From: an uncultured Planctomycetota bacterium
GTDB lineage: Bacteria; Planctomycetota; Planctomycetia; Gemmatales; Gemmataceae
Direction: 5' to 3'
Length of the DNA stretch: 64,000 nucleotides
NCBI GenBank assembly: GCA_963767535.1
Contig: CAVYEC010000002.1
Span: forward strand, 505,062 to 569,061
Part shown: piece after piece, positions 1 to 64,000 of the stretch
Layout of the letters: every line of letters begins with the position of its first letter
How positions within the stretch are numbered: the stretch's first letter is position 1
Translations under genes and position numbers: made by a program
Notes under the pieces: model-generated
Databases searched by the model: none
Told to the model about the DNA's origin: nothing
What the model saw: only the letters and a program-made list of their open reading frames with translations

Positions 1-2519
1 GAAGGGCGCGGCCTGCGCCTGCTCGACCTGACTAATCTCGAACGCGACTGCGCTCCCCCGAAGCTCTCGTCGAGCACCTGGCTTATCAACAGCACGCGCG
101 TCCGGCCGCTGCACGGGCCGGAGCCGACGCTGCTCGGACAGGCTCGCACCGACGAAGCCGAGCAGACCCTGTCTCGTCCCATTCTCGAAAAACCGAAGGT
201 TTCTTCTCCCCAAACCATGAAACCGACCAAAGCACAGGCGGTGCCGCCGGTCCCGCACGCCAACGGTGCCGCGAACACCAACGGGGTTCCTCATCCGCCC
301 GCGTCCGTGGCCCCACCTCCCATCGCCCCGGTGTCCGGCGATGAGACGGCGCAGGTCATGTTGCGTTTCCAGGATTTGATGGCGAGGTTCCTGGATACGC
401 AGCGCAGCGTCATGCTCAACTATCTGCACGGAGGCGGATCGCCAGCTGAAGTGCCGAGCGTGCCCGAACCCGCCCTCCACACGACCAACGGCCACATTAC
501 CCAGCCGGTGCAGACTCCGGTCGCTGAGGAAAAGGTGTCAGGAACCTTTTCCGCTATGGAGTCGGCAGAAAAGGTTCCTGACACCTTTTTGGACCGCGAG
601 AGCGTAACGGCCCGTCTGCTCGACATAGTGTGCAAACGCACTGGCTATCCGGCGGAGATGCTGGGACTCGATCTGGACCTGGAGGCGGACCTCGGCATCG
701 ACTCCATCAAGCGCGTCGAGATCCTGGGGATGCTCGCGGACGGCGGGGGTCAACAACTCGGCGTGGCGATGGAGAAGCTGACGAACATCAAATCGCTGCG
801 CGGCATCATTGACTGCCTGGTCGCGGCCAGCGAGAGTGCGCAACCGCTACCAGCCCGCAGCGCCAGCAAGGGGGAAGCTGCACCGACTCCGCAGGCCGGT
901 ATTCAGCGAATGCTCGTCGCCGTGACCGATGCCTCGCCCGTGTCCGAAATCATGCCCGTCCTCCCCGGTGGCACGATCCTTTTGACGGATGATGGTGCCG
1001 GTGTGGCGGCAGACTTGGCGCAACGTCTGCGCGACCGGGGGCAGCAGGCGATCGTGATACGTGCCGCGGCCGATCCACAAGAGGACATTTTTCAGGCGGA
1101 CCTGACCGACTCGCAGGCGGTCGAGGACCTGCTGCGCCGCATTCACCAGCAATGCGGACCCGTAAACGGGCTTATCCACTTGATGCCGTTGGCGCCGCCG
1201 CGCGAGGGCCAGCCGTGGACGGATCGGCTTCGGCTCGATGTGAAATCGCTGTTCTTGCTGCGCGCGGCCTGGCTGACGAATTGCAGCGAGCCGGCGAGGG
1301 CGGCAATGCACTCCTCCTGGCCGCGACCGCAATGGGCGGCTCGTTCGGCAGCGGTCAAGATGGCCCCTTGCTGGACGACTTCTCGCCCGGACAGGGCGGC
1401 GTCGCCGGTCTGGTCAAGAGCCTGGCCCACGAGTGGCCGCAAGTCCTCGTCCGCGCCGTCGATCTCGATCGAAGCGAATCTGCCGATGCGCTCGCCGCCG
1501 CGCTACTCGCCGAACTGGGCGACACGGACGGACCTGTCGAGATCGGCTACCAGGGCGGACGGCGTCTGACGCTGCATTGCGTGCCCTGCCCGCTCGATGA
1601 GCGGGAGGATGCACCCGTTCTCTTGGGAACCGATTCGACGGTCCTGCTGACCGGCGGGGCGCGTGGCATCACCGCCGCCGTCGCGCTGGAGCTGGCCAAC
1701 CGCTATCGTCCCAACCTCGTGCTGGTCGGCCGATCGCCCTTGCCGGACGAACACGAGAGCTTGGACACCGCGAACCTGACCGAGTCGGCCGAGCTGAAGG
1801 CCGCCCTCATCGCCCGGCTTCGCCGCGAGGGCCGGCCCGCTTCGCCGGCCGTCGTCGAATCGGCGTACCAGCGTTTGCTCCACGACCGCGAGATTCGCGG
1901 CAACATCGAACGGCTGCGGCAGGCCGGCGCCCGCGTCCATTATTACCAAGCCGATGTCCGCGACGAGGCCGCCCTCACCGCCGTGCTCGACGACGTGTAC
2001 CGCCGCTTCGGCACCCTCGACGGTTTGATTCACGGGGCCGGCGTCATCCAGGACAAGCTGATCCGCGATAAGACGCCCGAATCCTACGATCGCGTCTTCG
2101 GCACGAAGGTCGAAAGTGCCTTGATCCTGAGCCGATGCGTTCGCTTCGAGCAACTTAAGTTCTGCGTGTTTTTCGCGTCGGTCGCCGGTCGATTCGGCAA
2201 CCGTGGCCAGTCCGACTATGCCGCCGCGAACGAGGTGTTGTGCAAGCTGGCCGTGCAACTGGATCGCCGTTGGCCGGGCCGAGTCGTGTCGATCGCCTGG
2301 GGGCCGTGGTCCAGTATCGGCATGGTTTCCGAACTGGAGCAGCACCTCGGCCAGCGCGGCTTGCAGATGATCCCGCCGGACGTCGGGCCGCGCTTCCTCG
2401 ACGAGGAATTGCGGCGGGGAAGCAAGGGCGAGTGTGAGGTGGTCATTGCCGGCGACGTGGGCCAGCTCGCCCTGCCGCGCCGCCCGGCCCGGGACGAAGT
2501 CGTCGAGGCGGCCCGCTAA
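1..2519 (+). CDS. Type I PKS / PUFA-synthase-like megasynthase, C-terminal part (Ala/Pro-rich linker - ACP - ketoreductase); 5' end is upstream of the window; frame break near 1260
   Basis: Frame 1 is open from base 1, with no stop before the ATG at 217. ACP motif LGLDLDLEADLGIDSIKRVEIL. KR/SDR motifs LLTGGARGITAAVALELA and SDYAAANEVL occur in ORF 1152..2519. The junction ..KSLFLL|ARGLADELQRAG.. implies a 1-nt deletion at ~1258-1262. Confidence 0.8.
530..589. repeat. 60-bp palindromic element (21-bp perfect arms, 18-nt spacer) embedded in-frame in the synthase linker
   Basis: aaaaggtgtcaggaacctttt (530-550) is the exact reverse complement of aaaaggttcctgacacctttt (569-589). It reads EKVSGTFS..AEKVPDTF on the + strand and a near-identical peptide on the - strand (ORF 420..641). 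It is AT-richer than its flanks. Confidence 0.85.
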
Positions 2520-2535
2520 GCGGACGAGGCAGGTC

Positions 2536-5500
2536 ATGGTTCCCACGCTCCCCGGCACGAACGCCAACCGACTCAACGGCCGCCGCGAAGAAGTGCCGTC
2601 CTCCTCGACCATGTCGTTGCGCTGGGAGAGTGAAGCCATCATCCTCCGCGGCGACGACCGCGACGAACTGCGCCGGCGCGTGCTGGAATTGGGCGACTTC
2701 CTGACGCACACCCCTGCCGTCGAGTTGAAGGATCTCGCCTTCACCCTCAATACGTCGCTGGCACCCGGAGGCAGCCGGTTGGCGATGGTGGTCGAGTCGG
2801 TCGCGGATTTGCAGACGAGACTGGCACGCGCGGACGAGCGCCTGGCCGACCCGCGTTGCCGGCAAATCAAGGACTCGCGCGGGAGCTATTTCTTCGAGAC
2901 ACCTCTGCACTCGCAAGGCAAACTCGCCCTGTTCTTCCCCGGCGAGGGCAGCCAGTATCTCAACATGCTTGGTGATCTACTGCCGCATTTTCCCGAAGTT
3001 CGCCAGCATTTCGAGCGCTGCGATCGCCTGTCGATGCGCGCGGTCGGCGCGACGAGCCGATCAGTCGCCATATCTTCCGGCCCGAAACCATCTCGGCGGC
3101 CGAGAAGGATGCGGCTGAGAAGGACCTGTGGCGGCTGGGCAATGCGGTCTCCAGCATCCTCATCGCCGAATGGGCGCTGTATCTGCTGCTGCACGAATTG
3201 GGGTTGCGGCCGGATGCGATCGGCGGGCACAGCGCCGGCGAGTTCTCCGCGCTTCTAGCGGCGGGTTGTGTCGAGCCGGATGATTTCTTCATCGAGCAGC
3301 TTTTCGCGCTGAGCCACGTTTTGCAGTGTCAGGAAGATGATCGGCAGTTGTCCGAAGTTACCCTTCTTGCCGTGGCCGCCGGGCGCCGCACCGCGGAGGA
3401 ACTTCTTGGCTCGGAGGCGGGCGTTTGCATCGCGATGGATAACTGCCCACATCAGACCGTCGTGGCCTGCCCACCCGCCGCGTCGGACTCCGTTGAGATG
3501 AGGCTGAGCGAGCATGGCATCGTGTGCGAACGGCTGCCATTTCGCCGTCCTTATCACACGCCGCTGTTCGAGCCGTTCCTCGGCCCCATCGTCCAGATGT
3601 ACGAGCGGCTGACGGTGCAGCCGCCCCGCCTTCCTCTGTATTCCTGCACCACCGGCCGGCTTTTTCCGACAGAACCCGCGGCGATCCGCCGGTTGGCGGT
3701 GTCTCACTGGGCCTCGCCGGTCGAGTTCGTCCGCCTCGCCGAAACGATGTACGCCGACGGCGTGCGGCTGTTCGTCGAGTGCGGGCCGCGCGGCAACCTG
3801 ACCGCATTTTTGCAAGACATTCTGCGCGGTAAACCCTGCGAGGCCGTGCCCGTCAACCTGTTCCACCGCTCCGGCCTGACGCAGCTCAACCATCTGGCCG
3901 CGCTGCTGGCGGCCCATCATGTTCCGCTGCGGTTGGAGCATCTGTATAACCGGCGTGACCCGCGCCGGATCGAATGGGAGCGCCGTCCGGTCGTAGGGTG
4001 GGCCGAGTCTTCGAGGCCCACCAGCAGGGGCGTGGTGGGCCTCGAAGACTCGGCCCACCCTACGGCTGACGCCCCCCGCGCCGCTGTTCTGGAACAATAC
4101 CTGGATGTGATGGAGCAATTTCTGGACGTAGAGCGCGAGGTCATGGAGCAATTCCTCGCCCACCCCCGGAGCGCGACGATTCGCTCCCCGGTGCGTCCGC
4201 TGCTCGGTGAGATCCTCCGTCACGAACCCGGCCGCGAGCTGGTCCTGCGTCGCCGCATGGACCTGGCCGAAGACCTGTACGCCTCCGATCACACGCTCGG
4301 CTCGCGCCACGCCAGCGCCATGGATCCCACGCAGCACGGGCTGCCGTTCATGCCGATGGCCTTCAGTCTGGAAATGATGGCCGAGGCCGCCGCCGTCCTC
4401 GTGCCCGGTAAACTCGTCCTCGGCTTCCGGCGCGTCCGCCTCCAGCGCTGGATACCGTTCGACGACGAACCGACCACCGTCGAGTTGACGGCCCGCGTTC
4501 GGCTCGACGCGGTGAACGAGATCGTCATGGAGATACGCGACTTCGGTAACACCGTCTGCCCCGGCAATGCCGACTCTCCCGCGATCACGGGCACGGTGAT
4601 CCTGGGCGATCACTATCCCAATCCGCCGCCCGCCGAGGATTTTCCGCTCACCCACGAGACGCCCTGCCGTTACACTCCGCATCAGCTTTACGAAGGCGAG
4701 CATCGTCTGTTTCACGGCCCGCTGTTTCAGGCGCTGGTTTCGACCGACCGGCGCGGCGACGAGGGCATTGAAGGGAAACTACAAACCCTCCCGCACTCCG
4801 GACTGTTCCGCTCCAGCTCCGAGCCGGACTTGCTGCTCGATCCGCTGTTGATCGACGCCTCGACGCACTTGCTGGGCTGCTGGCACCTCGGCCTGCCCGA
4901 CCAGACCGGCCGTGTCGTCCTCCCGTATGAGTTGGGCGAGGTCACGATTTATGGACCGCGCCCGGCCGTCGGCACGCGCATCGGCTGTCGCGTCCGCATC
5001 GAGCGCCAGTCGGCGCGGCAGGTTCGCCATCGCATCGACCTGCTCTCCCCGGATGGGCGATTATGGTGCCGGCTCGACGCGGCGGAATACTGGCGCTTCT
5101 ATTGGCCGATCGAATACGTAGATTTCTTCCGCCATAAGGACCGTTTCTTCCTGGCCGGCCCGTGGCCGCTGCGCGGCGTCGCGGCCCATCGAGGACACTG
5201 CACTCGCATCGAGCCGTCCGACGATCTTTGCCAGCCGGTGCCGCGAGGGGCCGTGGCCCGTGTTACCCTGACTCGCTCGGAATGGAGTCGTTTTCGCCTC
5301 CTCAAAGTGCCTGAAAATGAGCGAACCCAATGGCTGTTCGGCCGCATCGCGGCCAAGGACGCAATCCGCTCGCTGTGGCAGGAGCGTCACGGCCAGCGTC
5401 TGTGCCCCGCCGACATCGAACTGGACGCGGACGCGCACGGCCGGCCGCTGCCGCGCTATCGCGGAGAGGAACTCATCGCGGCGCTGCCGTCGGTCTCGTT

Positions 5501-5948
5501 CGCCAGTGTCCCCGGTGTTTGTGCGGCTGTGGCCGTTTTCGGGCGAACACCCGGCATGGCCTTAAGGCGGTTATCCACGGTAGGGTGGGCCGAGTCTTCG
5601 AGGCCCACCAGCAGGGGCGTGGTGGGCCTCGAAGACTCGGCCCACCCTACGGATGCGGCTGAACGTGATTTGCTTGACGGTTTCGGACAGGACCGTGCTG
5701 AGTGGGCGGTTCGCTTCGACTGCGCCCGCGCCGCCGTGGCGAATGCCCTGGGTTCGGCCCTGGCGGATGAGCCGCGCGGTGTCGTCGTCCGCGCGGCAGA
5801 CCGGCAGACCGGACGCATCCTCGTGGCGCTGGGACCGCGCCTGCTGACCGTGTATCCTCAGTTCCGACTCGATCTCTTGGCCGTGGATACGGTGCGCGAA
5901 GGCGATCTGATCGTCGCCACGACTTTTTGCGAAAGGGAATGCCGATGA
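2536..5948 (+). CDS. Multidomain acyltransferase - dehydratase-like - 4'-phosphopantetheinyl transferase protein; frame break near 3030
   Basis: AT motifs FFPGEGSQY (ORF 2434..3258) and GHSAGEFSALLAAG (ORF 3198..5948). The junction RCDRL|(F)DARGRRDEPISRHIF indicates a 1-nt deletion at ~3028-3032. The central region is hot-dog/DH-like (DHTLGSRH..LPFMPMAFSLEMMAEAA). The C-terminus has PPTase-like motifs: FGRIAAKDAIRSLW, DAHGRPL, CARAAVANALG. Confidence 0.75.
3993..4063. repeat. 71-bp palindromic element, copy 1, in-frame inside the AT-DH-PPTase CDS
   Basis: gtagggtgggccgagtcttcgaggcccacc / agcaggggcgt / ggtgggcctcgaagactcggcccaccctac, with 30-bp perfect arms. Translated as VGWAESSRPTSRGVVGLEDSAHPT without a stop. 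Confidence 0.9.
5579..5649. repeat. 71-bp palindromic element, copy 2 (identical to copy 1), in-frame inside the PPTase-like domain
   Basis: Identical 71-mer to 3993..4063. Translated as VGWAESSRPTSRGVVGLEDSAHPT. Confidence 0.9.
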
Positions 5949-6223
5949 CGCGAACGAAGGAACAGATCCAGAACGACGTATCCGATATTCTTCGCAATTT
6001 CAACGGCCGCGAGTATTCCGGCGACCTCGGCCCGCGGACGTGCTTTTTCGGCGACCTGGGCCTCGCCTCCATCGACGCCGTGGTCCTGGGCGAGACGCTC
6101 GAAGAGCACTACGGCCGAAAGCTTCCCTTCCACCTGTTCATGGCCGACCTGGGCCGAAGGGCGGTGCGGGACATTCAGCTCGGCGAACTGGTGTCCTTCT
6201 TGCATCAACATTTGAACGCATAA
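5945..6223 (+). CDS. Stand-alone acyl carrier protein-like protein
   Basis: 92 aa. The ATG overlaps the upstream TGA (ATGA). The helix-II-like segment FGDLGLASIDAVVLGETLEE resembles the ACP DSL/Ser attachment region. Confidence 0.6.
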   Translation: MTRTKEQIQNDVSDILRNFNGREYSGDLGPRTCFFGDLGLASIDAVVLGETLEEHYGRKLPFHLFMADLGRRAVRDIQLGELVSFLHQHLNA

Positions 6224-6239
6224 ACAACGGATCGAACTT

Positions 6240-7118
6240 ATGCCGCGCGTTACCGTCGAGGGGATGAAGTTCTACTACCAACAGGCCGGCGAGGGGCCGG
6301 ACGTGGTGCTGCTGCACGGCGTCACCGGCAACATGGCGATCTGGCCGCTCATCAACCTGATGCCGACGCTGGCCGCCGATTTCCGCGTCACCGCCTACGA
6401 CCTGCGCGGCCACGGCTACAGCGACACGCCGCCGGACGGCTACACCTCCGCCGACATGGCCGGCGACCTCGTGAAGATTCAGCGTGCGCTCGGCCTGGGA
6501 CCGATGTACGTGCTCGGCCACAGTTTCGGCGGCGTCATCGCCTTGCATGCCGCCGTCCTCTATCCCGATGCGATCGCAGGGTTGGTGCTGTCCGATCCGT
6601 ATTTCCCCGGCTTGCGGCACTTGGAGGGCAGCCTCGGCCGGTGGAGCGGTTGGCAGGATTACAAGGTCGAGGCCAACCGCGCCGGCCTGGAAGTAAACGA
6701 GGAGAACTGGTTCGACGTGGGCGAGCTATTCAAACAGACGGCGAACCTGTCGCCGGAGCGCCGCGAGATGTTCCGCAAGGAACTGGGTTTGGCCGCGATG
6801 GATCGCCTCACGCGCCTGGCCGCCACGACATGCGGCGAGGACGTGAAAGCCGTGGCCGGTTTGACGGCCGAGCAGATTTGCTCCGTATCGCATCCAGCGC
6901 TGGCTCTGTACGGCGAACACTCGCCGTTTCTGGAGACGTGCCGCTTCCTCGAAGCGAACCTCCCGAACTGCCGCGTGTCCCTCGTGCCCAGGGCCAAGCA
7001 CCGCGCCCACGAGGAAAACCCTGTCGAGTACGTCGCGCTCGTCCAGCACCATTTGCGCGCGATGGCCGGCATCGGCGAACGGGAAGACCAATCGCAAGCG
7101 GTGGGGGGGAGGACATGA
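6240..7118 (+). CDS. Alpha/beta-fold hydrolase
   Basis: HG oxyanion region VVLLHGVTGN, nucleophile elbow GHSFGG, C-terminal His (AKHRAHEE). Confidence 0.8.
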   Translation: MPRVTVEGMKFYYQQAGEGPDVVLLHGVTGNMAIWPLINLMPTLAADFRVTAYDLRGHGYSDTPPDGYTSADMAGDLVKIQRALGLGPMYVLGHSFGGVIALHAAVLYPDAIAGLVLSDPYFPGLRHLEGSLGRWSGWQDYKVEANRAGLEVNEENWFDVGELFKQTANLSPERREMFRKELGLAAMDRLTRLAATTCGEDVKAVAGLTAEQICSVSHPALALYGEHSPFLETCRFLEANLPNCRVSLVPRAKHRAHEENPVEYVALVQHHLRAMAGIGEREDQSQAVGGRT

Positions 7119-7898
7119 CCCTGCAAGGCAAGGTCGCGGTAGTCACGGGCGCAGCCAGCGGGATGGGCCGGGCGCTCTGCCACGAACTGGCGCGAGAAAA
7201 TGCGTCTGGGCCTGCTGGATCGCAACACGGACGGACTGGATTTGCTGGTCGGCGAACTGCGTGCCATCGGAGCGACCTGCGCTCTTGCCCCGGCCGACGT
7301 GCGCGATCGGTCGGCCGTGCGAAGCGCCATCCACTCCCTTGCCGAAGAGTTGGGGCCGGTGGATTTGCTGGTCGCTTGCGCGGGCATCACGGGGGCCACG
7401 CTTGTTGATGATCTGGCCGTCGAGGAGACCGAACGGCTCATGCAGGTGAACGTCCTCGGTATCGCCTACTGCATCGACGCGGTTTTGCCGGACATGCTGG
7501 CCCGCGGCCGCGGTCACATCGTCGCCCTGTCGAGCCTGGCGGGATGCCGCGGGATGCCGTTTTCCGCCGCCTACTGTGCCAGCAAGGCGGCGCTGTCGAA
7601 TTACCTGGAAAGCCTGCGCCCGTCGCTCCGTCACCGCGGAATCGTTATCACCACCGTGTTGCCAGGCTTTGTCCGGACACCGCTCATGGCCGGCGCGCTC
7701 GTGCAGCCGCCGATCCCGATGATGGAGCCAGAGGCGGCGGCGCGACACATTCTGCGGGCGATCCATCGTAGGAGTCGGGTGTATGCGTTCCCGTGGAGCA
7801 TGAGTCTGATGTTGGGGGCACTGCGCTGGCTGCCGGCGTGGTTGTACGACGGGTGCATGGCGATGAGTACAAAAAAAATACCCAATGTTAGGTATTGA
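7115..7898 (+). CDS. Short-chain dehydrogenase/reductase (SDR); frame break in the A-run at 7197-7200
   Basis: TGAASGMG Rossmann motif (ORF 6641..7408 frame), then YCASKAA (YxxxK) in ORF 7200..7898. ATGA overlap with the hydrolase stop. Confidence 0.8.
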
Positions 7899-7910
7899 GC
7901 GGGAGAAGGA

Positions 7911-8792
7911 ATGGCGAATTTATCGGGACTCACCGTGCCGGAAAAGACGGGGCCACCCGTTCCCGCTCCCGATCCCGTTCCCCATCCCGAAGGGGAACGG
8001 GAACGGAATGGTCTGCGCGGTGAAGTCGCCGTCGTGACAGGAGCGGGAGGCGGAATCGGCCGCGCTCTTTGTCACGCCCTCGCGGCCGCCGGCTGCCGGC
8101 TCGGCCTCGTCAACCGCACGGCCGGCAAGCTCGACGTGCTTGCCAAAGAACTGAAGCCGACCGGCACCGCCTTGAGCGCCCACGCGGTTGATGTCCGCGA
8201 CGCCGAGGCATTGACCGCTGCGTTGTCGGCCATCGAATCGGATCTCGGCCCAGTGGACCTGCTCATTCACAACGCCGGCGTCGCCCATGTGACGCGGGCG
8301 GCCGCGCCGGATCTCGATGATTTCGAGGAGATGCTGCGCGTCAATTACCTCGGCGGCGTTCACGCCATCGCGGCCGTGTTGCCGGGCATGATCGCGCGCG
8401 GACACGGGCGAATCGTGGCGATCAGTTCACTCAATTCGCATCGCGGCATGGCCTGGTCGGCGGGATACTCGGCGAGCAAGGCGGCGATCTCGACGTACCT
8501 GGAGAGCCTTCGCCCCGCCCTGCGCCGTCGCGGAATCCTCGTGACAACCGCCTTCCTCGGCTTCGTGGATACGCCCATGACACGGGCGATGCCGCTGGGC
8601 TTTCCGGTCTGGATGATGAGTCCCGAGCGGGCCGCCAAGCACATCGTCCGTGCCATCGTTCACGGCCGCCGTGAGCTCTATGCTCCCTGGCACGAAGCAC
8701 TCGGCGCAAGCATCCTTCGGTATCTTCCCGCGTGGGCTTTCGATTGGATCATGGCGACCTTCGGCCGGCGCATCATCAAGGGAGACTACTGA
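7911..8792 (+). CDS. Short-chain dehydrogenase/reductase (SDR), paralogue of the preceding gene
   Basis: VTGAGGGIG, NAG and YSASKAA motifs. The C-terminal half is collinear with 7115..7898. Confidence 0.85.
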   Translation: MANLSGLTVPEKTGPPVPAPDPVPHPEGERERNGLRGEVAVVTGAGGGIGRALCHALAAAGCRLGLVNRTAGKLDVLAKELKPTGTALSAHAVDVRDAEALTAALSAIESDLGPVDLLIHNAGVAHVTRAAAPDLDDFEEMLRVNYLGGVHAIAAVLPGMIARGHGRIVAISSLNSHRGMAWSAGYSASKAAISTYLESLRPALRRRGILVTTAFLGFVDTPMTRAMPLGFPVWMMSPERAAKHIVRAIVHGRRELYAPWHEALGASILRYLPAWAFDWIMATFGRRIIKGDY

Positions 8793-8795
8793 GCC

Positions 8796-9633
8796 ATGAG
8801 CACGGCCCTGCGTGAAAGACCCTCTCGGAATCTCCCTTCCCCGGCGCTATCCCTTCGCTGTGTGGATTGTGGTTCGTCGCTGGCCGAGATCGGCGCTGCC
8901 TGTGATGTTTGCGGACGCGACTATCCCATCCGGGACGGATTGCTGATCGCGCAGGGCGAATTGACGGGGAAGAATCGCATCGCCGCCGCGTTTTACAACA
9001 GCGACCGCTGGCAGCGTTTTCGATTCTGGGAGCAATTGTTTCTCAAGACGCTGGGCGGCCTGCCGGCGCACGCGCATGCAGATCCTCCGTCATCTGCGAC
9101 GCCTCAATGGTGAAACACTGCTGGAGATTGGCATCGGCGACGGGGAGAATGTCGCGCTGCTGCCGCGCAGCCTGCGGATCGCCGGCATCGACATCGCCGA
9201 GCGGCCGCTATCTGCCTGCCGGGATCGTCACGCCGGCCGCAACCTGTTGCTCGCCCTGGCCGAGGGCGAACGCATCCCGTTCGCCGACCGTTCGTTCGAC
9301 GCGGTCCTGTGCGTTGGCGGTTTTAACTTCTTTAGCGACCCGGAAAGCGCACTGAAAGAAATGGCTCGCGTCACCCGTCCGGGCGGCCGGATCGTCGTCG
9401 CCGATGAGTTGCCCGACCTGTTCGAGTGGGGTTGGGGACACCTGATCGGTTGTCCGCGCATCGACACCTGGCTCTTGAAACGAATCTGGCTCGGGCCCGA
9501 ATTCGCGGACATGGTACTCGGCAACCACCTCGACGTGGCTGCCGTCGCCCATTCAGCGCCTCCATCGCCCCGTCATTCATCGCATCTGGCGCGGCCTCGG
9601 TTACTGTATCGTCGGCACGACGCCCCGCGCATA
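8796..9633 (+). CDS. Class I SAM-dependent methyltransferase with N-terminal Trm112-like zinc ribbon; two frame breaks (~9065, ~9550)
   Basis: CVDCGSS..CDVCGRDYPIRDGLL zinc ribbon, LEIGIGDG motif I, and a third-frame tail ..IWRGLGYCIVGTTPRA* collinear with the next gene. Confidence 0.65.
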
Positions 9634-9664
9634 AACTCACTAACACGCTTCTTCGGAGGCTTCC

Positions 9665-10519
9665 ATGATTGCGACCCAAACACTCTCGAATACCTGGATT
9701 CACGATTGCGATTTCATGCAGTGCCCCGACTGCGGCGGGCGTCTCGAAGCGCCGTTCACGGCGACGCCGGATGGGTTGGCTTGTCTGTCGTGCCATCGCT
9801 CCTTCCCGATCCGCGACGGTTTGCTCGACCTGCTCAAGCCGCTTTCAGGCAACAACAAGGTCGCCGCCGACTTCTACAACGGCCCGCTCTGGCCGCGCTT
9901 CCGCTTCTGGGAATGGTTCACGTTTTTCTGCAACGGCGGCGAACGCCGCGCTCGCCGGCAGATCATGAAGTACCTGCCCGACCTGTCCGGCACGCGCCTC
10001 CTAGAAGTGGCCATCGGCGACGGGGCGAACGTGCCGCTTATCCCCGACGATTGCCAGGTCTACGGCAACGACATCTCCGTCGTGCAGCTAACCAATTGCC
10101 ACCGACTTTATCCCAAGCGCGACTTGCGTTTGTTTCTCGGCGAGGCGGAAAACCTGCCGTTTCGCGATCACAGCTTTGACAACGTCCTGAGCGTCGGCGC
10201 GTTCAATTACTTCAGCGATCCCGTAAAATCGCTCCGAGAGATGGCTCGTGTGGTCAAGCCCGGCGGACTGGTCGTTGTCGCCGACGAGGTGCCGAACCTG
10301 CCTAACCGGATGATCGGCCACTGGATCGGACTTCCGAAACTCGACCGCTGGATCATGTCGCGCTTCATGAACCTCGGCCCCGAGTTCACCGACATGGTGG
10401 ACAAACACCGCGATCTCCAACTCGAACCGATCGTCCGCGAGGCGCTGACGGACTGGCAGATTTATTCGCTGTGGTTCAAGGTGGGCTACTGCATCGTCGG
10501 CCGGCCCAAGGAGCAGTGA
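9665..10519 (+). CDS. Class I SAM-dependent methyltransferase with N-terminal Trm112-like zinc ribbon (intact paralogue)
   Basis: CPDCGGRL..CLSCHRSFPIRDGLLDLL, LEVAIGDG motif I, VKPGGLVVVADE. Confidence 0.8.
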   Translation: MIATQTLSNTWIHDCDFMQCPDCGGRLEAPFTATPDGLACLSCHRSFPIRDGLLDLLKPLSGNNKVAADFYNGPLWPRFRFWEWFTFFCNGGERRARRQIMKYLPDLSGTRLLEVAIGDGANVPLIPDDCQVYGNDISVVQLTNCHRLYPKRDLRLFLGEAENLPFRDHSFDNVLSVGAFNYFSDPVKSLREMARVVKPGGLVVVADEVPNLPNRMIGHWIGLPKLDRWIMSRFMNLGPEFTDMVDKHRDLQLEPIVREALTDWQIYSLWFKVGYCIVGRPKEQ

Positions 10520-11658
10520 TGCGGTTTTTCCAGGTCATCCTGAAAAACGTTTTGAACCGCAAGTCGCGCTCGCTGCTGACGACGGTAGGCGTCGCCATCG
10601 CGGTGACGGCCGTGGTCGCGCTGGTCGGCATCGCCGACGGCTTTCAGCGCTCCTTCCGCGAACTATATGAAAAACGCGGCGTGGATCTGATGGTCGTCCG
10701 TGCCGGCTCCTCGGAACGGCTGGCGAGTTCCATCCCACAGCAGGTCGGAAAACAGATTCGCCAACTGCCGGGAGTACGGGCCGTTTCGCCGGGATTGATG
10801 GACATGGTTTCATTCGAGCAGGCCAACCTCACCAGCGTTGCCCTGCAAGGCTGGGAACCCGGCAGCTTTCTGTTCGACGACCTCAAGATGATCGCGGGCC
10901 GTCGTCTGGAAGCCGACGACGAGCACGGGGTCATGCTCGGCATGGTCCTGGCCAAGAACCTCGGCAAAAAGACCGGCGAACAACTGGACATTGCCGGCCA
11001 GTCGTTCGAGATCGTCGGCGTTTTTGAGAGTTTCAACGTCTTTGAAAACGGCTCGGCCGTGATGCTCATTCGCTCACTGCAAACGCTCATGGATCGGCCC
11101 AACCAAGTGACCGGCTTCCAGGTCGTGCTGGACAGCGTGCCCCATAAAAAAGAGCTGCTCGAACGAGTGCGCGGCGAGATCAACGCCCTGCGGTCTCCCG
11201 AGGGCCGGCTTTGGGGCGTCGAGGCGATGCCGACCGGCGATTACGTCAACAGCACGACGCAAATCCGCATGGCCCAGGCGATGGCGTGGCTGACCTCCGT
11301 CATCGCACTCGTCATCGGCGCGGTCGGCGTGCTGAATACGATGGTCATGTCGGTTTTCGAGCGCACCCGCGAGATCGGCATTCTGCGCCGATCGGCTGGC
11401 GCAAGTCGCGCGTCGTCCGCCTGATTCTGTCCGAGTCGCTGCTTTTGAGCGTCGCCGGGGCGGCGGCCGGCATCGTTGTCGCGATCCTGTTGACCCGCGC
11501 CCTGACATGGTGGCCTCTGGTCAATGGCCTTATCAAAGGCGAGGTCGCGCCGGCCGTGCTGATCCAGGGCTTTTTCATCGCGCTGGCGGTCGGCCTGATC
11601 GGCGGCGCTTACCCCGCTTACCGCGGCGCCCACCTGGCGCCCACGGAGGCGCTCCGCC

Positions 11659-11666
<8 letters not shown>
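10519..11666 (+). CDS. ABC transporter permease, FtsX/MacB-type; frame break ~11388
   Basis: N-terminal TM, then a periplasmic MacB_PCD-like region, then the C-terminal FtsX 4-TM region. The junction is EIGILR|AIGWRKSRVVRLILSESLLL. Confidence 0.75.
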
Positions 11667-12373
<707 letters not shown>

Positions 12374-12378
<5 letters not shown>

Positions 12379-12429
12379 CCCCCGGCTTGCCGGGGGAAAT
12401 CGAACACCCCCGGCAAGCCGGGGGCTATG
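12374..12429. repeat. Long intergenic hairpin (23-bp stem, 10-nt loop), putative terminator
   Basis: catagcccccggcttgccggggg / aaatcgaaca / cccccggcaagccgggggctatg. The stop codon of the upstream gene lies inside the stem. Confidence 0.8.
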
Positions 12430-12521
12430 TGGCTGGAATTGACACGCCGGGGGCACTTACTACAATCCATTGCTCACCCGTGACGCACTTTCTTGCCAGC
12501 CCTAGAGAGAAGGCTACAACC

Positions 12522-14051
12522 GTGTCCGCACACCAAGATCCCTTCGAGGCCAGCCGCAGCGAAAAGTTGCAGGCCATCGAGGCACTCGGACTCGACCCGT
12601 GGGGCGGCCGTTTCGACGGCCATACGCCCATTACCCAGGTGCTCGCCCTGCCGGCCGACGTGCCGGAAGACCAGCGGCCGCGTGTCCGCATCGCCGGCCG
12701 GATCGTTAGTCAGCGCAAGCAAGGCAAAGTTTACTTCCTCGATCTCAAGGATTGGTCCGGCTCGCCGACCCTCCGCGAGATCAAGGGCGAGCGCGAGGGA
12801 ACAGCCGAGAAGGTGCCGGATTTGTCCAGCCGCGTCCAGGTCTACGCCGGACAGCAGCAGGTCGGCGAAACCGGCTGGCAACTGGCGCAGCAGCTCGACC
12901 TGGGCGATTTCCTGGGCGTGGACGGGACGTTCGGTAAGACGCGGCGCGGCGAGCCGTCGGTGTTCGCCGAGAAGCTGACGTTTCTCGGCAAGTCGCTCCT
13001 GCCGCACCCGGACAAGTTCGCCGGGATGCACGACATGGAGTTCCGTCTGCGGCACCGCTACCTCGACCTGATTTACAACCCGGAGACGCTGGACCGTGCC
13101 CGCAAGCGCATTCGTATCATGCGGACCATGCGGCGCTTCCTCGACGATCGCGGCTTCTGGGAGGTCGAGACGCCGACCTTGCAAGCCATCGCTGGCGGCG
13201 CCGCGGCGAGACCGTTCGTCACGCACCACAACGCGCTGGACATCGATCTCTTCCAGCGCATCGCGCTGGAGCTATACCTGAAGCGCCTGCTCGTCGGCGG
13301 CATTGAGAAGGTGTACGAGATCGGCCGGGTCTTCCGCAACGAGGGCATCGACGCCCGGCACAACCCGGAATTCACCATGATGGAGCTGTACCAGGCTTAC
13401 GCCGATTACCGCTCGATGATGGATCTGACGGAGGAACTGATCGTCGCCTGCGTGCGCGAACTGGGCGGGTCGATGCAATTGCCCTACGGCGAACACACGA
13501 TCGACTACACGCCGCCCTGGCAGCGCAAGAGCTACGGCGAACTGTTCGAGCAGCACGTCGGCGTGCCGATGCACGACGCCGAAGCGGTGCGCCGCGTCGC
13601 CGAGAAGGGAGGCTTCCCGGCCGCCGGCAAAGACCCGTCCGTGGTCGTGCATCATCTGTTCGAGGAACACGTTGAGGACAAGCTGACCGGCCCGTTGTTC
13701 GTCTACGATTACCCGGCCCCGTTGTGCCCGTTGACCAAGCGAAAGACCGGCAACCCCGACCTCGCCGAGCGCTTCGAGCTGTACGTGCGCGGCATGGAAC
13801 TGGCCAACGCCTACACGGAGTTGAACGACCCAGTCATGCAGGAGCAGACCTTCCGCAAGCAGTTGGCCGGACTGCCGGAAGAGGAGTCGATGGCGAAGAT
13901 GGACGAAGATTTCGTCCGCGCCCTGCGTCACGGAATGCCGCCGGCCGGCGGACTGGGCATCGGCGTCGATCGGCTCGTCATGCTCTTGACTGACACGCAG
14001 ACCATCCGCGATGTCATCCTGTTCCCGTTGCTTCGCCCGGAGAAGAAATGA
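12522..14051 (+). CDS. lysS: Lysine--tRNA ligase, class II
   Basis: GTG start preceded by gagaagg. OB-fold N-terminus. Class II motifs FRNEGIDARHNPEFTMME and GGLGIGVDRLVMLL. Confidence 0.9.
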   Translation: MSAHQDPFEASRSEKLQAIEALGLDPWGGRFDGHTPITQVLALPADVPEDQRPRVRIAGRIVSQRKQGKVYFLDLKDWSGSPTLREIKGEREGTAEKVPDLSSRVQVYAGQQQVGETGWQLAQQLDLGDFLGVDGTFGKTRRGEPSVFAEKLTFLGKSLLPHPDKFAGMHDMEFRLRHRYLDLIYNPETLDRARKRIRIMRTMRRFLDDRGFWEVETPTLQAIAGGAAARPFVTHHNALDIDLFQRIALELYLKRLLVGGIEKVYEIGRVFRNEGIDARHNPEFTMMELYQAYADYRSMMDLTEELIVACVRELGGSMQLPYGEHTIDYTPPWQRKSYGELFEQHVGVPMHDAEAVRRVAEKGGFPAAGKDPSVVVHHLFEEHVEDKLTGPLFVYDYPAPLCPLTKRKTGNPDLAERFELYVRGMELANAYTELNDPVMQEQTFRKQLAGLPEEESMAKMDEDFVRALRHGMPPAGGLGIGVDRLVMLLTDTQTIRDVILFPLLRPEKK

Positions 14052-14178
14052 ATCACCACGAATCACACGAATAACACGAATAAAAGACAAGAATGCATTC
14101 ATTACCCGCATAGACTGCGTGGTCTTTTTGTCTTTTTTTGGTTTTTTATTCGTGTTATTCGTGTGATTCGTGGTTTTT
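14051..14178. repeat. Long intergenic hairpin, CACGAA-word family (26-bp perfect core stem, ~66-nt loop)
   Basis: ccacgaatcacacgaataacacgaat (14056-14081) pairs with attcgtgttattcgtgtgattcgtgg (14148-14173), followed by a T-run. Confidence 0.85.
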
Positions 14179-14194
14179 CCTCTTGAGGTGAGAC

Positions 14195-15604
14195 GTGTAT
14201 AAACTGCTGCTCTGCTGGCGATATTTGCTGACGCGCTACCTGGCCCTGGTGTGTATCATCAGCGTCATGCTCGGGGTGGCCACGCTCATCGTCGTCAACA
14301 GCGTCATGGCTGGGTTCAGCACCAAGCTGCGGCAGAGGTTGCACGGTCTGCTCTCCGATATTGTCATCGAAGCCCGCGATTACGAGGGCTTTCCCAACCC
14401 CAACGGGATGATGGCCCGCATTCGGGAAGAAGCGGATGTCGGCGAGAAAATCGAGGCGATGACGCCGACGTTGGAAATCTTCGGCATGATTCGCTTCACC
14501 TTCAACGGCACGCCGATCGCCCGGCCCGTGCGCATCATCGGCATCGACCCGGAAGGACGTGCTCGCGTGGGCGGCTTCGCGGAGCATTTGCTGCTCCATC
14601 CGGGTAAACCTTCCTTCGAGCTGACGAAAGAAGCGCTGGAGCGGCAAAACCTGCTGCACCCGCCGCACCGCCTTGAACGGCGGGCCTCTCTCCTTCAGGC
14701 TCCGCGCGTTCCGGGAATGCCTCCGCCTCCCGACCCGCCGCCGTCGCGCGAATTTGTTCCGTCGAGCATCATCCTCGGCTACGCCATCGCGCACTTTCGC
14801 ACGCAGCTCAACCCCGAGGAACCCGCCAAGGATGTCCGCACCCTCGAACCCGGCGACGACGTGATCCTCACCACCATCAGCGGCCAGGCGCTCAAGCCGG
14901 TCGAGTGGCGCTGCGCGGTTTGCGATTATTTCCACTCCGAAATGAGCGAATACGACGCGAATTACGTGTTCGTGCCGCTGGACGAATTGCAGCGTCTGCG
15001 GACGATGGAGGGCCGGGCGACGAGCATTCAGATTCGGCTCAAGGATTACCACGATTTGCAGCTCGTCAAGAAACGGCTGACGGAAGTTTTTGCTGGCGTG
15101 CCGGTCGCCGTCGAGACGTGGGAAGACAAACAGGGGCCGCTTTTGGCCGCCATCAGCATCGAGAAGGGCATCCTCAATGTGCTGTTGTTCATGATCATCG
15201 CCGTGGCCGGCTTCGGCATCCTCGCCATCTTCTCGATGATCGTCGTCGAGAAGACGCGCGACATCGGCATCCTCAAGGCGCTGGGCGCGTCCAACACGGG
15301 CGTGTTGAACATCTTCCTCGGTTACGGACTCCTGCTTGGCGTGGTTGGGGCGGCGCTCGGCACCGCCATCGGCGTGACCATCACGGTTTACATCAACGAG
15401 ATCGAGCAGTTATTGACCAAATGGACCGGGCACGAGTTGTTCAATCGTTCGGTGTATTACTTCAACGAGATCCCCACCGACATCGCACCGATGAGCGTGG
15501 TCCTCGTGAACGTGGGCGCGGTGGCCATTGCCGTGCTGTTCAGCGTGCTGCCGGCGCTGCGTGCGGCTCTGCTGCACCCGGTGCGGGCGCTGCGGTACGA
15601 GTAA
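14195..15604 (+). CDS. Lipoprotein-releasing system LolC/E-family permease
   Basis: N-terminal TM, a large periplasmic domain, and a C-terminal FtsX domain with TRDIGILKALGAS. Confidence 0.8.
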   Translation: MYKLLLCWRYLLTRYLALVCIISVMLGVATLIVVNSVMAGFSTKLRQRLHGLLSDIVIEARDYEGFPNPNGMMARIREEADVGEKIEAMTPTLEIFGMIRFTFNGTPIARPVRIIGIDPEGRARVGGFAEHLLLHPGKPSFELTKEALERQNLLHPPHRLERRASLLQAPRVPGMPPPPDPPPSREFVPSSIILGYAIAHFRTQLNPEEPAKDVRTLEPGDDVILTTISGQALKPVEWRCAVCDYFHSEMSEYDANYVFVPLDELQRLRTMEGRATSIQIRLKDYHDLQLVKKRLTEVFAGVPVAVETWEDKQGPLLAAISIEKGILNVLLFMIIAVAGFGILAIFSMIVVEKTRDIGILKALGASNTGVLNIFLGYGLLLGVVGAALGTAIGVTITVYINEIEQLLTKWTGHELFNRSVYYFNEIPTDIAPMSVVLVNVGAVAIAVLFSVLPALRAALLHPVRALRYE

Positions 15605-15629
15605 CTTTTTCGGAGCGGAGATCCGAGCG

Positions 15630-16381
15630 ATGCGCGAAAACCTGCCCCTGCTGGCGGCCGTCAACGTCCACAAGACCTATCGCAAAAACGCCATCGAGGT
15701 GCCCGTACTGACCGGGCTGGATCTCGAAGTCTACCCCGGCGAATTTCTCAGCATCGTCGGCAGTTCCGGCAGCGGTAAGAGCACCCTCCTGCACCTGCTC
15801 GGCACGCTCGACAAGCCCGACGAGGGACGCATCCTGCTCGACACCGAACGCATTGACAACCAGCCGGCCGAGCAGCGCGACCGGCTGCGCAATCAGACAT
15901 TTGGCTTCATCTTCCAGTTCTACCACCTGCTGCCCGAACTCAGCACACTGGAAAATGTGTTGATGCCGAAGATGATTGCGCTGCCGGTGCGCGGTTGGTT
16001 CCGCGAACGGCGAGCGCTGAAGCAATACGCCACGGAACTGCTCGACCGCGTCGGCCTGGGGCACCGTCTGTCGCACAAGCCGCGCGAGCTGTCCGGCGGC
16101 GAGATGCAGCGGGCCGCCATCGCGCGGCGCTCGTCAATCGGCCGCGCATCCTGCTGGCCGACGAGCCGACCGGCAACCTCGACGCCGAGAAGGGCGTCGA
16201 GATCATCCGCCTGTTGCGCGACTTGAACCGGCAGGAACGACTGACTATCATCATGGTGACTCATAACATGGAGATCGTCTCGACCACCGATCGCGTGGTG
16301 CGCCTGGTCAAGGGCCGTGTGCAAGACGGGGTGGACCCGAACCCGCTCCTTCAGCACTGTGTCGTCAATCGTGAGCCGTGA
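15630..16381 (+). CDS. lolD: LolD-like ABC ATP-binding protein; frame break ~16126
   Basis: Walker A GSSGSGKST and signature LSGGEMQR, then AIAR|[19 protein letters not shown] in the second frame. Confidence 0.8.
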
Positions 16382-16432
16382 TTCGCGGATCGGACCTTCT
16401 CCCATCCCGAGTCACGAGGGAGAGGGCCAGCC

Positions 16433-17290
16433 ATGACCAAAGTCTGGATCAACGGCAAACTATTCGACAAATCCGATGCCAAGATCAGCGTGTTCGATCA
16501 CGGCCTGCTCTACGGCGATGGCGTCTTCGAGGGGATTCGCATCTACGGAAGCAAGGTCTTCCGCCTCCGCGAACACATCGACCGGCTGTACGAAAGCGCC
16601 CGCCACATCGCCCTGGAAATCCCGCTCGGCCGTGAGCAGATGACGCAGGCCGTCCTCGATACGGTCAAGGCCAACGCCAAGCAGGACGGATATATCCGTT
16701 TGGTCGTGACACGCGGGGCGGGCTATCTCGGACTCGATCCTGGCAAGACTTCCGACCCGCAAGTCATCATCATTGTCGATGACATCAGTTTGTATCCGGT
16801 CGAATTCTACGAGAAGGGTCTCGAAGTCATCACCGCGTCGATCATCCGCAATCATCCCAACGCGCTCAACCCGCGTATCAAGTCGCTGAATTACCTCAAT
16901 AACATTCTGGCCAAGATCGAGGCCGTCCGCGCCGGCTGTCACGAAGCGATCATGCTCAATCACAACGGCGAAGTCGCCGAGTGTACCGGCGATAACATCT
17001 TCATCGTCAAGCGCGGCGTCCTGCGGACGCCGCACATGGTTGCGGGCATCCTCGAAGGCGTGACGCGCAACGCCGTCCTCGAACTGGCCCGCGAGGTGCG
17101 CATCCCCGCGCAGGAGATGGCCCTGACGCGCCACGATGTCTACAGCGCCGACGAGTGTTTCCTGACCGGCACCGCCGCCGAGGTCGTGCCGGTGGTCAAG
17201 TGCGACGGCCGGCCAGTCGGCAACGGCAAGCCCGGCCCCATCACCCGGCAGCTACGCGAACGATTTCACCAATTAGCCCGTAGTCCGTAG
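16433..17290 (+). CDS. ilvE: Branched-chain amino acid aminotransferase (fold type IV)
   Basis: Class IV aminotransferase pattern: FDHGLLYGDGVFEGIR, RLVVTRG, EGVTR. Confidence 0.85.
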   Translation: MTKVWINGKLFDKSDAKISVFDHGLLYGDGVFEGIRIYGSKVFRLREHIDRLYESARHIALEIPLGREQMTQAVLDTVKANAKQDGYIRLVVTRGAGYLGLDPGKTSDPQVIIIVDDISLYPVEFYEKGLEVITASIIRNHPNALNPRIKSLNYLNNILAKIEAVRAGCHEAIMLNHNGEVAECTGDNIFIVKRGVLRTPHMVAGILEGVTRNAVLELAREVRIPAQEMALTRHDVYSADECFLTGTAAEVVPVVKCDGRPVGNGKPGPITRQLRERFHQLARSP

Positions 17291-17352
17291 TCCGTAGTCC
17301 GTAGCAAAGACAATAATTGGTTTTTGCTACGGACTACTGGCTACGGACTACG
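17279..17352. repeat. Long intergenic hairpin, GTAGTCC-heptad family
   Basis: cgtagtccgtagtccgtagtccgtagcaaa .. tttgctacggactactggctacggactacg. The ilvE stop codon lies inside the left arm. Confidence 0.8.
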
Positions 17353-17359
17353 AACGACA

Positions 17360-17825
17360 ATGATCGACTTACATCGCATTCTGGTCCCGACCGATTTCAG
17401 CAAGTCGTCGCGGAACGCGCTGACCTACGGAGCGGCGTTCGCCGCCCGGTTCGGCGCGGAGTTGCATTTGCTGCACGTCGTTCAGGATCTGGCCCTGTTC
17501 ATCCCGGAAGCCGTTATGCTGGCGCCGCCGATGGTGCCCCCGGTCGAGCAGTTTGTCACGGCGGCGCGGGCGGCGCTGGATCGCGCCGTGCAGGAGTTGG
17601 CCACCCCCGACGTTCGCGTCATCCCCCAGGTGGGCGAGGGCACTCCCTTTGAGGAAATCGTCCGCTTCGCGCGAGAAGGACATCGACCTGATTGTCATGG
17701 GCACGCACGGACACACCGGGTTGGCGCACCTGTTTTTGGGCAGCGTCGCCGAGAAGGTCGTTCGCCGGGCGCCGTGCCCGGTGCTGACCGTGCGCCACCC
17801 CGAACACGAGTTCGTCCATCCCTGA
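17360..17825 (+). CDS. Universal stress protein (UspA family); frame break ~17675
   Basis: [21 protein letters not shown]-terminus, then [36 protein letters not shown] in ORF 17553..17825. Confidence 0.75.
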
Positions 17826-17841
17826 ATGGTGAAGGTTCGCC

Positions 17842-18513
17842 ATGCCCCGATATCGACCGACGCCGGTGTTCGTGATCGCGATCCTTCACCTGGTAGGAGG
17901 CGGTCTGGGTCTGATCTTCTCGCTGTGCGGGTGCGCCGGGCTGTTCATGGGAAGCGCGCTCAGCTCGATGTCTCTGCCGACGGTCCCCGCCCGTCCTGGT
18001 CAGACGGCTCCTCCCCCGCCGCCCGGCCCCAACGAGATCATGAAGTTTTACAACGAAAATGTGCCCGGCTATCAGGCGTTCACCATCGGCGCGATTGTGG
18101 TGAGTTTGCTGCTTGATGGGATGCTGCTGGCCGCGGGGATCGGTTTGTTGAACATGCGCCCCTGGGCGCGGGGGTTGTCGCTGGTCTATGCCCCCATCAG
18201 CATCGTCAACCGCGTCTTCGCGTTCATTTATCAGCTGGTGTTCGTGACGCCGGCCACGGAAAAGCTCTACGCCCAGAACCCCGTCCTGGCGGGCATGTCG
18301 AGTTTCATGACCATCACTACGGGAGTGGGACTCGTCGTGAATTTGCTCTTTATCATCTATCCCATCACGGTGCTGGTCATCCTTCTGATGCCGTCCACGG
18401 CCGCGGCCTTTCGCGTTCAGGCCCCGGTTCGATCGGACGACATCGGCGAGGAGGCTTCCGACTCAGACGACTCCTGGCGCGACCCTCCACGCAGCGACGC
18501 AATCACCCGTTGA
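17842..18513 (+). CDS. Multi-pass membrane protein, unknown function
   Basis: Four hydrophobic segments and an acidic C-terminal tail. I recognise no family. Confidence 0.5.
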   Translation: MPRYRPTPVFVIAILHLVGGGLGLIFSLCGCAGLFMGSALSSMSLPTVPARPGQTAPPPPPGPNEIMKFYNENVPGYQAFTIGAIVVSLLLDGMLLAAGIGLLNMRPWARGLSLVYAPISIVNRVFAFIYQLVFVTPATEKLYAQNPVLAGMSSFMTITTGVGLVVNLLFIIYPITVLVILLMPSTAAAFRVQAPVRSDDIGEEASDSDDSWRDPPRSDAITR

Positions 18514-18843
18514 TCTCCTTTTCCGCGATCTGAATCTAAATTCAGTTGAATTCCGTTCATGTTACCCGACGGATTCGCGAGTCGCAGACCCTCCGGTCGG
18601 CTGCGGATGGCTTCCTCACGGACGGCCAACAGAAAAACGTGAGAAATAATTGACAAAATGTGAAAAATTCTTGTCCACTTCCGCGCGCCAATCTCGATTC
18701 ATTCTCCAGGGGATGTGCGGAGAAGCTGATGTGACGTCGGCGACGCGGCCGTTCCCCGCCAGGGCAAGGTGCCCCGCCCCTATCGCGGCCGCGTGTCCCC
18801 AGAAGCGCCGGAATGCTCCCGGCGTGACAACGGAGTCGCAACC

Positions 18844-19721
18844 ATGAGTTTGCCACCCTCGAATCTCGCCTTGTTTTTGGCGGACGACGTGCGGCGCGAC
18901 CGAATCCTCCACGCCCTTTCGATGTTGCGAGACGCCTGGGAAGCCGCCCAAGATCTGCAAGTCCCCGCGGAGGAATTCGCCCTGGAAATGCGTCCCTTCT
19001 ACGCGGCCGGCCTGACCAACACGGACTTGCGCTGGCTCGTCGCCAAGGGGTACGTGGATCACCTCCAGGAACAGATCGACGCCCGCACCGGCCGCCGACT
19101 GTTCCGCCGTTCGCACAGTCTCACCATCACCCCCGACAGTTGTTTCGTGCTGTCCGCGGCGGGACTCGGCTTCGCTTCGGAGCGGCGCAGGAGTCTGTGC
19201 CTGCGTTTCGGCCGGCGGAGGCCCCGAAGCCGTCGGTGGTCTGCACGCTCGTTCCCTATTGGGACGGCGCGCTGCGCGTTCTTCGCTGGAAGGACTTCCT
19301 CGTCAAGCGCTATCGGGTTCCGGCCGTCAACCAGGAGCGGATCTTGACCGCCTTGCAAGAGGAAGGTTGGCCGTCGCGCATTGATGATCCCCTGCCTCCT
19401 GCTCGGGACATCGACCCCAAGGCGCGTCTGCACGATGCCATCAAGGGACTTAACCGCAACTGCGTCCACGCGCTGTTGTGCTTCCACGGTGACGGCACGG
19501 GCCGGGGGCTTGTTTGGAGCCTGACGCTGCGCGCCGCGCCGAAGTGCGGTAGCGAAGAGAAAAATACCAGCCGCAAGCGCCAGCGAGCGGAATCGAGACC
19601 GCTCGCTGGCGCTCGCGGCTGGTATAGAGTGACTACAACTCAACCACCTCGACCTCGCGCACGAACCGATCCGGTTCGCCGCCCAGGAACGAGGCCACCA
19701 CCTCGAACACCGCGTCACTGA
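18844..19721 (+). CDS. Hypothetical protein; frame break ~19180; 3' end uncertain
   Basis: ATG preceded by ggag. ORF 18769..19347 continues in ORF 19140..19721 (..LGFAS|[10 protein letters not shown]..). The distal part runs through the 19564-19625 hairpin and into rsr, so the true stop is probably earlier. Confidence 0.35.
19564..19625. terminator. 27-bp stem hairpin between convergent genes (bidirectional terminator candidate)
   Basis: ataccagccgcaagcgccagcgagcgg / aatcgaga / ccgctcgctggcgctcgcggctggtat, with one mismatch. Confidence 0.7.
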
Positions 19722-21256
19722 ACCCGCCGATGTTCAAGATGTCGGCGCGCTCCGGCGCCTGGCTGGTGGCGTACGCCTGCAAGTCCATGCACACCAGCTT
19801 CGGACCCGCCCAGCCGGCGTCGTGCAGGCGCTTCTGGTTGGCGACGAACTCCTGCCACTGGGTCATCACGCCCGTCGAGCCGGCCCGACCGGCGCCGACC
19901 CAGCTTTCCATGTCGCTGACCAGCACGCAGCCGGCGAAACGACGATCGCGGTACGTCTTGTTCGCCTCGGCCAACGGCAGCGAGCAGTCCGTGCCGCCGC
20001 CGCCGAAGCGGGCCAGGTAGCCAGCCAGGTCGAGGATCGCCTCATCCGCGCCAACGTCGGCCTTGTACGCCACCGTATCGAACGGGATGACGACGCTGCC
20101 GGGGTTGCGGCGCAGGAGCGCCGCCGCGAACAGGGCGGCCACGTCCACGCAGCGCACCTTGCTCGTCGCGCCGCGGCCGCGCTGGCCGGTCACGGGCGAA
20201 CCCATCGAGCCGGACACGTCCAGTCCAATGACGACCGGCTCCGGCAGCTCGGGCACGTTGCCGCACGCAATCTCCGCGGCCCGGCCGAGAGCGTCGCGGA
20301 TCGCCTGCGGCACGTTCGCCTCGGCGTTGAGGTACGCGGCGAGGTACTGATACGGAAACTGCCGGCTCTTGCGGATCTCATCGCGGTCGGCGATCCGCTC
20401 GGCCACATGCATGACCAAAGCCAGGTCGCCGGCCAGGGCGTCGTGGCGCAGGAGCGTGTTGAGGTTCATGCGCAGCGCCTGCGGTCCCATCTGGCGGGCG
20501 ATGGCCTTCCAGACGGACGGGCCGCGGGCCGAGTCGGCCAGCAAGTCCCAGCGGAAGCGGGCGCGCTCAAGGATCGCGACCTGTTCCGCCTCACTTTCGG
20601 CGTTACGGAACGCGATCAAATCGCCGATCTCGCGCGGCAGGTCCGCCAGTGTGGCCGGCGCCCACTTCTCGACCGGCTTGCCCGTCAGCCAGCCATACAG
20701 GGCGCGACGGGCGTTGTCCGTCGGCGTGGGCCGGGCCAGGCGCAGCACGTCGCGCAGGCTCGGGTCGTTGCCGATCGACGCGGACAGCAACATGCCGACG
20801 CCGGCCGAGTTCAGCCAGCGCTGGAAGGCGCGCTGCAGCGCGTACGACAGGCTCTTGCGGCCGAGTTGACCAAGAGCGGACCATCTGGAACACCGTTCGC
20901 AGCACCCGGCCGTTATCGACGACGCGCTCGAAGACGCGGCGGAACAGCGCCGGGTCGCGCTTCGACAGTACGACGAGCAGGGCGGCCGGCATGTTCTTCA
21001 TGAAAGCGCGCTGCCGGCAATACAGGGCGAGCTTGGCCAGGTAGACATTGTCGTCCACCTGATCGACCAGGGCCAGCAGGGCGGCCAACTGCGCTTCGGC
21101 GTTGCTGTAGTACGCGCCGTTGAAGCAGCCCGTCGCGGCCAGCTGCGCCAGGGCGTGGCGCGGCGGCAGCCGGTAGGCGAGACCGCCGGCCTCGTTACGG
21201 GCATCGGCGCACGGCAGCAGCCCCTTGAGGGTGGCGAAGAGGTTCTTGTTAGCCAT
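19633..21256 (-). CDS. rsr: Ro 60-kDa autoantigen orthologue (Rsr): TROVE domain + von Willebrand A domain; frame break ~20870-20880
   Basis: N-terminal TROVE-like sequence ([51 protein letters not shown]). C-terminal vWA with MIDAS DVSGSM. The junction is FQMVRS|(G)[19 protein letters not shown]. Confidence 0.85.
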
Positions 21257-21277
21257 CGGGCGTCCTCCGGGAAAAGC

Positions 21278-21360
21278 GATCCGACGAGGTGTGGGCAGAG
21301 TATTCGTCCTTGCGGACGAATCGATTAACAGTCGATGTACTCCGCACCGGCAGTCGGATC
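21278..21360 (-). ncRNA. Y-RNA-like gene, unit 4 (Ro-binding helix + two small hairpins, no tRNA module)
   Basis: Closing stem GATCCGAC/GTCGGATC, followed by GCTTTTCC. 5' motif CTGCCGGTGCGGAGTACAT and 3' motif TACTCTGCCCACACCTCG. The apical part has ATCGA-CTGTTAA-TCGAT and TTCGTCC-GCAA-GGACGAA hairpins. Confidence 0.65.
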
Positions 21361-21379
21361 AGGATTCAGAATGTCCAGT

Positions 21380-21482
21380 CGCCAGCGAAGGGTTGGGCAG
21401 AGCCTCCAGCCCCATTTGTGTAGAGAGGGCTGGTCAGGAATCGAACCTGGTTTGACCATGTACTCCGCACCGGCAGCTGGCG
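21380..21482 (-). ncRNA. Y-RNA-like gene, unit 3 (Ro-binding helix + partial tRNA mimic: T-arm and loop-capped acceptor-like stem)
   Basis: Closing stem CGCCAGC/GCTGGCG. 5' motif CTGCCGGTGCGGAGTACAT. T-arm CCAGG-TTCGATT-CCTGA. 7-bp stem CCAGCCC/GGGCTGG capped by a 14-nt loop. 3' motif GGCTCTGCCCAACCCTTCG. Confidence 0.6.
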
Positions 21483-21495
21483 GTGGTCGCATAAA

Positions 21496-21631
21496 GACCG
21501 ACGAGGTTTTGGCCAGAGTTCTTCTGCCGCGTCTGCCAATTCCGCCACAGGGCCTACGGCCCTGGTGGGATTTGAACCCACACGAACTTTCGCTCAACAG
21601 ATCCGGATGTACTCCGAACCGGCAGTCGGTC
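21496..21631 (-). ncRNA. Y-RNA-like gene, unit 2 (YrlA-type; permuted class II, tRNA-Leu-like mimic)
   Basis: Closing stem GACCGAC/GTCGGTC, then TTTAT. 5' motif CTGCCGGTTCGGAGTACAT. Variable-arm-like hairpin GAGC-GAAA-GTTC. T-arm GTGGG-TTCAAAT-CCCAC. Acceptor CAGGGCC-GTA-GGCCCTG. Leu-type D-arm TGGCGGAATTGGCAGACGCG. 3' motif AACTCTGGCCAAAACCTCG. Confidence 0.7.
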
Positions 21632-21638
21632 TGGTTCC

Positions 21639-21766
21639 GAGGGACGGTTGACGAGGGGATGGTCAGAACATTGCTCTTTCCGTTGAGCTACGCCCCGGTC
21701 TCAGTCGGGGCGACAGGAGTCGAACCTGCAACAGATGTACTCCGAACCAGCAGTCAAACCGCCCTC
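21639..21766 (-). ncRNA. Y-RNA-like gene, unit 1 (YrlA-type; permuted tRNA-Pro-like mimic)
   Basis: Closing stem GAGGGCGGTTTGAC/GTCAACCGTCCCTC. 5' motif CTGCTGGTTCGGAGTACAT. T-arm GCAGG-TTCGACT-CCTGT. Acceptor 3' strand CGCCCCG, loop ACTGAGAC, 5' strand CGGGGCG. TA-GCTC-AACGGAAA-GAGC D-arm. 3' motif ATGTTCTGACCATCCCCTCG. Confidence 0.7.
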
Positions 21767-21810
21767 TGGGCGCGTGATATTTCCTCCGTTGTGCATCTCA
21801 ATAGCACGAC

Positions 21811-21882
21811 TATCCCGGCTTGGATTTGAACCAAGGACCGGACCTTAGGAGAGTCCGATGTTTTCCGCCACACCACCGGGAT
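21811..21882 (-). tRNA. tRNA-Arg (anticodon CCT), 72 nt, CCA not encoded
   Basis: Hand-folded cloverleaf: ATCCCGG TG GTGT GGCGGAAA ACAT C GGACT CTCCTAA GGTCC GGTC CTTGG TTCAAAT CCAAG CCGGGAT A. Confidence 0.75.
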
Positions 21883-22018
21883 GATTCGGCATGTGCGTGC
21901 TGGGAGAAAGGACGCGGAGGAGGGCCGACAGGTTCGCTGAAATTCGCCGCGACTATGCGACGGCGGAGCGGTAAACTAGGTCCACTCACAGCAGACACCA
22001 AACGAAAGGAAACGAAAA

Positions 22019-22488
22019 ATGACGGAAAGTAGCCGAAGCGTCAAGAGCACCAACGCGATCAATACGAAGTCCAAGGGATTCACGCACGAGGAACAAGCCG
22101 CGATGAAGGCTCGCGCCGAAGAGCTGAAGGTGGAAGCTGCGCGAAAAAGAACAAGGCGGACGGGGAAAGCGACGTGCTCGCGGCGATCGCCGCGATGCAG
22201 GAACCGTATCGCGCCATGGGCGAGCGGCTCCATGCGCTCATCAAAGCCAGCGCGCCGGTCCTCGCGCCGAAAACCTGGTACGGGATGCCCGCGTATGCCA
22301 AGGACGGCAAGGTCGTCTGCTTCTTCCGCGGCGGGGACAAGTTCAAGGAGAGGTACATGACGCTCGGCTTCAACGACGCGGCGAACCTCGACGAAGGCAC
22401 CCTGTGGCCAATTGCCTTCGCACTGACGGAGTTGACCGCCGCCGAAGAGGCAAGGATCGGCGCGCTTGTGAAGAAAGCAGTGAGCTGA
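22019..22488 (+). CDS. DUF1801 (YdhG-like) domain protein; frame break in the A-run at 22144-22148
   Basis: ..KVEAARK|[60 protein letters not shown], a typical YdhG/DUF1801 pattern. Confidence 0.65.
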
Positions 22489-22578
22489 GGACGGAGTGAC
22501 CCGATGGCGACGGGACGCGCGTCTTCTTCGAGCATTCCGGCTTTGACTGGCCCCCAGCCCTGGGGCAAACGGGCGCTC

Positions 22579-22607
22579 CGGGGCGACAAGACGCCGTTAG
22601 AACTTTT
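22579..22607. repeat. Cassette-boundary repeat, copy A (partial: core only)
   Basis: ccggggcgacaagacgccgttagaactttt matches the core of copies B-D. It overlaps the stop codon of the minus-strand membrane gene. Confidence 0.6.
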
Positions 22608-23361
22608 CCTTGTGAGACTCGGCGATTGGTCGAAATCCATACGGCGGTTTCTTGGCGACTTCGCTAGGCGGATGTGACTCGCCGTCCGCGGCTGGCGGCG
22701 GTTGGCCAGTCTGTCTCTGGCGTTCGTTCTCAACCAACGCCTTCCCCACGGCCGCAAAGATCAAGAGGATCGTGCCGGTATACCACGTGCCGATGCTGAA
22801 GCTGCTTGACAAGTACATGGCGAGGATGATGCCGCCCCCCAACAGGGCTGCTGCCAATACCGCGAACATCCGCATACCGTACAAGAATACGAAGGGCAGA
22901 TAGTGTGCCCCTAACAAGATCATCAACGCTGGATAGAACCAATTCAGCTCATATCGGCTGACTGGCAACAGCAGTGGCATGGAAAAAGGCAGGACGAAGG
23001 CCACCTGCATGCCTAATTGTGGCAGGGAGTTGCGGCTATCAAGCTTCAACCGGCTCCCGACGGTGCGAACCAGCAACTCGGTAATTGGAAAGATGAAGAA
23101 ACCACCGAACACCAGAAACGTGATCGCTGTTCGTGGGCTGCCCCACGAAGCGATGCCAGCCGAGACAAGCCAGATCACGCCCGAGACGGCCTGGCCGTAG
23201 AACCCACCCGACCAGCGGAACCGCACTTCACGCTGGGCATCAACAATGTTCATTTGTGCCTCTTGGCTGTTTTGCAAGACAGTCGGCGCAATGACGAGTC
23301 GGCTTCCAGTAAGTTCTCCTCGAGTATTCGTATTGCAGGCGGAAGTATTTGGGATGACCAT
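22597..23361 (-). CDS. Multi-pass membrane protein, unknown function (start may be the internal MNIVDAQ..)
   Basis: Six hydrophobic segments. Lower GC than the core genes. I recognise no family. Confidence 0.5.
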   Translation of the reverse strand: MVIPNTSACNTNTRGELTGSRLVIAPTVLQNSQEAQMNIVDAQREVRFRWSGGFYGQAVSGVIWLVSAGIASWGSPRTAITFLVFGGFFIFPITELLVRTVGSRLKLDSRNSLPQLGMQVAFVLPFSMPLLLPVSRYELNWFYPALMILLGAHYLPFVFLYGMRMFAVLAAALLGGGIILAMYLSSSFSIGTWYTGTILLIFAAVGKALVENERQRQTGQPPPAADGESHPPSEVAKKPPYGFRPIAESHKEKF

Positions 23362-23494
23362 CTCTCAATGGCCGTTTGAACCGCAAGAAGATCAATCAGA
23401 AGTGCCGGTTGCAGCGCTTGCCGAAAAGAACCCCGCCGGATAATCGAGTGAAGGGAACCAGCCGAAAGAGGTCGGAACGGCTTGTTTCAAGGGA

Positions 23495-23600
23495 AAGAAA
23501 GCCCTTCGACGTGCTGGCCGAAGGGCTTTTGCGGAAAGATCGTCGGGGCGACAAGACACCGTTAGAACTTTTTGTGGCCGGCGTGCGGGGCTGGGAGGCC
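23495..23600. repeat. Cassette-boundary repeat, copy B (hairpin + conserved core)
   Basis: Hairpin aagcccttcg-N10-cgaagggctt, then gtcggggcgacaagacaccgttagaactttttgtggccggcgtgcggggctgggagg. Confidence 0.75.
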
Positions 23601-23679
23601 GCTGTGCGGCGGCGAATGACCGGCGAAATGCCCGCAAAATTGCATTGACATTTATCTATATAGAAGCTAATCTATTTAC

Positions 23680-24021
23680 ATGGCACAACTGGACCAAGCC
23701 TTTGCTGCCCTTGCCGATCCCACCCGACGCGGAATTGTCGTGCGTCTCGCCCGTGGCGAGGCATCGGTGTCCGACCTCGTTGGCCACTTCTCGCTGACGC
23801 AACCCACGATCTCCTCGCACTTGAAGGTGCTGGAATCTGCGGGGCTGATTTCGCGTCGCAAAGTGGCGCAGTTGCGGCCCTGCAAGCTGGTGCCGGAGCG
23901 ACTAAAGGCGGTGACCGACTGGCTGGAACAGGTGCAGGAGATTTGGGAAGGCAACTACAAGCGGCTCGACGCACTACTGACGGAGTTGAAACAAGCCGAG
24001 AAAAAGGAGCGAAAGAGATGA
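23680..24021 (+). CDS. ArsR/SmtB-family metalloregulator-type transcriptional regulator
   Basis: FAALADPTRRGIVVRL..SVSDLVGHFSLTQPTISSHLKVLESAGLI winged-HTH pattern. Confidence 0.85.
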   Translation: MAQLDQAFAALADPTRRGIVVRLARGEASVSDLVGHFSLTQPTISSHLKVLESAGLISRRKVAQLRPCKLVPERLKAVTDWLEQVQEIWEGNYKRLDALLTELKQAEKKERKR

Positions 24022-24509
24022 AACCTGCGGAAGCAAGTCTGCCGTCAGATACCGAAGTGCTGGTGAAGCGCAGCTTCGATGCACCCGTCAAACTGGTGTG
24101 GCGGGCCTACATGGAACCGGACCTGATGCGTTGTTGGTGCTCGGGCCCCCCCGGTTGGTCGATGCCTGTCTGCGAGATGGATATGCGCGTCGGCGGAAAG
24201 TATCGCTGGCGCTGGCGCAGCGATGAGAACGGCCAGGAGTTTGGATTCACTGGAGAGGTTCTGGAGGTCATTCCGCACGCGAAAATCGTGCATACGCAAA
24301 TCTACGATGCCGGAAACCTGGGCGTTTCCATGGGGAGCGAGCCATCGATCATCACCGTCACCTTCCAGGAGACCAACGGCATCACAAACGTGACGACCAC
24401 GATCCGATATGCCTCGAAGACGGACCGCGACGCAGCGTTCGCAACTGGCATGACCGACGGGATGGAGATGAGCTACAAACAACTCGACGGAGTGCTGGGA
24501 AAAATGTGA
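24018..24509 (+). CDS. SRPBCC / Activator-of-Hsp90-ATPase (AHSA1)-like protein
   Basis: ATGA overlap with the ArsR gene. VKRSFDAPVKLVWRAYMEPDLMRCW is a typical AHSA1/SRPBCC N-terminus. The ArsR + AHSA1 pairing is common. Confidence 0.75.
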   Translation: MKPAEASLPSDTEVLVKRSFDAPVKLVWRAYMEPDLMRCWCSGPPGWSMPVCEMDMRVGGKYRWRWRSDENGQEFGFTGEVLEVIPHAKIVHTQIYDAGNLGVSMGSEPSIITVTFQETNGITNVTTTIRYASKTDRDAAFATGMTDGMEMSYKQLDGVLGKM

Positions 24510-24570
24510 TCGCTGAGAATCGTGAGTGGCGTTCTGCCGACTCGACGGCGCAACTCTTGTCCCCACAATA

Positions 24571-24672
24571 AGAAAGCCCTTCGACGTTCTCGTCGAAGGG
24601 CTTCTTGTCCAATCAAGTCGAGGCGACTGGACACCGTTAGAACTTTTTATCGCTGGCGTCCGGGACTGGGAG
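24571..24672. repeat. Cassette-boundary repeat, copy C
   Basis: Hairpin aagcccttcgacg-ttct-cgtcgaagggctt, then gtcgaggcgactggacaccgttagaactttttatcgctggcgtccgggactgggagg. Confidence 0.75.
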
Positions 24673-25151
24673 GTCCGGTTGAGGTGTTTTTTCATCCGAG
24701 AACCGGTTAACGAGCGACTGTAACGCTTGGGCTAGAGCTGACCAGAGCCGCTTGCAAGGATGTTCAAAGGCTCAAAACCAAGATGCCGGCCCCAGTCAGC
24801 TTGAACCGTTGGATCCTACTCATGGCCTCGATTGGGGTGGGCCGGCGCCTGTCCCGATGAGTAAAGCGGTCTCGGGTTGCCTCGGTCGCAACGTGGATCT
24901 TTCAGTGGAGTGTGTACCTCCACAACCACGAAGCGGGCTCAAGGCGGCCCACGCCAACGGAGGCCGTGAACCATGCCCTACTAAGACCAACCACACCGAT
25001 TTTACGCCCGCGGCGACTTACACGCCAGAAGCCTGTACTTGCACATCCTAGTGATATAATACAGCCACCCGAGACGGCGCATGTAGAAGCGCTCCAACGG
25101 AAATGACGGGCGTGGACCACATGGGTCGTATGGCTGTCGGCAGGCTCACTC

Positions 25152-25980
25152 ATGGCGACCAAACTTCCTCCCGGCAAATTCTTTGGACAGACCCAGAGAA
25201 GGGTCGTGGTTTCGGGACTGACGTTTGCCGAATCCGTGTACGCATCGGGGCCGGACCTCGTGATCCCGATGCACGCTCACGAGAACGCGTTCTTCCATTT
25301 TCTAGTAGACGGCGTCTGCGAAGAGATTTGGGGGCGGACGGCCAGGACCAGCGTCCCCTCGACCCTCGCGTTCCACCCGGTGGGAGAGCCACACGCGAAC
25401 CGCTGGCGATCTCCCGGCGGCCGGGTCTTCCACATCGACATCTCCGGCGCCCGCGCCGAGATAATCCGTGAACACACGCCGATACTCGACAGGCCGACCG
25501 AAATTATCGGCGGAGTCGGGCCCTGGCTAGCCAAGCGGCTTTATCAGGAATATCGGCGTCTGGACGGTGTCTCTGCTCTCGCCATGGAAGGACTGGCTCT
25601 CGAGAATCCTTGCGGAAGCATCTCGGGGCGGAGTCCGCGCCTTGGACCGCAAGCCCTCGCCCTGGCTCCTGCAGGCTCGCGATTTGCTCCACGACCGATT
25701 CTCGGAGGACCTTTCTCTTAGTGAAGTTGCCGCGGCCGTCGGCGTCCACCCCGTGCATCTCGCCCGCGTCTTTCGCAAGGAGTACGGTTGCACGCTGGGG
25801 GACTACATCCGCAAGCTGCGGGTCGAATTTGCCTGCCGAAAGCTCGCGAATTCCGAAACACCTCTGGCCCAGATCGCCCTCTTGTCCGGCTACTCGGACC
25901 AGAGCCATTTCTCGAACGCTTTCCGCCGTCAGATGGGGATGACCCCCGGAGAATTCCGCCGAACCTTCCGCTCGCGCTAA
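25152..25980 (+). CDS. AraC-family transcriptional regulator (cupin-like N-terminus + HTH_18); frame break ~25600
   Basis: The C-terminus LSLSEVAAAVGVHPVHLARVFRKEYG..LLSGYSDQSHFSNAFRRQMGMTPGEFR is the AraC double-HTH signature. Confidence 0.8.
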
Positions 25981-26107
25981 TCGGACGCAACAGCATGCTT
26001 CGCCCTGGCAAGACCTCTCCGGGTCGCAGGGCCTAAATTAATCGGCAGAGCGGAGGCGCGTGCCGTCCGAAAGCGCATCACCCCGTCAGAAAGGATCCGT
26101 GCCCGCG

Positions 26108-27530
26108 ATGAGAGCCACAACCCTAGCCCTTCTCCTATGCTTGACGTCCACAGTGTCGCTTGCACAGGTTCAATCGCAGCCAGCCGCACCCACCCCGCGG
26201 ACGGAGACTCGTTCCGCTGACGACCTTGTTGACGATTACGTCAAAGTCCAGATGCAGAGACGGCATATCGCCGGACTCTCGTTGGCGGTCGTCAAGAACG
26301 GGAAGATCCTGAAGGCAAAGGGGTACGGGCTGGCGAATGTAGAAACCAGCACGCCCGCCACCGCCGAAACGGTCTACAAGATCGCCTCCATCAGCAAGCA
26401 GTTTCTCGCCACGGGAATCATGCTGCTGGTACAGGACGGCAAATTGGGCCTGGACGACAAGGTCAGCAAGTACCTGGACGGGACGCCGGCGAAGTGGAAA
26501 GACATAACGATCCGTCACCTGTTCGCGCACACGTCCGGCCTGGTACGAGACCCACCCGGTTTCGATCCGTTCAAAGCGCGGCCCGATGCGGAGGTTATCC
26601 GATCGGCCTACTCGACCAAGCTTGACTTCGTGGCAGGGAACAAATGGGACTACTCCAACCTCGGCTATTACATGCTCGCGGAGATCATCCACAAGGCCAG
26701 CGGCAAGCCGTGGAGCGCAGTTCATCACCGAACGGGTCTTTGTGCCCGCCAAAATGACCGCGACCTGTACGGCGACTACGTCCCACATTGTTCCCCATCG
26801 CGCTAGCGGGTATGACTGGAACGAAGGCAAGCTGAAGAACGCGGAAAACTGGGTGGCGGTGCGCCCGAGCGGCGCGTTTCTGACCACAGTCTTGGACATG
26901 GCAAAGTGGGACAACGCGCTGTACTCCGATGCCATTCTCTCGAGATCCATGCGTGAGCAGATGTGGACGCCTGTCAAACTGAACAACGGGACGACATACC
27001 CGTACGGCTTCGGGTGGCGGTTGGATCCCTGGCAAGGACATAAGCGGGTACACCATGAAGGCGGAGTTCCCGGCTTCGGGGCCGACTTCGAGCGATTTGT
27101 AGACGATCAACTGACCGTGATCGTCATGATCAACACGACGGGCAGCGCCCCCCAAAAAATTGCCCTCAACGTCGCGGGCTTCTACGTGCCCGCGCTCGCT
27201 CCGACCGTTTTGAAGCCGATCCCGGACACCGAACCGGAGATTACGACCAAGGTCAAAGCTGCGATCGCCGGCTTTGTTAAAGGTGAAATAGACGCGAACT
27301 TGTTCACGCCCGAAGTGGCTCATTGGCTGAATGGCGGGGGGAAATCCGGCATGTCCAAGGCCTTACGTAGCCCAGGCGCGATTCAGTCCATCGTGCTGGT
27401 GTCGCGCAAGACCCAGGGCGAAAAAACGGCTTACCGCTATCGGGTGACATATCCAAACGATAGCCTTCTCGTCTCCTTTAATTTCAACAAGGATAAAAAG
27501 ATCACCGGATTTGGCGTCGAGTCGGAGTAA
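26108..27530 (+). CDS. Serine hydrolase, beta-lactamase (class C/PBP4*-like) family, secreted; frame break ~26712
   Basis: Signal peptide MRATTLALLLCLTSTVSLAQ. Active-site motif ASISKQF (SxxK). YSNLGY (YxN). HEGGVPGF (KTG-like region). Confidence 0.8.
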
Positions 27531-27649
27531 GGTGCTCTGAATACCACGCACAAGGCGCAGGCGATGCTCTCGGCGCACGTATCGTGGCAACTTATGAATG
27601 GCGTTGGGTGATCCTCCGCTCCGGAAAGAGAAAGGGAAGAAAGAAAAAG

Positions 27650-27742
27650 AGGCCATTCATCATTCCGATGAACGTCCCCTCGGATTGTCGGGGCGACAGG
27701 ACGGCTATTGAACTTTTTCTGGCCGGAATCCGGGACTGGGAA
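27650..27742. repeat. Cassette-boundary repeat, copy D (diverged hairpin at the same position)
   Basis: Hairpin ttcatc-attcc-gatgaa, then gtcggggcgacaggacggctattgaactttttctggccggaatccgggactgggaa. Confidence 0.7.
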
Positions 27743-28519
27743 ACCGAGTTGCGACAACGCATGGACGACGGAAGATTCTAACCTAATAGAGGTTATCATG
27801 CAGGACGTTTGGAAAACGCGCCTGCTCAGTGTCACGCCCTGAGAATCCGAGAAAGTCGTCCATCGGGTCTCGAAGCCTTCGTTCGCTTTCGCGATTTTTC
27901 TCGCCGGAAGGTGACCGTCCCAGAGTCAATGCCGGAGGCCGGATCATGGCCATGAAAATCACCAGCGACGTGCTGGAAAGCTACATCAACTGCAAATTCA
28001 AGGGCTCCCTGAAGCTCACAGAGCAGCAGGGAACGAAGTGCGACTTCGAGGCAATGCTCACAGAGTTGCGGGCCGAAGTCAGACACAAGGCCATCGACAC
28101 TATCATCGCCCGCTACCAAGCGGATCAGGTCGCCAGAAACATTCCCCTCGCGACCGCCGGCCTGAAGCGGGGTCCGCAGTACATCCTCGACGGCACTCAT
28201 GAGGAGGAAGTTCTGACGCTCCACTTCGACGGGCTGAAAAGGATGGAGGGGGAGTCGAAGTTGGGCGACTTCCACTACCTGCCGGTACTCTTTCACGAAG
28301 GCCGGCAGGTCAAGAAGGAGCAGAAGCTACTTCTCGAAGTTTACGGCGTCATCCTGTCCGGCTTACAGGGAAGGGCTCCAGCATTCGGGGTCATTTGGCA
28401 CGGCCGGGAGTGCAAGGCGACGAAGGTGAAGTTGAATCCCGATCACCGGAGGGCCGAGCAAGTCCTGCGCGGGTTGAAGGACATGGCGACTTCCAGCTTG
28501 CTGCCGAGGCTCCTTCTAA

Positions 28520-30033
28520 TTTTACTGTGTCCTCCGCTCTGCTCGCTCGTAACTTCTTGGCCTATAACCTTCTTTCAGTGATCGCCAGCCGCTGAAAGGA
28601 GCTCGCCGATGGAACGACGTTTTCGCGTCCGCCTGGCCCAATTGCTCGACGATGCCCACGTCCCGCCCACCCTGCTCCGGGGCGTCCTGCCACGACTGCA
28701 GACCTTCCTGCAACCCTTCCTCGACGCCCTGCCAACGCCCCCGCAACAGGCCAACGCCCACCACTACGTCCAGGGACTCTTGTCCGACCTCGGCAGCAAG
28801 AATGTCGAATCCATCGCCTACCTCCATGACCGCGAACGCCAGGGCTTGCAAAAGTTCATGGGACAAGCCGACTGGGACCATCAGCCCCTGCTGACCGAAC
28901 TGGCACGCCAGGTAGGAACCGAATTGGGCCGGGACGATGGTGTGTTGGTCTTCGACCCTTCCGCCTTCCCCAAGCAGGGCAAGGAGTCCGTCGGCGTGCA
29001 AAGGCAGTGGTGCGGCCGCCTGGGCAAGGTCGATAACTGTCAGGTCGGCATCTACCTCGGCTACGTCTCCCGCTCGGAACATGCCCTGGTCGATGTCCGC
29101 CTTTACTTGCCCAAGGAATGGGCCCGGCGGAAGCGTCGCCGCCAGAAGGCCGGTGTGCCGGCGGATGTCCGCTTCCGCACGCGGCATGAACTGGCTTTGG
29201 AAATGCTGGACGAGCGGGGACCATTACTGCCGCATGCCTGGATCTCCGGGGATGACGAGTTGGGCCGTTGCTCGTGGTTTCGCGAGCAATTGCGGTCACG
29301 CGAAGAACGTTACCTGTTGGCCGTTCCCTGCAACACGTCGGTGCGGGACCTGACGGCGACCGCTCCGCCCTCGGCAAGAGGTGGCCGGCGGCGGCGTGTG
29401 CCGTTTGTATCGGTGCAGCAGTGGTGTGCGGCCTTGGCGGAATCGGCCTGGGAGACGGTCGAGGTCCGCGACGGCGAGAAAGGCCCGCTGGTGGTGCAGA
29501 TGGCGTGGACGTTGGTGCAAGCCCGCACGGAAGGCCGGGTGTCGGATGTGCCGGAGTTATTGGTGGTGTTCCGTGAGCGGCAAGGCGATGGCTCCTGCAA
29601 GCACGACTACCTGCTATCCAATGCTCCGCTGGCCACGGAGGTGTCCGAATTCGCTCGTGTGTTCAAGGCCCAACACCGGATCGAGGAGTGCCTGAGGCGT
29701 GCCAAGGGCGAGGCGGGCCTGGGCGATTATCAGGTGCGGACCTGGTCGGGTTGGCACCACCATCAGACGTTAGCGTTGTTGGCGACCTGGTTCCTGACGG
29801 AGGAGACCAGGCGGGGAAAAAAGGCAGACGCCGGCGTTGACGGTGCCGCAGGTGGCGGCTTTGCTGGCGTGTTTGCTGAGCGAGCGTTTGGGGTATCACC
29901 GTCCGCCACGGAGTCGGCGGCGGATGAGCCGTCGTTTGCGTCGCAACGAGGAAGCACGTCTTTATCACTGGCGACAACGGAAACGCTTGCCACCGCGACG
30001 CTTTAACCAACGGACTTGAGGGACACAGTAAAA
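28520..30033 (+). mobile_element. IS701-family insertion sequence (1514 bp)
   Basis: Terminal inverted repeats ttttactgtgtcc (28520-28532) and ggacacagtaaaa (30021-30033). 4-bp direct duplication CTAA (28516-28519 and 30034-30037). Removing it restores the host ORF. Confidence 0.85.
28609..30019 (+). CDS. IS701-family DDE transposase; frame break in the A6 run at 29817-29822
   Basis: Typical IS701/SRSO17 pattern (HHYVQGLLSDLGSKNVESIA..VLVFDPSAFPKQG..QRQWCGRLGKVDNCQVG..). The C-terminal LTVPQVAALLACLL continues in ORF 29837..30019. Confidence 0.8.
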
Positions 30034-32085
30034 CTAAACGACCACTGCCCGGTGTGCGAGTTCCGCCAGCGGTGCCACGATCAGGCGGTGCAGGAGGACA
30101 ACATCACCTTGCTGCGGGGCATGGGGGAGAAGGAGGTCAATCGCTACGCCCGCAAGGGCATCTCGACAGTTACTCAGCTGTCATGCACTTTCCGCATGCG
30201 GAAGAGGGGAAAGAGGGTCAAAACGCAACAGCGGCCTCATTACTTTGCCCTCCGGGCGCTGGCCGTCCGGGAAAAGAAGATCTACGTCCTCGGGACGCCG
30301 ACTCTTCCGATAACGCCTGTGCGCCTGTATTTCGATTGCGAAGGCGACCCAGAGCGGGGGTTCGTCTACCTTATCGGCCTAACCGTCGTTGGGGACGGGG
30401 AGGAGAGGCACTACTCGTTTTGGGCCGATAATGAGGCGGAGGAAGGGTCGATCTTTCAGCGGTTCCTCGACGTAGTGGGCCGGTATCCCGGTTCCACTCT
30501 CTTTTACTACGGCAGCTACGAAAGGGCGTTCCTCCGGAGGATGCGGAAGGTTTCGATGGGGAAGAAGTTGGTGGACCGTGTACTGGCCGATTCCTGCAAT
30601 GTCGTCGCAGTCATCTACGCCACCATCTACTTTCCGACCTACTCAAACGGGCTGAAGCACGTAGGCGCGTACCTCGGCTTCACCTGGTCCGAGGGCAACG
30701 CCTCCGGGGCTCAGAGTGTGGCGTGGCGAAGGGCGTGGGAGTCTGGCGGCGGGAATTCCGCCAAGCAGAAACTCATCACCTACAACGCCGAGGACTGCGC
30801 CGCCCTCCGGCGGCTGACCGAGCGTATCGCCGAGATCGTCGAGGGAATAGGAAAGGAAAGGAGCCAAGCCGATTCCGCTCTCGGGTCGCCAAAGGTGGTC
30901 CGGGCCGAGGATATTCCGGCGTCTACAACTCGTCGGGAATTCGGCCGGGGGAATTTCGCCTTCCCGGAACTTGAATACGTCAACCAGTGCGCCTACTTCG
31001 AGTACCAGCGCGACAAGGTATACCTCCGGACCAATACGACGCTAAGGCGAGTACACGCTCGCAAGGTGCAGCAGCGCACGAGAAAGCTCAGGGTCAACCG
31101 AAGAATCGTGATCCGGAGCCTTCGGTGCCCGTTCTGTCAGGGGAAGTCCATCCGGCGCTACCCGGACAAGATGCACGTCAAGTTGGCTTACGACTTGCGA
31201 ATCACAGAGGGCGGGATTAGGCGACAGGTCATTGAGTGTGCCGCCGCCCTTCACCGCTGCCTGGACTGCAAACGGGAATTCCTTCCCTGCCGCTACAAGA
31301 GGCGGGACAAGCACTTTCACTCGCTGAAGAGTTGGGCCATGTACCAGCACATCGCCCACAGAGTGAGTTTTCAACGGATTGAGGAGATGATCCGTGAGTT
31401 CTTCGGTCTGCGGGTCACCTATGTCGAACTCCACATGTTCAAATCACTGCTGGCGAGGCGCTACCGGTCCACCGTCCGGCGCCTCCTGGCGAAGCTGATC
31501 GCCGGGGCGGTCATCCACGCTGACGAGACTAATGTGAACCTCCAGAAAGGGAAGGGTTACGTCTGGGTGCTGGCGAACATAGAAGAAGTCGTCTACTTAT
31601 ACAAGCCATCAAGGGAGGGGGAGTTCCTTCACGAACTTCTGAAGGGCTTTGCCGGCGTCCTGATTTCTGACTTTTACAGCGCCTACGACTCGCTGCCGTG
31701 CGAGCAGCAGAAGTGCTTAGTCCACCTGATCCGAGACTTGAACCAGGACCTGCTAACGAACCCATTCGACGACGAATTTAAGTCGTTAGTCTCCGAGTTC
31801 GGGCAGTTGCTGCGGACAATCGTGGTGACCATTGATCGGTACGGGCTGAAGAGGAGGCACTTGGACAAGCACACTGACGATGTGGAGCGGTTTTTCCGCG
31901 CACTTGCCGGTCGTCAGCTTCATTCCGAATTGGCGCAGGGGTACCGGGAGAGGCTGACGAAGAACCGGCAGAACCTTTTCACCTTCCTCCGGCACGGGCT
32001 TTGCACATTTTTGAGGTTCTGCATTTTTATGCAGGCGGCTGCACATTTATTCGGGCGTCTGTGTTACACAGCAGTCTGTCGGCGG

Positions 32086-33786
32086 CTACGTCGGGATCGG
32101 CCATGCCTTGACCGCCAGCTCAGCTAAATATTCTTGGCGCTTTTTGATAGCCTCTTCATCCCATTCATCCCCAAGCGCAGCCAGAGCCTTTGTCAATCGG
32201 AAATCTGACTTGGCGTAATACTTCTTTGCGGCTTTAAAGGAGTCGTTGCCCCGGTTGGAATTGTCTTTAGGCGTCAGTAGCGCCATGTTGCCGATGCGCC
32301 GAACCAACCTGTCGGCAACATCGTCAGAGATGTTCCACACGGAAGCGTCTCGGTTCTTCGGCAAAATGTGTTCTAGGCTGCCAATCGTCTCGTCGTCTTC
32401 AGCCAGATACGGATTCGGCACTTTCAGGAGACCCCTCTCAAGGCATTGAAGGTAATACCGGGCCAGATAATCCGCGCTTACGGTTTCGGACGCGAACGAA
32501 ACCTTGAATCGCTCGTCGTTTGGCACGACCGTAGCCATCGACCGAATAAGTTCGGCAGCGTCTTTGATCTCCCCGCGTCGGATTTTGACCGCATGGCTTG
32601 AGTAGTATCTCTCCAGATTTCCTGGGGAACCGCCAGCGATAAGAAACCGGACAGACCAGCATACGGCGACCGGAAGAACTTTCTTTACCTCTGCCTTTGA
32701 AAATTTTTCGAGCATGGGCAGGAACAACATGCGGATCTGGGTGACGCGGAGGTGGCTATTGAGGATGTGGATGTTTCGTCGGACGTTCGGCCCCCACTCT
32801 TGCCAGTACTCGTGGTCCGCGTTCCTGAGTGCCGCGTACAGGATTGCGTCGTCCGCCAGTTGGGTAGAGAAATCAATCGCCGTCTGTTCGCCGCGAATCT
32901 TCTCTCTGATTTTTGCAAACACCTCTCGGTCTCTGGTGATCCCGTGAACGGATGACCAGAGTTGATGAATGTAGAACTTGCTGATGTCAGTCTCGCTGAC
33001 GGCCTGTAGCGTCCCTATCATACGGTTCCAATTGTGCTTCGCCTCTTCGACGCGCTTGCCTGACCGACCAAACAGATAGTTTTTTGTGAGGTCAGCAATC
33101 GACAATTCCAAGCCACGATCATTCAGAGTTTCAAAAATTACGAACGCATCTGCTGGATCGGAGACCTTGATAAGAATAACCTGCGCGTGTTGCTCGACAA
33201 ACTTCAGCCAGTTGTCAAGAACCGTAAGTTGATCGCTCGGCTTTCTCCCCGCCGTAACGTTCTGAACGTGGTCCTTTGCCAATTGTGCAGCCTCATCAAT
33301 GCGCGTGTGTGACTCGCGTAACGCTTTCGACCCTCGATCCAGTGTACCGGGTCGAGAAAGAATCCGCTTGCGGAAGTAGTCGTTATCGGTTTCATTGAGG
33401 ACGAGACTCGGTTCTTCCCGGCGTTCCCGGATACCGTACTTGCGGATGAGGTAGTCCCGCTCGATGTCAGTCGCAGGTTCGGTTTCTTTCAACTGAAGCA
33501 AATGGTCGCGCATCGCCGCAATGAGGATTGCCGTTGTCGCCAAGCGTTGTTGGCCGTCCACAATTTCGACGCTCCCCCCGTTGTTCTGAATGGCGACGAT
33601 TGAGCCGAGAAAATATTGCTTGCCCCCTTCGTCAAGTGCGCGACCAAGATCGGCGTAGAGATCACTCACATGAGACTTTTTCCACGCATAGGCTCTCTGA
33701 TAAAAAGGCACCTGCAATCGGTTTTCCTTGAGCATCTGGCCAATGCCCTTCCTGGCTGGGCCGTCGATCCCGCTCAGAGTAGCCAT
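32086..33786 (-). CDS. DUF262 + DUF1524 protein (GmrSD/BrxU-like type IV restriction-type nuclease)
   Basis: N-terminal DUF262 motifs QVPFYQRAYAW, FLGSIV and DGQQRL. C-terminal His-Me/HNH-like LEHILPKN..GNMALL..DNSNRGN. Visibly lower GC. Confidence 0.85.
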   Translation of the reverse strand: MATLSGIDGPARKGIGQMLKENRLQVPFYQRAYAWKKSHVSDLYADLGRALDEGGKQYFLGSIVAIQNNGGSVEIVDGQQRLATTAILIAAMRDHLLQLKETEPATDIERDYLIRKYGIRERREEPSLVLNETDNDYFRKRILSRPGTLDRGSKALRESHTRIDEAAQLAKDHVQNVTAGRKPSDQLTVLDNWLKFVEQHAQVILIKVSDPADAFVIFETLNDRGLELSIADLTKNYLFGRSGKRVEEAKHNWNRMIGTLQAVSETDISKFYIHQLWSSVHGITRDREVFAKIREKIRGEQTAIDFSTQLADDAILYAALRNADHEYWQEWGPNVRRNIHILNSHLRVTQIRMLFLPMLEKFSKAEVKKVLPVAVCWSVRFLIAGGSPGNLERYYSSHAVKIRRGEIKDAAELIRSMATVVPNDERFKVSFASETVSADYLARYYLQCLERGLLKVPNPYLAEDDETIGSLEHILPKNRDASVWNISDDVADRLVRRIGNMALLTPKDNSNRGNDSFKAAKKYYAKSDFRLTKALAALGDEWDEEAIKKRQEYLAELAVKAWPIPT

Positions 33787-33788
33787 TA

Positions 33789-34019
33789 TCAATCCTCTTG
33801 CGTTTCTTGCTGAAGGAATGGGACTGCACGGTCGGCCTCAATGAGTTCCCGACGAGCAGCCTGCCGCAGCCGCTCACGCACCCATGCAGAGAGAGCAAGT
33901 CCGGCGACTTGTGCCGCCTCCTCAAAACCTTGTTTCTCGGCAGCATGAAGGCGAATCTGGAGTAATTCTTCCTTGCGCCGTCCCGAACCGCCTCGCTGGT
34001 TCTTGTGTCTTGCAGCCAT
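33789..34019 (-). CDS. Ribbon-helix-helix (CopG/antitoxin-like) DNA-binding protein
   Basis: 76 aa. LLQIRLHAAEKQGFEEAAQVAGLALSAWVRERLRQAA has the strand-helix-helix pattern. Its stop lies 2 nt from (or overlaps) the start of the DUF262 gene. Confidence 0.65.
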   Translation of the reverse strand: MAARHKNQRGGSGRRKEELLQIRLHAAEKQGFEEAAQVAGLALSAWVRERLRQAARRELIEADRAVPFLQQETQED

Positions 34020-34130
34020 GTCGTAAATGTACTGAGAATGTTCTTACAGATCAACTACTAAGCTATCTATGTCAGAACAATGTCATTACACTATGGCTAG
34101 TGTACTTATGTCACTGAGCTATGGTGTCTC

Positions 34131-35393
34131 ATGGAACCACGCCGTCAAAAAGCCCATGAATTGGCGGGTCGAGCGAAAATCACTTTCGCGGATGGCTGCT
34201 ACTATGTCCCATCGCAGAGTGGCAGCGGGACGTACACGGTCATTCTCGATGAAGAGGGTGCGCTCTGCGATTGCCCAGATTTTGACCTGCGCGGCGAACC
34301 GGGTAAGCCGTGCAAGCACATCATGGCGGCTCGCCTGTGGCGTGACCGTCAAGCGCTTGGCGTCGGACAGGACAAGACGAACCGTGAACCGTCGCCCAAG
34401 CCCAAGCGGAAGACTTACCCGCAGCAGTGGCCCGAATACAACGCCGCGCAGACCAACGAAGGGCGGCACTTCCAAGAGTTGCTTGCCGATCTGTGCCGGA
34501 CGGTGGAAGAACCGCCCCATGCCGGACGGGGCCGCAAGCCGATCCCGCTGGCCGATCAGGTGTACGCCGCGACGATGAAGGTTTACAGCCTGTTCTCGGC
34601 ACGAAGGTTCATGAGCCAGCTTGAAGAGGCGGTCGAGCGCGGCCACGTCAGCCGCGCCATGCACTTCAACAGCGTCCTCAAGGCGCTGGAAAACGAAGCG
34701 CTGACGCCGATCCTCCATCGGCTCATTCAACTGAGTAGCCTGCCCATGCGGGCCATCGAGACGACCTTCGCCCCCGATTCGTCGGGCTTTTGCACGTCCC
34801 GTTTTATTCGGTATTTTGACGTGAAGTACGGTACCACGCGGGAAGAGGCCGAATGGGTCAAGGTTCACCTAATGACCGGCACGCGCACGAACATCGTTAC
34901 CGCCGTGGAGATTTGGGACAAGTACGCGAACGATTGCCCGCAGTTCAAGCCGCTGGTCGAGAAGACGGCGGAAAACTTTACGATCAAGGAAGTGCCAGCG
35001 GACAAGGGTTATCTGAGCCGCGATAACCTTGAACTGGCTGCCAAGATGGGCGCGACCGCGTACATTCCCTTCAAGGTCAACAGCACGGAGGGCGAAGGGG
35101 GAGGCGCTTGGGAGAAGATGTTCTTGCGGTTCATGCTGCTCCGGGAGGACTTCTTGCGGCACTATCATCAGCGGTCCAACGTGGAGTCCACGTTCAGCAT
35201 GATAAAGCGGAAGTTCGGGGACAGCATCCGGTCGAAGGGCGACACGGCCATGCGGAATGAGGCGCTGTGCAAAATCCTCGCGCACAACCTTTGCTGCCTC
35301 ATCTCGGCGTGGTATGAATTGGGTATCGAACCACTGTTCGGGGAGAAGACAGAAGAGGGAGCGGACGCGCTGCGGTTCGCGCGGCCGGGGTAA
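34131..35393 (+). CDS. DDE transposase (IS4/IS5-superfamily type) with N-terminal SWIM zinc finger
   Basis: SWIM motif CDCPDF..CKHI. DDE_Tnp_1-like C-terminus ADKGYLSRDN..YHQRSNVESTFSMIKRKFG..NEALCKILAHNL. Confidence 0.8.
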   Translation: MEPRRQKAHELAGRAKITFADGCYYVPSQSGSGTYTVILDEEGALCDCPDFDLRGEPGKPCKHIMAARLWRDRQALGVGQDKTNREPSPKPKRKTYPQQWPEYNAAQTNEGRHFQELLADLCRTVEEPPHAGRGRKPIPLADQVYAATMKVYSLFSARRFMSQLEEAVERGHVSRAMHFNSVLKALENEALTPILHRLIQLSSLPMRAIETTFAPDSSGFCTSRFIRYFDVKYGTTREEAEWVKVHLMTGTRTNIVTAVEIWDKYANDCPQFKPLVEKTAENFTIKEVPADKGYLSRDNLELAAKMGATAYIPFKVNSTEGEGGGAWEKMFLRFMLLREDFLRHYHQRSNVESTFSMIKRKFGDSIRSKGDTAMRNEALCKILAHNLCCLISAWYELGIEPLFGEKTEEGADALRFARPG

Positions 35394-35406
35394 TCGAGGA
35401 GGAATC

Positions 35407-35709
35407 ATGGTCTCTCTCGCTATCGGGGCAGGCATTCTCGGCATCATCATTGCCGTGATGGAGGAAGGCGAATTTCCCGGCTGGGGCAAAATGTTCGTCT
35501 GCGTCCTCGCCGCAGTCATTCCGGCGTGGATCATCAATCTGCTACTGCCGCCGGGATTGTTTATTGTCGGACTGACGGCCGGTGCTCTGTGTGCGGCCAT
35601 CGCTATCGCCGCAGTCTGCGGAATGAGTCCGCGTCGCGCCTGCATCGCGGCAGGCATCTATCTGGCGATCCAGGCCGCCATCAACCTGATGTTCTATTTG
35701 TGGGCCTAG
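35407..35709 (+). CDS. Small three/four-TM membrane protein (transposon cargo)
   Basis: 100 aa, almost entirely hydrophobic. It starts 14 nt after the transposase stop. Confidence 0.45.
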   Translation: MVSLAIGAGILGIIIAVMEEGEFPGWGKMFVCVLAAVIPAWIINLLLPPGLFIVGLTAGALCAAIAIAAVCGMSPRRACIAAGIYLAIQAAINLMFYLWA

Positions 35710-36310
35710 TGACGGCATGATTAAATCCTATGCAGCAGCCCAGCTTGCACATTTATTCCACGGCCTGCACATTTATTCGATTGAACGAGTGCAAATATGT
35801 GCAAAGCCTCCGGCACGACTCAGTGCCTTGGAACAACAACAATGCCGAACACGCCATCAAACATTATGCGCAATACAGGGAAGTTACGGACGGACAGATG
35901 ACCGAATCAGGGATAAATGACTACTTGGTCCTGCTGAGCGTGTACCAAACCTGCAAGTACAAAGCGGTAAGCTTTTTGAAGTTCCTTTTGTCGGGCGAGA
36001 AGGACGTGGACAAGTTTATTGAAGGTGGCGGCAAGGGGAGGCGAACAATTGGTCTTGAGCTTTACCCCAAAGATTTTAGCTCGAACCATCCCAGAAGGGG
36101 AGCACGTCGGAAGCAGAAACCTTCAGAGGGCGAAGCCGAGCAACCGCCGGAGTCTTCGGTTGACTAGCGGTGTAGCAAGAGGGGACATTTGAACAGTCGA
36201 AAGAGTAATACCCGACGTGGGTTGCGACAAACGCACAAAAATACTCCTACACCCAATCGCAGCGGATTGAACTCGGCCAGACGTGTGAAAAAAGTCTAGA
36301 AATCAATCAG

Positions 36311-36385
36311 AAAAGCCCTTCGACCTGTTGGCCGAAGGGCTTCCCTTGAAAAAAGTCGGGGCGACAGGATTTGAACCGGCCGGGT
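36311..36385. repeat. Cassette-boundary repeat, copy E, carrying a tRNA/Y-RNA 3'-end-like segment and abutting the hslU stop codon
   Basis: Hairpin aagcccttcg-N10-cgaagggctt, then gtcggggcgacaggatttgaaccggcc. On the minus strand this reads GGTTCAAATCCTGTCGCCCCGAC (T-loop + acceptor 3' strand). 16/16 nt are identical to Y-RNA unit 1 (agtcggggcgacagga). Confidence 0.7.
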
Positions 36386-36386
36386 C

Positions 36387-37721
36387 TCACAGGATGAAGC
36401 GGCTCAAATCTTCCTTCTGCAAAATCTCCGTCAACCGCTGGCGGACATACGGGCCGTCGATGCGGATATGTTTGTCGGAGCGGTCGGGGCCGTCGAAGCT
36501 GATGTCCTCGACAACGCGCTCCAGGATGGTGTGCAACCGGCGGGCGCCGATGTTCTGCATCGTGCTGTTGACCTCGTAGGCAATGTCGGCCAGCGCCTCG
36601 ATGCCGTCGCGTGTGAACTCCAGCGTCACGCCTTCCGTGGCCAAAAGCCCGGCGTACTGCTTGGTCAGCGAATGCTTCGGTTCCGTCAAAATGCGCAGAA
36701 AATCCTCTCGTTTCAGGTCGGTCAATTCGACTCGGATCGGGAATCGGCCCTGTAATTCGGGCATGAGATCCGACGGCTTCGACACATGAAATGCGCCGGC
36801 CGCGATGAATAGAATGTGATCGCTGCGCACGGGACCGTAGCGCGTGTTCACGGTCGTGCCTTCGACCACCGGCAAGAGATCGCGCTGCACGCCCTGGCGC
36901 GATACGTCCGGGCCGTGCGTCGATTGCGGGCCGCAAATCTTGTCCAGCTCGTCGATGAAAATAATGCCCTGGTTCTCAACCAGTTCGACGGCTTTCTCGG
37001 CGACGACCTGGCGGTCGATGAGGGCTTCCGTCTCCTGTTCCAATAAAATGCGGCGGGCCTCGCGCAGCGGCACCTGGCGCTGCTGCGCTTGCTTGGGCAT
37101 GATTTTCTCGAACATATTTTGGAAATCGACATCCATCTGCTCCATGCCGAGGTTGGAGAAAATCTGCACCGGCACGCCCTTTTGCTCGATGTTCAGCTCG
37201 ACCATGCGATCTTCTAGCTCGCCGGCCTCCAGTCTCGCTTTCATCTTGTCGCGGCTGCGCTGCTGGCGTTCTTCTTCCTCCGGGTTCTCGGGATCCCAGC
37301 CGGACGCGCGCGGCAACAGCAAATCGAGCAGTCGATCGTTGACGCGCTCGCGGGCGCGGGTTTCGACGAGCTGGCGCTGTTCGGAGCGGATCATGCCGAT
37401 GGCCATCTCGGTCAGATCGCGGATCATGCTCTCGACATCGCGGCCGTGGTAGCCGACTTCGGTATATTTGGTGGCCTCGATCTTGAGAAACGGCGCGCCG
37501 ACGAGTTGGGCGAGCCGGCGGGCGATCTCGGTCTTGCCCACGCCGGTCGGCCCGATCAGGATGATGTTCTTCGGCGCGACATCCTTGCGCAAATCCGGCG
37601 GCAGTTGTTGGCGGCGCCAGCGGTTGCGAATGGCGATGGCCACCGCGCGCTTGGCGGCGTCCTGGCCGACGATGTAGCGATCCAGCTCCGCGACGATCTG
37701 CCGAGGCGTCAAATCAGCCAC
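36387..37721 (-). CDS. hslU: ATP-dependent protease ATPase subunit HslU
   Basis: GTG start. Walker A GPTGVGKTEIARRLA. IIFIDELDKI. C-terminal ..RLHTILERVVEDISF. Confidence 0.92.
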   Translation of the reverse strand: MADLTPRQIVAELDRYIVGQDAAKRAVAIAIRNRWRRQQLPPDLRKDVAPKNIILIGPTGVGKTEIARRLAQLVGAPFLKIEATKYTEVGYHGRDVESMIRDLTEMAIGMIRSEQRQLVETRARERVNDRLLDLLLPRASGWDPENPEEEERQQRSRDKMKARLEAGELEDRMVELNIEQKGVPVQIFSNLGMEQMDVDFQNMFEKIMPKQAQQRQVPLREARRILLEQETEALIDRQVVAEKAVELVENQGIIFIDELDKICGPQSTHGPDVSRQGVQRDLLPVVEGTTVNTRYGPVRSDHILFIAAGAFHVSKPSDLMPELQGRFPIRVELTDLKREDFLRILTEPKHSLTKQYAGLLATEGVTLEFTRDGIEALADIAYEVNSTMQNIGARRLHTILERVVEDISFDGPDRSDKHIRIDGPYVRQRLTEILQKEDLSRFIL

Positions 37722-37738
37722 GTTTTACCTCCAGAACA

Positions 37739-37900
37739 AGAGAATTAACCACGAAAGACACGAAAAACACGAAAAAAAGACAAAAAAGAAAGAAAAACTT
37801 CAACCGGACTGAAAAGACAAACGAGGAGCGACCCGCACTTATTTTGTTTTATTCTTTGTCTTTTTTTCGTGTTTTTCGTGTCTTTCGTGGTTAATTCTCT
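37739..37900. repeat. 46-bp perfect inverted repeat (70-nt loop) filling the hslV-hslU intergenic space; CACGAA-word family
   Basis: agagaattaaccacgaaagacacgaaaaacacgaaaaaaagacaaa (37739-37784) is the exact reverse complement of 37855-37900. Confidence 0.9.
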
Positions 37901-37903
37901 TCT

Positions 37904-38436
37904 TTATAGCTCTTCCACGTCGATGTTGCGGTTGGTGTAGATGCACAGGTCGGCGGCGATTTCCAGGGCGGCGCGGACGATGCCGGCGGCACCCAGTTCG
38001 GTATGAGTCATCAGGCGCGCGCGGCGGCCACGGCGTAGGGGCCGCCCGAACCGACCGAGGCCACGCCGTCGGTCGGCTGGATCACGTCGCCGGTGCCGCT
38101 GACGACCAGCAGGTGCTCGCGGTCGGCCGCCACCAGCATCGCCTCCAGGCGGCGCAAGCTGCGATCCATGCGCCAATCCTTCGCCAATTCCGTCGCGGCG
38201 CGGGGAACGTTGCCCTGGAAGTCTTTCAGTTTGGCCTCGAAGCGCTCCAGAAGCGCGAAAGCGTCGGCCGAGGCGCCGGCGAAGCCGGTCAGCACCTTGC
38301 CGCCGTGCAGCCGGCGGATCTTGTGGGCGTCGCTCTTGACGACGTACTGGCCAAGTGTCACCTGACCGTCGCCGCCCAGGGCCACGCCTTCGCGGTGACG
38401 CACGGCCAGGATCGTTGTGGAGTGTAATCGGGGCAC
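37904..38436 (-). CDS. hslV: ATP-dependent protease peptidase subunit HslV; frame break ~38012-38020
   Basis: GTG start gives [27 protein letters not shown] (propeptide + catalytic Thr, CodW-like). [13 protein letters not shown]|[28 protein letters not shown]. Confidence 0.85.
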
Positions 38437-38678
38437 GGCAAATCTCCCTCGGGGATTCCGCTTGACCAGCCCGCAGCGCAAGCAAGGGAATCGAATCACC
38501 CTTGCTTGCGCTGCGGGCTGGTCGGGCCAGCGCGGTTCCGATCTCTGTATAAATGGACAGCGATCGGCCCCCACATCGGGGGCTGTTCCGGAAGGCCCAT
38601 ACCCCTGATAATATAAGAGAACGGTCTGGCGTGTTCACGGCGACTGCCGGAACCTTTTGCCGAGGAGAACGTGTCCCT

Positions 38679-39773
38679 ATGTTATCCACCTTCCGCTGGC
38701 TGCTGATCCCGACCCTTGTGGCCGGTTGGCTTGGACTGACCACCCCGGCCCACGCCGAGGTGGCGCCCGTCATCAAGGACGACGGCAAGTTCTTCTCCGC
38801 CGAGGCCGTTGCCAAGGCGAACCGCAAGATCAAGGAGGTCGCCCAGAATTACAACAAGGACTTGCTTATCGAAACGTTCCCGGAAATCCCGGCCGACATC
38901 CGCAAGGACTACAAGGAAGAGGACAAGCGCGAGTTCTTCGAGAAGTGGGCGCGCGAGCAGGCCCACGATAATGCCGTCAACGGCGTCTACGTGTTGGTCT
39001 GTCGCAAGCCGTCGCATTTGCAGGTGGAGGTGGGCAACGAGACGAGCAAGAAAGCCTTTACCACAAGAGATCGCGATCAACTCGCGAAAATCCTTCTGGA
39101 GAACTTCCGAGCCAAGAAATACGACGAAGGGCTTCAGGAAGGGGTCGATTTCTTCGCGAGCAAGATTAAGGAGCATCAGGGCAAGTCGGCGTCGGCGCGT
39201 TCGCAGCCTCATGAGGAATGGGGCGGCAGAAGCCGGGCGTCCGCCAACATTCCGGCGCCGGCTGGGGGGCACAATCCCGGCCTGGGAAGCTCGCTCCTGG
39301 GGTTGGTCTGTATCGGCGTGGTGGTCTTGCTGGGCATCTGGCTCGTGTTCGGACTGATCCGTGCTTTCACGGGGGCCGGCCGCGGTTACGGCGGCGGTTA
39401 TGGGGGTTATGGCGGCGGTGGAGGCGGCGGCGGTTTCCTCAGCTCGCTCCTGGGCGGCATGTTCGGAGCGGGTGCGGGGATGTGGCTGTATGACCACTTC
39501 TTCCACGGCGGGGGAGGTGGCGGATGGGGCGGGTCCGCTTATGGCGGAACGCCGATGGGCGGCGTCGATTCGGGGGCCGAGGACACCGATTACTCCGGCG
39601 CCGGCGGCGATTTTGGCGGCGATGACGTTGGCGGTGGGGGAGGCGATCTCGGTGGGGGTGACGGCGGCGGCGACTTCGGAGGCGATGCGGGCGGCGGCGA
39701 CTTCGGCGGCGGGGGAGACTTCGGAGGCGATTTCGGTGGGGGCGGCGACTTCGGCGGTGGTGGCGATTTCTAA
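38679..39773 (+). CDS. TPM-domain (TLP18.3/Psb32/MOLO-1-type) protein with TM segment and Gly-rich GGDF-repeat tail
   Basis: Signal peptide. TPM-like DDGKFFSAEAVAKANRKIKEV..VYVLVCRKPSHLQVEVG. TM LLGLVCIGVVVLLGIWLVFGLI. The tail has ..GGDFGGGGDFGGDFGGGGDFGGGGDF. Confidence 0.7.
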   Translation: MLSTFRWLLIPTLVAGWLGLTTPAHAEVAPVIKDDGKFFSAEAVAKANRKIKEVAQNYNKDLLIETFPEIPADIRKDYKEEDKREFFEKWAREQAHDNAVNGVYVLVCRKPSHLQVEVGNETSKKAFTTRDRDQLAKILLENFRAKKYDEGLQEGVDFFASKIKEHQGKSASARSQPHEEWGGRSRASANIPAPAGGHNPGLGSSLLGLVCIGVVVLLGIWLVFGLIRAFTGAGRGYGGGYGGYGGGGGGGGFLSSLLGGMFGAGAGMWLYDHFFHGGGGGGWGGSAYGGTPMGGVDSGAEDTDYSGAGGDFGGDDVGGGGGDLGGGDGGGDFGGDAGGGDFGGGGDFGGDFGGGGDFGGGGDF

Positions 39774-39775
39774 CA

Positions 39776-39835
39776 GGTTAGCGACGCTTCGCAGAAGCAT
39801 GGGAGCGAACACGCTTCTGCGTAGCGTCGCTAACC
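39776..39835. repeat. Intergenic hairpin, TTAGCGACGCTTCGCAGAAGC family, copy 1
   Basis: ggttagcgacgcttcgcagaagc .. gcttctgcgtagcgtcgctaacc (23 bp, one mismatch). Confidence 0.85.
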
Positions 39836-39866
39836 GGCATGTGCGGGCATCCGTCGGGGGGCAGCC

Positions 39867-40733
39867 ATGACTTCCGTATTCCAGCGCGTCCTGACCGTGA
39901 TCTGCCTGGCTTGTTTGGCGAAAGCCGCGCCGGCCGAGGAACGGGTCGCCGTCGTCCACGACGAGGCCGGCCTGTTTCGGGCCGATGCGATCGCGCGGGC
40001 CGAACAGCAAATCGACGACATCCGGCAGACCTATCATCGCTATCTGTTCGTGGAAACGGTCAAGTCGGCATCGCCGTCGAAATGGCACTGGAAATGGTTC
40101 CTGCGGACGCGCGAGGTCAATCAACTCCTCCAGGAACAGGCCGAGAAACGCGCCGACGCCTCCGGCGCGGATGGAATCTATGTCGTGATCTGCAACGATC
40201 CCCGCGCCGTCCACGTCGTCGTTCGGCCCGCCGATGATCCCGCGTTTACTCCGCACGACGCCGAGACGCTGCGGCGAACCATCGCCCGCCTTCCGCGCGA
40301 CAGCAGCCCCAACGAGGCGCTGTCCGAAGTGGTCCGCCAAGTCCAAAGCATCCTGCGAGCTTCCGCGACGCGCGGCCAATCCACCTCCGTCGTCAGCGAG
40401 TTCGTCCTGGCCGGCGTCCTCGGGGGCGGCCTCGGTTTGTGGTTGGTGCTGGGACTCATCCGCTACAAGATGCGCTCCGACGGCGCGGACGATCCTATTG
40501 AGGAAACCACGGAGGTACAGGTCCGGCGGCGGCCGGCGCTTATGGGAGCGATGTTCGGCTTCCCCGCGGGACACTGGATTTACGACAAGTTGTATCCTTC
40601 TCCGGCCCAGGGTGCCGCACTGATGCCGCTCCGGGAAACGCCGGTGGAGGCGGAAGGAAACGGGAACGAGAAGACCGACACGGAAGGCCCTCCGGCCGAT
40701 GAACGAGTTGAGGACGCGCCGATCCCATCCTGA
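39867..40733 (+). CDS. TPM-domain protein, second paralogue, with C-terminal TM segment
   Basis: Signal peptide. VHDEAGLFRADAIARAEQQIDDI..IYVVICNDPRAVHVVV. TM FVLAGVLGGGLGLWLVLGLI. Confidence 0.65.
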   Translation: MTSVFQRVLTVICLACLAKAAPAEERVAVVHDEAGLFRADAIARAEQQIDDIRQTYHRYLFVETVKSASPSKWHWKWFLRTREVNQLLQEQAEKRADASGADGIYVVICNDPRAVHVVVRPADDPAFTPHDAETLRRTIARLPRDSSPNEALSEVVRQVQSILRASATRGQSTSVVSEFVLAGVLGGGLGLWLVLGLIRYKMRSDGADDPIEETTEVQVRRRPALMGAMFGFPAGHWIYDKLYPSPAQGAALMPLRETPVEAEGNGNEKTDTEGPPADERVEDAPIPS

Positions 40734-40746
40734 CAAGGAGTCGTCG

Positions 40747-41226
40747 TTGAAGAAGACCGACTGTCCGTTTTGCTGGAAGCTGCGCACAGTGGACGAATTC
40801 GGCGAATCCGAGGTCGTCTGGCAGTTTCCCCACAGTGTCGCCCTGCTGGGGGCGTGGCAATTTTATCAGGGTTATTGCCTCCTCGTGTCGCGCCGCCACG
40901 CCGCCGAGTTGAACGAACTGCCGCCGGACGAACGCCGTGCCTACCTGGACGAGATGTGCCTCTTGGCCCAGGCGGTGCAGACGAGCTATCGGCCTCATAA
41001 GCTCAATTACGAACTCTTGGGCAACCAGGTGCCGCACTTGCACTGGCACATCTTCCCGCGCTACCTTGACGACCCGGACCACCTGCGGGCGGTCTGGCTG
41101 GGTATCGACCGGGCGCAGCAGGATGAGACCTGGCACCGGCGCATGGCAACGGGCCGCGAGGAGCGGGCGACGACGGCGGCCAACGTGCGACACGCTCTGG
41201 AGCAAATGGGCGCACCCCGAGCATGA
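40747..41226 (+). CDS. HIT-family nucleotide hydrolase/transferase (start uncertain: TTG 40747 or ATG 40699)
   Basis: CPFC N-terminus and histidine triad VPHLHWHIFPRY. aaggag lies 6 nt upstream of the TTG. Confidence 0.75.
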   Translation: MKKTDCPFCWKLRTVDEFGESEVVWQFPHSVALLGAWQFYQGYCLLVSRRHAAELNELPPDERRAYLDEMCLLAQAVQTSYRPHKLNYELLGNQVPHLHWHIFPRYLDDPDHLRAVWLGIDRAQQDETWHRRMATGREERATTAANVRHALEQMGAPRA

Positions 41227-42148
41227 CTTCCTCCCTGCGAATCGGCACGCGCGGCAGTCCGCTGGCCCTGTGGCAAGCCCGCCACGTCGCCGGCCTTCTG
41301 CGCCGCTGGCCGGCTCGCGTCCGGTTGAGTTAATCGAGATCGAGACGGCCGGCGATCGCATCCGCGACGTGGCGCTGACGCAAATCGGCGGCGACGGCGT
41401 GTTCACCAAGGAAATCCAGCGCGCCTTGCTGGCCGGCACCGTCGATGTCGCCGTTCACAGTTTGAAGGATTTGCCAACCACCCACGTCGCCGGCCTGACG
41501 CTCGGTGCCGTGCCAGAGCGCGGCCCGTCCGGCGATGTGTTCGTGTCCCACAAACACAAACATTTCGATGAGTTGCCGCGTGGCGCCGTTGTGGGCACGA
41601 GCAGTCTGCGCCGCCGTTCGCAGGCGCTCCATCGCCGGCCGGACTTGCGGATGGTCAACCTGCGCGGCAACGTCGAGACGCGGCTGCGCAAGCTGGACGA
41701 GCAAAATCTCGACGCGATCATTTTGGCCGAGGCGGGGTTAGAGCGACTCGGCCTCAGATCAGCCATCACGGAAATTCTCGACACGGAATGGATGCTGCCG
41801 GCCGTGGGACAGGGGGCGCTGGGATTGGAGTGCCGTGCGGACGATACGGTCACGCTCGGCTTGCTCGAACCGCTGAATCACGGGCCGACGCGACAGGCGG
41901 TGCTGGCGGAGCGAGCGCTGTTGCGTGGTTTGGGCGGCGGCTGTCTGGTGCCGATCGGGGCGAGCGCGCGCGTGGAAGGCGAGTGCCTGACGCTGCGCGG
42001 TGCGGTGCTGACGTCGAACGGGACGCAGCGCGTCGCGGCCGAGACGTGCGGTACGGCGACCGAGGCGGAAGCCGTCGGCCAGCAACTCGCGAAGACTCTA
42101 CTGGCGCACGGAGCACGGACATTGTTGGCTCACCCTCCCGCGCACTGA
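41224..42148 (+). CDS. hemC: Hydroxymethylbilane synthase (porphobilinogen deaminase); frame break ~41305
   Basis: MTSSLRIGTRGSPLALWQA.., then ..VELIEIETAGDRI..GDGVFTKEIQRALLAGTVDVAVHSLKDLPT. Confidence 0.85.
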
Positions 42149-42156
42149 GTTTGCCC

Positions 42157-42213
42157 GTTTAGCGATGCTTCGCAGAAGCGTGTGGAAGAACGCTTCTGCG
42201 AAGCGTCGCTAAC
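42157..42213. repeat. Intergenic hairpin, TTAGCGACGCTTCGCAGAAGC family, copy 2
   Basis: gtttagcgatgcttcgcagaagcg / tgtggaagaa / cgcttctgcgaagcgtcgctaac. Lies between convergent genes. Confidence 0.85.
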
Positions 42214-42227
42214 CCGATGCCCATGAA

Positions 42228-43041
42228 TCAAGGCGAGGTTCGTCGCACGAGCAAGGGGATCAGATAAGCGCGTGCGAATCCCGGCTGAAGCGTCCCGTAA
42301 TGGCTGCCGCGATTGCCGGACCAGGCGACGACCGGATCCCACGGGTGGTTGCGCAGCCTGGCGTACAGCAGCTCGTCGCCCGGACACTTCAAAACCGGCG
42401 TGAAACCGACCCGGCCCGCGGCGGCCGACCAGCGGCGATCCGCCGTGCCAATGATCCCCGTGCCGATGCACAACGCCCCGATGTCCCGATGACTGGTGAA
42501 CACTTCGATGCCCTGCCGGCTCGCACGCAAGGCGGGGCGCAGATCGTAATCATTCGAGATGGCCGGGGCCAGTAACACGATACGGTCGATCGTGTTGGGC
42601 GGGGACGCCTCGGCGGCGGCGAGGATGACGGCGCAACCGCTGCTGTGGCCGACCAGCGAGACGGCGCGGTCCGGGCACGCCTGGCGCATCGAATACCACG
42701 AGGGCGGCGAGGCGACGACCTTCTTCGATGTGATTGCAATGATCGACGTGATCGACCACCAGGCGGCGGTAGCCGTGCGACCATACAAACGTCTCGACCC
42801 GCAAGGGCGCGCCGGTGTCGCGCACGGCGTCGCACAGGGCGGAGGACGTGGTGCGATAATCGCCGGACCCGTCGGCGACGAAGACGACATCGGCGTTGGG
42901 AGTGAGGCAGCCGCAGCTGGTGGGCATCGACCGATTCGTGGCGCAGCCGGCCGCGAGGAGGGTCAGAAGGACCAGTCGCGGCAGGGAACTTCGCAAGGCA
43001 GCATCCTCGCTCGAGGGGCCGGAGATGGGTCTCAAGACCAA
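42228..43041 (-). CDS. Alpha/beta hydrolase-like lipoprotein; frame break ~42705
   Basis: Lipobox-like LLAAGC in ORF 42550..43041. Nucleophile elbow GHSSGC and downstream LLAPA in ORF 42228..42890. Confidence 0.6.
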
Positions 43042-43270
43042 TTGTAATCCCGCCCGGAGAGGGTGCGACAGTCAGCCGGGGTCGGAGGAGGAGGTCGAGA
43101 TGGATTATCCAGCTGCGCGTTCCATGCAGGCGATAAAGTTCCCGCAATTTCCGCGATCGGAACGGGTTCAGCAAAGCGCCAAACGCCCTCCAAACACCAC
43201 CACGGACGGCGACAACGGGGAGTTGATGCCAGGCGGTGCCATCCGGCGACAACTCGCGTCAAATCGCGCC

Positions 43271-43416
43271 GCCGTCCACCGTCACCAAACGGTGGTTGCG
43301 GCGGTCCTCGTAGGGTGGGCCGAGGTACGAGGCCCACCACGCCCCTCTGGTGGGCCTCGTTCCTCGGCCCACCCTACGGAACTGGCCATGCCGTCCACCG
43401 TCACCAAACGGTGGTT
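43271..43416. repeat. Composite repeat: 27-nt direct repeats (each a small hairpin) flanking a 68-bp variant of the GTAGGGTGGGCC palindromic element (43310-43377)
   Basis: gccgtccaccgtcaccaaacggtggtt occurs at 43271-43297 and 43390-43416. The central element is gtagggtgggccgaggtacgaggcccacc..ggtgggcctcgttcctcggcccaccctac. Confidence 0.85.
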
Positions 43417-43553
43417 TCTAGTCCGGCCCTGCCGGTTCTGAGGACGTGTCGGCCTCTTTTGCACCCGAAAGTTGTCCGGAATCGCTTGAAACTATAACTG
43501 AACTGTTGTACCCTCGTGGGTTGTGTCTTCTGGGTCCAGCACGGATGTGTCCC

Positions 43554-44807
43554 ATGCCGGCTTCCTTCCCACCCCCTGGCGTCAAGGTCCTCACCATCGG
43601 CGAGTTGACGCGCGCCCTCAAGGGGATGATCGAGGAGACACACGCCAACGTCTGGGTCGAGGGCGAGGTCTCGAACTTGTCGAGGCCGAGTTCGTACGGG
43701 CATCAATACCTGACCCTCAAGGACGACGAATCGCCCTTGAAGGCGGTCCTTTATCGCGCCATCGCCTTGCGGATGAAGTTCGACCTGCGCGATGGCATGC
43801 GCGTCATCGCCCGCGGCCGACTGACCTTGTACATGCCGCGCGGCGAATACCAACTGCTCATCGAGGAGGTCCAGCCTAAAGGCATCGGCCCGCTGGAGTT
43901 GGCGTTTCGGCAACTCAAGGAAACGCTGTCGCTGAAGGGCTATTTCGATCCCAAGCGCAAGCGGAAGCTGCCGCGCATCCTGCGCCGCATCGTGCTGGTG
44001 ACGAGTCCGAGCGGCTCGGCGGTGCGCGACATGCTCGAAATCCTGTCGCGGCGCTGGCCGGCGGCGGAGGTGTGGGTCTGTCCGGTCCACGTCCAGGGCG
44101 AAGGCGCGGCCGCCGAGGTCGCCGAGGCGATCGGCTCACTTAATCGCTTGGCGGAAAGCGGCACGGTCATCGACGCCCTCGTCGTCGGCCGCGGCGGCGG
44201 CAGCCTCGAAGACCTGTGGACGTTCAACGAGGAGTGCGTCGCCGAGGCGATCTATCAGTCGGCCATCCCGGTCGTCACCGGCATCGGCCACGAGGACGAT
44301 TTGACCATCGCCGACATGGTGGCCGACCTGCGGGCGCTGACGCCGAGCGAGGCGGCCGAGAAAGTCGTGCCCGATCGCGCCGCCGTGCTCGACTGGCTGA
44401 ACGGACTCGAATCGCGCTTTCGCACCGACCTGCGGCGACGCTTGCAGGAGTCGCGCTCGCGCCTGACCGAATTGGCCCGGCGTCCGTGTTTGCGCCGGCC
44501 TCTCGAACGCATTCGGCAGGAAGAACGACAACTCACGCTCTGGAACGAGCGCTTGCGGCGGGCCGTGCAGAGGCGCATCGAACAGGCCCGCGAGCAACTG
44601 AAAGGCCAGGCGGCACGGCTGGAAGGACTCAGCCCGCTCAACGTGCTGTCCCGCGGCTACAGCCTGACGAGCAAGGAAGCCGATGCGACTGTGCTGCGCA
44701 GCGCCGGGCAAATCGAGGTCGGCGAGCGCATCGTGACGCGACTTCAACAAGGGCAGATCCTCAGTCGGGTCGAAGAAGCGAGAGGAGGTGAATCCGATGG
44801 TAAGTGA
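43554..44807 (+). CDS. xseA: Exodeoxyribonuclease VII large subunit
   Basis: LTIGELTRALKGMIE..VWVEGEVSN OB-fold N-terminus. GRGGGSLEDLWTFN. Coiled-coil C-terminus. Confidence 0.88.
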   Translation: MPASFPPPGVKVLTIGELTRALKGMIEETHANVWVEGEVSNLSRPSSYGHQYLTLKDDESPLKAVLYRAIALRMKFDLRDGMRVIARGRLTLYMPRGEYQLLIEEVQPKGIGPLELAFRQLKETLSLKGYFDPKRKRKLPRILRRIVLVTSPSGSAVRDMLEILSRRWPAAEVWVCPVHVQGEGAAAEVAEAIGSLNRLAESGTVIDALVVGRGGGSLEDLWTFNEECVAEAIYQSAIPVVTGIGHEDDLTIADMVADLRALTPSEAAEKVVPDRAAVLDWLNGLESRFRTDLRRRLQESRSRLTELARRPCLRRPLERIRQEERQLTLWNERLRRAVQRRIEQAREQLKGQAARLEGLSPLNVLSRGYSLTSKEADATVLRSAGQIEVGERIVTRLQQGQILSRVEEARGGESDGK

Positions 44808-45069
44808 CGCACGGGCCGGCAAGCGGACATTTGAGGAATCGCTTCTGGAGTTGGAGCGCATGGTGCGCGAACTGGAGGACGGACAATTGGGCTTGGAAGA
44901 CGCCTTGGCCCGTTACGAGCAGGGTGTCGGGCTCATCAAATCGTGTTACCAGCAGTTGCAGCAAGCGGAACAGCGTATTCTGCTTCTGACGGGCGTGGAT
45001 GAGGAGCAGAAGCCCATCTTGCAGCCGTTCAAGCACGAGGCGACGGCCCTGGCGAAGAAACGGCCGTAA
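44797..45069 (+). CDS. xseB: Exodeoxyribonuclease VII small subunit
   Basis: FEESLLELERMVRELEDGQLGLEDALARYEQGVGLIKSC. Overlaps the end of xseA. Confidence 0.88.
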   Translation: MVSDARAGKRTFEESLLELERMVRELEDGQLGLEDALARYEQGVGLIKSCYQQLQQAEQRILLLTGVDEEQKPILQPFKHEATALAKKRP

Positions 45070-45182
45070 TGACCGTCGGGCTATCGCTCTCCTGCCGCGG
45101 CGGTTCTTTTTGGTATATTGCGCTTGGTGAGTCTTCCGGTCGTCCTTCTCCAGGCTACTCGGAACGAATTCGATGCCCACGC

Positions 45183-46343
45183 ATGACGAAACACCAGGAA
45201 CAGCAAACGGCTCCCCTGCACCGCCCGGAAGGTCGATTCCGAAAAATCCTATCCATTCTGGGGCGTGAATGGCCCTTGCTGGCAAACGTCCTCACGGCGG
45301 CGTTATTCCTCGCCTTTGGCCCCGTCTGGCTGCGAGATCTCTCGCACCCACTCTGGTTCGCCTTCCTTCTGATCTGGCTCTTCGCGGTCATCCTGCTGGC
45401 GGCGTTTGCCGTGGTGCGTCATGCGGAAGCTCTCGGCGCGAAACTCGGCGAGCCGCTGGGCACGCTCATTTTGACGCTGGCCGTCACCGGCATCGAGGTG
45501 ATGATGATCTCGGCGGTTATGTACGCTGGCCACGGCCACGCCACGCTGGCCCGCGACGCCATGTTCGCGGTGGTGATGATCGTCCTCAACGGCATGATCG
45601 GCCTGTCGCTGCTGCTGGGCGGATTGCGCTACCACGAACAGACCTACAACCTGCTGGGCGCCAACGCCTTCCTCGCCGTGATCGTGCCTTTGGCCGTGCT
45701 GGGTTTGGTGCTGCCGAACTTTACGGCCTCCTCGCCCGGCCCGACGTTCTCGACACCGTTGGCCGTCTTTCTCATCGTCATGTCGGTGGGGCTATACGGC
45801 GTGTTTCTGACCATCCAGAACGTGCGGCACCGCGATTACTTCGTGGCCCCCGAATCCGCCGGGGCAGAGGGACATCACGAACACGGCGGCCGATCCGTGG
45901 CCTATCATTCCACTTTCCTCGTGGCGTATCTGTTGCCCCTGGTCGTCCTGTCCAAGCAAGAGGCCGTGCCAATCAACCACGGCATTGAGGTGCTGCACGC
46001 GCCGCCGGCGCTGGGCGGATTCGTCGTGGCGGTGCTGATCCTGTCGCCGGAATCGCTCGGCGCGATCCGGGCCGCGCTGGCGAACCAACTCCAACGCTCG
46101 GTCAACATCCTGCTCGGCTCGGTGCTGGCGACCATCAGCCTGACCATCCCCGCCGTGCTGACCATCGGATTTCTCACCAGCCAGACCATCGTCCTGGGCG
46201 TCGATGCGGTGGACATGACGCTGTTGCTGTTGACGCTGGCGGTCAGCATGTTGACGTTCGCCAACGACCGCACGAACGTCCTGCTTGGGGCGGTCCATCT
46301 GCTCCTGTTTCTCGCCTACCTGATGCTGATTTTTGAAAAGTGA
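45183..46343 (+). CDS. Ca2+/H+ antiporter-type (CaCA/ChaA-like) membrane transporter
   Basis: About 10-11 TM segments. alpha-repeat-like GTLILTLAVTGIEVMMI and LLGSVLATISLTIP. Confidence 0.65.
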   Translation: MTKHQEQQTAPLHRPEGRFRKILSILGREWPLLANVLTAALFLAFGPVWLRDLSHPLWFAFLLIWLFAVILLAAFAVVRHAEALGAKLGEPLGTLILTLAVTGIEVMMISAVMYAGHGHATLARDAMFAVVMIVLNGMIGLSLLLGGLRYHEQTYNLLGANAFLAVIVPLAVLGLVLPNFTASSPGPTFSTPLAVFLIVMSVGLYGVFLTIQNVRHRDYFVAPESAGAEGHHEHGGRSVAYHSTFLVAYLLPLVVLSKQEAVPINHGIEVLHAPPALGGFVVAVLILSPESLGAIRAALANQLQRSVNILLGSVLATISLTIPAVLTIGFLTSQTIVLGVDAVDMTLLLLTLAVSMLTFANDRTNVLLGAVHLLLFLAYLMLIFEK

Positions 46344-46488
46344 ACCATCCGGGCGAGATTGCTCTCCTTGCCGGCCCTGTAGACATTGCCTGAAACGCGC
46401 GGTTATTGGTATCATCCCCGCACGGTTTCTATTTATGGAGAACAGGCCAGGATCGGCCCGATCCGTTTTGGTGGGTACAGGCTGACCG

Positions 46489-47385
46489 TTGGAACGACTG
46501 GACGAGTACCTGCGCGAGAAGCGTGCCGAGGTGGAAAAGCACCTATCGGCTGCCCTGCGTCCGCAACCGGGATTGCCCGCGCCCTTGGCCGAAGCGATGC
46601 GCTACAGCCTGCTGGCGCCCGGCAAACGGCTGAGGCCGATCCTCGTGGTGATGGCGGCGGAAGCGTGTGGCGGCCCGGAGAGCAACACCTGGCCGGCGGC
46701 GTGTGCGGTCGAGATGATCCACGCTTACTCGCTCATCCACGACGACCTGCCGGCCATGGATGACGACGACCTGCGCCGCGGGCAGCCGACCTGCCACAAG
46801 AAATTCGGCGAGGCTCTGGCTATCCTGGCCGGCGACGCGCTTCTGACGATGGCGTTTCAGGTGCTGGCCGAGGGTTATCCCGCCCTGACTGCGTCGTCTT
46901 GTTGTCGGGAGCTGGCGCGGGCGGCGGGGGCGGCCGGCATGGTCGGCGGACAGGTCGATGACCTGGCCTGGGAACAGCGCGGCGAAGGCAACCTCGAGGC
47001 GCTGGAGGATTTGCACCTGCGCAAGACCGGCGCCCTCATCCGGGCCAGTCTGCGACTGGGTGCGCTGGCCGCTTACGCACACCGGGATGGACCTCCGCCG
47101 GAACTGTTGGAACGACTGGACGGCTACGGCCGATGTCTTGGCCTGGCCTTCCAGATCATCGACGATTTGCTCGACGTGGAAGGAGATGCGGAGCAGACCG
47201 GCAAGCGTGTCGGCAAGGACGCGGGTCGGGGAAAACTGACATACCCCGGCTTCCTCGGCGTCCACGAGAGCCGGCGCCGTGCCGAACGACTCGGCCGGGA
47301 GGCGTGCTCGTTCGTACAACCACTAGGACCGGCCGCCGGGCGATTGGCGGCGCTGGTCTCGTTTGTCCTGGATCGCGATCGGTGA
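46489..47385 (+). CDS. ispA: Polyprenyl (farnesyl/geranylgeranyl) diphosphate synthase
   Basis: First DDxxD LIHDDLPAMDDDDLRRG and second FQIIDDLLD. TTG start. Confidence 0.88.
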   Translation: MERLDEYLREKRAEVEKHLSAALRPQPGLPAPLAEAMRYSLLAPGKRLRPILVVMAAEACGGPESNTWPAACAVEMIHAYSLIHDDLPAMDDDDLRRGQPTCHKKFGEALAILAGDALLTMAFQVLAEGYPALTASSCCRELARAAGAAGMVGGQVDDLAWEQRGEGNLEALEDLHLRKTGALIRASLRLGALAAYAHRDGPPPELLERLDGYGRCLGLAFQIIDDLLDVEGDAEQTGKRVGKDAGRGKLTYPGFLGVHESRRRAERLGREACSFVQPLGPAAGRLAALVSFVLDRDR

Positions 47386-47403
47386 GGGATGCCGATCAAC
47401 ATT

Positions 47404-47479
47404 AGTCCGTGGCCAGTAGCCCGTAGTCCGTAGCCAAGACGGTTTTTTGCTACGGACTACGGACCACGGACTACGGACT
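47404..47479. repeat. Intergenic hairpin, GTAGTCC-heptad family, second member
   Basis: agtccgtggccagtagcccgtagtccgtagc .. gctacggactacggaccacggactacggact (imperfect). Confidence 0.8.
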
Positions 47480-47503
47480 TCAAATGGATTAAGGGCCAAT
47501 GCC

Positions 47504-49421
47504 ATGACCGCTCTGCTGTCGCAAATCAATTCGCCCGCCGACCTGCACAAGCTGACCGAGGCGCAGCTACAAGAACTGGCCCAGGAGATGCGCGACGAAC
47601 TGGTGCGCGTCCTGAGCATACGGCCGGCCCACTTCGCCAGCAACCTCGGCGTCATCGAGCTGTGCCTCGCCCTGCACCTGACCTTCGACTTCAGCCGCGA
47701 CCGCCTCATCTGGGACACCGGACACCAGATTTATCCGCACAAGCTCATCACGGGACGTTACAAACAGTTCGACACCATCCGCACGCGCGGCGGACTGATG
47801 GGTTATCCCAATCCACACGAGAGCCTCTACGACCTGTTCATGACCGGCCACGCCGGTTGCAGCGTGTCAAGCCGCCCTGGGCCTGAAAGTGGGCGACGAC
47901 CTGCTCGGCCAGGACAACCGGCACAGCGTCGCCGTCATCGGCGACGGGGCGCTGCCGTCGGGCATCGTCTTCGAGGCGCTCAACAACGCCGGCGGACTGC
48001 GCAAGAACCTGCTGGTCATCCTCAACGACAACGAGATGTCCATCTGCCCGCGCATCGGCGCGCTGGCCCATTGTCTCGATCAGGCCCGGCTGACGAACTT
48101 CTATCAGGGTTCCAAGCGACACATCCGCGACCTGCTCAAGCACGTCCCGCTCGTGGGCGGCGTCGCTACCCAGGCGATCGAGCAGATCAAGGATGGGCTG
48201 AAAGCGTTCCTGACCGGCGGCATGTTGTTCGAGGAGTTGGGTTTCCGCTACTTCGGCCCGATTGACGGCCACGACCTGCCGGGTCTGCGCCGCTGGCTGC
48301 GCGATGTCAAGGACCAGCAAGGGCCGGTGCTGCTGCACGTTCTGACGACCAAGGGCCACGGCGTGCCGCAGGCCAGTGCCGACCCCGTGACGTATCACAC
48401 GCCGCCGGTCTTCGAGAAGATCGGGCCGGAGCGGACCATCCTGTCGCTCAAGCGCGGCGGCTCGCGCGCCTACACCGACGCGGTAAGCTCCACCATCTAC
48501 AAGGCCTTGCAGGACAATCCGCACGTCGCGGTAATCACGGCCGCCATGTGCCAGGGCAACAAGCTGGAGAAGGTGCGGGCCGACTTCCCGACGCGCTTCT
48601 TCGACACCGGCATTTGCGAATCGCACGCCGTCGCCTTCGCGGCCGGTCTCGCCAAGTCCGGCATGCGGCCCATCGTGGACATTTACTCCACCTTCTTGCA
48701 GCGATCCTTTGACCAGATTTTCCAGGAAGTGGCCCTGCAAAACCTGCCGGTCGCCTTCACCCTCGACCGCTCCGGCCTGACCGGGCCGGACGGCCCGACG
48801 CACCACGGCGTTTTCGACACGCCGTATTTGCGGTTGTTCCCGAACTTTGTGGTCATGGCCCCTGGCGACGAACTCGATGTGGCCCCCATGCTGCGCTTCG
48901 CCCTGTCGCATTCCGGCCCGGCGTCGTTGCGCTATCCCAAGGCCAACCTCGAGCGCGTCGATCGGCCGTTGGCCCCGGTGGAACTGGGGCAGGCGGAGGT
49001 TTACGAATGGGGCGAGGATGGCGTCCTGATCGCCTACGGCACGCTGTTCTCGGCCTGCGTCAAGGCCGCCGCGGCGCTGCGAGAAGAGGGAATCAACGTC
49101 GGCGTGATCAACGCGCGCTTCGTCAAGCCGCTCGACCGGGCGACGCTCTTGCGGGCCGTCGAGGAGTTGCCACTGATCGTCACCGTCGAGGAAGGCACAC
49201 TCGAAGGCGGCTTCGGCAGCGCGCTCCTGGAGGCGGCCAACAGCGCCGGACTCGATACGAGCCACGTCATCCGCCTAGGGTTGCCGGATCGCTTCATCGA
49301 GCATGGCGAGCGCGGCGAGTTGCTGGCGGATCTCGGTCTCGATGCGGCAGGCATCGGCGCGACGGTACGGCGGGCGGTGGGGGCGAAAAGCCGAGACCGC
49401 TCGTGCAAAATTGCAAATTGA
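47504..49421 (+). CDS. dxs: 1-deoxy-D-xylulose-5-phosphate synthase; frame break ~47868 (apparent 1-nt insertion)
   Basis: IWDTGHQIYPHKLITGR, GHAGCSVS|TALGLKVGDD, VIGDGALPSG. The transketolase C-terminal half is in ORF 47889..49421. Confidence 0.9.
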
Positions 49422-49540
49422 AAATTGCAAATTGAAAAATGAAAACCGCGCTTGCCCGATGCCAAGCATCGGAGTATCCACCCGGCCAGAGTGGTCTCGG
49501 ACAATTTGCAATTATCAATTTGCAATTTTCAATTTGCAAT
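49410..49540. repeat. Intergenic hairpin built from ATTGCAA/ATTGAAA heptads (25-bp perfect stem, ~80-nt loop)
   Basis: attgcaaattgaaaattgcaaattg (49410-49434) pairs with caatttgcaattttcaatttgcaat (49516-49540). The dxs stop lies inside the left arm. Confidence 0.85.
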
Positions 49541-49551
49541 GGATGGTTCTC

Positions 49552-50403
49552 ATGCGAATCCTCGTCCTGGGCTACGCCGATCGTCCGGGTGTGCGCGAAG
49601 AAGCCGACCGCCTGCTGCCCATCCTCCGCGAACATTGCGATATTGTCCTGGTCGATTTACACCAGGAAAAAGACCTCTCGACCTGCGCGGCCGACCTCGC
49701 CCTGGTGCTGGGCGGCGACGGCGCCATCTTGCGGGCGGCCCGGCAGATGGGCTATCGACAGACGCCGGTCCTTGGCGTCAACCTCGGCCGGCTCGGCTTC
49801 CTCGCCGACCTCACGCCGGACGATTTTTGTTGTGCCCTTCCGCAAGTGCTACGCGGCGAGTACCGAGTTACCGAGCACCTCATGTTTGAGTGCCTGATCG
49901 AAGGGCCGGGCGAGCAAAGGACCATCCTCGGCCTCAACGAGATCGCCCTGCAATCCGGCCCGCCCTTTCACATGATCGGGCTGGACCTCATCCTCGACGG
50001 CGAGGGCGTGTCCGGCTACACCGGCGACGGTCTCATCATCAGCACACCGATCGGCTCGACCGCACACAGCCTGTCGGCGGGCGGCCCCATTCTCGGGCAG
50101 GAGTTGTCCGCCTTCGTCATCACGCCGATCTGCCCGCACACCCTGACCAACCGTCCCGTGGTCGATAGCGCCGACAAGGTCTATACCGTCGCGGTACGGC
50201 GTCTTTCTCCCAACGGCAGCCTGGTCCTGGTGATCGACGGCCAGGAGCAGGGCCGGCTCACGGCGGAGCATCGGGTGACGGTTCGCAAGGCCCCGGTGCT
50301 CTTCCGTCTGGTCAAAGTGCCGGGGCGCAGCTACTATCAAACGCTACGGGACAAGCTGCGCTGGGGCACGCCGCCCAATTATCGCAGCGAACCATCGGCG
50401 TAA
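49552..50403 (+). CDS. nadK: NAD(+) kinase
   Basis: GGDGAILRAAR, NLGRLGFL, the NE..ISTPIGSTAHSLSAGGP motif. Confidence 0.88.
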   Translation: MRILVLGYADRPGVREEADRLLPILREHCDIVLVDLHQEKDLSTCAADLALVLGGDGAILRAARQMGYRQTPVLGVNLGRLGFLADLTPDDFCCALPQVLRGEYRVTEHLMFECLIEGPGEQRTILGLNEIALQSGPPFHMIGLDLILDGEGVSGYTGDGLIISTPIGSTAHSLSAGGPILGQELSAFVITPICPHTLTNRPVVDSADKVYTVAVRRLSPNGSLVLVIDGQEQGRLTAEHRVTVRKAPVLFRLVKVPGRSYYQTLRDKLRWGTPPNYRSEPSA

Positions 50404-50418
50404 GACGAGCGTAACAGA

Positions 50419-50488
50419 AAGGATGAAGGAGGAAGGATGAATCCGTAATCTGTTTTCGTTCATCCTTCCTCCTTCCTCCTTCATCCTT
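50419..50488. repeat. Intergenic hairpin built from AGGATGA/AGGAGGA heptads
   Basis: aaggatgaaggaggaaggatgaa .. ttcatccttcctccttcctccttcatcctt (one extra heptad in the right arm). Confidence 0.8.
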
Positions 50489-50498
50489 CGGTTTTCGT

Positions 50499-50771
50499 AT
50501 GGCCGTCGTGTGCAAGCGCGTGGTTTACTCCGGCCGCGTCCAGGGCGTGGGCTTTCGCTACACGACCAAAGGACTGGCGGCGGGCAGTCCCGTGGCCGGC
50601 TACGTACGCAATCTACCCACCGGTGAGGTGGAATTGCTGGCCGAGGGCGAGGCGGACCCCGTCGAGGCGTTTCTCGCCGCTGTGGCGCGACGCATGGCGG
50701 GCTACATCACAGATACGACGGTCGAGGATGCCGCCCCGTTGGGGCATACCGGCTTCCAGATTCGTCATTGA
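50499..50771 (+). CDS. acyP: Acylphosphatase
   Basis: VYSGRVQGVGFRYTT and GYVRNLPTGEVELLAEG signatures. 90 aa. Confidence 0.88.
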   Translation: MAVVCKRVVYSGRVQGVGFRYTTKGLAAGSPVAGYVRNLPTGEVELLAEGEADPVEAFLAAVARRMAGYITDTTVEDAAPLGHTGFQIRH

Positions 50772-50806
50772 GACAGGGCGAAACTCGGTTCCTTCAAGGG
50801 CGATCC

Positions 50807-52036
50807 ATGACGTTCTCCGCGACTACCTACTTCGTCGGCGTGTTCCTGGTTTTGCTCCAGATTCTGGCCGCCCTGCCCTGGGTGCTGGTGAGCTTCTTTA
50901 GCCGGGATACCCTGGCTTCCTGGAAGCGCCGGCCGTTCTCCGCTGATGTGATGCCGGCTTACGGGGTCGTGCTGGCCGTTCTTCTGCTTGGTCCTGTCTT
51001 GTTCCCGTACTTTGTGCGCGAGAGTCACTCCCTGGAAGTTTGGGGGCAAATCTACACCGCCGCCTTGCAGATGCAGCTGCTCCTGGACCTCTTTATCGGC
51101 GCGTTCGCCCTGCTCTTGCTGGTTTGGCCCAAGGGCGGCGCCATCGCGCTGGCGGCGTTCCGCGAGGGGCTGCGCCAACCGATGTTCTGGCTGCTTTTCG
51201 GTGTGGCTTTCCTGGCCATGAGCATCTCGCCGCTCATTCCATACTTCACGTTCGGCGAAGATCACCTGGTGGTCAAGGATCTCGGCTACGACACCATCAT
51301 GTTGGTCGCCGCCGTCTTCGGGGCGCTGGCGGCGAGCATGTCCATCAGCGAGGAGATCGAAGGTCGAACGGCCGTCACCCTGATGAGCAAGCCGGTCTCG
51401 CGCCGGCAATTCCTCATCGGCAAATTCATCGGCATCACCCTGGCGGGCGGTGTGCTGTTCGCGCTTCTGGGAACTTATTTTGAGGGCGTCGTCCGCTTCA
51501 AGCACTGGTGGGACAAGATGGACCCGGAAGCCACCCCCGTTTGGCTCGTGCAAACGCTCCAGCACTGGTCGCTGCCCGGCGTGGCCACGGATTTCCTGCG
51601 CGGCGTCGGCCTGTGGACCCACTTGACGCTCGACACCTGGCCGGGGTTGGTGCTGGGCTTCGCCCAAGTCATGGTCCTCATCTCCATCGCCGTAACCCTG
51701 GCCACCCGCGTGCCGATGGTCGTCAACCTCGTCGTCGTGGTCGTGCTCTTCTTCCTCGCCCACCTGACGCCCGTCCTGGTGGCCATCGGCTACCAGGCCC
51801 AGGCCAGCGACCCCGGCACGGTCTCACAAATCCTCGCCTTCATGGCCCAGCTGCTCGACACGCTCTTGCCCGACCTCGACCTGTTCCGCCTCGATCCGTC
51901 GCTGCTCAACGAGACGCCGCTCGCCGCCGGCGCCTTCACCCGGTTCCTTGGCTCCGTGTCGCTCTACGGCCTGCTCTACACCTCGATCGTGCTGCTATTT
52001 GGTCTGATCCTGTTCGAGGATCGCGATCTGGCCTGA
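50807..52036 (+). CDS. Multi-pass membrane protein, ABC-2-type permease-like
   Basis: About 8-10 TM segments. SISEEIEGRTAVTLMSKPVSRRQFLIGKF resembles the ABC-2/NosY-like conserved loop. Confidence 0.55.
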   Translation: MTFSATTYFVGVFLVLLQILAALPWVLVSFFSRDTLASWKRRPFSADVMPAYGVVLAVLLLGPVLFPYFVRESHSLEVWGQIYTAALQMQLLLDLFIGAFALLLLVWPKGGAIALAAFREGLRQPMFWLLFGVAFLAMSISPLIPYFTFGEDHLVVKDLGYDTIMLVAAVFGALAASMSISEEIEGRTAVTLMSKPVSRRQFLIGKFIGITLAGGVLFALLGTYFEGVVRFKHWWDKMDPEATPVWLVQTLQHWSLPGVATDFLRGVGLWTHLTLDTWPGLVLGFAQVMVLISIAVTLATRVPMVVNLVVVVVLFFLAHLTPVLVAIGYQAQASDPGTVSQILAFMAQLLDTLLPDLDLFRLDPSLLNETPLAAGAFTRFLGSVSLYGLLYTSIVLLFGLILFEDRDLA

Positions 52037-52043
52037 TTCGAGC

Positions 52044-52093
52044 GCGGATTGCGGATTGTATCGGTAATCCGCAATCCGCAATCCGCAATCCGC
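52044..52093. repeat. Intergenic hairpin built from GCGGATT heptads
   Basis: gcggattgcggattg / tatcggt / aatccgcaatccgcaatccgcaatccgc. Confidence 0.8.
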
Positions 52094-52203
52094 CATGAGA
52101 ATGTCGTGCAAAGCGGGCGGTTTTTGTTAGAATCAGCTTGAGCGTCCGGAACCCCTCTTCCGAGGAACGCAGCCTCGGACCACGGACCTACGGATCGACA
52201 CCT

Positions 52204-54358
52204 ATGGACCGCGAAGCCGAACGAGCCGCCTTCGCCAAGGCGTGTGCCTACCTGAATTACAAGCCGGCCGCCAAGTGGTCCGCGCACGCGGCGGCACTGG
52301 GTACCGGGGTGGTCTACGTGGCCCTCCTCGTCGTGCTGTGGCTGTTCACCGACCTGATGGTCTCGCGCGGGCGGTTGCCGACCTATCACAGCCTGACGCC
52401 GTTACAGCAGAACAACTTCTTCTACGAATGGAACGGACTGGACCCGGCGGAGCGCTCGGAGTACCTGCGCGAGACGACCCTCCCGGAAGATCAGGTCTCG
52501 AAGTTGGCCGCGCTGACCGCGAGTTCCTCGGTGCCGCGCGACGAAATCCGGGCGCTCTGGCGCGCCCAGGTTCGCCGTATCCTGAAAGCTCGGCTCCCGG
52601 AAGCTTTGCCCGAGGAAGGGGCGGCGGAGCCGGTCGATTACAACGCCGACCTCGGCATCGCCAGCCTGATCGTCCGCGAACATGCCGACCGACGCCTCAT
52701 GACGCCGGTGGTCTCCTGGGTCGCCCGCTGGAACCCGTGGATGCGCAACGCCAACAGCGTCGGCCGCGCCGTCCCCCCCTACCTGATCGGCCTGCTTCTG
52801 ATCGGCATCATCCTGGGTATCCTGGGATCGGTGTTGACGCTGCTCATGCGTGAGATGGCCGCCCGCGCCGCCATTGAGGCGTCCACGCACTGCGCCGGGC
52901 GGTGTATCATCACACCTTCCGCCTGGGCACCCTGGCCTTTCGGGCGCTGGGGCCGACCGAAGCGGTCAGCATCTTCGCCCGCCACATCGAGGCCGTCCAC
53001 GACGCCCTGGTCACGCACCTGACCGCCTTCTATCGCGCGCCGATCAAGGTCGTCTTGCTTTTGGCCTTCGCCCTGTTCGTGAATTTCTGGCTGGCGCTGG
53101 CGTGTTTGATGTTCGCCATTCTCGTTTGGCTGCTCGGCGGGCAGGCGGCGGCCTATTTCCGCCGTCAAGGACGCTTGGCCACCAACCAGGCGTCCGAGTA
53201 CCTGACCGTCATGCGCGAGAGCCTCATGCTCATGCGCCTGGTCAAATGCTATCTCATGGAGCCGTTCAACCAAAACCGCGTCGAACGGCAGCTGTCGCGT
53301 CACGCCAAGGTCCAGCTACTCCGCTACCGCGGTGAGGCCATCTACCAACCCCTGTTGATTTTCCTCGGCCTCTTGTGCGCGCTCGTCCTGCTGTTTGTGG
53401 CCGGCATCCTCATCCTGCAAGGCCAGTTGAGCGTGGCCGGTACGGTCGCGCTGTCCACGGCCCTGGTGAGTCTGTATCGACCGCTGGAGAGTTGGCTGGA
53501 AGCGCGGCGGATCATTCGCCGTGGCCGGGAGGCGGCCGTCAACGTCTTCAAGTTCCTGGAGCGACGCGGCGAAGTGGGACAGGTCGTTGGGGCCGAGTTC
53601 CTACCTCCTTTGGGCCGTCAAATCGAGTTCGATGGCGTCAGCCTGCGCGAGCCGGGCAGCGGCCGGATGCTTCTGGAAGACGTGACGCTAACCATCCCGG
53701 CCGGCAAGCGCGTCGGCCTGATCGGTGCGGACGACCTGGAGAAACACGCGCTGGTCTACTTGATCCCGCGCCTGCTCGACCCGACTACCGGCGAAATTCG
53801 CATCGACCAGCACAACCTGCGCTGGGTCACGCTCGATTCGCTGCGCGCCAGACGGGCACGGTGCTGATGCACAATCTGGTCTTTCACGACAGCGTGGCCA
53901 ACAACATCGGCTGCGGCGACAACGCCTACACGCTGGGCCAGATCATCGAGGCGGCCAAGGTCGCCCACGCCCATCACTTCATTCAAAAACTGCCGCAGGG
54001 CTACGAGACGCCCATCGGCGAATTGGGTCATCCGCTCTCCGTCAGCGAGCAGTTCCGCATCGCCCTGGCGCGGGCGGTCCTGCGCGATCCCGCCCTGCTC
54101 ATCATCGAGGAGCCGGACGCCACGCTCGACGAGGACACCAAGGCGCTGCTCGACGACACCTGGGCGCGCGTGCTTCCCGGCCGCACCACGATTTTCCTGC
54201 CGCACCGCATCTCGACCATCCGTTCCTGCGATACGCTATACTTGCTCCACAAGGGCCGGGTCGTCGCCACCGGCGTCCACAAGGAGCTGCTCTCCCAGAA
54301 CCCGCTGTATCGCCACCTCCATTACCTGGAATTCAACGAGATGGCAGAGCAAGTGTGA
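52204..54358 (+). CDS. ABC exporter, fused permease/ATPase (MsbA-like) with long N-terminal extension; frame breaks ~52885 and ~53851
   Basis: The three ORF pieces are collinear: ..IEAST|RLRRAVYHHTFRL.. and ..LDSLRA|QTGTVLMHNLVF... The signature-like LSVSEQFRIALARA and Walker B LLIIEEPD are present. The Walker A region looks degenerate (GLIGADDLEKH). Confidence 0.7.
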
Positions 54359-54384
54359 TAACATCCTGGATTTGAAGGATAATC

Positions 54385-55200
54385 ATGGCTCACGAACGCG
54401 AGTTGGAAGCCGCCCTGGATGCCGCCGGGCGGGCGGGGCATGTCATTCTCGACGCGTACACGAAATTCAAGGCCATCCCCGACGCGCCCATCGACATCAG
54501 CACGGAAGCCGATCGGCAGGCCCAGGAAACGATCTTGAATCATCTCAAAAAGCTCTTCCCCGGCGATGCCCTGTGCGCCGAGGAACAGACGGCGGCCGCG
54601 GCCGGCGTCCCGACGGTCGGGCCGCGCTTGTGGGTGGTCGATCCGATCGACGGCACACGCGGTTTCGCCCGCAAAAACGGCGAGTTTTCGGTCATGGTGG
54701 CGTTCGTGGAGAACGGCCGGATCGCGGTCGGCGTCGTCCTGGAGCCGGCCAAGGAGCGCTGCACGTATGCGGCGCACGGCCAGGGCTGCTGGCGGCGAGA
54801 CTGCGGCGGGGAGCCGATCGCTTGCCGGGTGTCGGCCACGACCGATCTGGGATCGGCCGTCATGGTGCAGAGTCATTCGCGCAACCCGAACGTGCCGTCG
54901 CGCATGGCCCAGGCGGTTCGTCCGGCCCGCGTCGTCGAGACGTATTCGGCGGGGATCAAGCTGGCCCTCGTGGCGCGCGGCGAGGTCGATCTATACGTCA
55001 ACGATTACACGCAGTTTCACGACTGGGACATCGCGGCCGGTCACATCCTCGTCTCGGAGGCCGGCGGTACGACGACAGGACTGCACGGTGAGACGTTGCA
55101 GTACGGTCTGCCGGAGGCGTGGCAGCGCTTCGGCCTGCTCGGCAGCAACGGCCACGTCCATGCCGAGGCGCTGGAGCGCCTCAAGGACGTGCAACTCTGA
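54385..55200 (+). CDS. Inositol monophosphatase / CysQ-family phosphatase
   Basis: EADRQAQETI, WVVDPIDGTRGF and HDWDIAAG motifs. Confidence 0.85.
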   Translation: MAHERELEAALDAAGRAGHVILDAYTKFKAIPDAPIDISTEADRQAQETILNHLKKLFPGDALCAEEQTAAAAGVPTVGPRLWVVDPIDGTRGFARKNGEFSVMVAFVENGRIAVGVVLEPAKERCTYAAHGQGCWRRDCGGEPIACRVSATTDLGSAVMVQSHSRNPNVPSRMAQAVRPARVVETYSAGIKLALVARGEVDLYVNDYTQFHDWDIAAGHILVSEAGGTTTGLHGETLQYGLPEAWQRFGLLGSNGHVHAEALERLKDVQL

Positions 55201-55206
55201 TAATGT

Positions 55207-55262
55207 GTTTAGCGACGCTTCGCAGAAGCGTAAAAGCACGCTTCTGCGAAGCGTCGCTAAAC
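55207..55262. repeat. Intergenic hairpin, TTAGCGACGCTTCGCAGAAGC family, copy 3 (24-bp perfect stem)
   Basis: gtttagcgacgcttcgcagaagcg / taaaagca / cgcttctgcgaagcgtcgctaaac. Lies between convergent genes. Confidence 0.9.
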
Positions 55263-56590
55263 GAAGACGAAAGGCCCGAAGCGCTCGCGCAATTTCTGTT
55301 GGACTGCCGACCCGATGTCGTTCCGCAGCAAGTCGAGGCGCGCCAGGCGGTGTAAGTACGGCGATTCCATCAGGACATTCGCCCCTTCGTCGGTGATGCC
55401 GTTGGTGGAAAGATTGAGCCAGCTCAACTCGGGCATGTTGTCGCTCTCGGCGAGCGCTCGCACGCCGTCATCGCCGACACCGTTGAAACGCAAATTGAGC
55501 GCTTGCAGTCGCTCCCAATGAGCGGAGGCCAGAGCCTTCGCCCCTTCATTGCAGCTAATGTTGTTGAACAGATCGAGCGAGATTAGCCGCGACAGGGCCC
55601 GCGCTTGCGACAGGGCCGCGATGCCCGCCGTGAATAGTTGATTCTGCACCAAGCTCAGACGCGACAGCCGCGGCAGGACGGGCCACGTTCGCATCAGGTC
55701 GGCACCCCCACGTCGCCGAGCAAATTGGCGTCCAGATACAGTGTCTCCAACTGCTCAAGAAGAGCGCCTTCCGGCAGCTCTCGAATGGCATCGAGAGTCA
55801 GCCGATTGCCGTTCAGATTCAGCTCCGTTAGATGGGGAAAGACGGGGGAGTGAGCCAGAATGCCCAAGTTGTTCAGCGTCAAGTCGGTATGAGCGAGGCT
55901 CAGCGAAACCAAATCGGTAAAAAGGGGAGTCTCGGTTAGCATGCGGAAGGCGATCGGCGACAGTTGGCTTCGGGACAAATCGAGGCGGCGCAAACGCGGC
56001 CGATCGAGGGTATTTCTCCAGACAATCAGGTCGTCCTCTTCGAGGTTAAATCCGGATAACCGAAGCTCGGTCAGCTGCTGGAGATCCGGTGCGAAAGCGA
56101 AATCGAGAAAAACCAGCGGATCCAGAGGACCCAACAGACTGAGTCTGCTCAGGCGCGAAAGGTAAGGCGAGCGGGCAACCTGTCCGATTGGGTCTTCGCC
56201 TGACCGGACAGCAGTCGAGTAGACTCCCCGCAGGCGAAGGTGCCGGATCGGCGCTTGCTCAAAGCACTGGCTCGCCGAGCGGAGATATTCCTCGGAAGTA
56301 ACGGTAATCTCATCAACGAAGCCTCGGCGGAATTGCCACTCCCCGGTAAGGTTCCAGCCCGGCAGCCATTTCGGCTCGTGTTCCACGAGCAGTTCGCGCT
56401 CGCGCTGTTCAAGCGGCCAGCGGCGCGGATCTTCGGGAGCAAGCTGGGCGAGGGCGCACTGAACGCGGATGAATTCGCCGCGCGGGTTGTTGTGCTCTTC
56501 GAGCCAGTCGGCGTAGATCAGGCGCGGCGCATCGTCATCGGGGCGGGCCAGGATGTCGTGAAGAAAGGCGTCCTCGATGGCCATGCGCAT
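55257..56590 (-). CDS. TIGR02996 repeat-companion domain + leucine-rich-repeat protein; probably one gene with a frame break at the C5 run near 55706 (otherwise two ATGA-overlapping ORFs)
   Basis: The N-terminus EDAFLHDILARPDDDAPRLIYADWLEEHNNPRGEFIRVQCAL is the Gemmata-type repeat-companion signature. It is followed by ~24-residue LRR units in both ORFs. Confidence 0.7.
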
Positions 56591-56628
56591 CTTCTTCGCC
56601 GCGGAGGATCACGAGTAAAGCAATAACG

Positions 56629-57404
56629 CTATTTTAGGAACCCCGCGCCAAGGCTCCTCGGCTCGCCGGGAATGAAATCGTGCCAGGCGTAGCCGTCGGG
56701 AAGTTCGGGAGAGACAGCGAACTCCAGGTGCAGAATGCGGCGGTGGCGTTCGGTATCGGGATGCGATTTGCCGCTGCAATGGGCCAGTAAGGGACGCATC
56801 AGCAGCACGTCGCCGCGCTGGGCCAGGACGCAGGCCGACGGGGCGAGGTCGAGCGCCAGCGCCTTGCCGGTGCGGTGCGAGCCGGGCACGACCTTCAAGG
56901 GGCCATTCTCCATCGTCGCGTCATCGAGATGAATCCGCACCGTCAGCATGGATTCGAGGACGGCCCGCGGCGCTTCGACGTGCGGGACGCCGGCCTTGCG
57001 CGTCGGCTTGGCGAAGTGCGAGCTAGGAAGCCGATTGTCGCGCACGGCGATGGTCAGATCCTTGTGCCAGGGCAAGGCCCAGGTTGTCGCGGCGGCTTGT
57101 CGAAAAAGAGGATGCGCACCAGACCGAAACTCGGCCCCAGGATCGCGGCGAGGGCATTCGTCAGCGCTGGCACGCGCCATACATCGGCTGCCTCCGGCCA
57201 GAGTGTCAGGACATTGCGGGCGGCGTAAATCGCCCCTTCATCGCCGCGAATGGACGCCTCCTCGCCGATGCGTTCGCCGAAGATGCGTTCCAGAGAACGT
57301 ACCATGTGCGCGACCTCTTGTTCCGTGAACACGTTGGGCAAGACGGTGTACCCGTCGCGCTCCAGTGCGTCGAGCCAGGTCGTGTTGTTTCGCATCGCTT
57401 CCAT
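56629..57404 (-). CDS. Phytanoyl-CoA dioxygenase (PhyH) family Fe(II)/2-oxoglutarate oxygenase; frame break ~57090
   Basis: LERDGYTVLPNVF N-terminus. WHKD (HxD facial triad). GPLKVVPGSH. RPLLAHCSG. Confidence 0.75.
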
Positions 57405-57416
57405 GCCATGCTCCTT

Positions 57417-58133
57417 TCAGTTGCCGATGGGGGCAGGCGCCGCCTCCCGGCCAGCCGCGTACAGGTCGCGGTAGAGACGGTCGAAGATGTAGGCGCCCAG
57501 TTCCAAACCCTGCTCGATAAAGTAGCGGCGGCGCGGCTCGTCCCAGTGCGGTTCGATGACGGCGAAGAACTCCTCGGCATGGCGCTCGTCGATTTCGGCG
57601 TGGAGCTTGTAATGAACGAGGGCGTCCTCGGCTACCCAGCCGCGGCGGACAACCGCGCTGCCGATAGCGGCGGAAATGCCGGCGAAAGCGTACTCGATGA
57701 TGCCCATGCAGCCGACGCCCACTTCCATCTCGTCCAGGACACACGAGGCGGTCAAGACACTGTTAAAGGCGCGGACGGCCGGCCAGAGAGGCTTACCGAC
57801 CAGTTGCTCCGGCTGACCACCGATGCTGCGCAGAAATTGCTGGAAGGTGGTGTGATGAAACTTTTGCTCCTGGAACTCGCCGTGTTCTTCGACCAGGTTG
57901 TGCAGGATGTCCAGGCGGAGGCGCGGGTCAGGGATGCGTCCGACCAGCGCTGCCATTGGCCGCGGGAAGAAGGTGACGGCGAAGAAGAACTGCTCCTGCG
58001 TTCGTCGAAAGCACTCCAGCCCCATCGACCCATCGCGCAAGGCATCCAGGTAGGGATTGTGCAGGATGTTTATTTTCTTGAGTGCGGCGTCGGCACAGGC
58101 GGTGACGCGCAGGGCGCGGCTATCCGGGTTCAT
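57417..58133 (-). CDS. Heme-oxygenase-like fold, iron-containing redox enzyme family protein
   Basis: HNPYLDALRDG..FRRTQEQFFFAV..NLVEEHG..HHTTFQQFL..KLHAEIDERHAEEF, a helical di-iron-type E/H pattern. Confidence 0.6.
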   Translation of the reverse strand: MNPDSRALRVTACADAALKKINILHNPYLDALRDGSMGLECFRRTQEQFFFAVTFFPRPMAALVGRIPDPRLRLDILHNLVEEHGEFQEQKFHHTTFQQFLRSIGGQPEQLVGKPLWPAVRAFNSVLTASCVLDEMEVGVGCMGIIEYAFAGISAAIGSAVVRRGWVAEDALVHYKLHAEIDERHAEEFFAVIEPHWDEPRRRYFIEQGLELGAYIFDRLYRDLYAAGREAAPAPIGN

Positions 58134-58136
58134 GGG

Positions 58137-59077
58137 CTAAATCTCCGAGGTGTTGATGTTCCAAAACGGAAACGGTTCCAGGCCGGTGCCGAATACCGTG
58201 GCGGGAGCGACAACGGTCTCAATCCCCGCGAGGGCCACGCGAAACTCCTCTAACTCTGGAGTCGCAACGGCGACGAACAGGGCCGGGGACTTGAGCTGCG
58301 CGGCGCGACGGAGCGCCACGCGGAGAAGTTTCGCACCGGCACGCGGATTTTGGAAGGCGAATCGGGAGAGGTGGAGACTTTTCATTTCCGTGCCGTCGTC
58401 GGCGATCAGTCGCTTGGCCCTGCGCGTGTCCTCCAGCAATCCGCAGGATGAACCATCCGGGTGCATCAGCCAAACCGGAGCCGTCTCGGAGCGCTCGGCT
58501 GGGTTGCCGCCCGGACAAGCATAACGGCCCGCACTGAGACGCGGATAGCATCCCTCCGCTGGCTTGGCCGTGAAACCGTCGTCGGCGCCGGCGTCATCGG
58601 TTGGGGTGGATAGACGGAGGACCATGACCTTCCCCAACTCGCCAAAAGGTGGAATACCCAGGCGGCCGGTGTACTGCTCCGGCGTGGCTCGCGTCCCGTC
58701 CATGACCACGGCAAACGCGGCTTCCGCCCGCCCGTCGGCCCAGGTTTGGGCGGCGCCCACCAGTCGCGGCAACGCCATGCCGCCGCGCCCGAGGGAGCGA
58801 CCTTGAGATCACCAAGGTAGATCACCGAACGCTCGCTCCCGTCCGGCAAAGTCAGTCTCTGAACGGACGCCCCCAGGGTTCCCAGGACGCGGCCGTCCCG
58901 TTCAGCGACAAAGCAGGCGGCCTCGCCGATAGCACGGAAGAAGCGCGGGTAATCATCGCCGTGGTCGATCCGAAAGGAACGGCCGGGGCCGAGCGGGTAC
59001 GTGAACTGCGTCTCGAACGCGCTCAACGCCCGCGCCATCTCGGCGGGCGGGGGGCCGCACAGTCGATGCACGATCAT
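58137..59077 (-). CDS. GNAT-fold acyltransferase-like protein; frame break ~58790
   Basis: ..CFVAERDGRVLGTLGA..VIYLGDLKVAPS|ARGGMALPRLVGAAQ.. resembles GNAT motif A. The C-terminal half belongs to no family I recognise. Confidence 0.45.
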
Positions 59078-60170
59078 CGCTTCCTCCCCAGATGCAGGGC
59101 GCGGTAGAAGAAGCTGCGGTCGCGGCCGTGAAGTTGTTGCGCATCCTCGGCCTGCCAGGAGAATCCCTGGCCCAGACCGCGGATGTCGAGCGTCGAGTTG
59201 AGCTGCCGAACGAGCACCCAGCCGCCCAGACGCAGGGCCGCGTGAGTGAGGTCGAGGGCGGCCCGTCCCTCTTCGGGACTGAGCCAGTCGAGGATGTTGG
59301 ACAGGTGGACGAAGTCATATTCGCCGGGCGCTCGGCCCAGCGCCTCGGACATGGTAGTGGTGTTCCAGGTGATCTCCGGCACTCGATGCGGCGTCGGCTC
59401 GGCCAACCACGGCGCCTCCGTGCCCGCGGGATAACGGCCGGCGAGGACTTGCCAGAGGTAGGGATTGTCGGCGGCGGGAAAGGTCGCGAGGACGTGGCGC
59501 GTTCGCCGTGCGAAGTGACGGGCGAACGGCTCGACGCGGTTGCCCGTGGCTCCTTCGCCGAAGAGATGGACGAGGATCGACAAATCCATCGCCCGCTCGA
59601 AGGCGTCGTCCAGCGCTGGCCCCAGGGCGGTCTCCGGGTCCACCCGCCGTGCTTGCTCGGCCGGATCGCGCAAGGATAACAGTAGTTGCACCGCCAGCGC
59701 GTGCGGTCCCAATTCCTTCCGCAACTGGGCGAAGACGCGCTCGTAGCGGCCGGCGTGATCGGGGCCTTCTTTGGCCCAAACGCGCGGCGGCCCGATCGCG
59801 TCGTCCGCCAGCGCGAGGAGTCGCAAGGCCGCAGACAGTCGCTCTTCTCGCTCCTTCGCCGGCATCAGGGTGTGTCCCAGAAGGGCCAGCCGGTCGGCTC
59901 GGTCGAAGTTTTGAAGCAAGTGTATTTTCAAGCGTGCCAGGGCGATCTGGGCCGGGTTGGGATCCACGACATCGACTCGCGCCCGCGGCCACGGGCCGCC
60001 AGGAAAGCCAGCGTGCAGCCGCCCGAAGCGATCATGAGGATGCGTGCCCCCGGATCAAGCTTCGTGACGACCCAGTCGTCGAGAAGAGGATCTTCCCGCA
60101 CCTGGGCAAACGCTACCGGCAGTTTTGCGGCTTCCGAAACCCACGATGGTATTATCTTCTCCATGTGCAA
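59074..60170 (-). CDS. DUF3419 (BtaA-like, SAM-dependent 3-amino-3-carboxypropyl-transferase-type) protein; frame break ~59980
   Basis: N-terminal FAQVREDPLLD and ILMIASGGCTLAFLAA. Later DFVHLSNILDWL. The pattern is typical of DUF3419/BtaA. Confidence 0.6.
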
Positions 60171-60179
60171 TTTCCGGAT

Positions 60180-60971
60180 TCAACCCTTTGTTTTCATCAC
60201 TGTGTCGTCCTTGCGGGCGAGCGTTTCTTTTTCATCGCCCTCTTGCCCGACCTCCCCAACGCGCAGTTTCGGAAAGTAAACCATGTTTCGCAAGAGGCTC
60301 GGATCTTCCGGCAGGCGGAAGAACGCCCCCCGGCGCAACACGTAAACCAACCCGGCGACCCAAAGGCCCAGCAAGGCCAGGCCATAGCCGATACTGAAGA
60401 AACGCAAGGGCGTCTCGGGAAAAAGCAACGGGATGAGCAAACCGGCCGGGTAAAGCACGCGAAACAACCAGCGATCATGAAAGGTCCGCCGCGTGCGGTC
60501 GGCGTCGAGGGACATAAACGCCTTCTCGCACTGATCGTTGATGATCCAGACACTAAAGGCGAACATCATGCCCGGCATGTGGTGCAGGAAGAACATCACC
60601 ATGTAAGCGAGGTAATAAAGCTTGCACAGGTAGGAAATCAGATAGCGGAACGGATGCCAGTCGATGCGCCGCCGCCGCACTCGGGCGACGATCACGAGGG
60701 CGAGTACCGTCACGAAGCCAGGACCCCACCACAAAAAAAGCACCATCGACAGCCAATCGCCGTACAGGACGGCCAACACGAAAGCGACGGTCTGCAAGAT
60801 CGTGAGGGGCAGGCCGGCCAATTCCGTCAGCACGGCATTGTCGGGGGCCTTGCCCATGCCGCGCCAGAGGCGGCGGGCAATGCGGACGCTATGCAGAAGG
60901 GTAAAGGCGAAGGACCAGAGGATGAGCAGAGGAGAGGATTGCTCCAGAAACCGACTGATTTCAGATGACAT
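60180..60971 (-). CDS. Multi-pass membrane protein, first gene of the 61.0-56.6 kb minus-strand operon
   Basis: About 7 TM segments. I recognise no family. 10-nt gap to the next gene. Confidence 0.5.
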   Translation of the reverse strand: MSSEISRFLEQSSPLLILWSFAFTLLHSVRIARRLWRGMGKAPDNAVLTELAGLPLTILQTVAFVLAVLYGDWLSMVLFLWWGPGFVTVLALVIVARVRRRRIDWHPFRYLISYLCKLYYLAYMVMFFLHHMPGMMFAFSVWIINDQCEKAFMSLDADRTRRTFHDRWLFRVLYPAGLLIPLLFPETPLRFFSIGYGLALLGLWVAGLVYVLRRGAFFRLPEDPSLLRNMVYFPKLRVGEVGQEGDEKETLARKDDTVMKTKG

Positions 60972-61051
60972 GGGCAAACCCTCGCTCGCGGAAAGGTCCT
61001 CCCCTCCAGGCACGAACCGCGAAAGTTTGTCACGACCCAAATCCCGACCGG

Positions 61052-62083
61052 CTAGCGCCCGATGGTCAGTACAACGCGAAAACGCGCCTTGCCGCTCATC
61101 ATGCGATCGTAAGCCTCGCTGACACGATCCTGCGGGAAGGTCTCATTCATCGACCGCACGCCGGTGCGGGCACTGAAGGCGAGCGTGTCCTCCGAGTCGA
61201 TGGCCGTCCCGGAATACCAGCCCTTGACCGAGCGGCAGCCGCTGAGAAGCTGCAAGGGCGACACCTGCATCGAGGCCGCGGCCCCGACGATCAACAGCGT
61301 GCCGTTGACGGCCAGGCCGCCTTGAACCGCGCTCATCGCCTCGCCACTGGTCGCCGTCGCCAGGATCACCTTGGCGCCGCCCAGCTTGACAAGCTCCGCC
61401 GCGGGATCCTGAGCCTGGCTGTCGATGTAAACCGACGCGCCCAACTGGCGGGCAAGCGGTTCCTTGTCCTTGCCGCGGGCGATGCCGACGGTGTGAAAGC
61501 CCATCCGCACGGCGTACTGAACGGCGAGGTGGCCGAGTCCGCCCAGGCCCAGCACGGCGACGACATCGCCCGGCCGAGCGCCGCTGTTGCGCAGGGCGTT
61601 GAAGGTGGTGATGCCGGCACACATCAGAGGGGCCGCGTCAACCGGCGGCAGTTCGGCCGGCATCCGCGCGACGGCACTGGCCGGGGCGAGCATGTATTCG
61701 GCATAACCGCCGTCGAAGGTGATTCCCGTGATTTGACCCGTCACACAAGCGAAAAAGTCGCCCCGCCGGCAATGTCTGCAATGCCCGCAATAGCCGCCAT
61801 GCCAGCCGACGCCGACGCGCTGGCCGGACGACAATCCGGCGACGCCGGGACCGACCGCATCGACGACCCCGGACACCTCGTGGCCGGGGACACGCGGATA
61901 CGGAATGCCCGGATAAAGTCCCTCTTTAAGGAGGGAATCGCTGTGGCAGATGCCGCACGCCAGCACCTTGATCCGCACCGTTCCGACGACCGGCTCCGGG
62001 ATCGGTCGTTCGACTATCTCAAAGGGGCCGTTCGGTCGGGAAACCTGCACAACACGCATCGTTGCCATAGCTCCTCCAGTCAT
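61052..62083 (-). CDS. Zinc-dependent alcohol dehydrogenase (MDR family)
   Basis: GICHSD, GHEVSGVV, CGHCRHCRRGD structural-zinc loop, GLGGLGHLAVQYA. Confidence 0.88.
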   Translation of the reverse strand: MTGGAMATMRVVQVSRPNGPFEIVERPIPEPVVGTVRIKVLACGICHSDSLLKEGLYPGIPYPRVPGHEVSGVVDAVGPGVAGLSSGQRVGVGWHGGYCGHCRHCRRGDFFACVTGQITGITFDGGYAEYMLAPASAVARMPAELPPVDAAPLMCAGITTFNALRNSGARPGDVVAVLGLGGLGHLAVQYAVRMGFHTVGIARGKDKEPLARQLGASVYIDSQAQDPAAELVKLGGAKVILATATSGEAMSAVQGGLAVNGTLLIVGAAASMQVSPLQLLSGCRSVKGWYSGTAIDSEDTLAFSARTGVRSMNETFPQDRVSEAYDRMMSGKARFRVVLTIGR

Positions 62084-62142
62084 CTATCGCCACCCTCGAA
62101 GGGTTCGCGGAAATGCTCCATCTGCCGCAGAGGAAGGCCGGT

Positions 62143-62562
62143 CTACATGAAGAAGATCGGCCGCTTGAACTTCCGGGCCTTGGCACACAGATCGAGCAAT
62201 GCCTCGAATATATTCCGGCCGCCGACAACATGGACGCAATCGTAGAGCGACTTGGCGCCGACCCGATACTTGGCGGCATGCTCCAGGCCGCCTACCGGCT
62301 CCTCTGGCGGGAGCTTCTGGAATGCTTTGGCAATCACGCGTAGTTCCCGCTCCAACAGCGGGATGTCTTCCAGCGGCCACTCCCCATCGCAGTCTGAGTG
62401 ATTCATCAGAACTGGGTACTTGGAATCGTCCAGGTGTTTGGAGATGAGGTCGCGGAAAGCGCCGAAGTCGCTGTAGGCTCCCACATCGCATTCGGCCAAC
62501 TCCGTAGGCTCTTCGTCTTCGAAAGGTGGGTCACGATCCAGGATGTATAGGCACAATCCCAT
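62143..62562 (-). CDS. Hypothetical acidic cytoplasmic protein (immunity-protein-like appearance; not confidently assigned)
   Basis: MGLCLYILDRDPPFEDEEP..VGAYSDFGAFRDLI..NHSDCDGEWP. Start chosen at the internal ATG. Confidence 0.4.
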   Translation of the reverse strand: MGLCLYILDRDPPFEDEEPTELAECDVGAYSDFGAFRDLISKHLDDSKYPVLMNHSDCDGEWPLEDIPLLERELRVIAKAFQKLPPEEPVGGLEHAAKYRVGAKSLYDCVHVVGGRNIFEALLDLCAKARKFKRPIFFM

Positions 62563-62708
62563 ATCACTCTCCGCATCGCTAAACTTGTGATTCGGCTTGC
62601 GTGCCCAAGCAGCGGTATCTGCGACCGGCTTTGTCTGCCTAGCTCTCCAGCACAAGGCGGATTCTCCCGCGCCTTCCCTCATGGATCAACCGAAGTCCAT
62701 CACTCCTT

Positions 62709-63632
62709 TCACGCGAGAATCTCCGCCAGCGCCGCCTCCAGCGTCGGATACTGAAATGAGTAACCCAACCCCAGCGCTCGCTTGGGCAGGACGCGCTGGC
62801 CGGTCACGACGAGGGACGCCGCCTCGCCGATGAGTACGCGGAGCGCCAGACCCGGCGTCCTCACGAACGCGGGGCGATGAAGCACGCGGCCCAGCGTTTT
62901 GCCGAAATCGCGGTTGGTGACGGGATGGGGAGCCGTGCCGTTGATCGGCCCTCGTGCATCGGAGTTATCGAGAGCGAGCAGGAACAGGCCGATCAGGTCG
63001 GCGTGATGGATCCAGCTCATCCACTGCCGTCCGCTGCCGACGGGACCGCCGGCACCCATCTTGAATGGCGTCAGCAATTTCGCCAGGGCGCCGCCTTCCT
63101 TATCCAGGACGACGCCGACGCGGATCATGGCGCAGCGGACGCCGGCCGACTCCACAGCGTGGGCGGCCGTTTCCCACTCGATACACAGACGGGCCAGGAA
63201 GTCCGAGCCGGGCGGGCTGTCTTCTGTCAGTTCTTCATCACCGCGCGGGCCGTAGAAGCCGATGGCGGAAGCGTTCACGAGGACTTTCGGTTGGCCGTCG
63301 GCTCGCGTCGGCTTTCGGCCCAGTGCCTCGACGACTCGCTGCGTGGACTGAATGCGACTGTCGTGCAGCAGAGTTTTGAACGCCGCGTTCCACCGACGGC
63401 CGAAGACGTTTTCGCCGGCCAGGTGGATGACGGCATCACAATCGGCGACGGCATCCATCCACTCGCCGCCATGCATGGGATCGCCCTCGACCAGTGTTAC
63501 CTCGGGGCCGAATTGCTGGCGGGCGTGGCCGTAGCGGCGCGTGAGGATCACCGGCTGATCGCCGCGCTCGCGCAGCTTTTTGATGAGCCGCCGTCCGACC
63601 AATCCCGTACCGCCCGTGACGAATGCGCGCAT
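62709..63632 (-). CDS. TIGR01777-family NAD-dependent epimerase/dehydratase (YfcH-like, C-terminal DUF1731)
   Basis: MRAFVTGGTGLVGRRL Rossmann N-terminus. C-terminal ..LTGQRVLPKRALGLGYSFQYPTLEAAL. Confidence 0.8.
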   Translation of the reverse strand: MRAFVTGGTGLVGRRLIKKLRERGDQPVILTRRYGHARQQFGPEVTLVEGDPMHGGEWMDAVADCDAVIHLAGENVFGRRWNAAFKTLLHDSRIQSTQRVVEALGRKPTRADGQPKVLVNASAIGFYGPRGDEELTEDSPPGSDFLARLCIEWETAAHAVESAGVRCAMIRVGVVLDKEGGALAKLLTPFKMGAGGPVGSGRQWMSWIHHADLIGLFLLALDNSDARGPINGTAPHPVTNRDFGKTLGRVLHRPAFVRTPGLALRVLIGEAASLVVTGQRVLPKRALGLGYSFQYPTLEAALAEILA

Positions 63633-63671
63633 AACAGCGCTCCCCTCCCCATAGCCCCAGCTTACCGGGGG

Positions 63672-64000
63672 CTAGGTAATCCAGTGGACCGGATCGGTTT
63701 CGCGCTTGCTGGCCCAGACGTGCAGAGTTGGCCATTGACCGCGCAGGCGCTCGGCCAGATCCTCGACGCCGCAGCGCTCCGTGGCGTAGTGGCCGGGCAG
63801 AATCAGAGCGAGACCGCGGGCGCGGGCGCTGAGGTAATCGTGAAAGCGCAGCTCGCCGGTCAGCAGCACGTCGGCCTGCGCCCGCATGGCGTCCGTCAGC
63901 AATTCGCCGCCGGCGCCGCACACAATGGCCAAGCGCTCGACCGTCCGCCCTGGATCGCCGACCGTTTGCACCGGCCCGGCACCAAGGACGGTCTTGACCC
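63672..64000 (-). CDS. NIF3-family dinuclear metal centre protein (C-terminal part; 5' end beyond the window)
   Basis: ..IVCGAGGELL..DVLLTGELRFHD..LILPGHYATER is the NIF3/YbgI C-terminal signature. Confidence 0.75.
   Translation of the reverse strand, partial: VKTVLGAGPVQTVGDPGRTVERLAIVCGAGGELLTDAMRAQADVLLTGELRFHDYLSARARGLALILPGHYATERCGVEDLAERLRGQWPTLHVWASKRETDPVHWIT

Follow-up and report, generated by a model that had tools for sequence, protein, structure and literature searches.

We have found four tandem, co-oriented RNA units directly upstream of rsr, the gene for a Ro60 orthologue, in the 64-kb stretch of planctomycete DNA analysed here (the window). It is very probable that tRNA-Arg, the units and rsr form a polycistronic non-coding cluster with genes for four bacterial Y RNAs that belong to the YrlA lineage. 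RNAs of this kind are known, but the array is unusually rich, and standard annotation has missed it. The finding is carried by the anatomy of the units, their homology to known Y RNAs, the covariation of their helices, their synteny and their likeness to tRNA, all of which were observed.

Bacterial Y RNAs are encoded beside rsr on the same strand. Among them, YrlA is a circularly permuted tRNA mimic (Chen et al. 2014, PMC4201824; Wang et al. [quoted passage not shown] The YrlA and YrlB of M. smegmatis arise from a common precursor, which is processed to yield stable RNAs bound by Rsr. For the handle of the Salmonella and M. smegmatis RNAs, the 5' strand alone is reported to be recognisable (Chen 2014, PMC4201824).

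Read on the minus strand, the order of genes in the window is tRNA-Arg(CCT), Y1, Y2, Y3, Y4 and rsr. The cluster opens with tRNA-Arg(CCT) (21811..21882; called by ARAGORN, Rfam tRNA 45.6 bits). The four units that follow are 83-138 nt long, are separated by linkers of 11-18 nt and occupy the stretch from 22 to 510 nt ahead of the rsr ATG. All four therefore share the strand of rsr and fall inside the 4-kb distance that Chen et al. 2014 took as a criterion for YrlA. The cluster ends in a hairpin and T-run resembling an intrinsic terminator (19561..19618, minus strand; 20-bp stem with 16 G-C pairs), which was found by a terminator scan and begins 14 nt past the rsr stop codon. A promoter scan of 19300-22300 returned no sigma-70-like site. 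What suggests that the four units are co-transcribed with tRNA-Arg and rsr is synteny, namely the linkers and, in relatives, the orientation of the upstream tRNAs.

The original prediction that two overlapping ORFs (20603-21256 and 19633-20793) jointly encode TROVE and vWA domains with a DVSGSM motif was correct, and together they make up rsr (19633..21256, minus strand). The full-length frame is interrupted in the window by a single extra base near 20872; removal of one T there yields a 540-aa TROVE + vWA_Ro60 protein with the MIDAS motif DVSGSM. Both domains score above their cut-offs (TROVE in the repaired protein, PF05731, 37.8 bits against 23; vWA_Ro60, PF25045, 45.4 bits against 27.7), and residues 18-527 match D. 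radiodurans Rsr (PDB 2nvo; phmmer 3.3e-15). Homologues of the protein are 540 aa long and up to 93% identical, and the two closest relatives (P0001 and P0002) contributed both the gene order and an intact 540-aa rsr. The extra base is absent from 8/8 orthologues checked, rsr being intact in relatives. Two further genes split by indels lie within 5 kb, which suggests assembly error as the probable source of the frameshift in rsr. If it were real, the four RNAs would be without a partner in this organism.

The units share a common handle. As predicted, the 19-mer CTGCYGGTKCGGAGTACAT occurs four times on the minus strand (21335-21353, 21458-21476, 21607-21625 and 21735-21753; chance expectation 0.03). 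The sole other near-match in the window, at 43429, carries 3 mismatches and was treated as chance because no covariance model match falls there. In every unit the handle consists of a unit-specific closing stem, a conserved asymmetric internal loop (UGCC / ..ACYUC) and a bulged helix, GG-U-KCGGAG/CUCUGNCC. The four proposed closing stems were all recovered, as were the K:N pairs of units 1-4 (U-A, U-G, G-C and G-C). The 3' motif CUCUGNCC..CYUCG is likewise present in every unit, but the proposed spacing of 60-110 nt is wrong for unit 4, where the distance is about 50 nt from start to start. Y RNAs are in general defined by paired 5' and 3' ends, a conserved bulged helix and a variable module between them, at 80-130 nt; folds and covariation show paired ends, a long stem, the bulged helix and a variable middle module in these units of 83-138 nt. 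One strongly conserved handle common to all makes the four units recognisable as a single family.

The modules carried on this Ro-type stem differ from unit to unit. Unit 1 (21639..21766, minus strand; YrlA-like), of 128 nt including the 14-bp closing stem GAGGGCGGUUUGAC/GUCAACCGUCCCUC, bears a circularly permuted class I tRNA mimic with a T-arm, a 7-bp loop-capped acceptor stem, a D-arm and a 4-bp anticodon-like stem, and its helices are kept in three orthologues (L001, L081 and L100). Unit 2 (21495..21632, minus strand; 138 nt), also YrlA-like, bears a permuted class II-like mimic composed of a T-arm, a 7-bp acceptor stem with a GUA cap, a 3-bp D-stem, a long variable arm with a GAAA loop and a 5-bp anticodon-like stem. 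The permuted YrlA-type domain of T-arm, loop-capped acceptor stem and D-arm was thus recognised in units 1 and 2, on the basis of the Rfam alignment, covariation in the three arms and ARAGORN, which called a 74-nt tRNA in the re-circularised domain of unit 1 and an 87-nt tRNA in that of unit 2, with 0/400 shuffles called. Unit 3 (21379..21483, minus strand; 105 nt, from the MFE fold and our covariance model) combines a T-arm with an acceptor-like stem of 7-8 bp that is closed by a loop of 13 nt; as it lacks a D-arm, it is a partial mimic of the minihelix type. Unit 4 (21278..21360, minus strand; 83 nt, MFE -36.1 kcal/mol, z=-4.1) carries two short hairpins, with a GNRA tetraloop on the second one. 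Both hairpins are kept in three orthologues (L001, L002 and L081) through compensatory changes; neither the MFE fold nor the comparison of orthologues revealed a tRNA-like feature in it. The graded mimicry that had been proposed, full in units 1 and 2, limited to T-arm and acceptor in unit 3 and lacking in unit 4, is therefore what we observe.

Comparison with YrlA (RF02553; S. Typhimurium, M. smegmatis) shows the same placement next to rsr on the same strand, the same architecture of the two ends, which pair into an outer stem and, past an internal loop, an inner helix with a bulge, and the same permuted domain of variable region, T-arm, loop-capped acceptor stem, D-arm and anticodon-like stem. 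The Rfam model matches units 1 and 2 over its full length, at 47.9 bits (E=1.8e-9, local scan) and 24.2 bits (E=0.013, local scan), respectively, which is under the gathering threshold (69 bits). Units 3 and 4 are unmatched and no unit in the window reaches that threshold; in 20 related loci, with about 70 units between them, none does so either. The proposed check against Rfam models thus bore out the YrlA relationship for two units, below threshold, while the metazoan Y_RNA model (RF00019) gave no match at E<=10 in 21150-22050. The units differ from the Salmonella and M. smegmatis YrlA in that the 3' strand of the handle is conserved as much as the 5' strand, in the class II mimicry with a long variable arm in unit 2, and in number, four here against one YrlA there. 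The literal YrlA motif GNCGAAN0-1G is absent from the units, the nearest sequences being CCGACUG and GKCGGAG, each 1-2 positions off. Rfam aligns GNCGAA to (U/C)(U/C)GACUG at the junction of closing stem and loop (UGACUGC), a placement that differs from the inner helix (GKCGGAG) with which the Ro site had originally been equated.

Additional Rsr-bound RNAs also occur in the same cluster elsewhere (YrlB of M. smegmatis and Salmonella, Yrn2 of D. radiodurans). The YrlB of M. smegmatis, with a T-arm only, parallels unit 3, and the other RNAs of this group parallel unit 4 in being simple hairpins. Sequence similarity to them is undetectable outside the handle, and all units here, unlike that group, carry one strongly conserved handle. 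In D. radiodurans Yrn1 and the metazoan Y RNAs, as here, both strands of the bulged helix near the termini are conserved, the size is similar (80-140 nt) and a U-run follows the terminal stem (here in the last unit); the effector modules are unrelated. The handle resembles the helix with a bulged base through which animal Y RNAs bind Ro, and its 5' strand GGUKCGGAG is reminiscent of the GGUCCGA contacted by Xenopus Ro60. The bulged base is a U rather than a C, and transcription would be bacterial and polycistronic rather than by Pol III. Homology links the handle to the module with which YrlA binds Rsr, and the units described here may bind Rsr through it.

The T-arm, D-arm and acceptor-like sequences, together with a weak chimeric match of the Rfam tRNA model across units 1 and 2 and the large tRNA arrays lying immediately upstream in relatives, could also be read as decayed or rearranged tRNA genes, array remnants left beside rsr with no function tied to Rsr. 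We consider this very unlikely. The permuted arm order (T, acceptor, D) and the loop-capped acceptor stem were counted against it for every unit, the same non-tRNA handle of 5' and 3' ends is found in all units, even the one that has no tRNA feature, and units occur almost only upstream of rsr. The helices of the units moreover covary, which indicates selection.

The covariation expected of a Y RNA array was found in related loci, where stem and tRNA-like helices covary across 45-150 homologous units. In one alignment, for unit 2 (A1), 95.2% of cells are paired, compared with 34-48% in slid controls, and 22/31 pairs show double changes; in another, of 150 sequences (A5), the values are 96.4% and 26/31. 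An alignment for unit 3 (A2) shows covariation of the closing stem and the bulged helix, with K:N read as GC 18, UG 4, AU 3 and GU 2. The value observed in A1 was reached by 0/500 shuffles and K:N is paired in 45/50 units, against a shuffle maximum of 35; the sequences share kinship, so that significance based on shuffling is inflated, a problem of which the slid-partner controls are free. Stem pairing was tested by flank-anchored and own-versus-swapped comparisons: own partners pair over the whole closing stem in 59% of cases and swapped partners in 7.7%, and in 258/293 units the native combination of strands gives the stabler helix. A stem-only MAFFT alignment was dropped because it anchored on the closing stem and left the register of the inner helix off by 1 nt, and a position table anchored on the last 'TC' was discarded because the anchor was ambiguous.

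A clade-specific (planctomycete) covariance model, R1, with unit 2 in its seed and unit 1 outside it, finds exactly four units in the window at 51-108 bits: unit 1 at 76.1 bits, the seed member unit 2 at 107.9 bits, unit 3 at 52.6 bits (E=1e-10) and unit 4 at 51.3 bits (E=2e-10). The next match scores 8.8 bits (E=2.9). In 164 Planctomycetota rsr loci such units occur in arrays whose size runs from 1 to about 11, almost only upstream and on the rsr strand. Across 80 genome loci the model gave 318 matches at E<=1e-4; the 300 matches listed all share the strand of rsr, and only one of them is not upstream of it. Matches to the motif are distributed likewise: 295 lie upstream on the strand of rsr, 5 lie downstream and 3 fall on the other strand. 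The Rfam YrlA matches, this model and the covariation in homologous loci together support the reading of the locus as a four-gene Y RNA array.

Being repeated and palindromic, the 19-mer units might instead be a dispersed repeat of the REP or MITE kind, or belong to a mobile element, and have gathered here by chance, and one IMG/VR 'viral' contig with the same tRNA-plus-unit array could be cited in its favour. This is the least probable of the explanations considered, for the window holds no further copy, the copies seen across 626 kb of related loci lie almost exclusively upstream of rsr on its strand, and the modules differ among the units of one locus, which are not mutual copies. In the window and these loci, the concern that the 19-mer is a repeat unrelated to rsr was thus not borne out. 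An IMG/VR contig (L166) shows a single motif match and weak model matches only.

Unit 4 is separated from the rsr ATG by a 21-nt linker (21257..21277, minus strand; GCUUUUCCCGGAGGACGCCCG), in which a T-run directly follows the closing stem and is in turn followed by the RBS GGAGG. In relatives the rsr ATG lies 19-25 nt downstream of the last unit, and at least 4 T follow that unit in 73/91 distinct loci, against a background of 1.6%. The closeness of unit 4 to the ATG, the T-run and the RBS suggest attenuation or Rsr autoregulation of rsr, for which the linker is a possible site. The same features, with a T-run after the last unit in 73/91 loci and linkers too short for internal promoters, would fit a structured 5' leader of the rsr mRNA whose tandem Rsr-binding or attenuator elements act in cis only. 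That reading is improbable, although less so than the two above: elaborate covarying tRNA-like modules are unneeded for a role in cis, arrays of up to about 11 units reach >2 kb upstream of rsr, an ORF is inserted between units in one locus (L074), and the homologous YrlA and YrlB of M. smegmatis are processed into stable Rsr-bound RNAs. A role in the leader and a role as free small RNAs are compatible with each other.

As Y RNAs, the four units would be transcribed as a single precursor and cleaved by the tRNA-processing machinery and other RNases. In each RNA the two ends would pair to give the shared handle, on which a different module is displayed: a class I tRNA mimic in Y1, a class II mimic in Y2, an acceptor/T minihelix in Y3 and two plain hairpins in Y4. 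The mature RNA may use its handle to dock on the outer surface of the Rsr ring, gate the ring and tether it to a different partner for each RNA; by analogy with D. radiodurans and Salmonella, the partners could be PNPase or tRNA-binding enzymes.

In relatives, the position of tRNA-Arg is taken by one tRNA or by a large tRNA array. Synteny with co-oriented tRNAs holds at 42/63 informative related loci, with 427 upstream tRNAs co-oriented and 2 on the opposite strand, and the co-oriented arrays, of up to 29-30 genes, are directly followed by the Y-RNA arrays. Related loci hold tRNA array units as defined by at least 20 tRNAs at 2 or more per kb, with 29 tRNAs (L033), 25 each (L008, L048 and L062) and 30 before the Y units (L167); in the window ARAGORN found a single tRNA. 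With 20-30 co-oriented tRNAs at >2 per kb directly before the Y array, loci of related Planctomycetota resemble the tRNA array units of Tran et al. 2015 (PMC4758250) and Morgado & Vicente 2018 (PMC5966550), whereas the window has one tRNA only. The searchable tRNA-array papers make no mention of Ro60, Rsr or Y RNAs, and Tran et al. (PMC4758250) mention Planctomycetes only in passing. Some related units outside the window mimic 23S rRNA helix 69 (blastn-short against E. coli rrlH); an Rfam E-value scan of the helix-69-like unit gave no LSU rRNA match.

The chances appear even that Planctomycetota have a conserved super-operon running from tRNA array to Y-RNA array to rsr, in which one Rsr-binding handle carries an interchangeable library of translation-RNA mimics. 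This library would comprise class I tRNA, class II tRNA, the acceptor/T minihelix and GNRA hairpins, and in relatives also a circularly permuted 23S rRNA helix-69 region. In the accessible literature we found neither such arrays nor the rRNA mimic nor the linkage to tRNA arrays described, although an earlier description is possible. If the super-operon reading is true, the four-unit array of the window would be a reduced version, and one Ro60 ring could be directed to, or gated by, many RNA-processing partners.

Phylum-wide, these Y RNAs fall under the curated Rfam threshold and so go unannotated; our alignments and clade-specific model could seed a better Rfam family. The units form a natural series on the same Rsr handle, from full class I and full class II mimics through a half mimic to none, which permits direct tests of what each module recruits and bears on the role of the tRNA-like module. 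If confirmed, the upstream tRNA arrays and helix 69 mimics would tie Ro60 biology to surveillance of the translation apparatus.

The four tandem Y RNA genes (units 1 to 4) lie on the minus strand between tRNA-Arg(CCT) (21811-21882), from which unit 1 is separated by a 44-nt spacer, and rsr, the gene for the bacterial Ro60 orthologue Rsr, whose ATG at 21256 follows the last unit after a 21-nt linker (21257-21277). Each unit opens with a stem strand of its own, after which comes CUGCYGGUKCGGAGUACAU (minus strand). The four copies of this 19-mer fall where the original prediction had placed them, against 0.03 expected in the window. R1, a clade-specific covariance model built from A1, our alignment of unit-2-class sequences, does not recognise the window's one further near-match, at 43429 with 3 mismatches. 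Linkers between the units measure 12, 11 and 18 nt (median over loci, 17 nt), leaving no room for separate promoters, and a promoter scan of 19300-22300 found no sigma-70-like promoter. A very strong terminator-like hairpin (19561-19618, minus strand; 20-bp stem with 16 G-C pairs, and a T-run) is located 14 nt past the rsr stop codon. Neighboring genes in the window encode an ArsR-type regulator, AHSA1, DUF7010, DUF1801, Usp and an aminotransferase; RtcB, RtcA and PNPase are absent among the genes neighboring the cluster.

The rsr gene is divided between two ORFs (20603-21256 and 19633-20793) whose frames meet at ...FQMVRS / GQLGRK..., and removal of one T at ~20872 yields a 540-aa protein. 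As claimed from the unaided reading, this repaired protein has the Ro60/Rsr architecture, with Pfam TROVE and vWA_Ro60 domains that both score above cut-off and with DVSGSM as the MIDAS motif; its match to D. radiodurans Rsr (2nvo) reaches 3e-15. Its homologues number in the thousands; the best are 540 aa long and 92-93% identical, and are labelled Gemmataceae or '60 kDa SS-A/Ro' in their source records. In the two closest contigs rsr is intact and the downstream order is that of the window (two small genes, Usp, Aminotran_4). At the frameshift site all 8 orthologues checked read CGC-TCC-GGC, and the window reads CGC-TCT-T-GGT. Two nearby plus-strand genes are also broken: a DUF1801-like gene (22019-22488), where one A added to an A5 run at ~22144 restores the frame, and the Usp gene (17324-17875), where the C-terminus continues in another frame (ORF 17553-17825) beyond a break at ~17665. 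With single-base indels splitting three genes inside 5 kb, the rsr frameshift is most probably an artefact of assembly rather than a sign of pseudogenisation.

Folding and inspection revealed a handle common to the four units, consisting of a closing stem, a loop (UGCC opposite ..ACYUC) and a bulged helix in which GG-[U]-KCGGAG pairs with CUCUGNCC. The closing stems and the variable K:N pair of this helix read as predicted in every unit (U-A, U-G, G-C and G-C). Each handle carries a different module. In unit 1 this combines a T-arm, a loop-closed acceptor-like stem of 7 bp, a D-arm and an anticodon-like stem of 4 bp. The layout recurs in unit 2, where the D-stem is 3 bp long and GAAA caps a long variable arm. 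The unit 3 module consists solely of a T-arm and a 7-8-bp acceptor-like stem; that of unit 4 is a pair of hairpins, of which the second ends in a GNRA loop.

At Rfam gathering thresholds the tRNA alone was recognised, and no unit. In a permissive Rfam scan of 21150-22050, the bacterial model YrlA (RF02553; cut-off 69) matched unit 1 at full length with 47.9 bits (E=1.8e-9) and unit 2 at full length with 24.2 bits (E=0.013), both below cut-off. Units 3 and 4 had no match, and the metazoan Y_RNA model (RF00019) matched nothing there. The Rfam YrlA threshold was reached by none of ~70 units from 20 loci. R1 scored unit 2, a seed member, at 107.9 bits, and units 1, 3 and 4, all outside the seed, at 76.1, 52.6 and 51.3 bits; the window was otherwise empty, its next-best match having 8.8 bits (E=2.9).

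Mimicry of tRNA was assessed on units 1 and 2, whose tRNA-like domains were opened at the acceptor loop and bridged by a 7-nt loop at the handle site. ARAGORN called the re-circularised units as 74-nt and 87-nt tRNAs with canonical cloverleaves, and made no call on native units 1 and 2 or on shuffles (0/400). The proposal of graded tRNA mimicry among the units is therefore correct. A separate candidate tRNA spanning 21557-21694 (minus strand) was rejected: this weak Rfam match (22.9 bits) is a chimera of the unit 1 D-arm and the unit 2 T-arm, the reverse of the 'dimeric tRNA'-type artefact warned of by Chen et al.

Covariation among related loci was positive for both the handle and the tRNA-like helices, under slid-partner and shuffle controls. 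With the count anchored on invariant flanks alone, K:N was paired in 45 of 50 units (G:C 18, U-G 13, U:A 10, A:U 4), whereas shuffles averaged 23 and never exceeded 35. In 59% of units the outermost 5 nt of the closing stem were fully complementary to the unit's own 3' end, versus 7.7% with swapped 5' strands, and in 258 of 293 units the native partner gave the more stable inner helix. From 45 unit-2-class sequences RNAalifold predicted the closing stem, inner helix, T-arm and acceptor-like stem, with compensatory changes in 18 of 25 pairs. When the D-stem and GG:CC pairs were added to A1, 95.2% of cells were paired, versus 34-48% with slid partners, and double changes occurred in 22 of 31 pairs; none of 500 shuffles equalled the observed values. 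A5, a model-fitted alignment of 150 homologous units, had 96.4% of its cells paired, with covariation in 26 of 31 pairs; it is biased towards structure, a bias that the MAFFT-based result (95.2%, 22/31) does not share. The handle covaries likewise in the unit 1, 3 and 4 classes, whose own inner helices also covary in close orthologues.

Related loci comprised 80 from Planctomycetota (a genome scan with the repaired Rsr), 80 from a metagenome scan and 4 from exact-protein look-ups. A dispersed repeat unrelated to rsr would be an alternative reading of the 5' motif. In the first 80 loci (626 kb), copies with up to 4 mismatches were nearly all upstream of rsr on its strand (295), with 5 downstream and 3 on the other strand, which speaks against such a repeat. 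Over the 80 genome loci R1 gave 318 matches at E<=1e-4; the 300 matches listed all share the rsr strand and, with a single exception, lie upstream of rsr. Loci contain 1 to 11 parsed units, most commonly 3-4, and two with Rsr 84% identical (L001 and L085) have the four-unit architecture of the window. At one locus of Stieleria marina (L074, 1733-3917), ~11 units extend across 2.2 kb with a ~500-nt ORF-containing insert between units. Extra units downstream of rsr in L046 (4581-4707) may represent a second array.

Linkage to tRNA genes extends to the relatives, where 427 tRNA genes upstream of the arrays are co-oriented and 2 are on the opposite strand. A tRNA lies within 300 nt of the first unit in 42 of 63 informative loci; in 34 loci tRNA-Cys(GCA) is the last before the array, mostly ending exactly 4 nt before the first unit. 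Many Planctomycetota rsr loci have co-oriented tRNA arrays of up to 29 genes directly preceding the Y RNA array (L033 1-2972; L008 216-3434; L048 3-3087; L062 3-2950; L030 64-2589; L004 827-2942), usually finishing ...Arg-Arg-Cys(GCA). The window retains a single tRNA. A sequence classed as viral in IMG/VR (L167, IMGVR_UViG_3300049594_000559) carries at 8566-13216 a run of 30 co-oriented tRNA genes and then Y units (R1 116 and 67 bits); beyond these come an ORF, another two tRNAs and additional units. The contig may come from a prophage or mobile element, or may be a piece of chromosome that was wrongly classified.

A further module class, found in relatives and in none of the window's four units, begins directly after the handle 5' strand with ACGGUCCUAAGGUAGCGA, 18 nt identical to E. 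coli 23S rRNA 1919-1936, in 30 distinct units (e.g. L013 3279-3454, L024 ~3117-3305 and L074 ~1814-1985). Several (e.g. L013 and L022) close the module, before the handle 3' strand, with CGGCCGUA, corresponding to 23S 1905-1912. Given these starts and ends, the module is a circular permutation of the helix-69 region, opened at the loop, whose place the handle takes. Rfam LSU models did not match this class in the relatives.

The inner helix had been proposed as the metazoan Ro site, and GGUKCGGAG is indeed similar to GGUCCGA, which Xenopus Ro60 contacts; the Rfam alignment, however, places the GNCGAA motif of YrlA ('CgaAUGC') on UGACUGC, at the closing-stem/loop junction. Since the YrlA inner helix ('gGgaaCUAc') falls on UCGGAGUAC in the same alignment, the whole handle is homologous to the Rsr module of YrlA, and the contact with Rsr may lie at the junction or in the inner helix. 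In Salmonella and M. smegmatis the 5' strand alone is recognisable (Chen et al. 2014, PMC4201824), whereas here the 3' strand (CUCUGNCC...ACYUCGUCG) is conserved to the same degree as its 5' counterpart, a pattern also seen in D. radiodurans and animals.

The 3' flank of the window's last unit (21257-21277) reads GCUUUUCCCGGAGG...AUG. Of 91 distinct related loci, 73 have at least 4 T immediately after the last unit (background 1.6%), and the rsr ATG lies 19-25 nt downstream of that unit with the RBS in between, an arrangement that suggests an attenuator or an Rsr-occluded RBS. Published work places Y RNA genes beside rsr, describes YrlA and YrlB of M. smegmatis as cut out of one precursor, has Rsr tethered to PNPase by Y RNA, and regards YrlA as a structural mimic of tRNA. 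Joining this biology to the anatomy, homology, covariation and synteny observed here, we infer transcripts and Rsr binding for the units: in the best-supported model, a single precursor would be processed into four RNAs that are bound by Rsr, gate the ring and tether it to differing partners, and the last unit would possibly attenuate or autoregulate rsr.

Putative YrlAs number 355, in 254 bacteria and 22 phages (Chen et al. 2014, PMC4201824), and characterised species have two Y RNAs apiece. Planctomycetes receive only passing mention in Tran et al. 2015 (PMC4758250) and none in the top-ranked full-text results among the accessible Y RNA papers; full-text searches of the accessible tRNA-array papers found no mention of Ro60, Rsr or TROVE. 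Units 1 and 2 are divergent Y RNAs of the YrlA lineage. Related to them through the shared handle, units 3 and 4 are analogues of YrlB and Yrn2. What is unusual in this array is its four-unit modularity, its both-strand handle and its linkage to tRNA.
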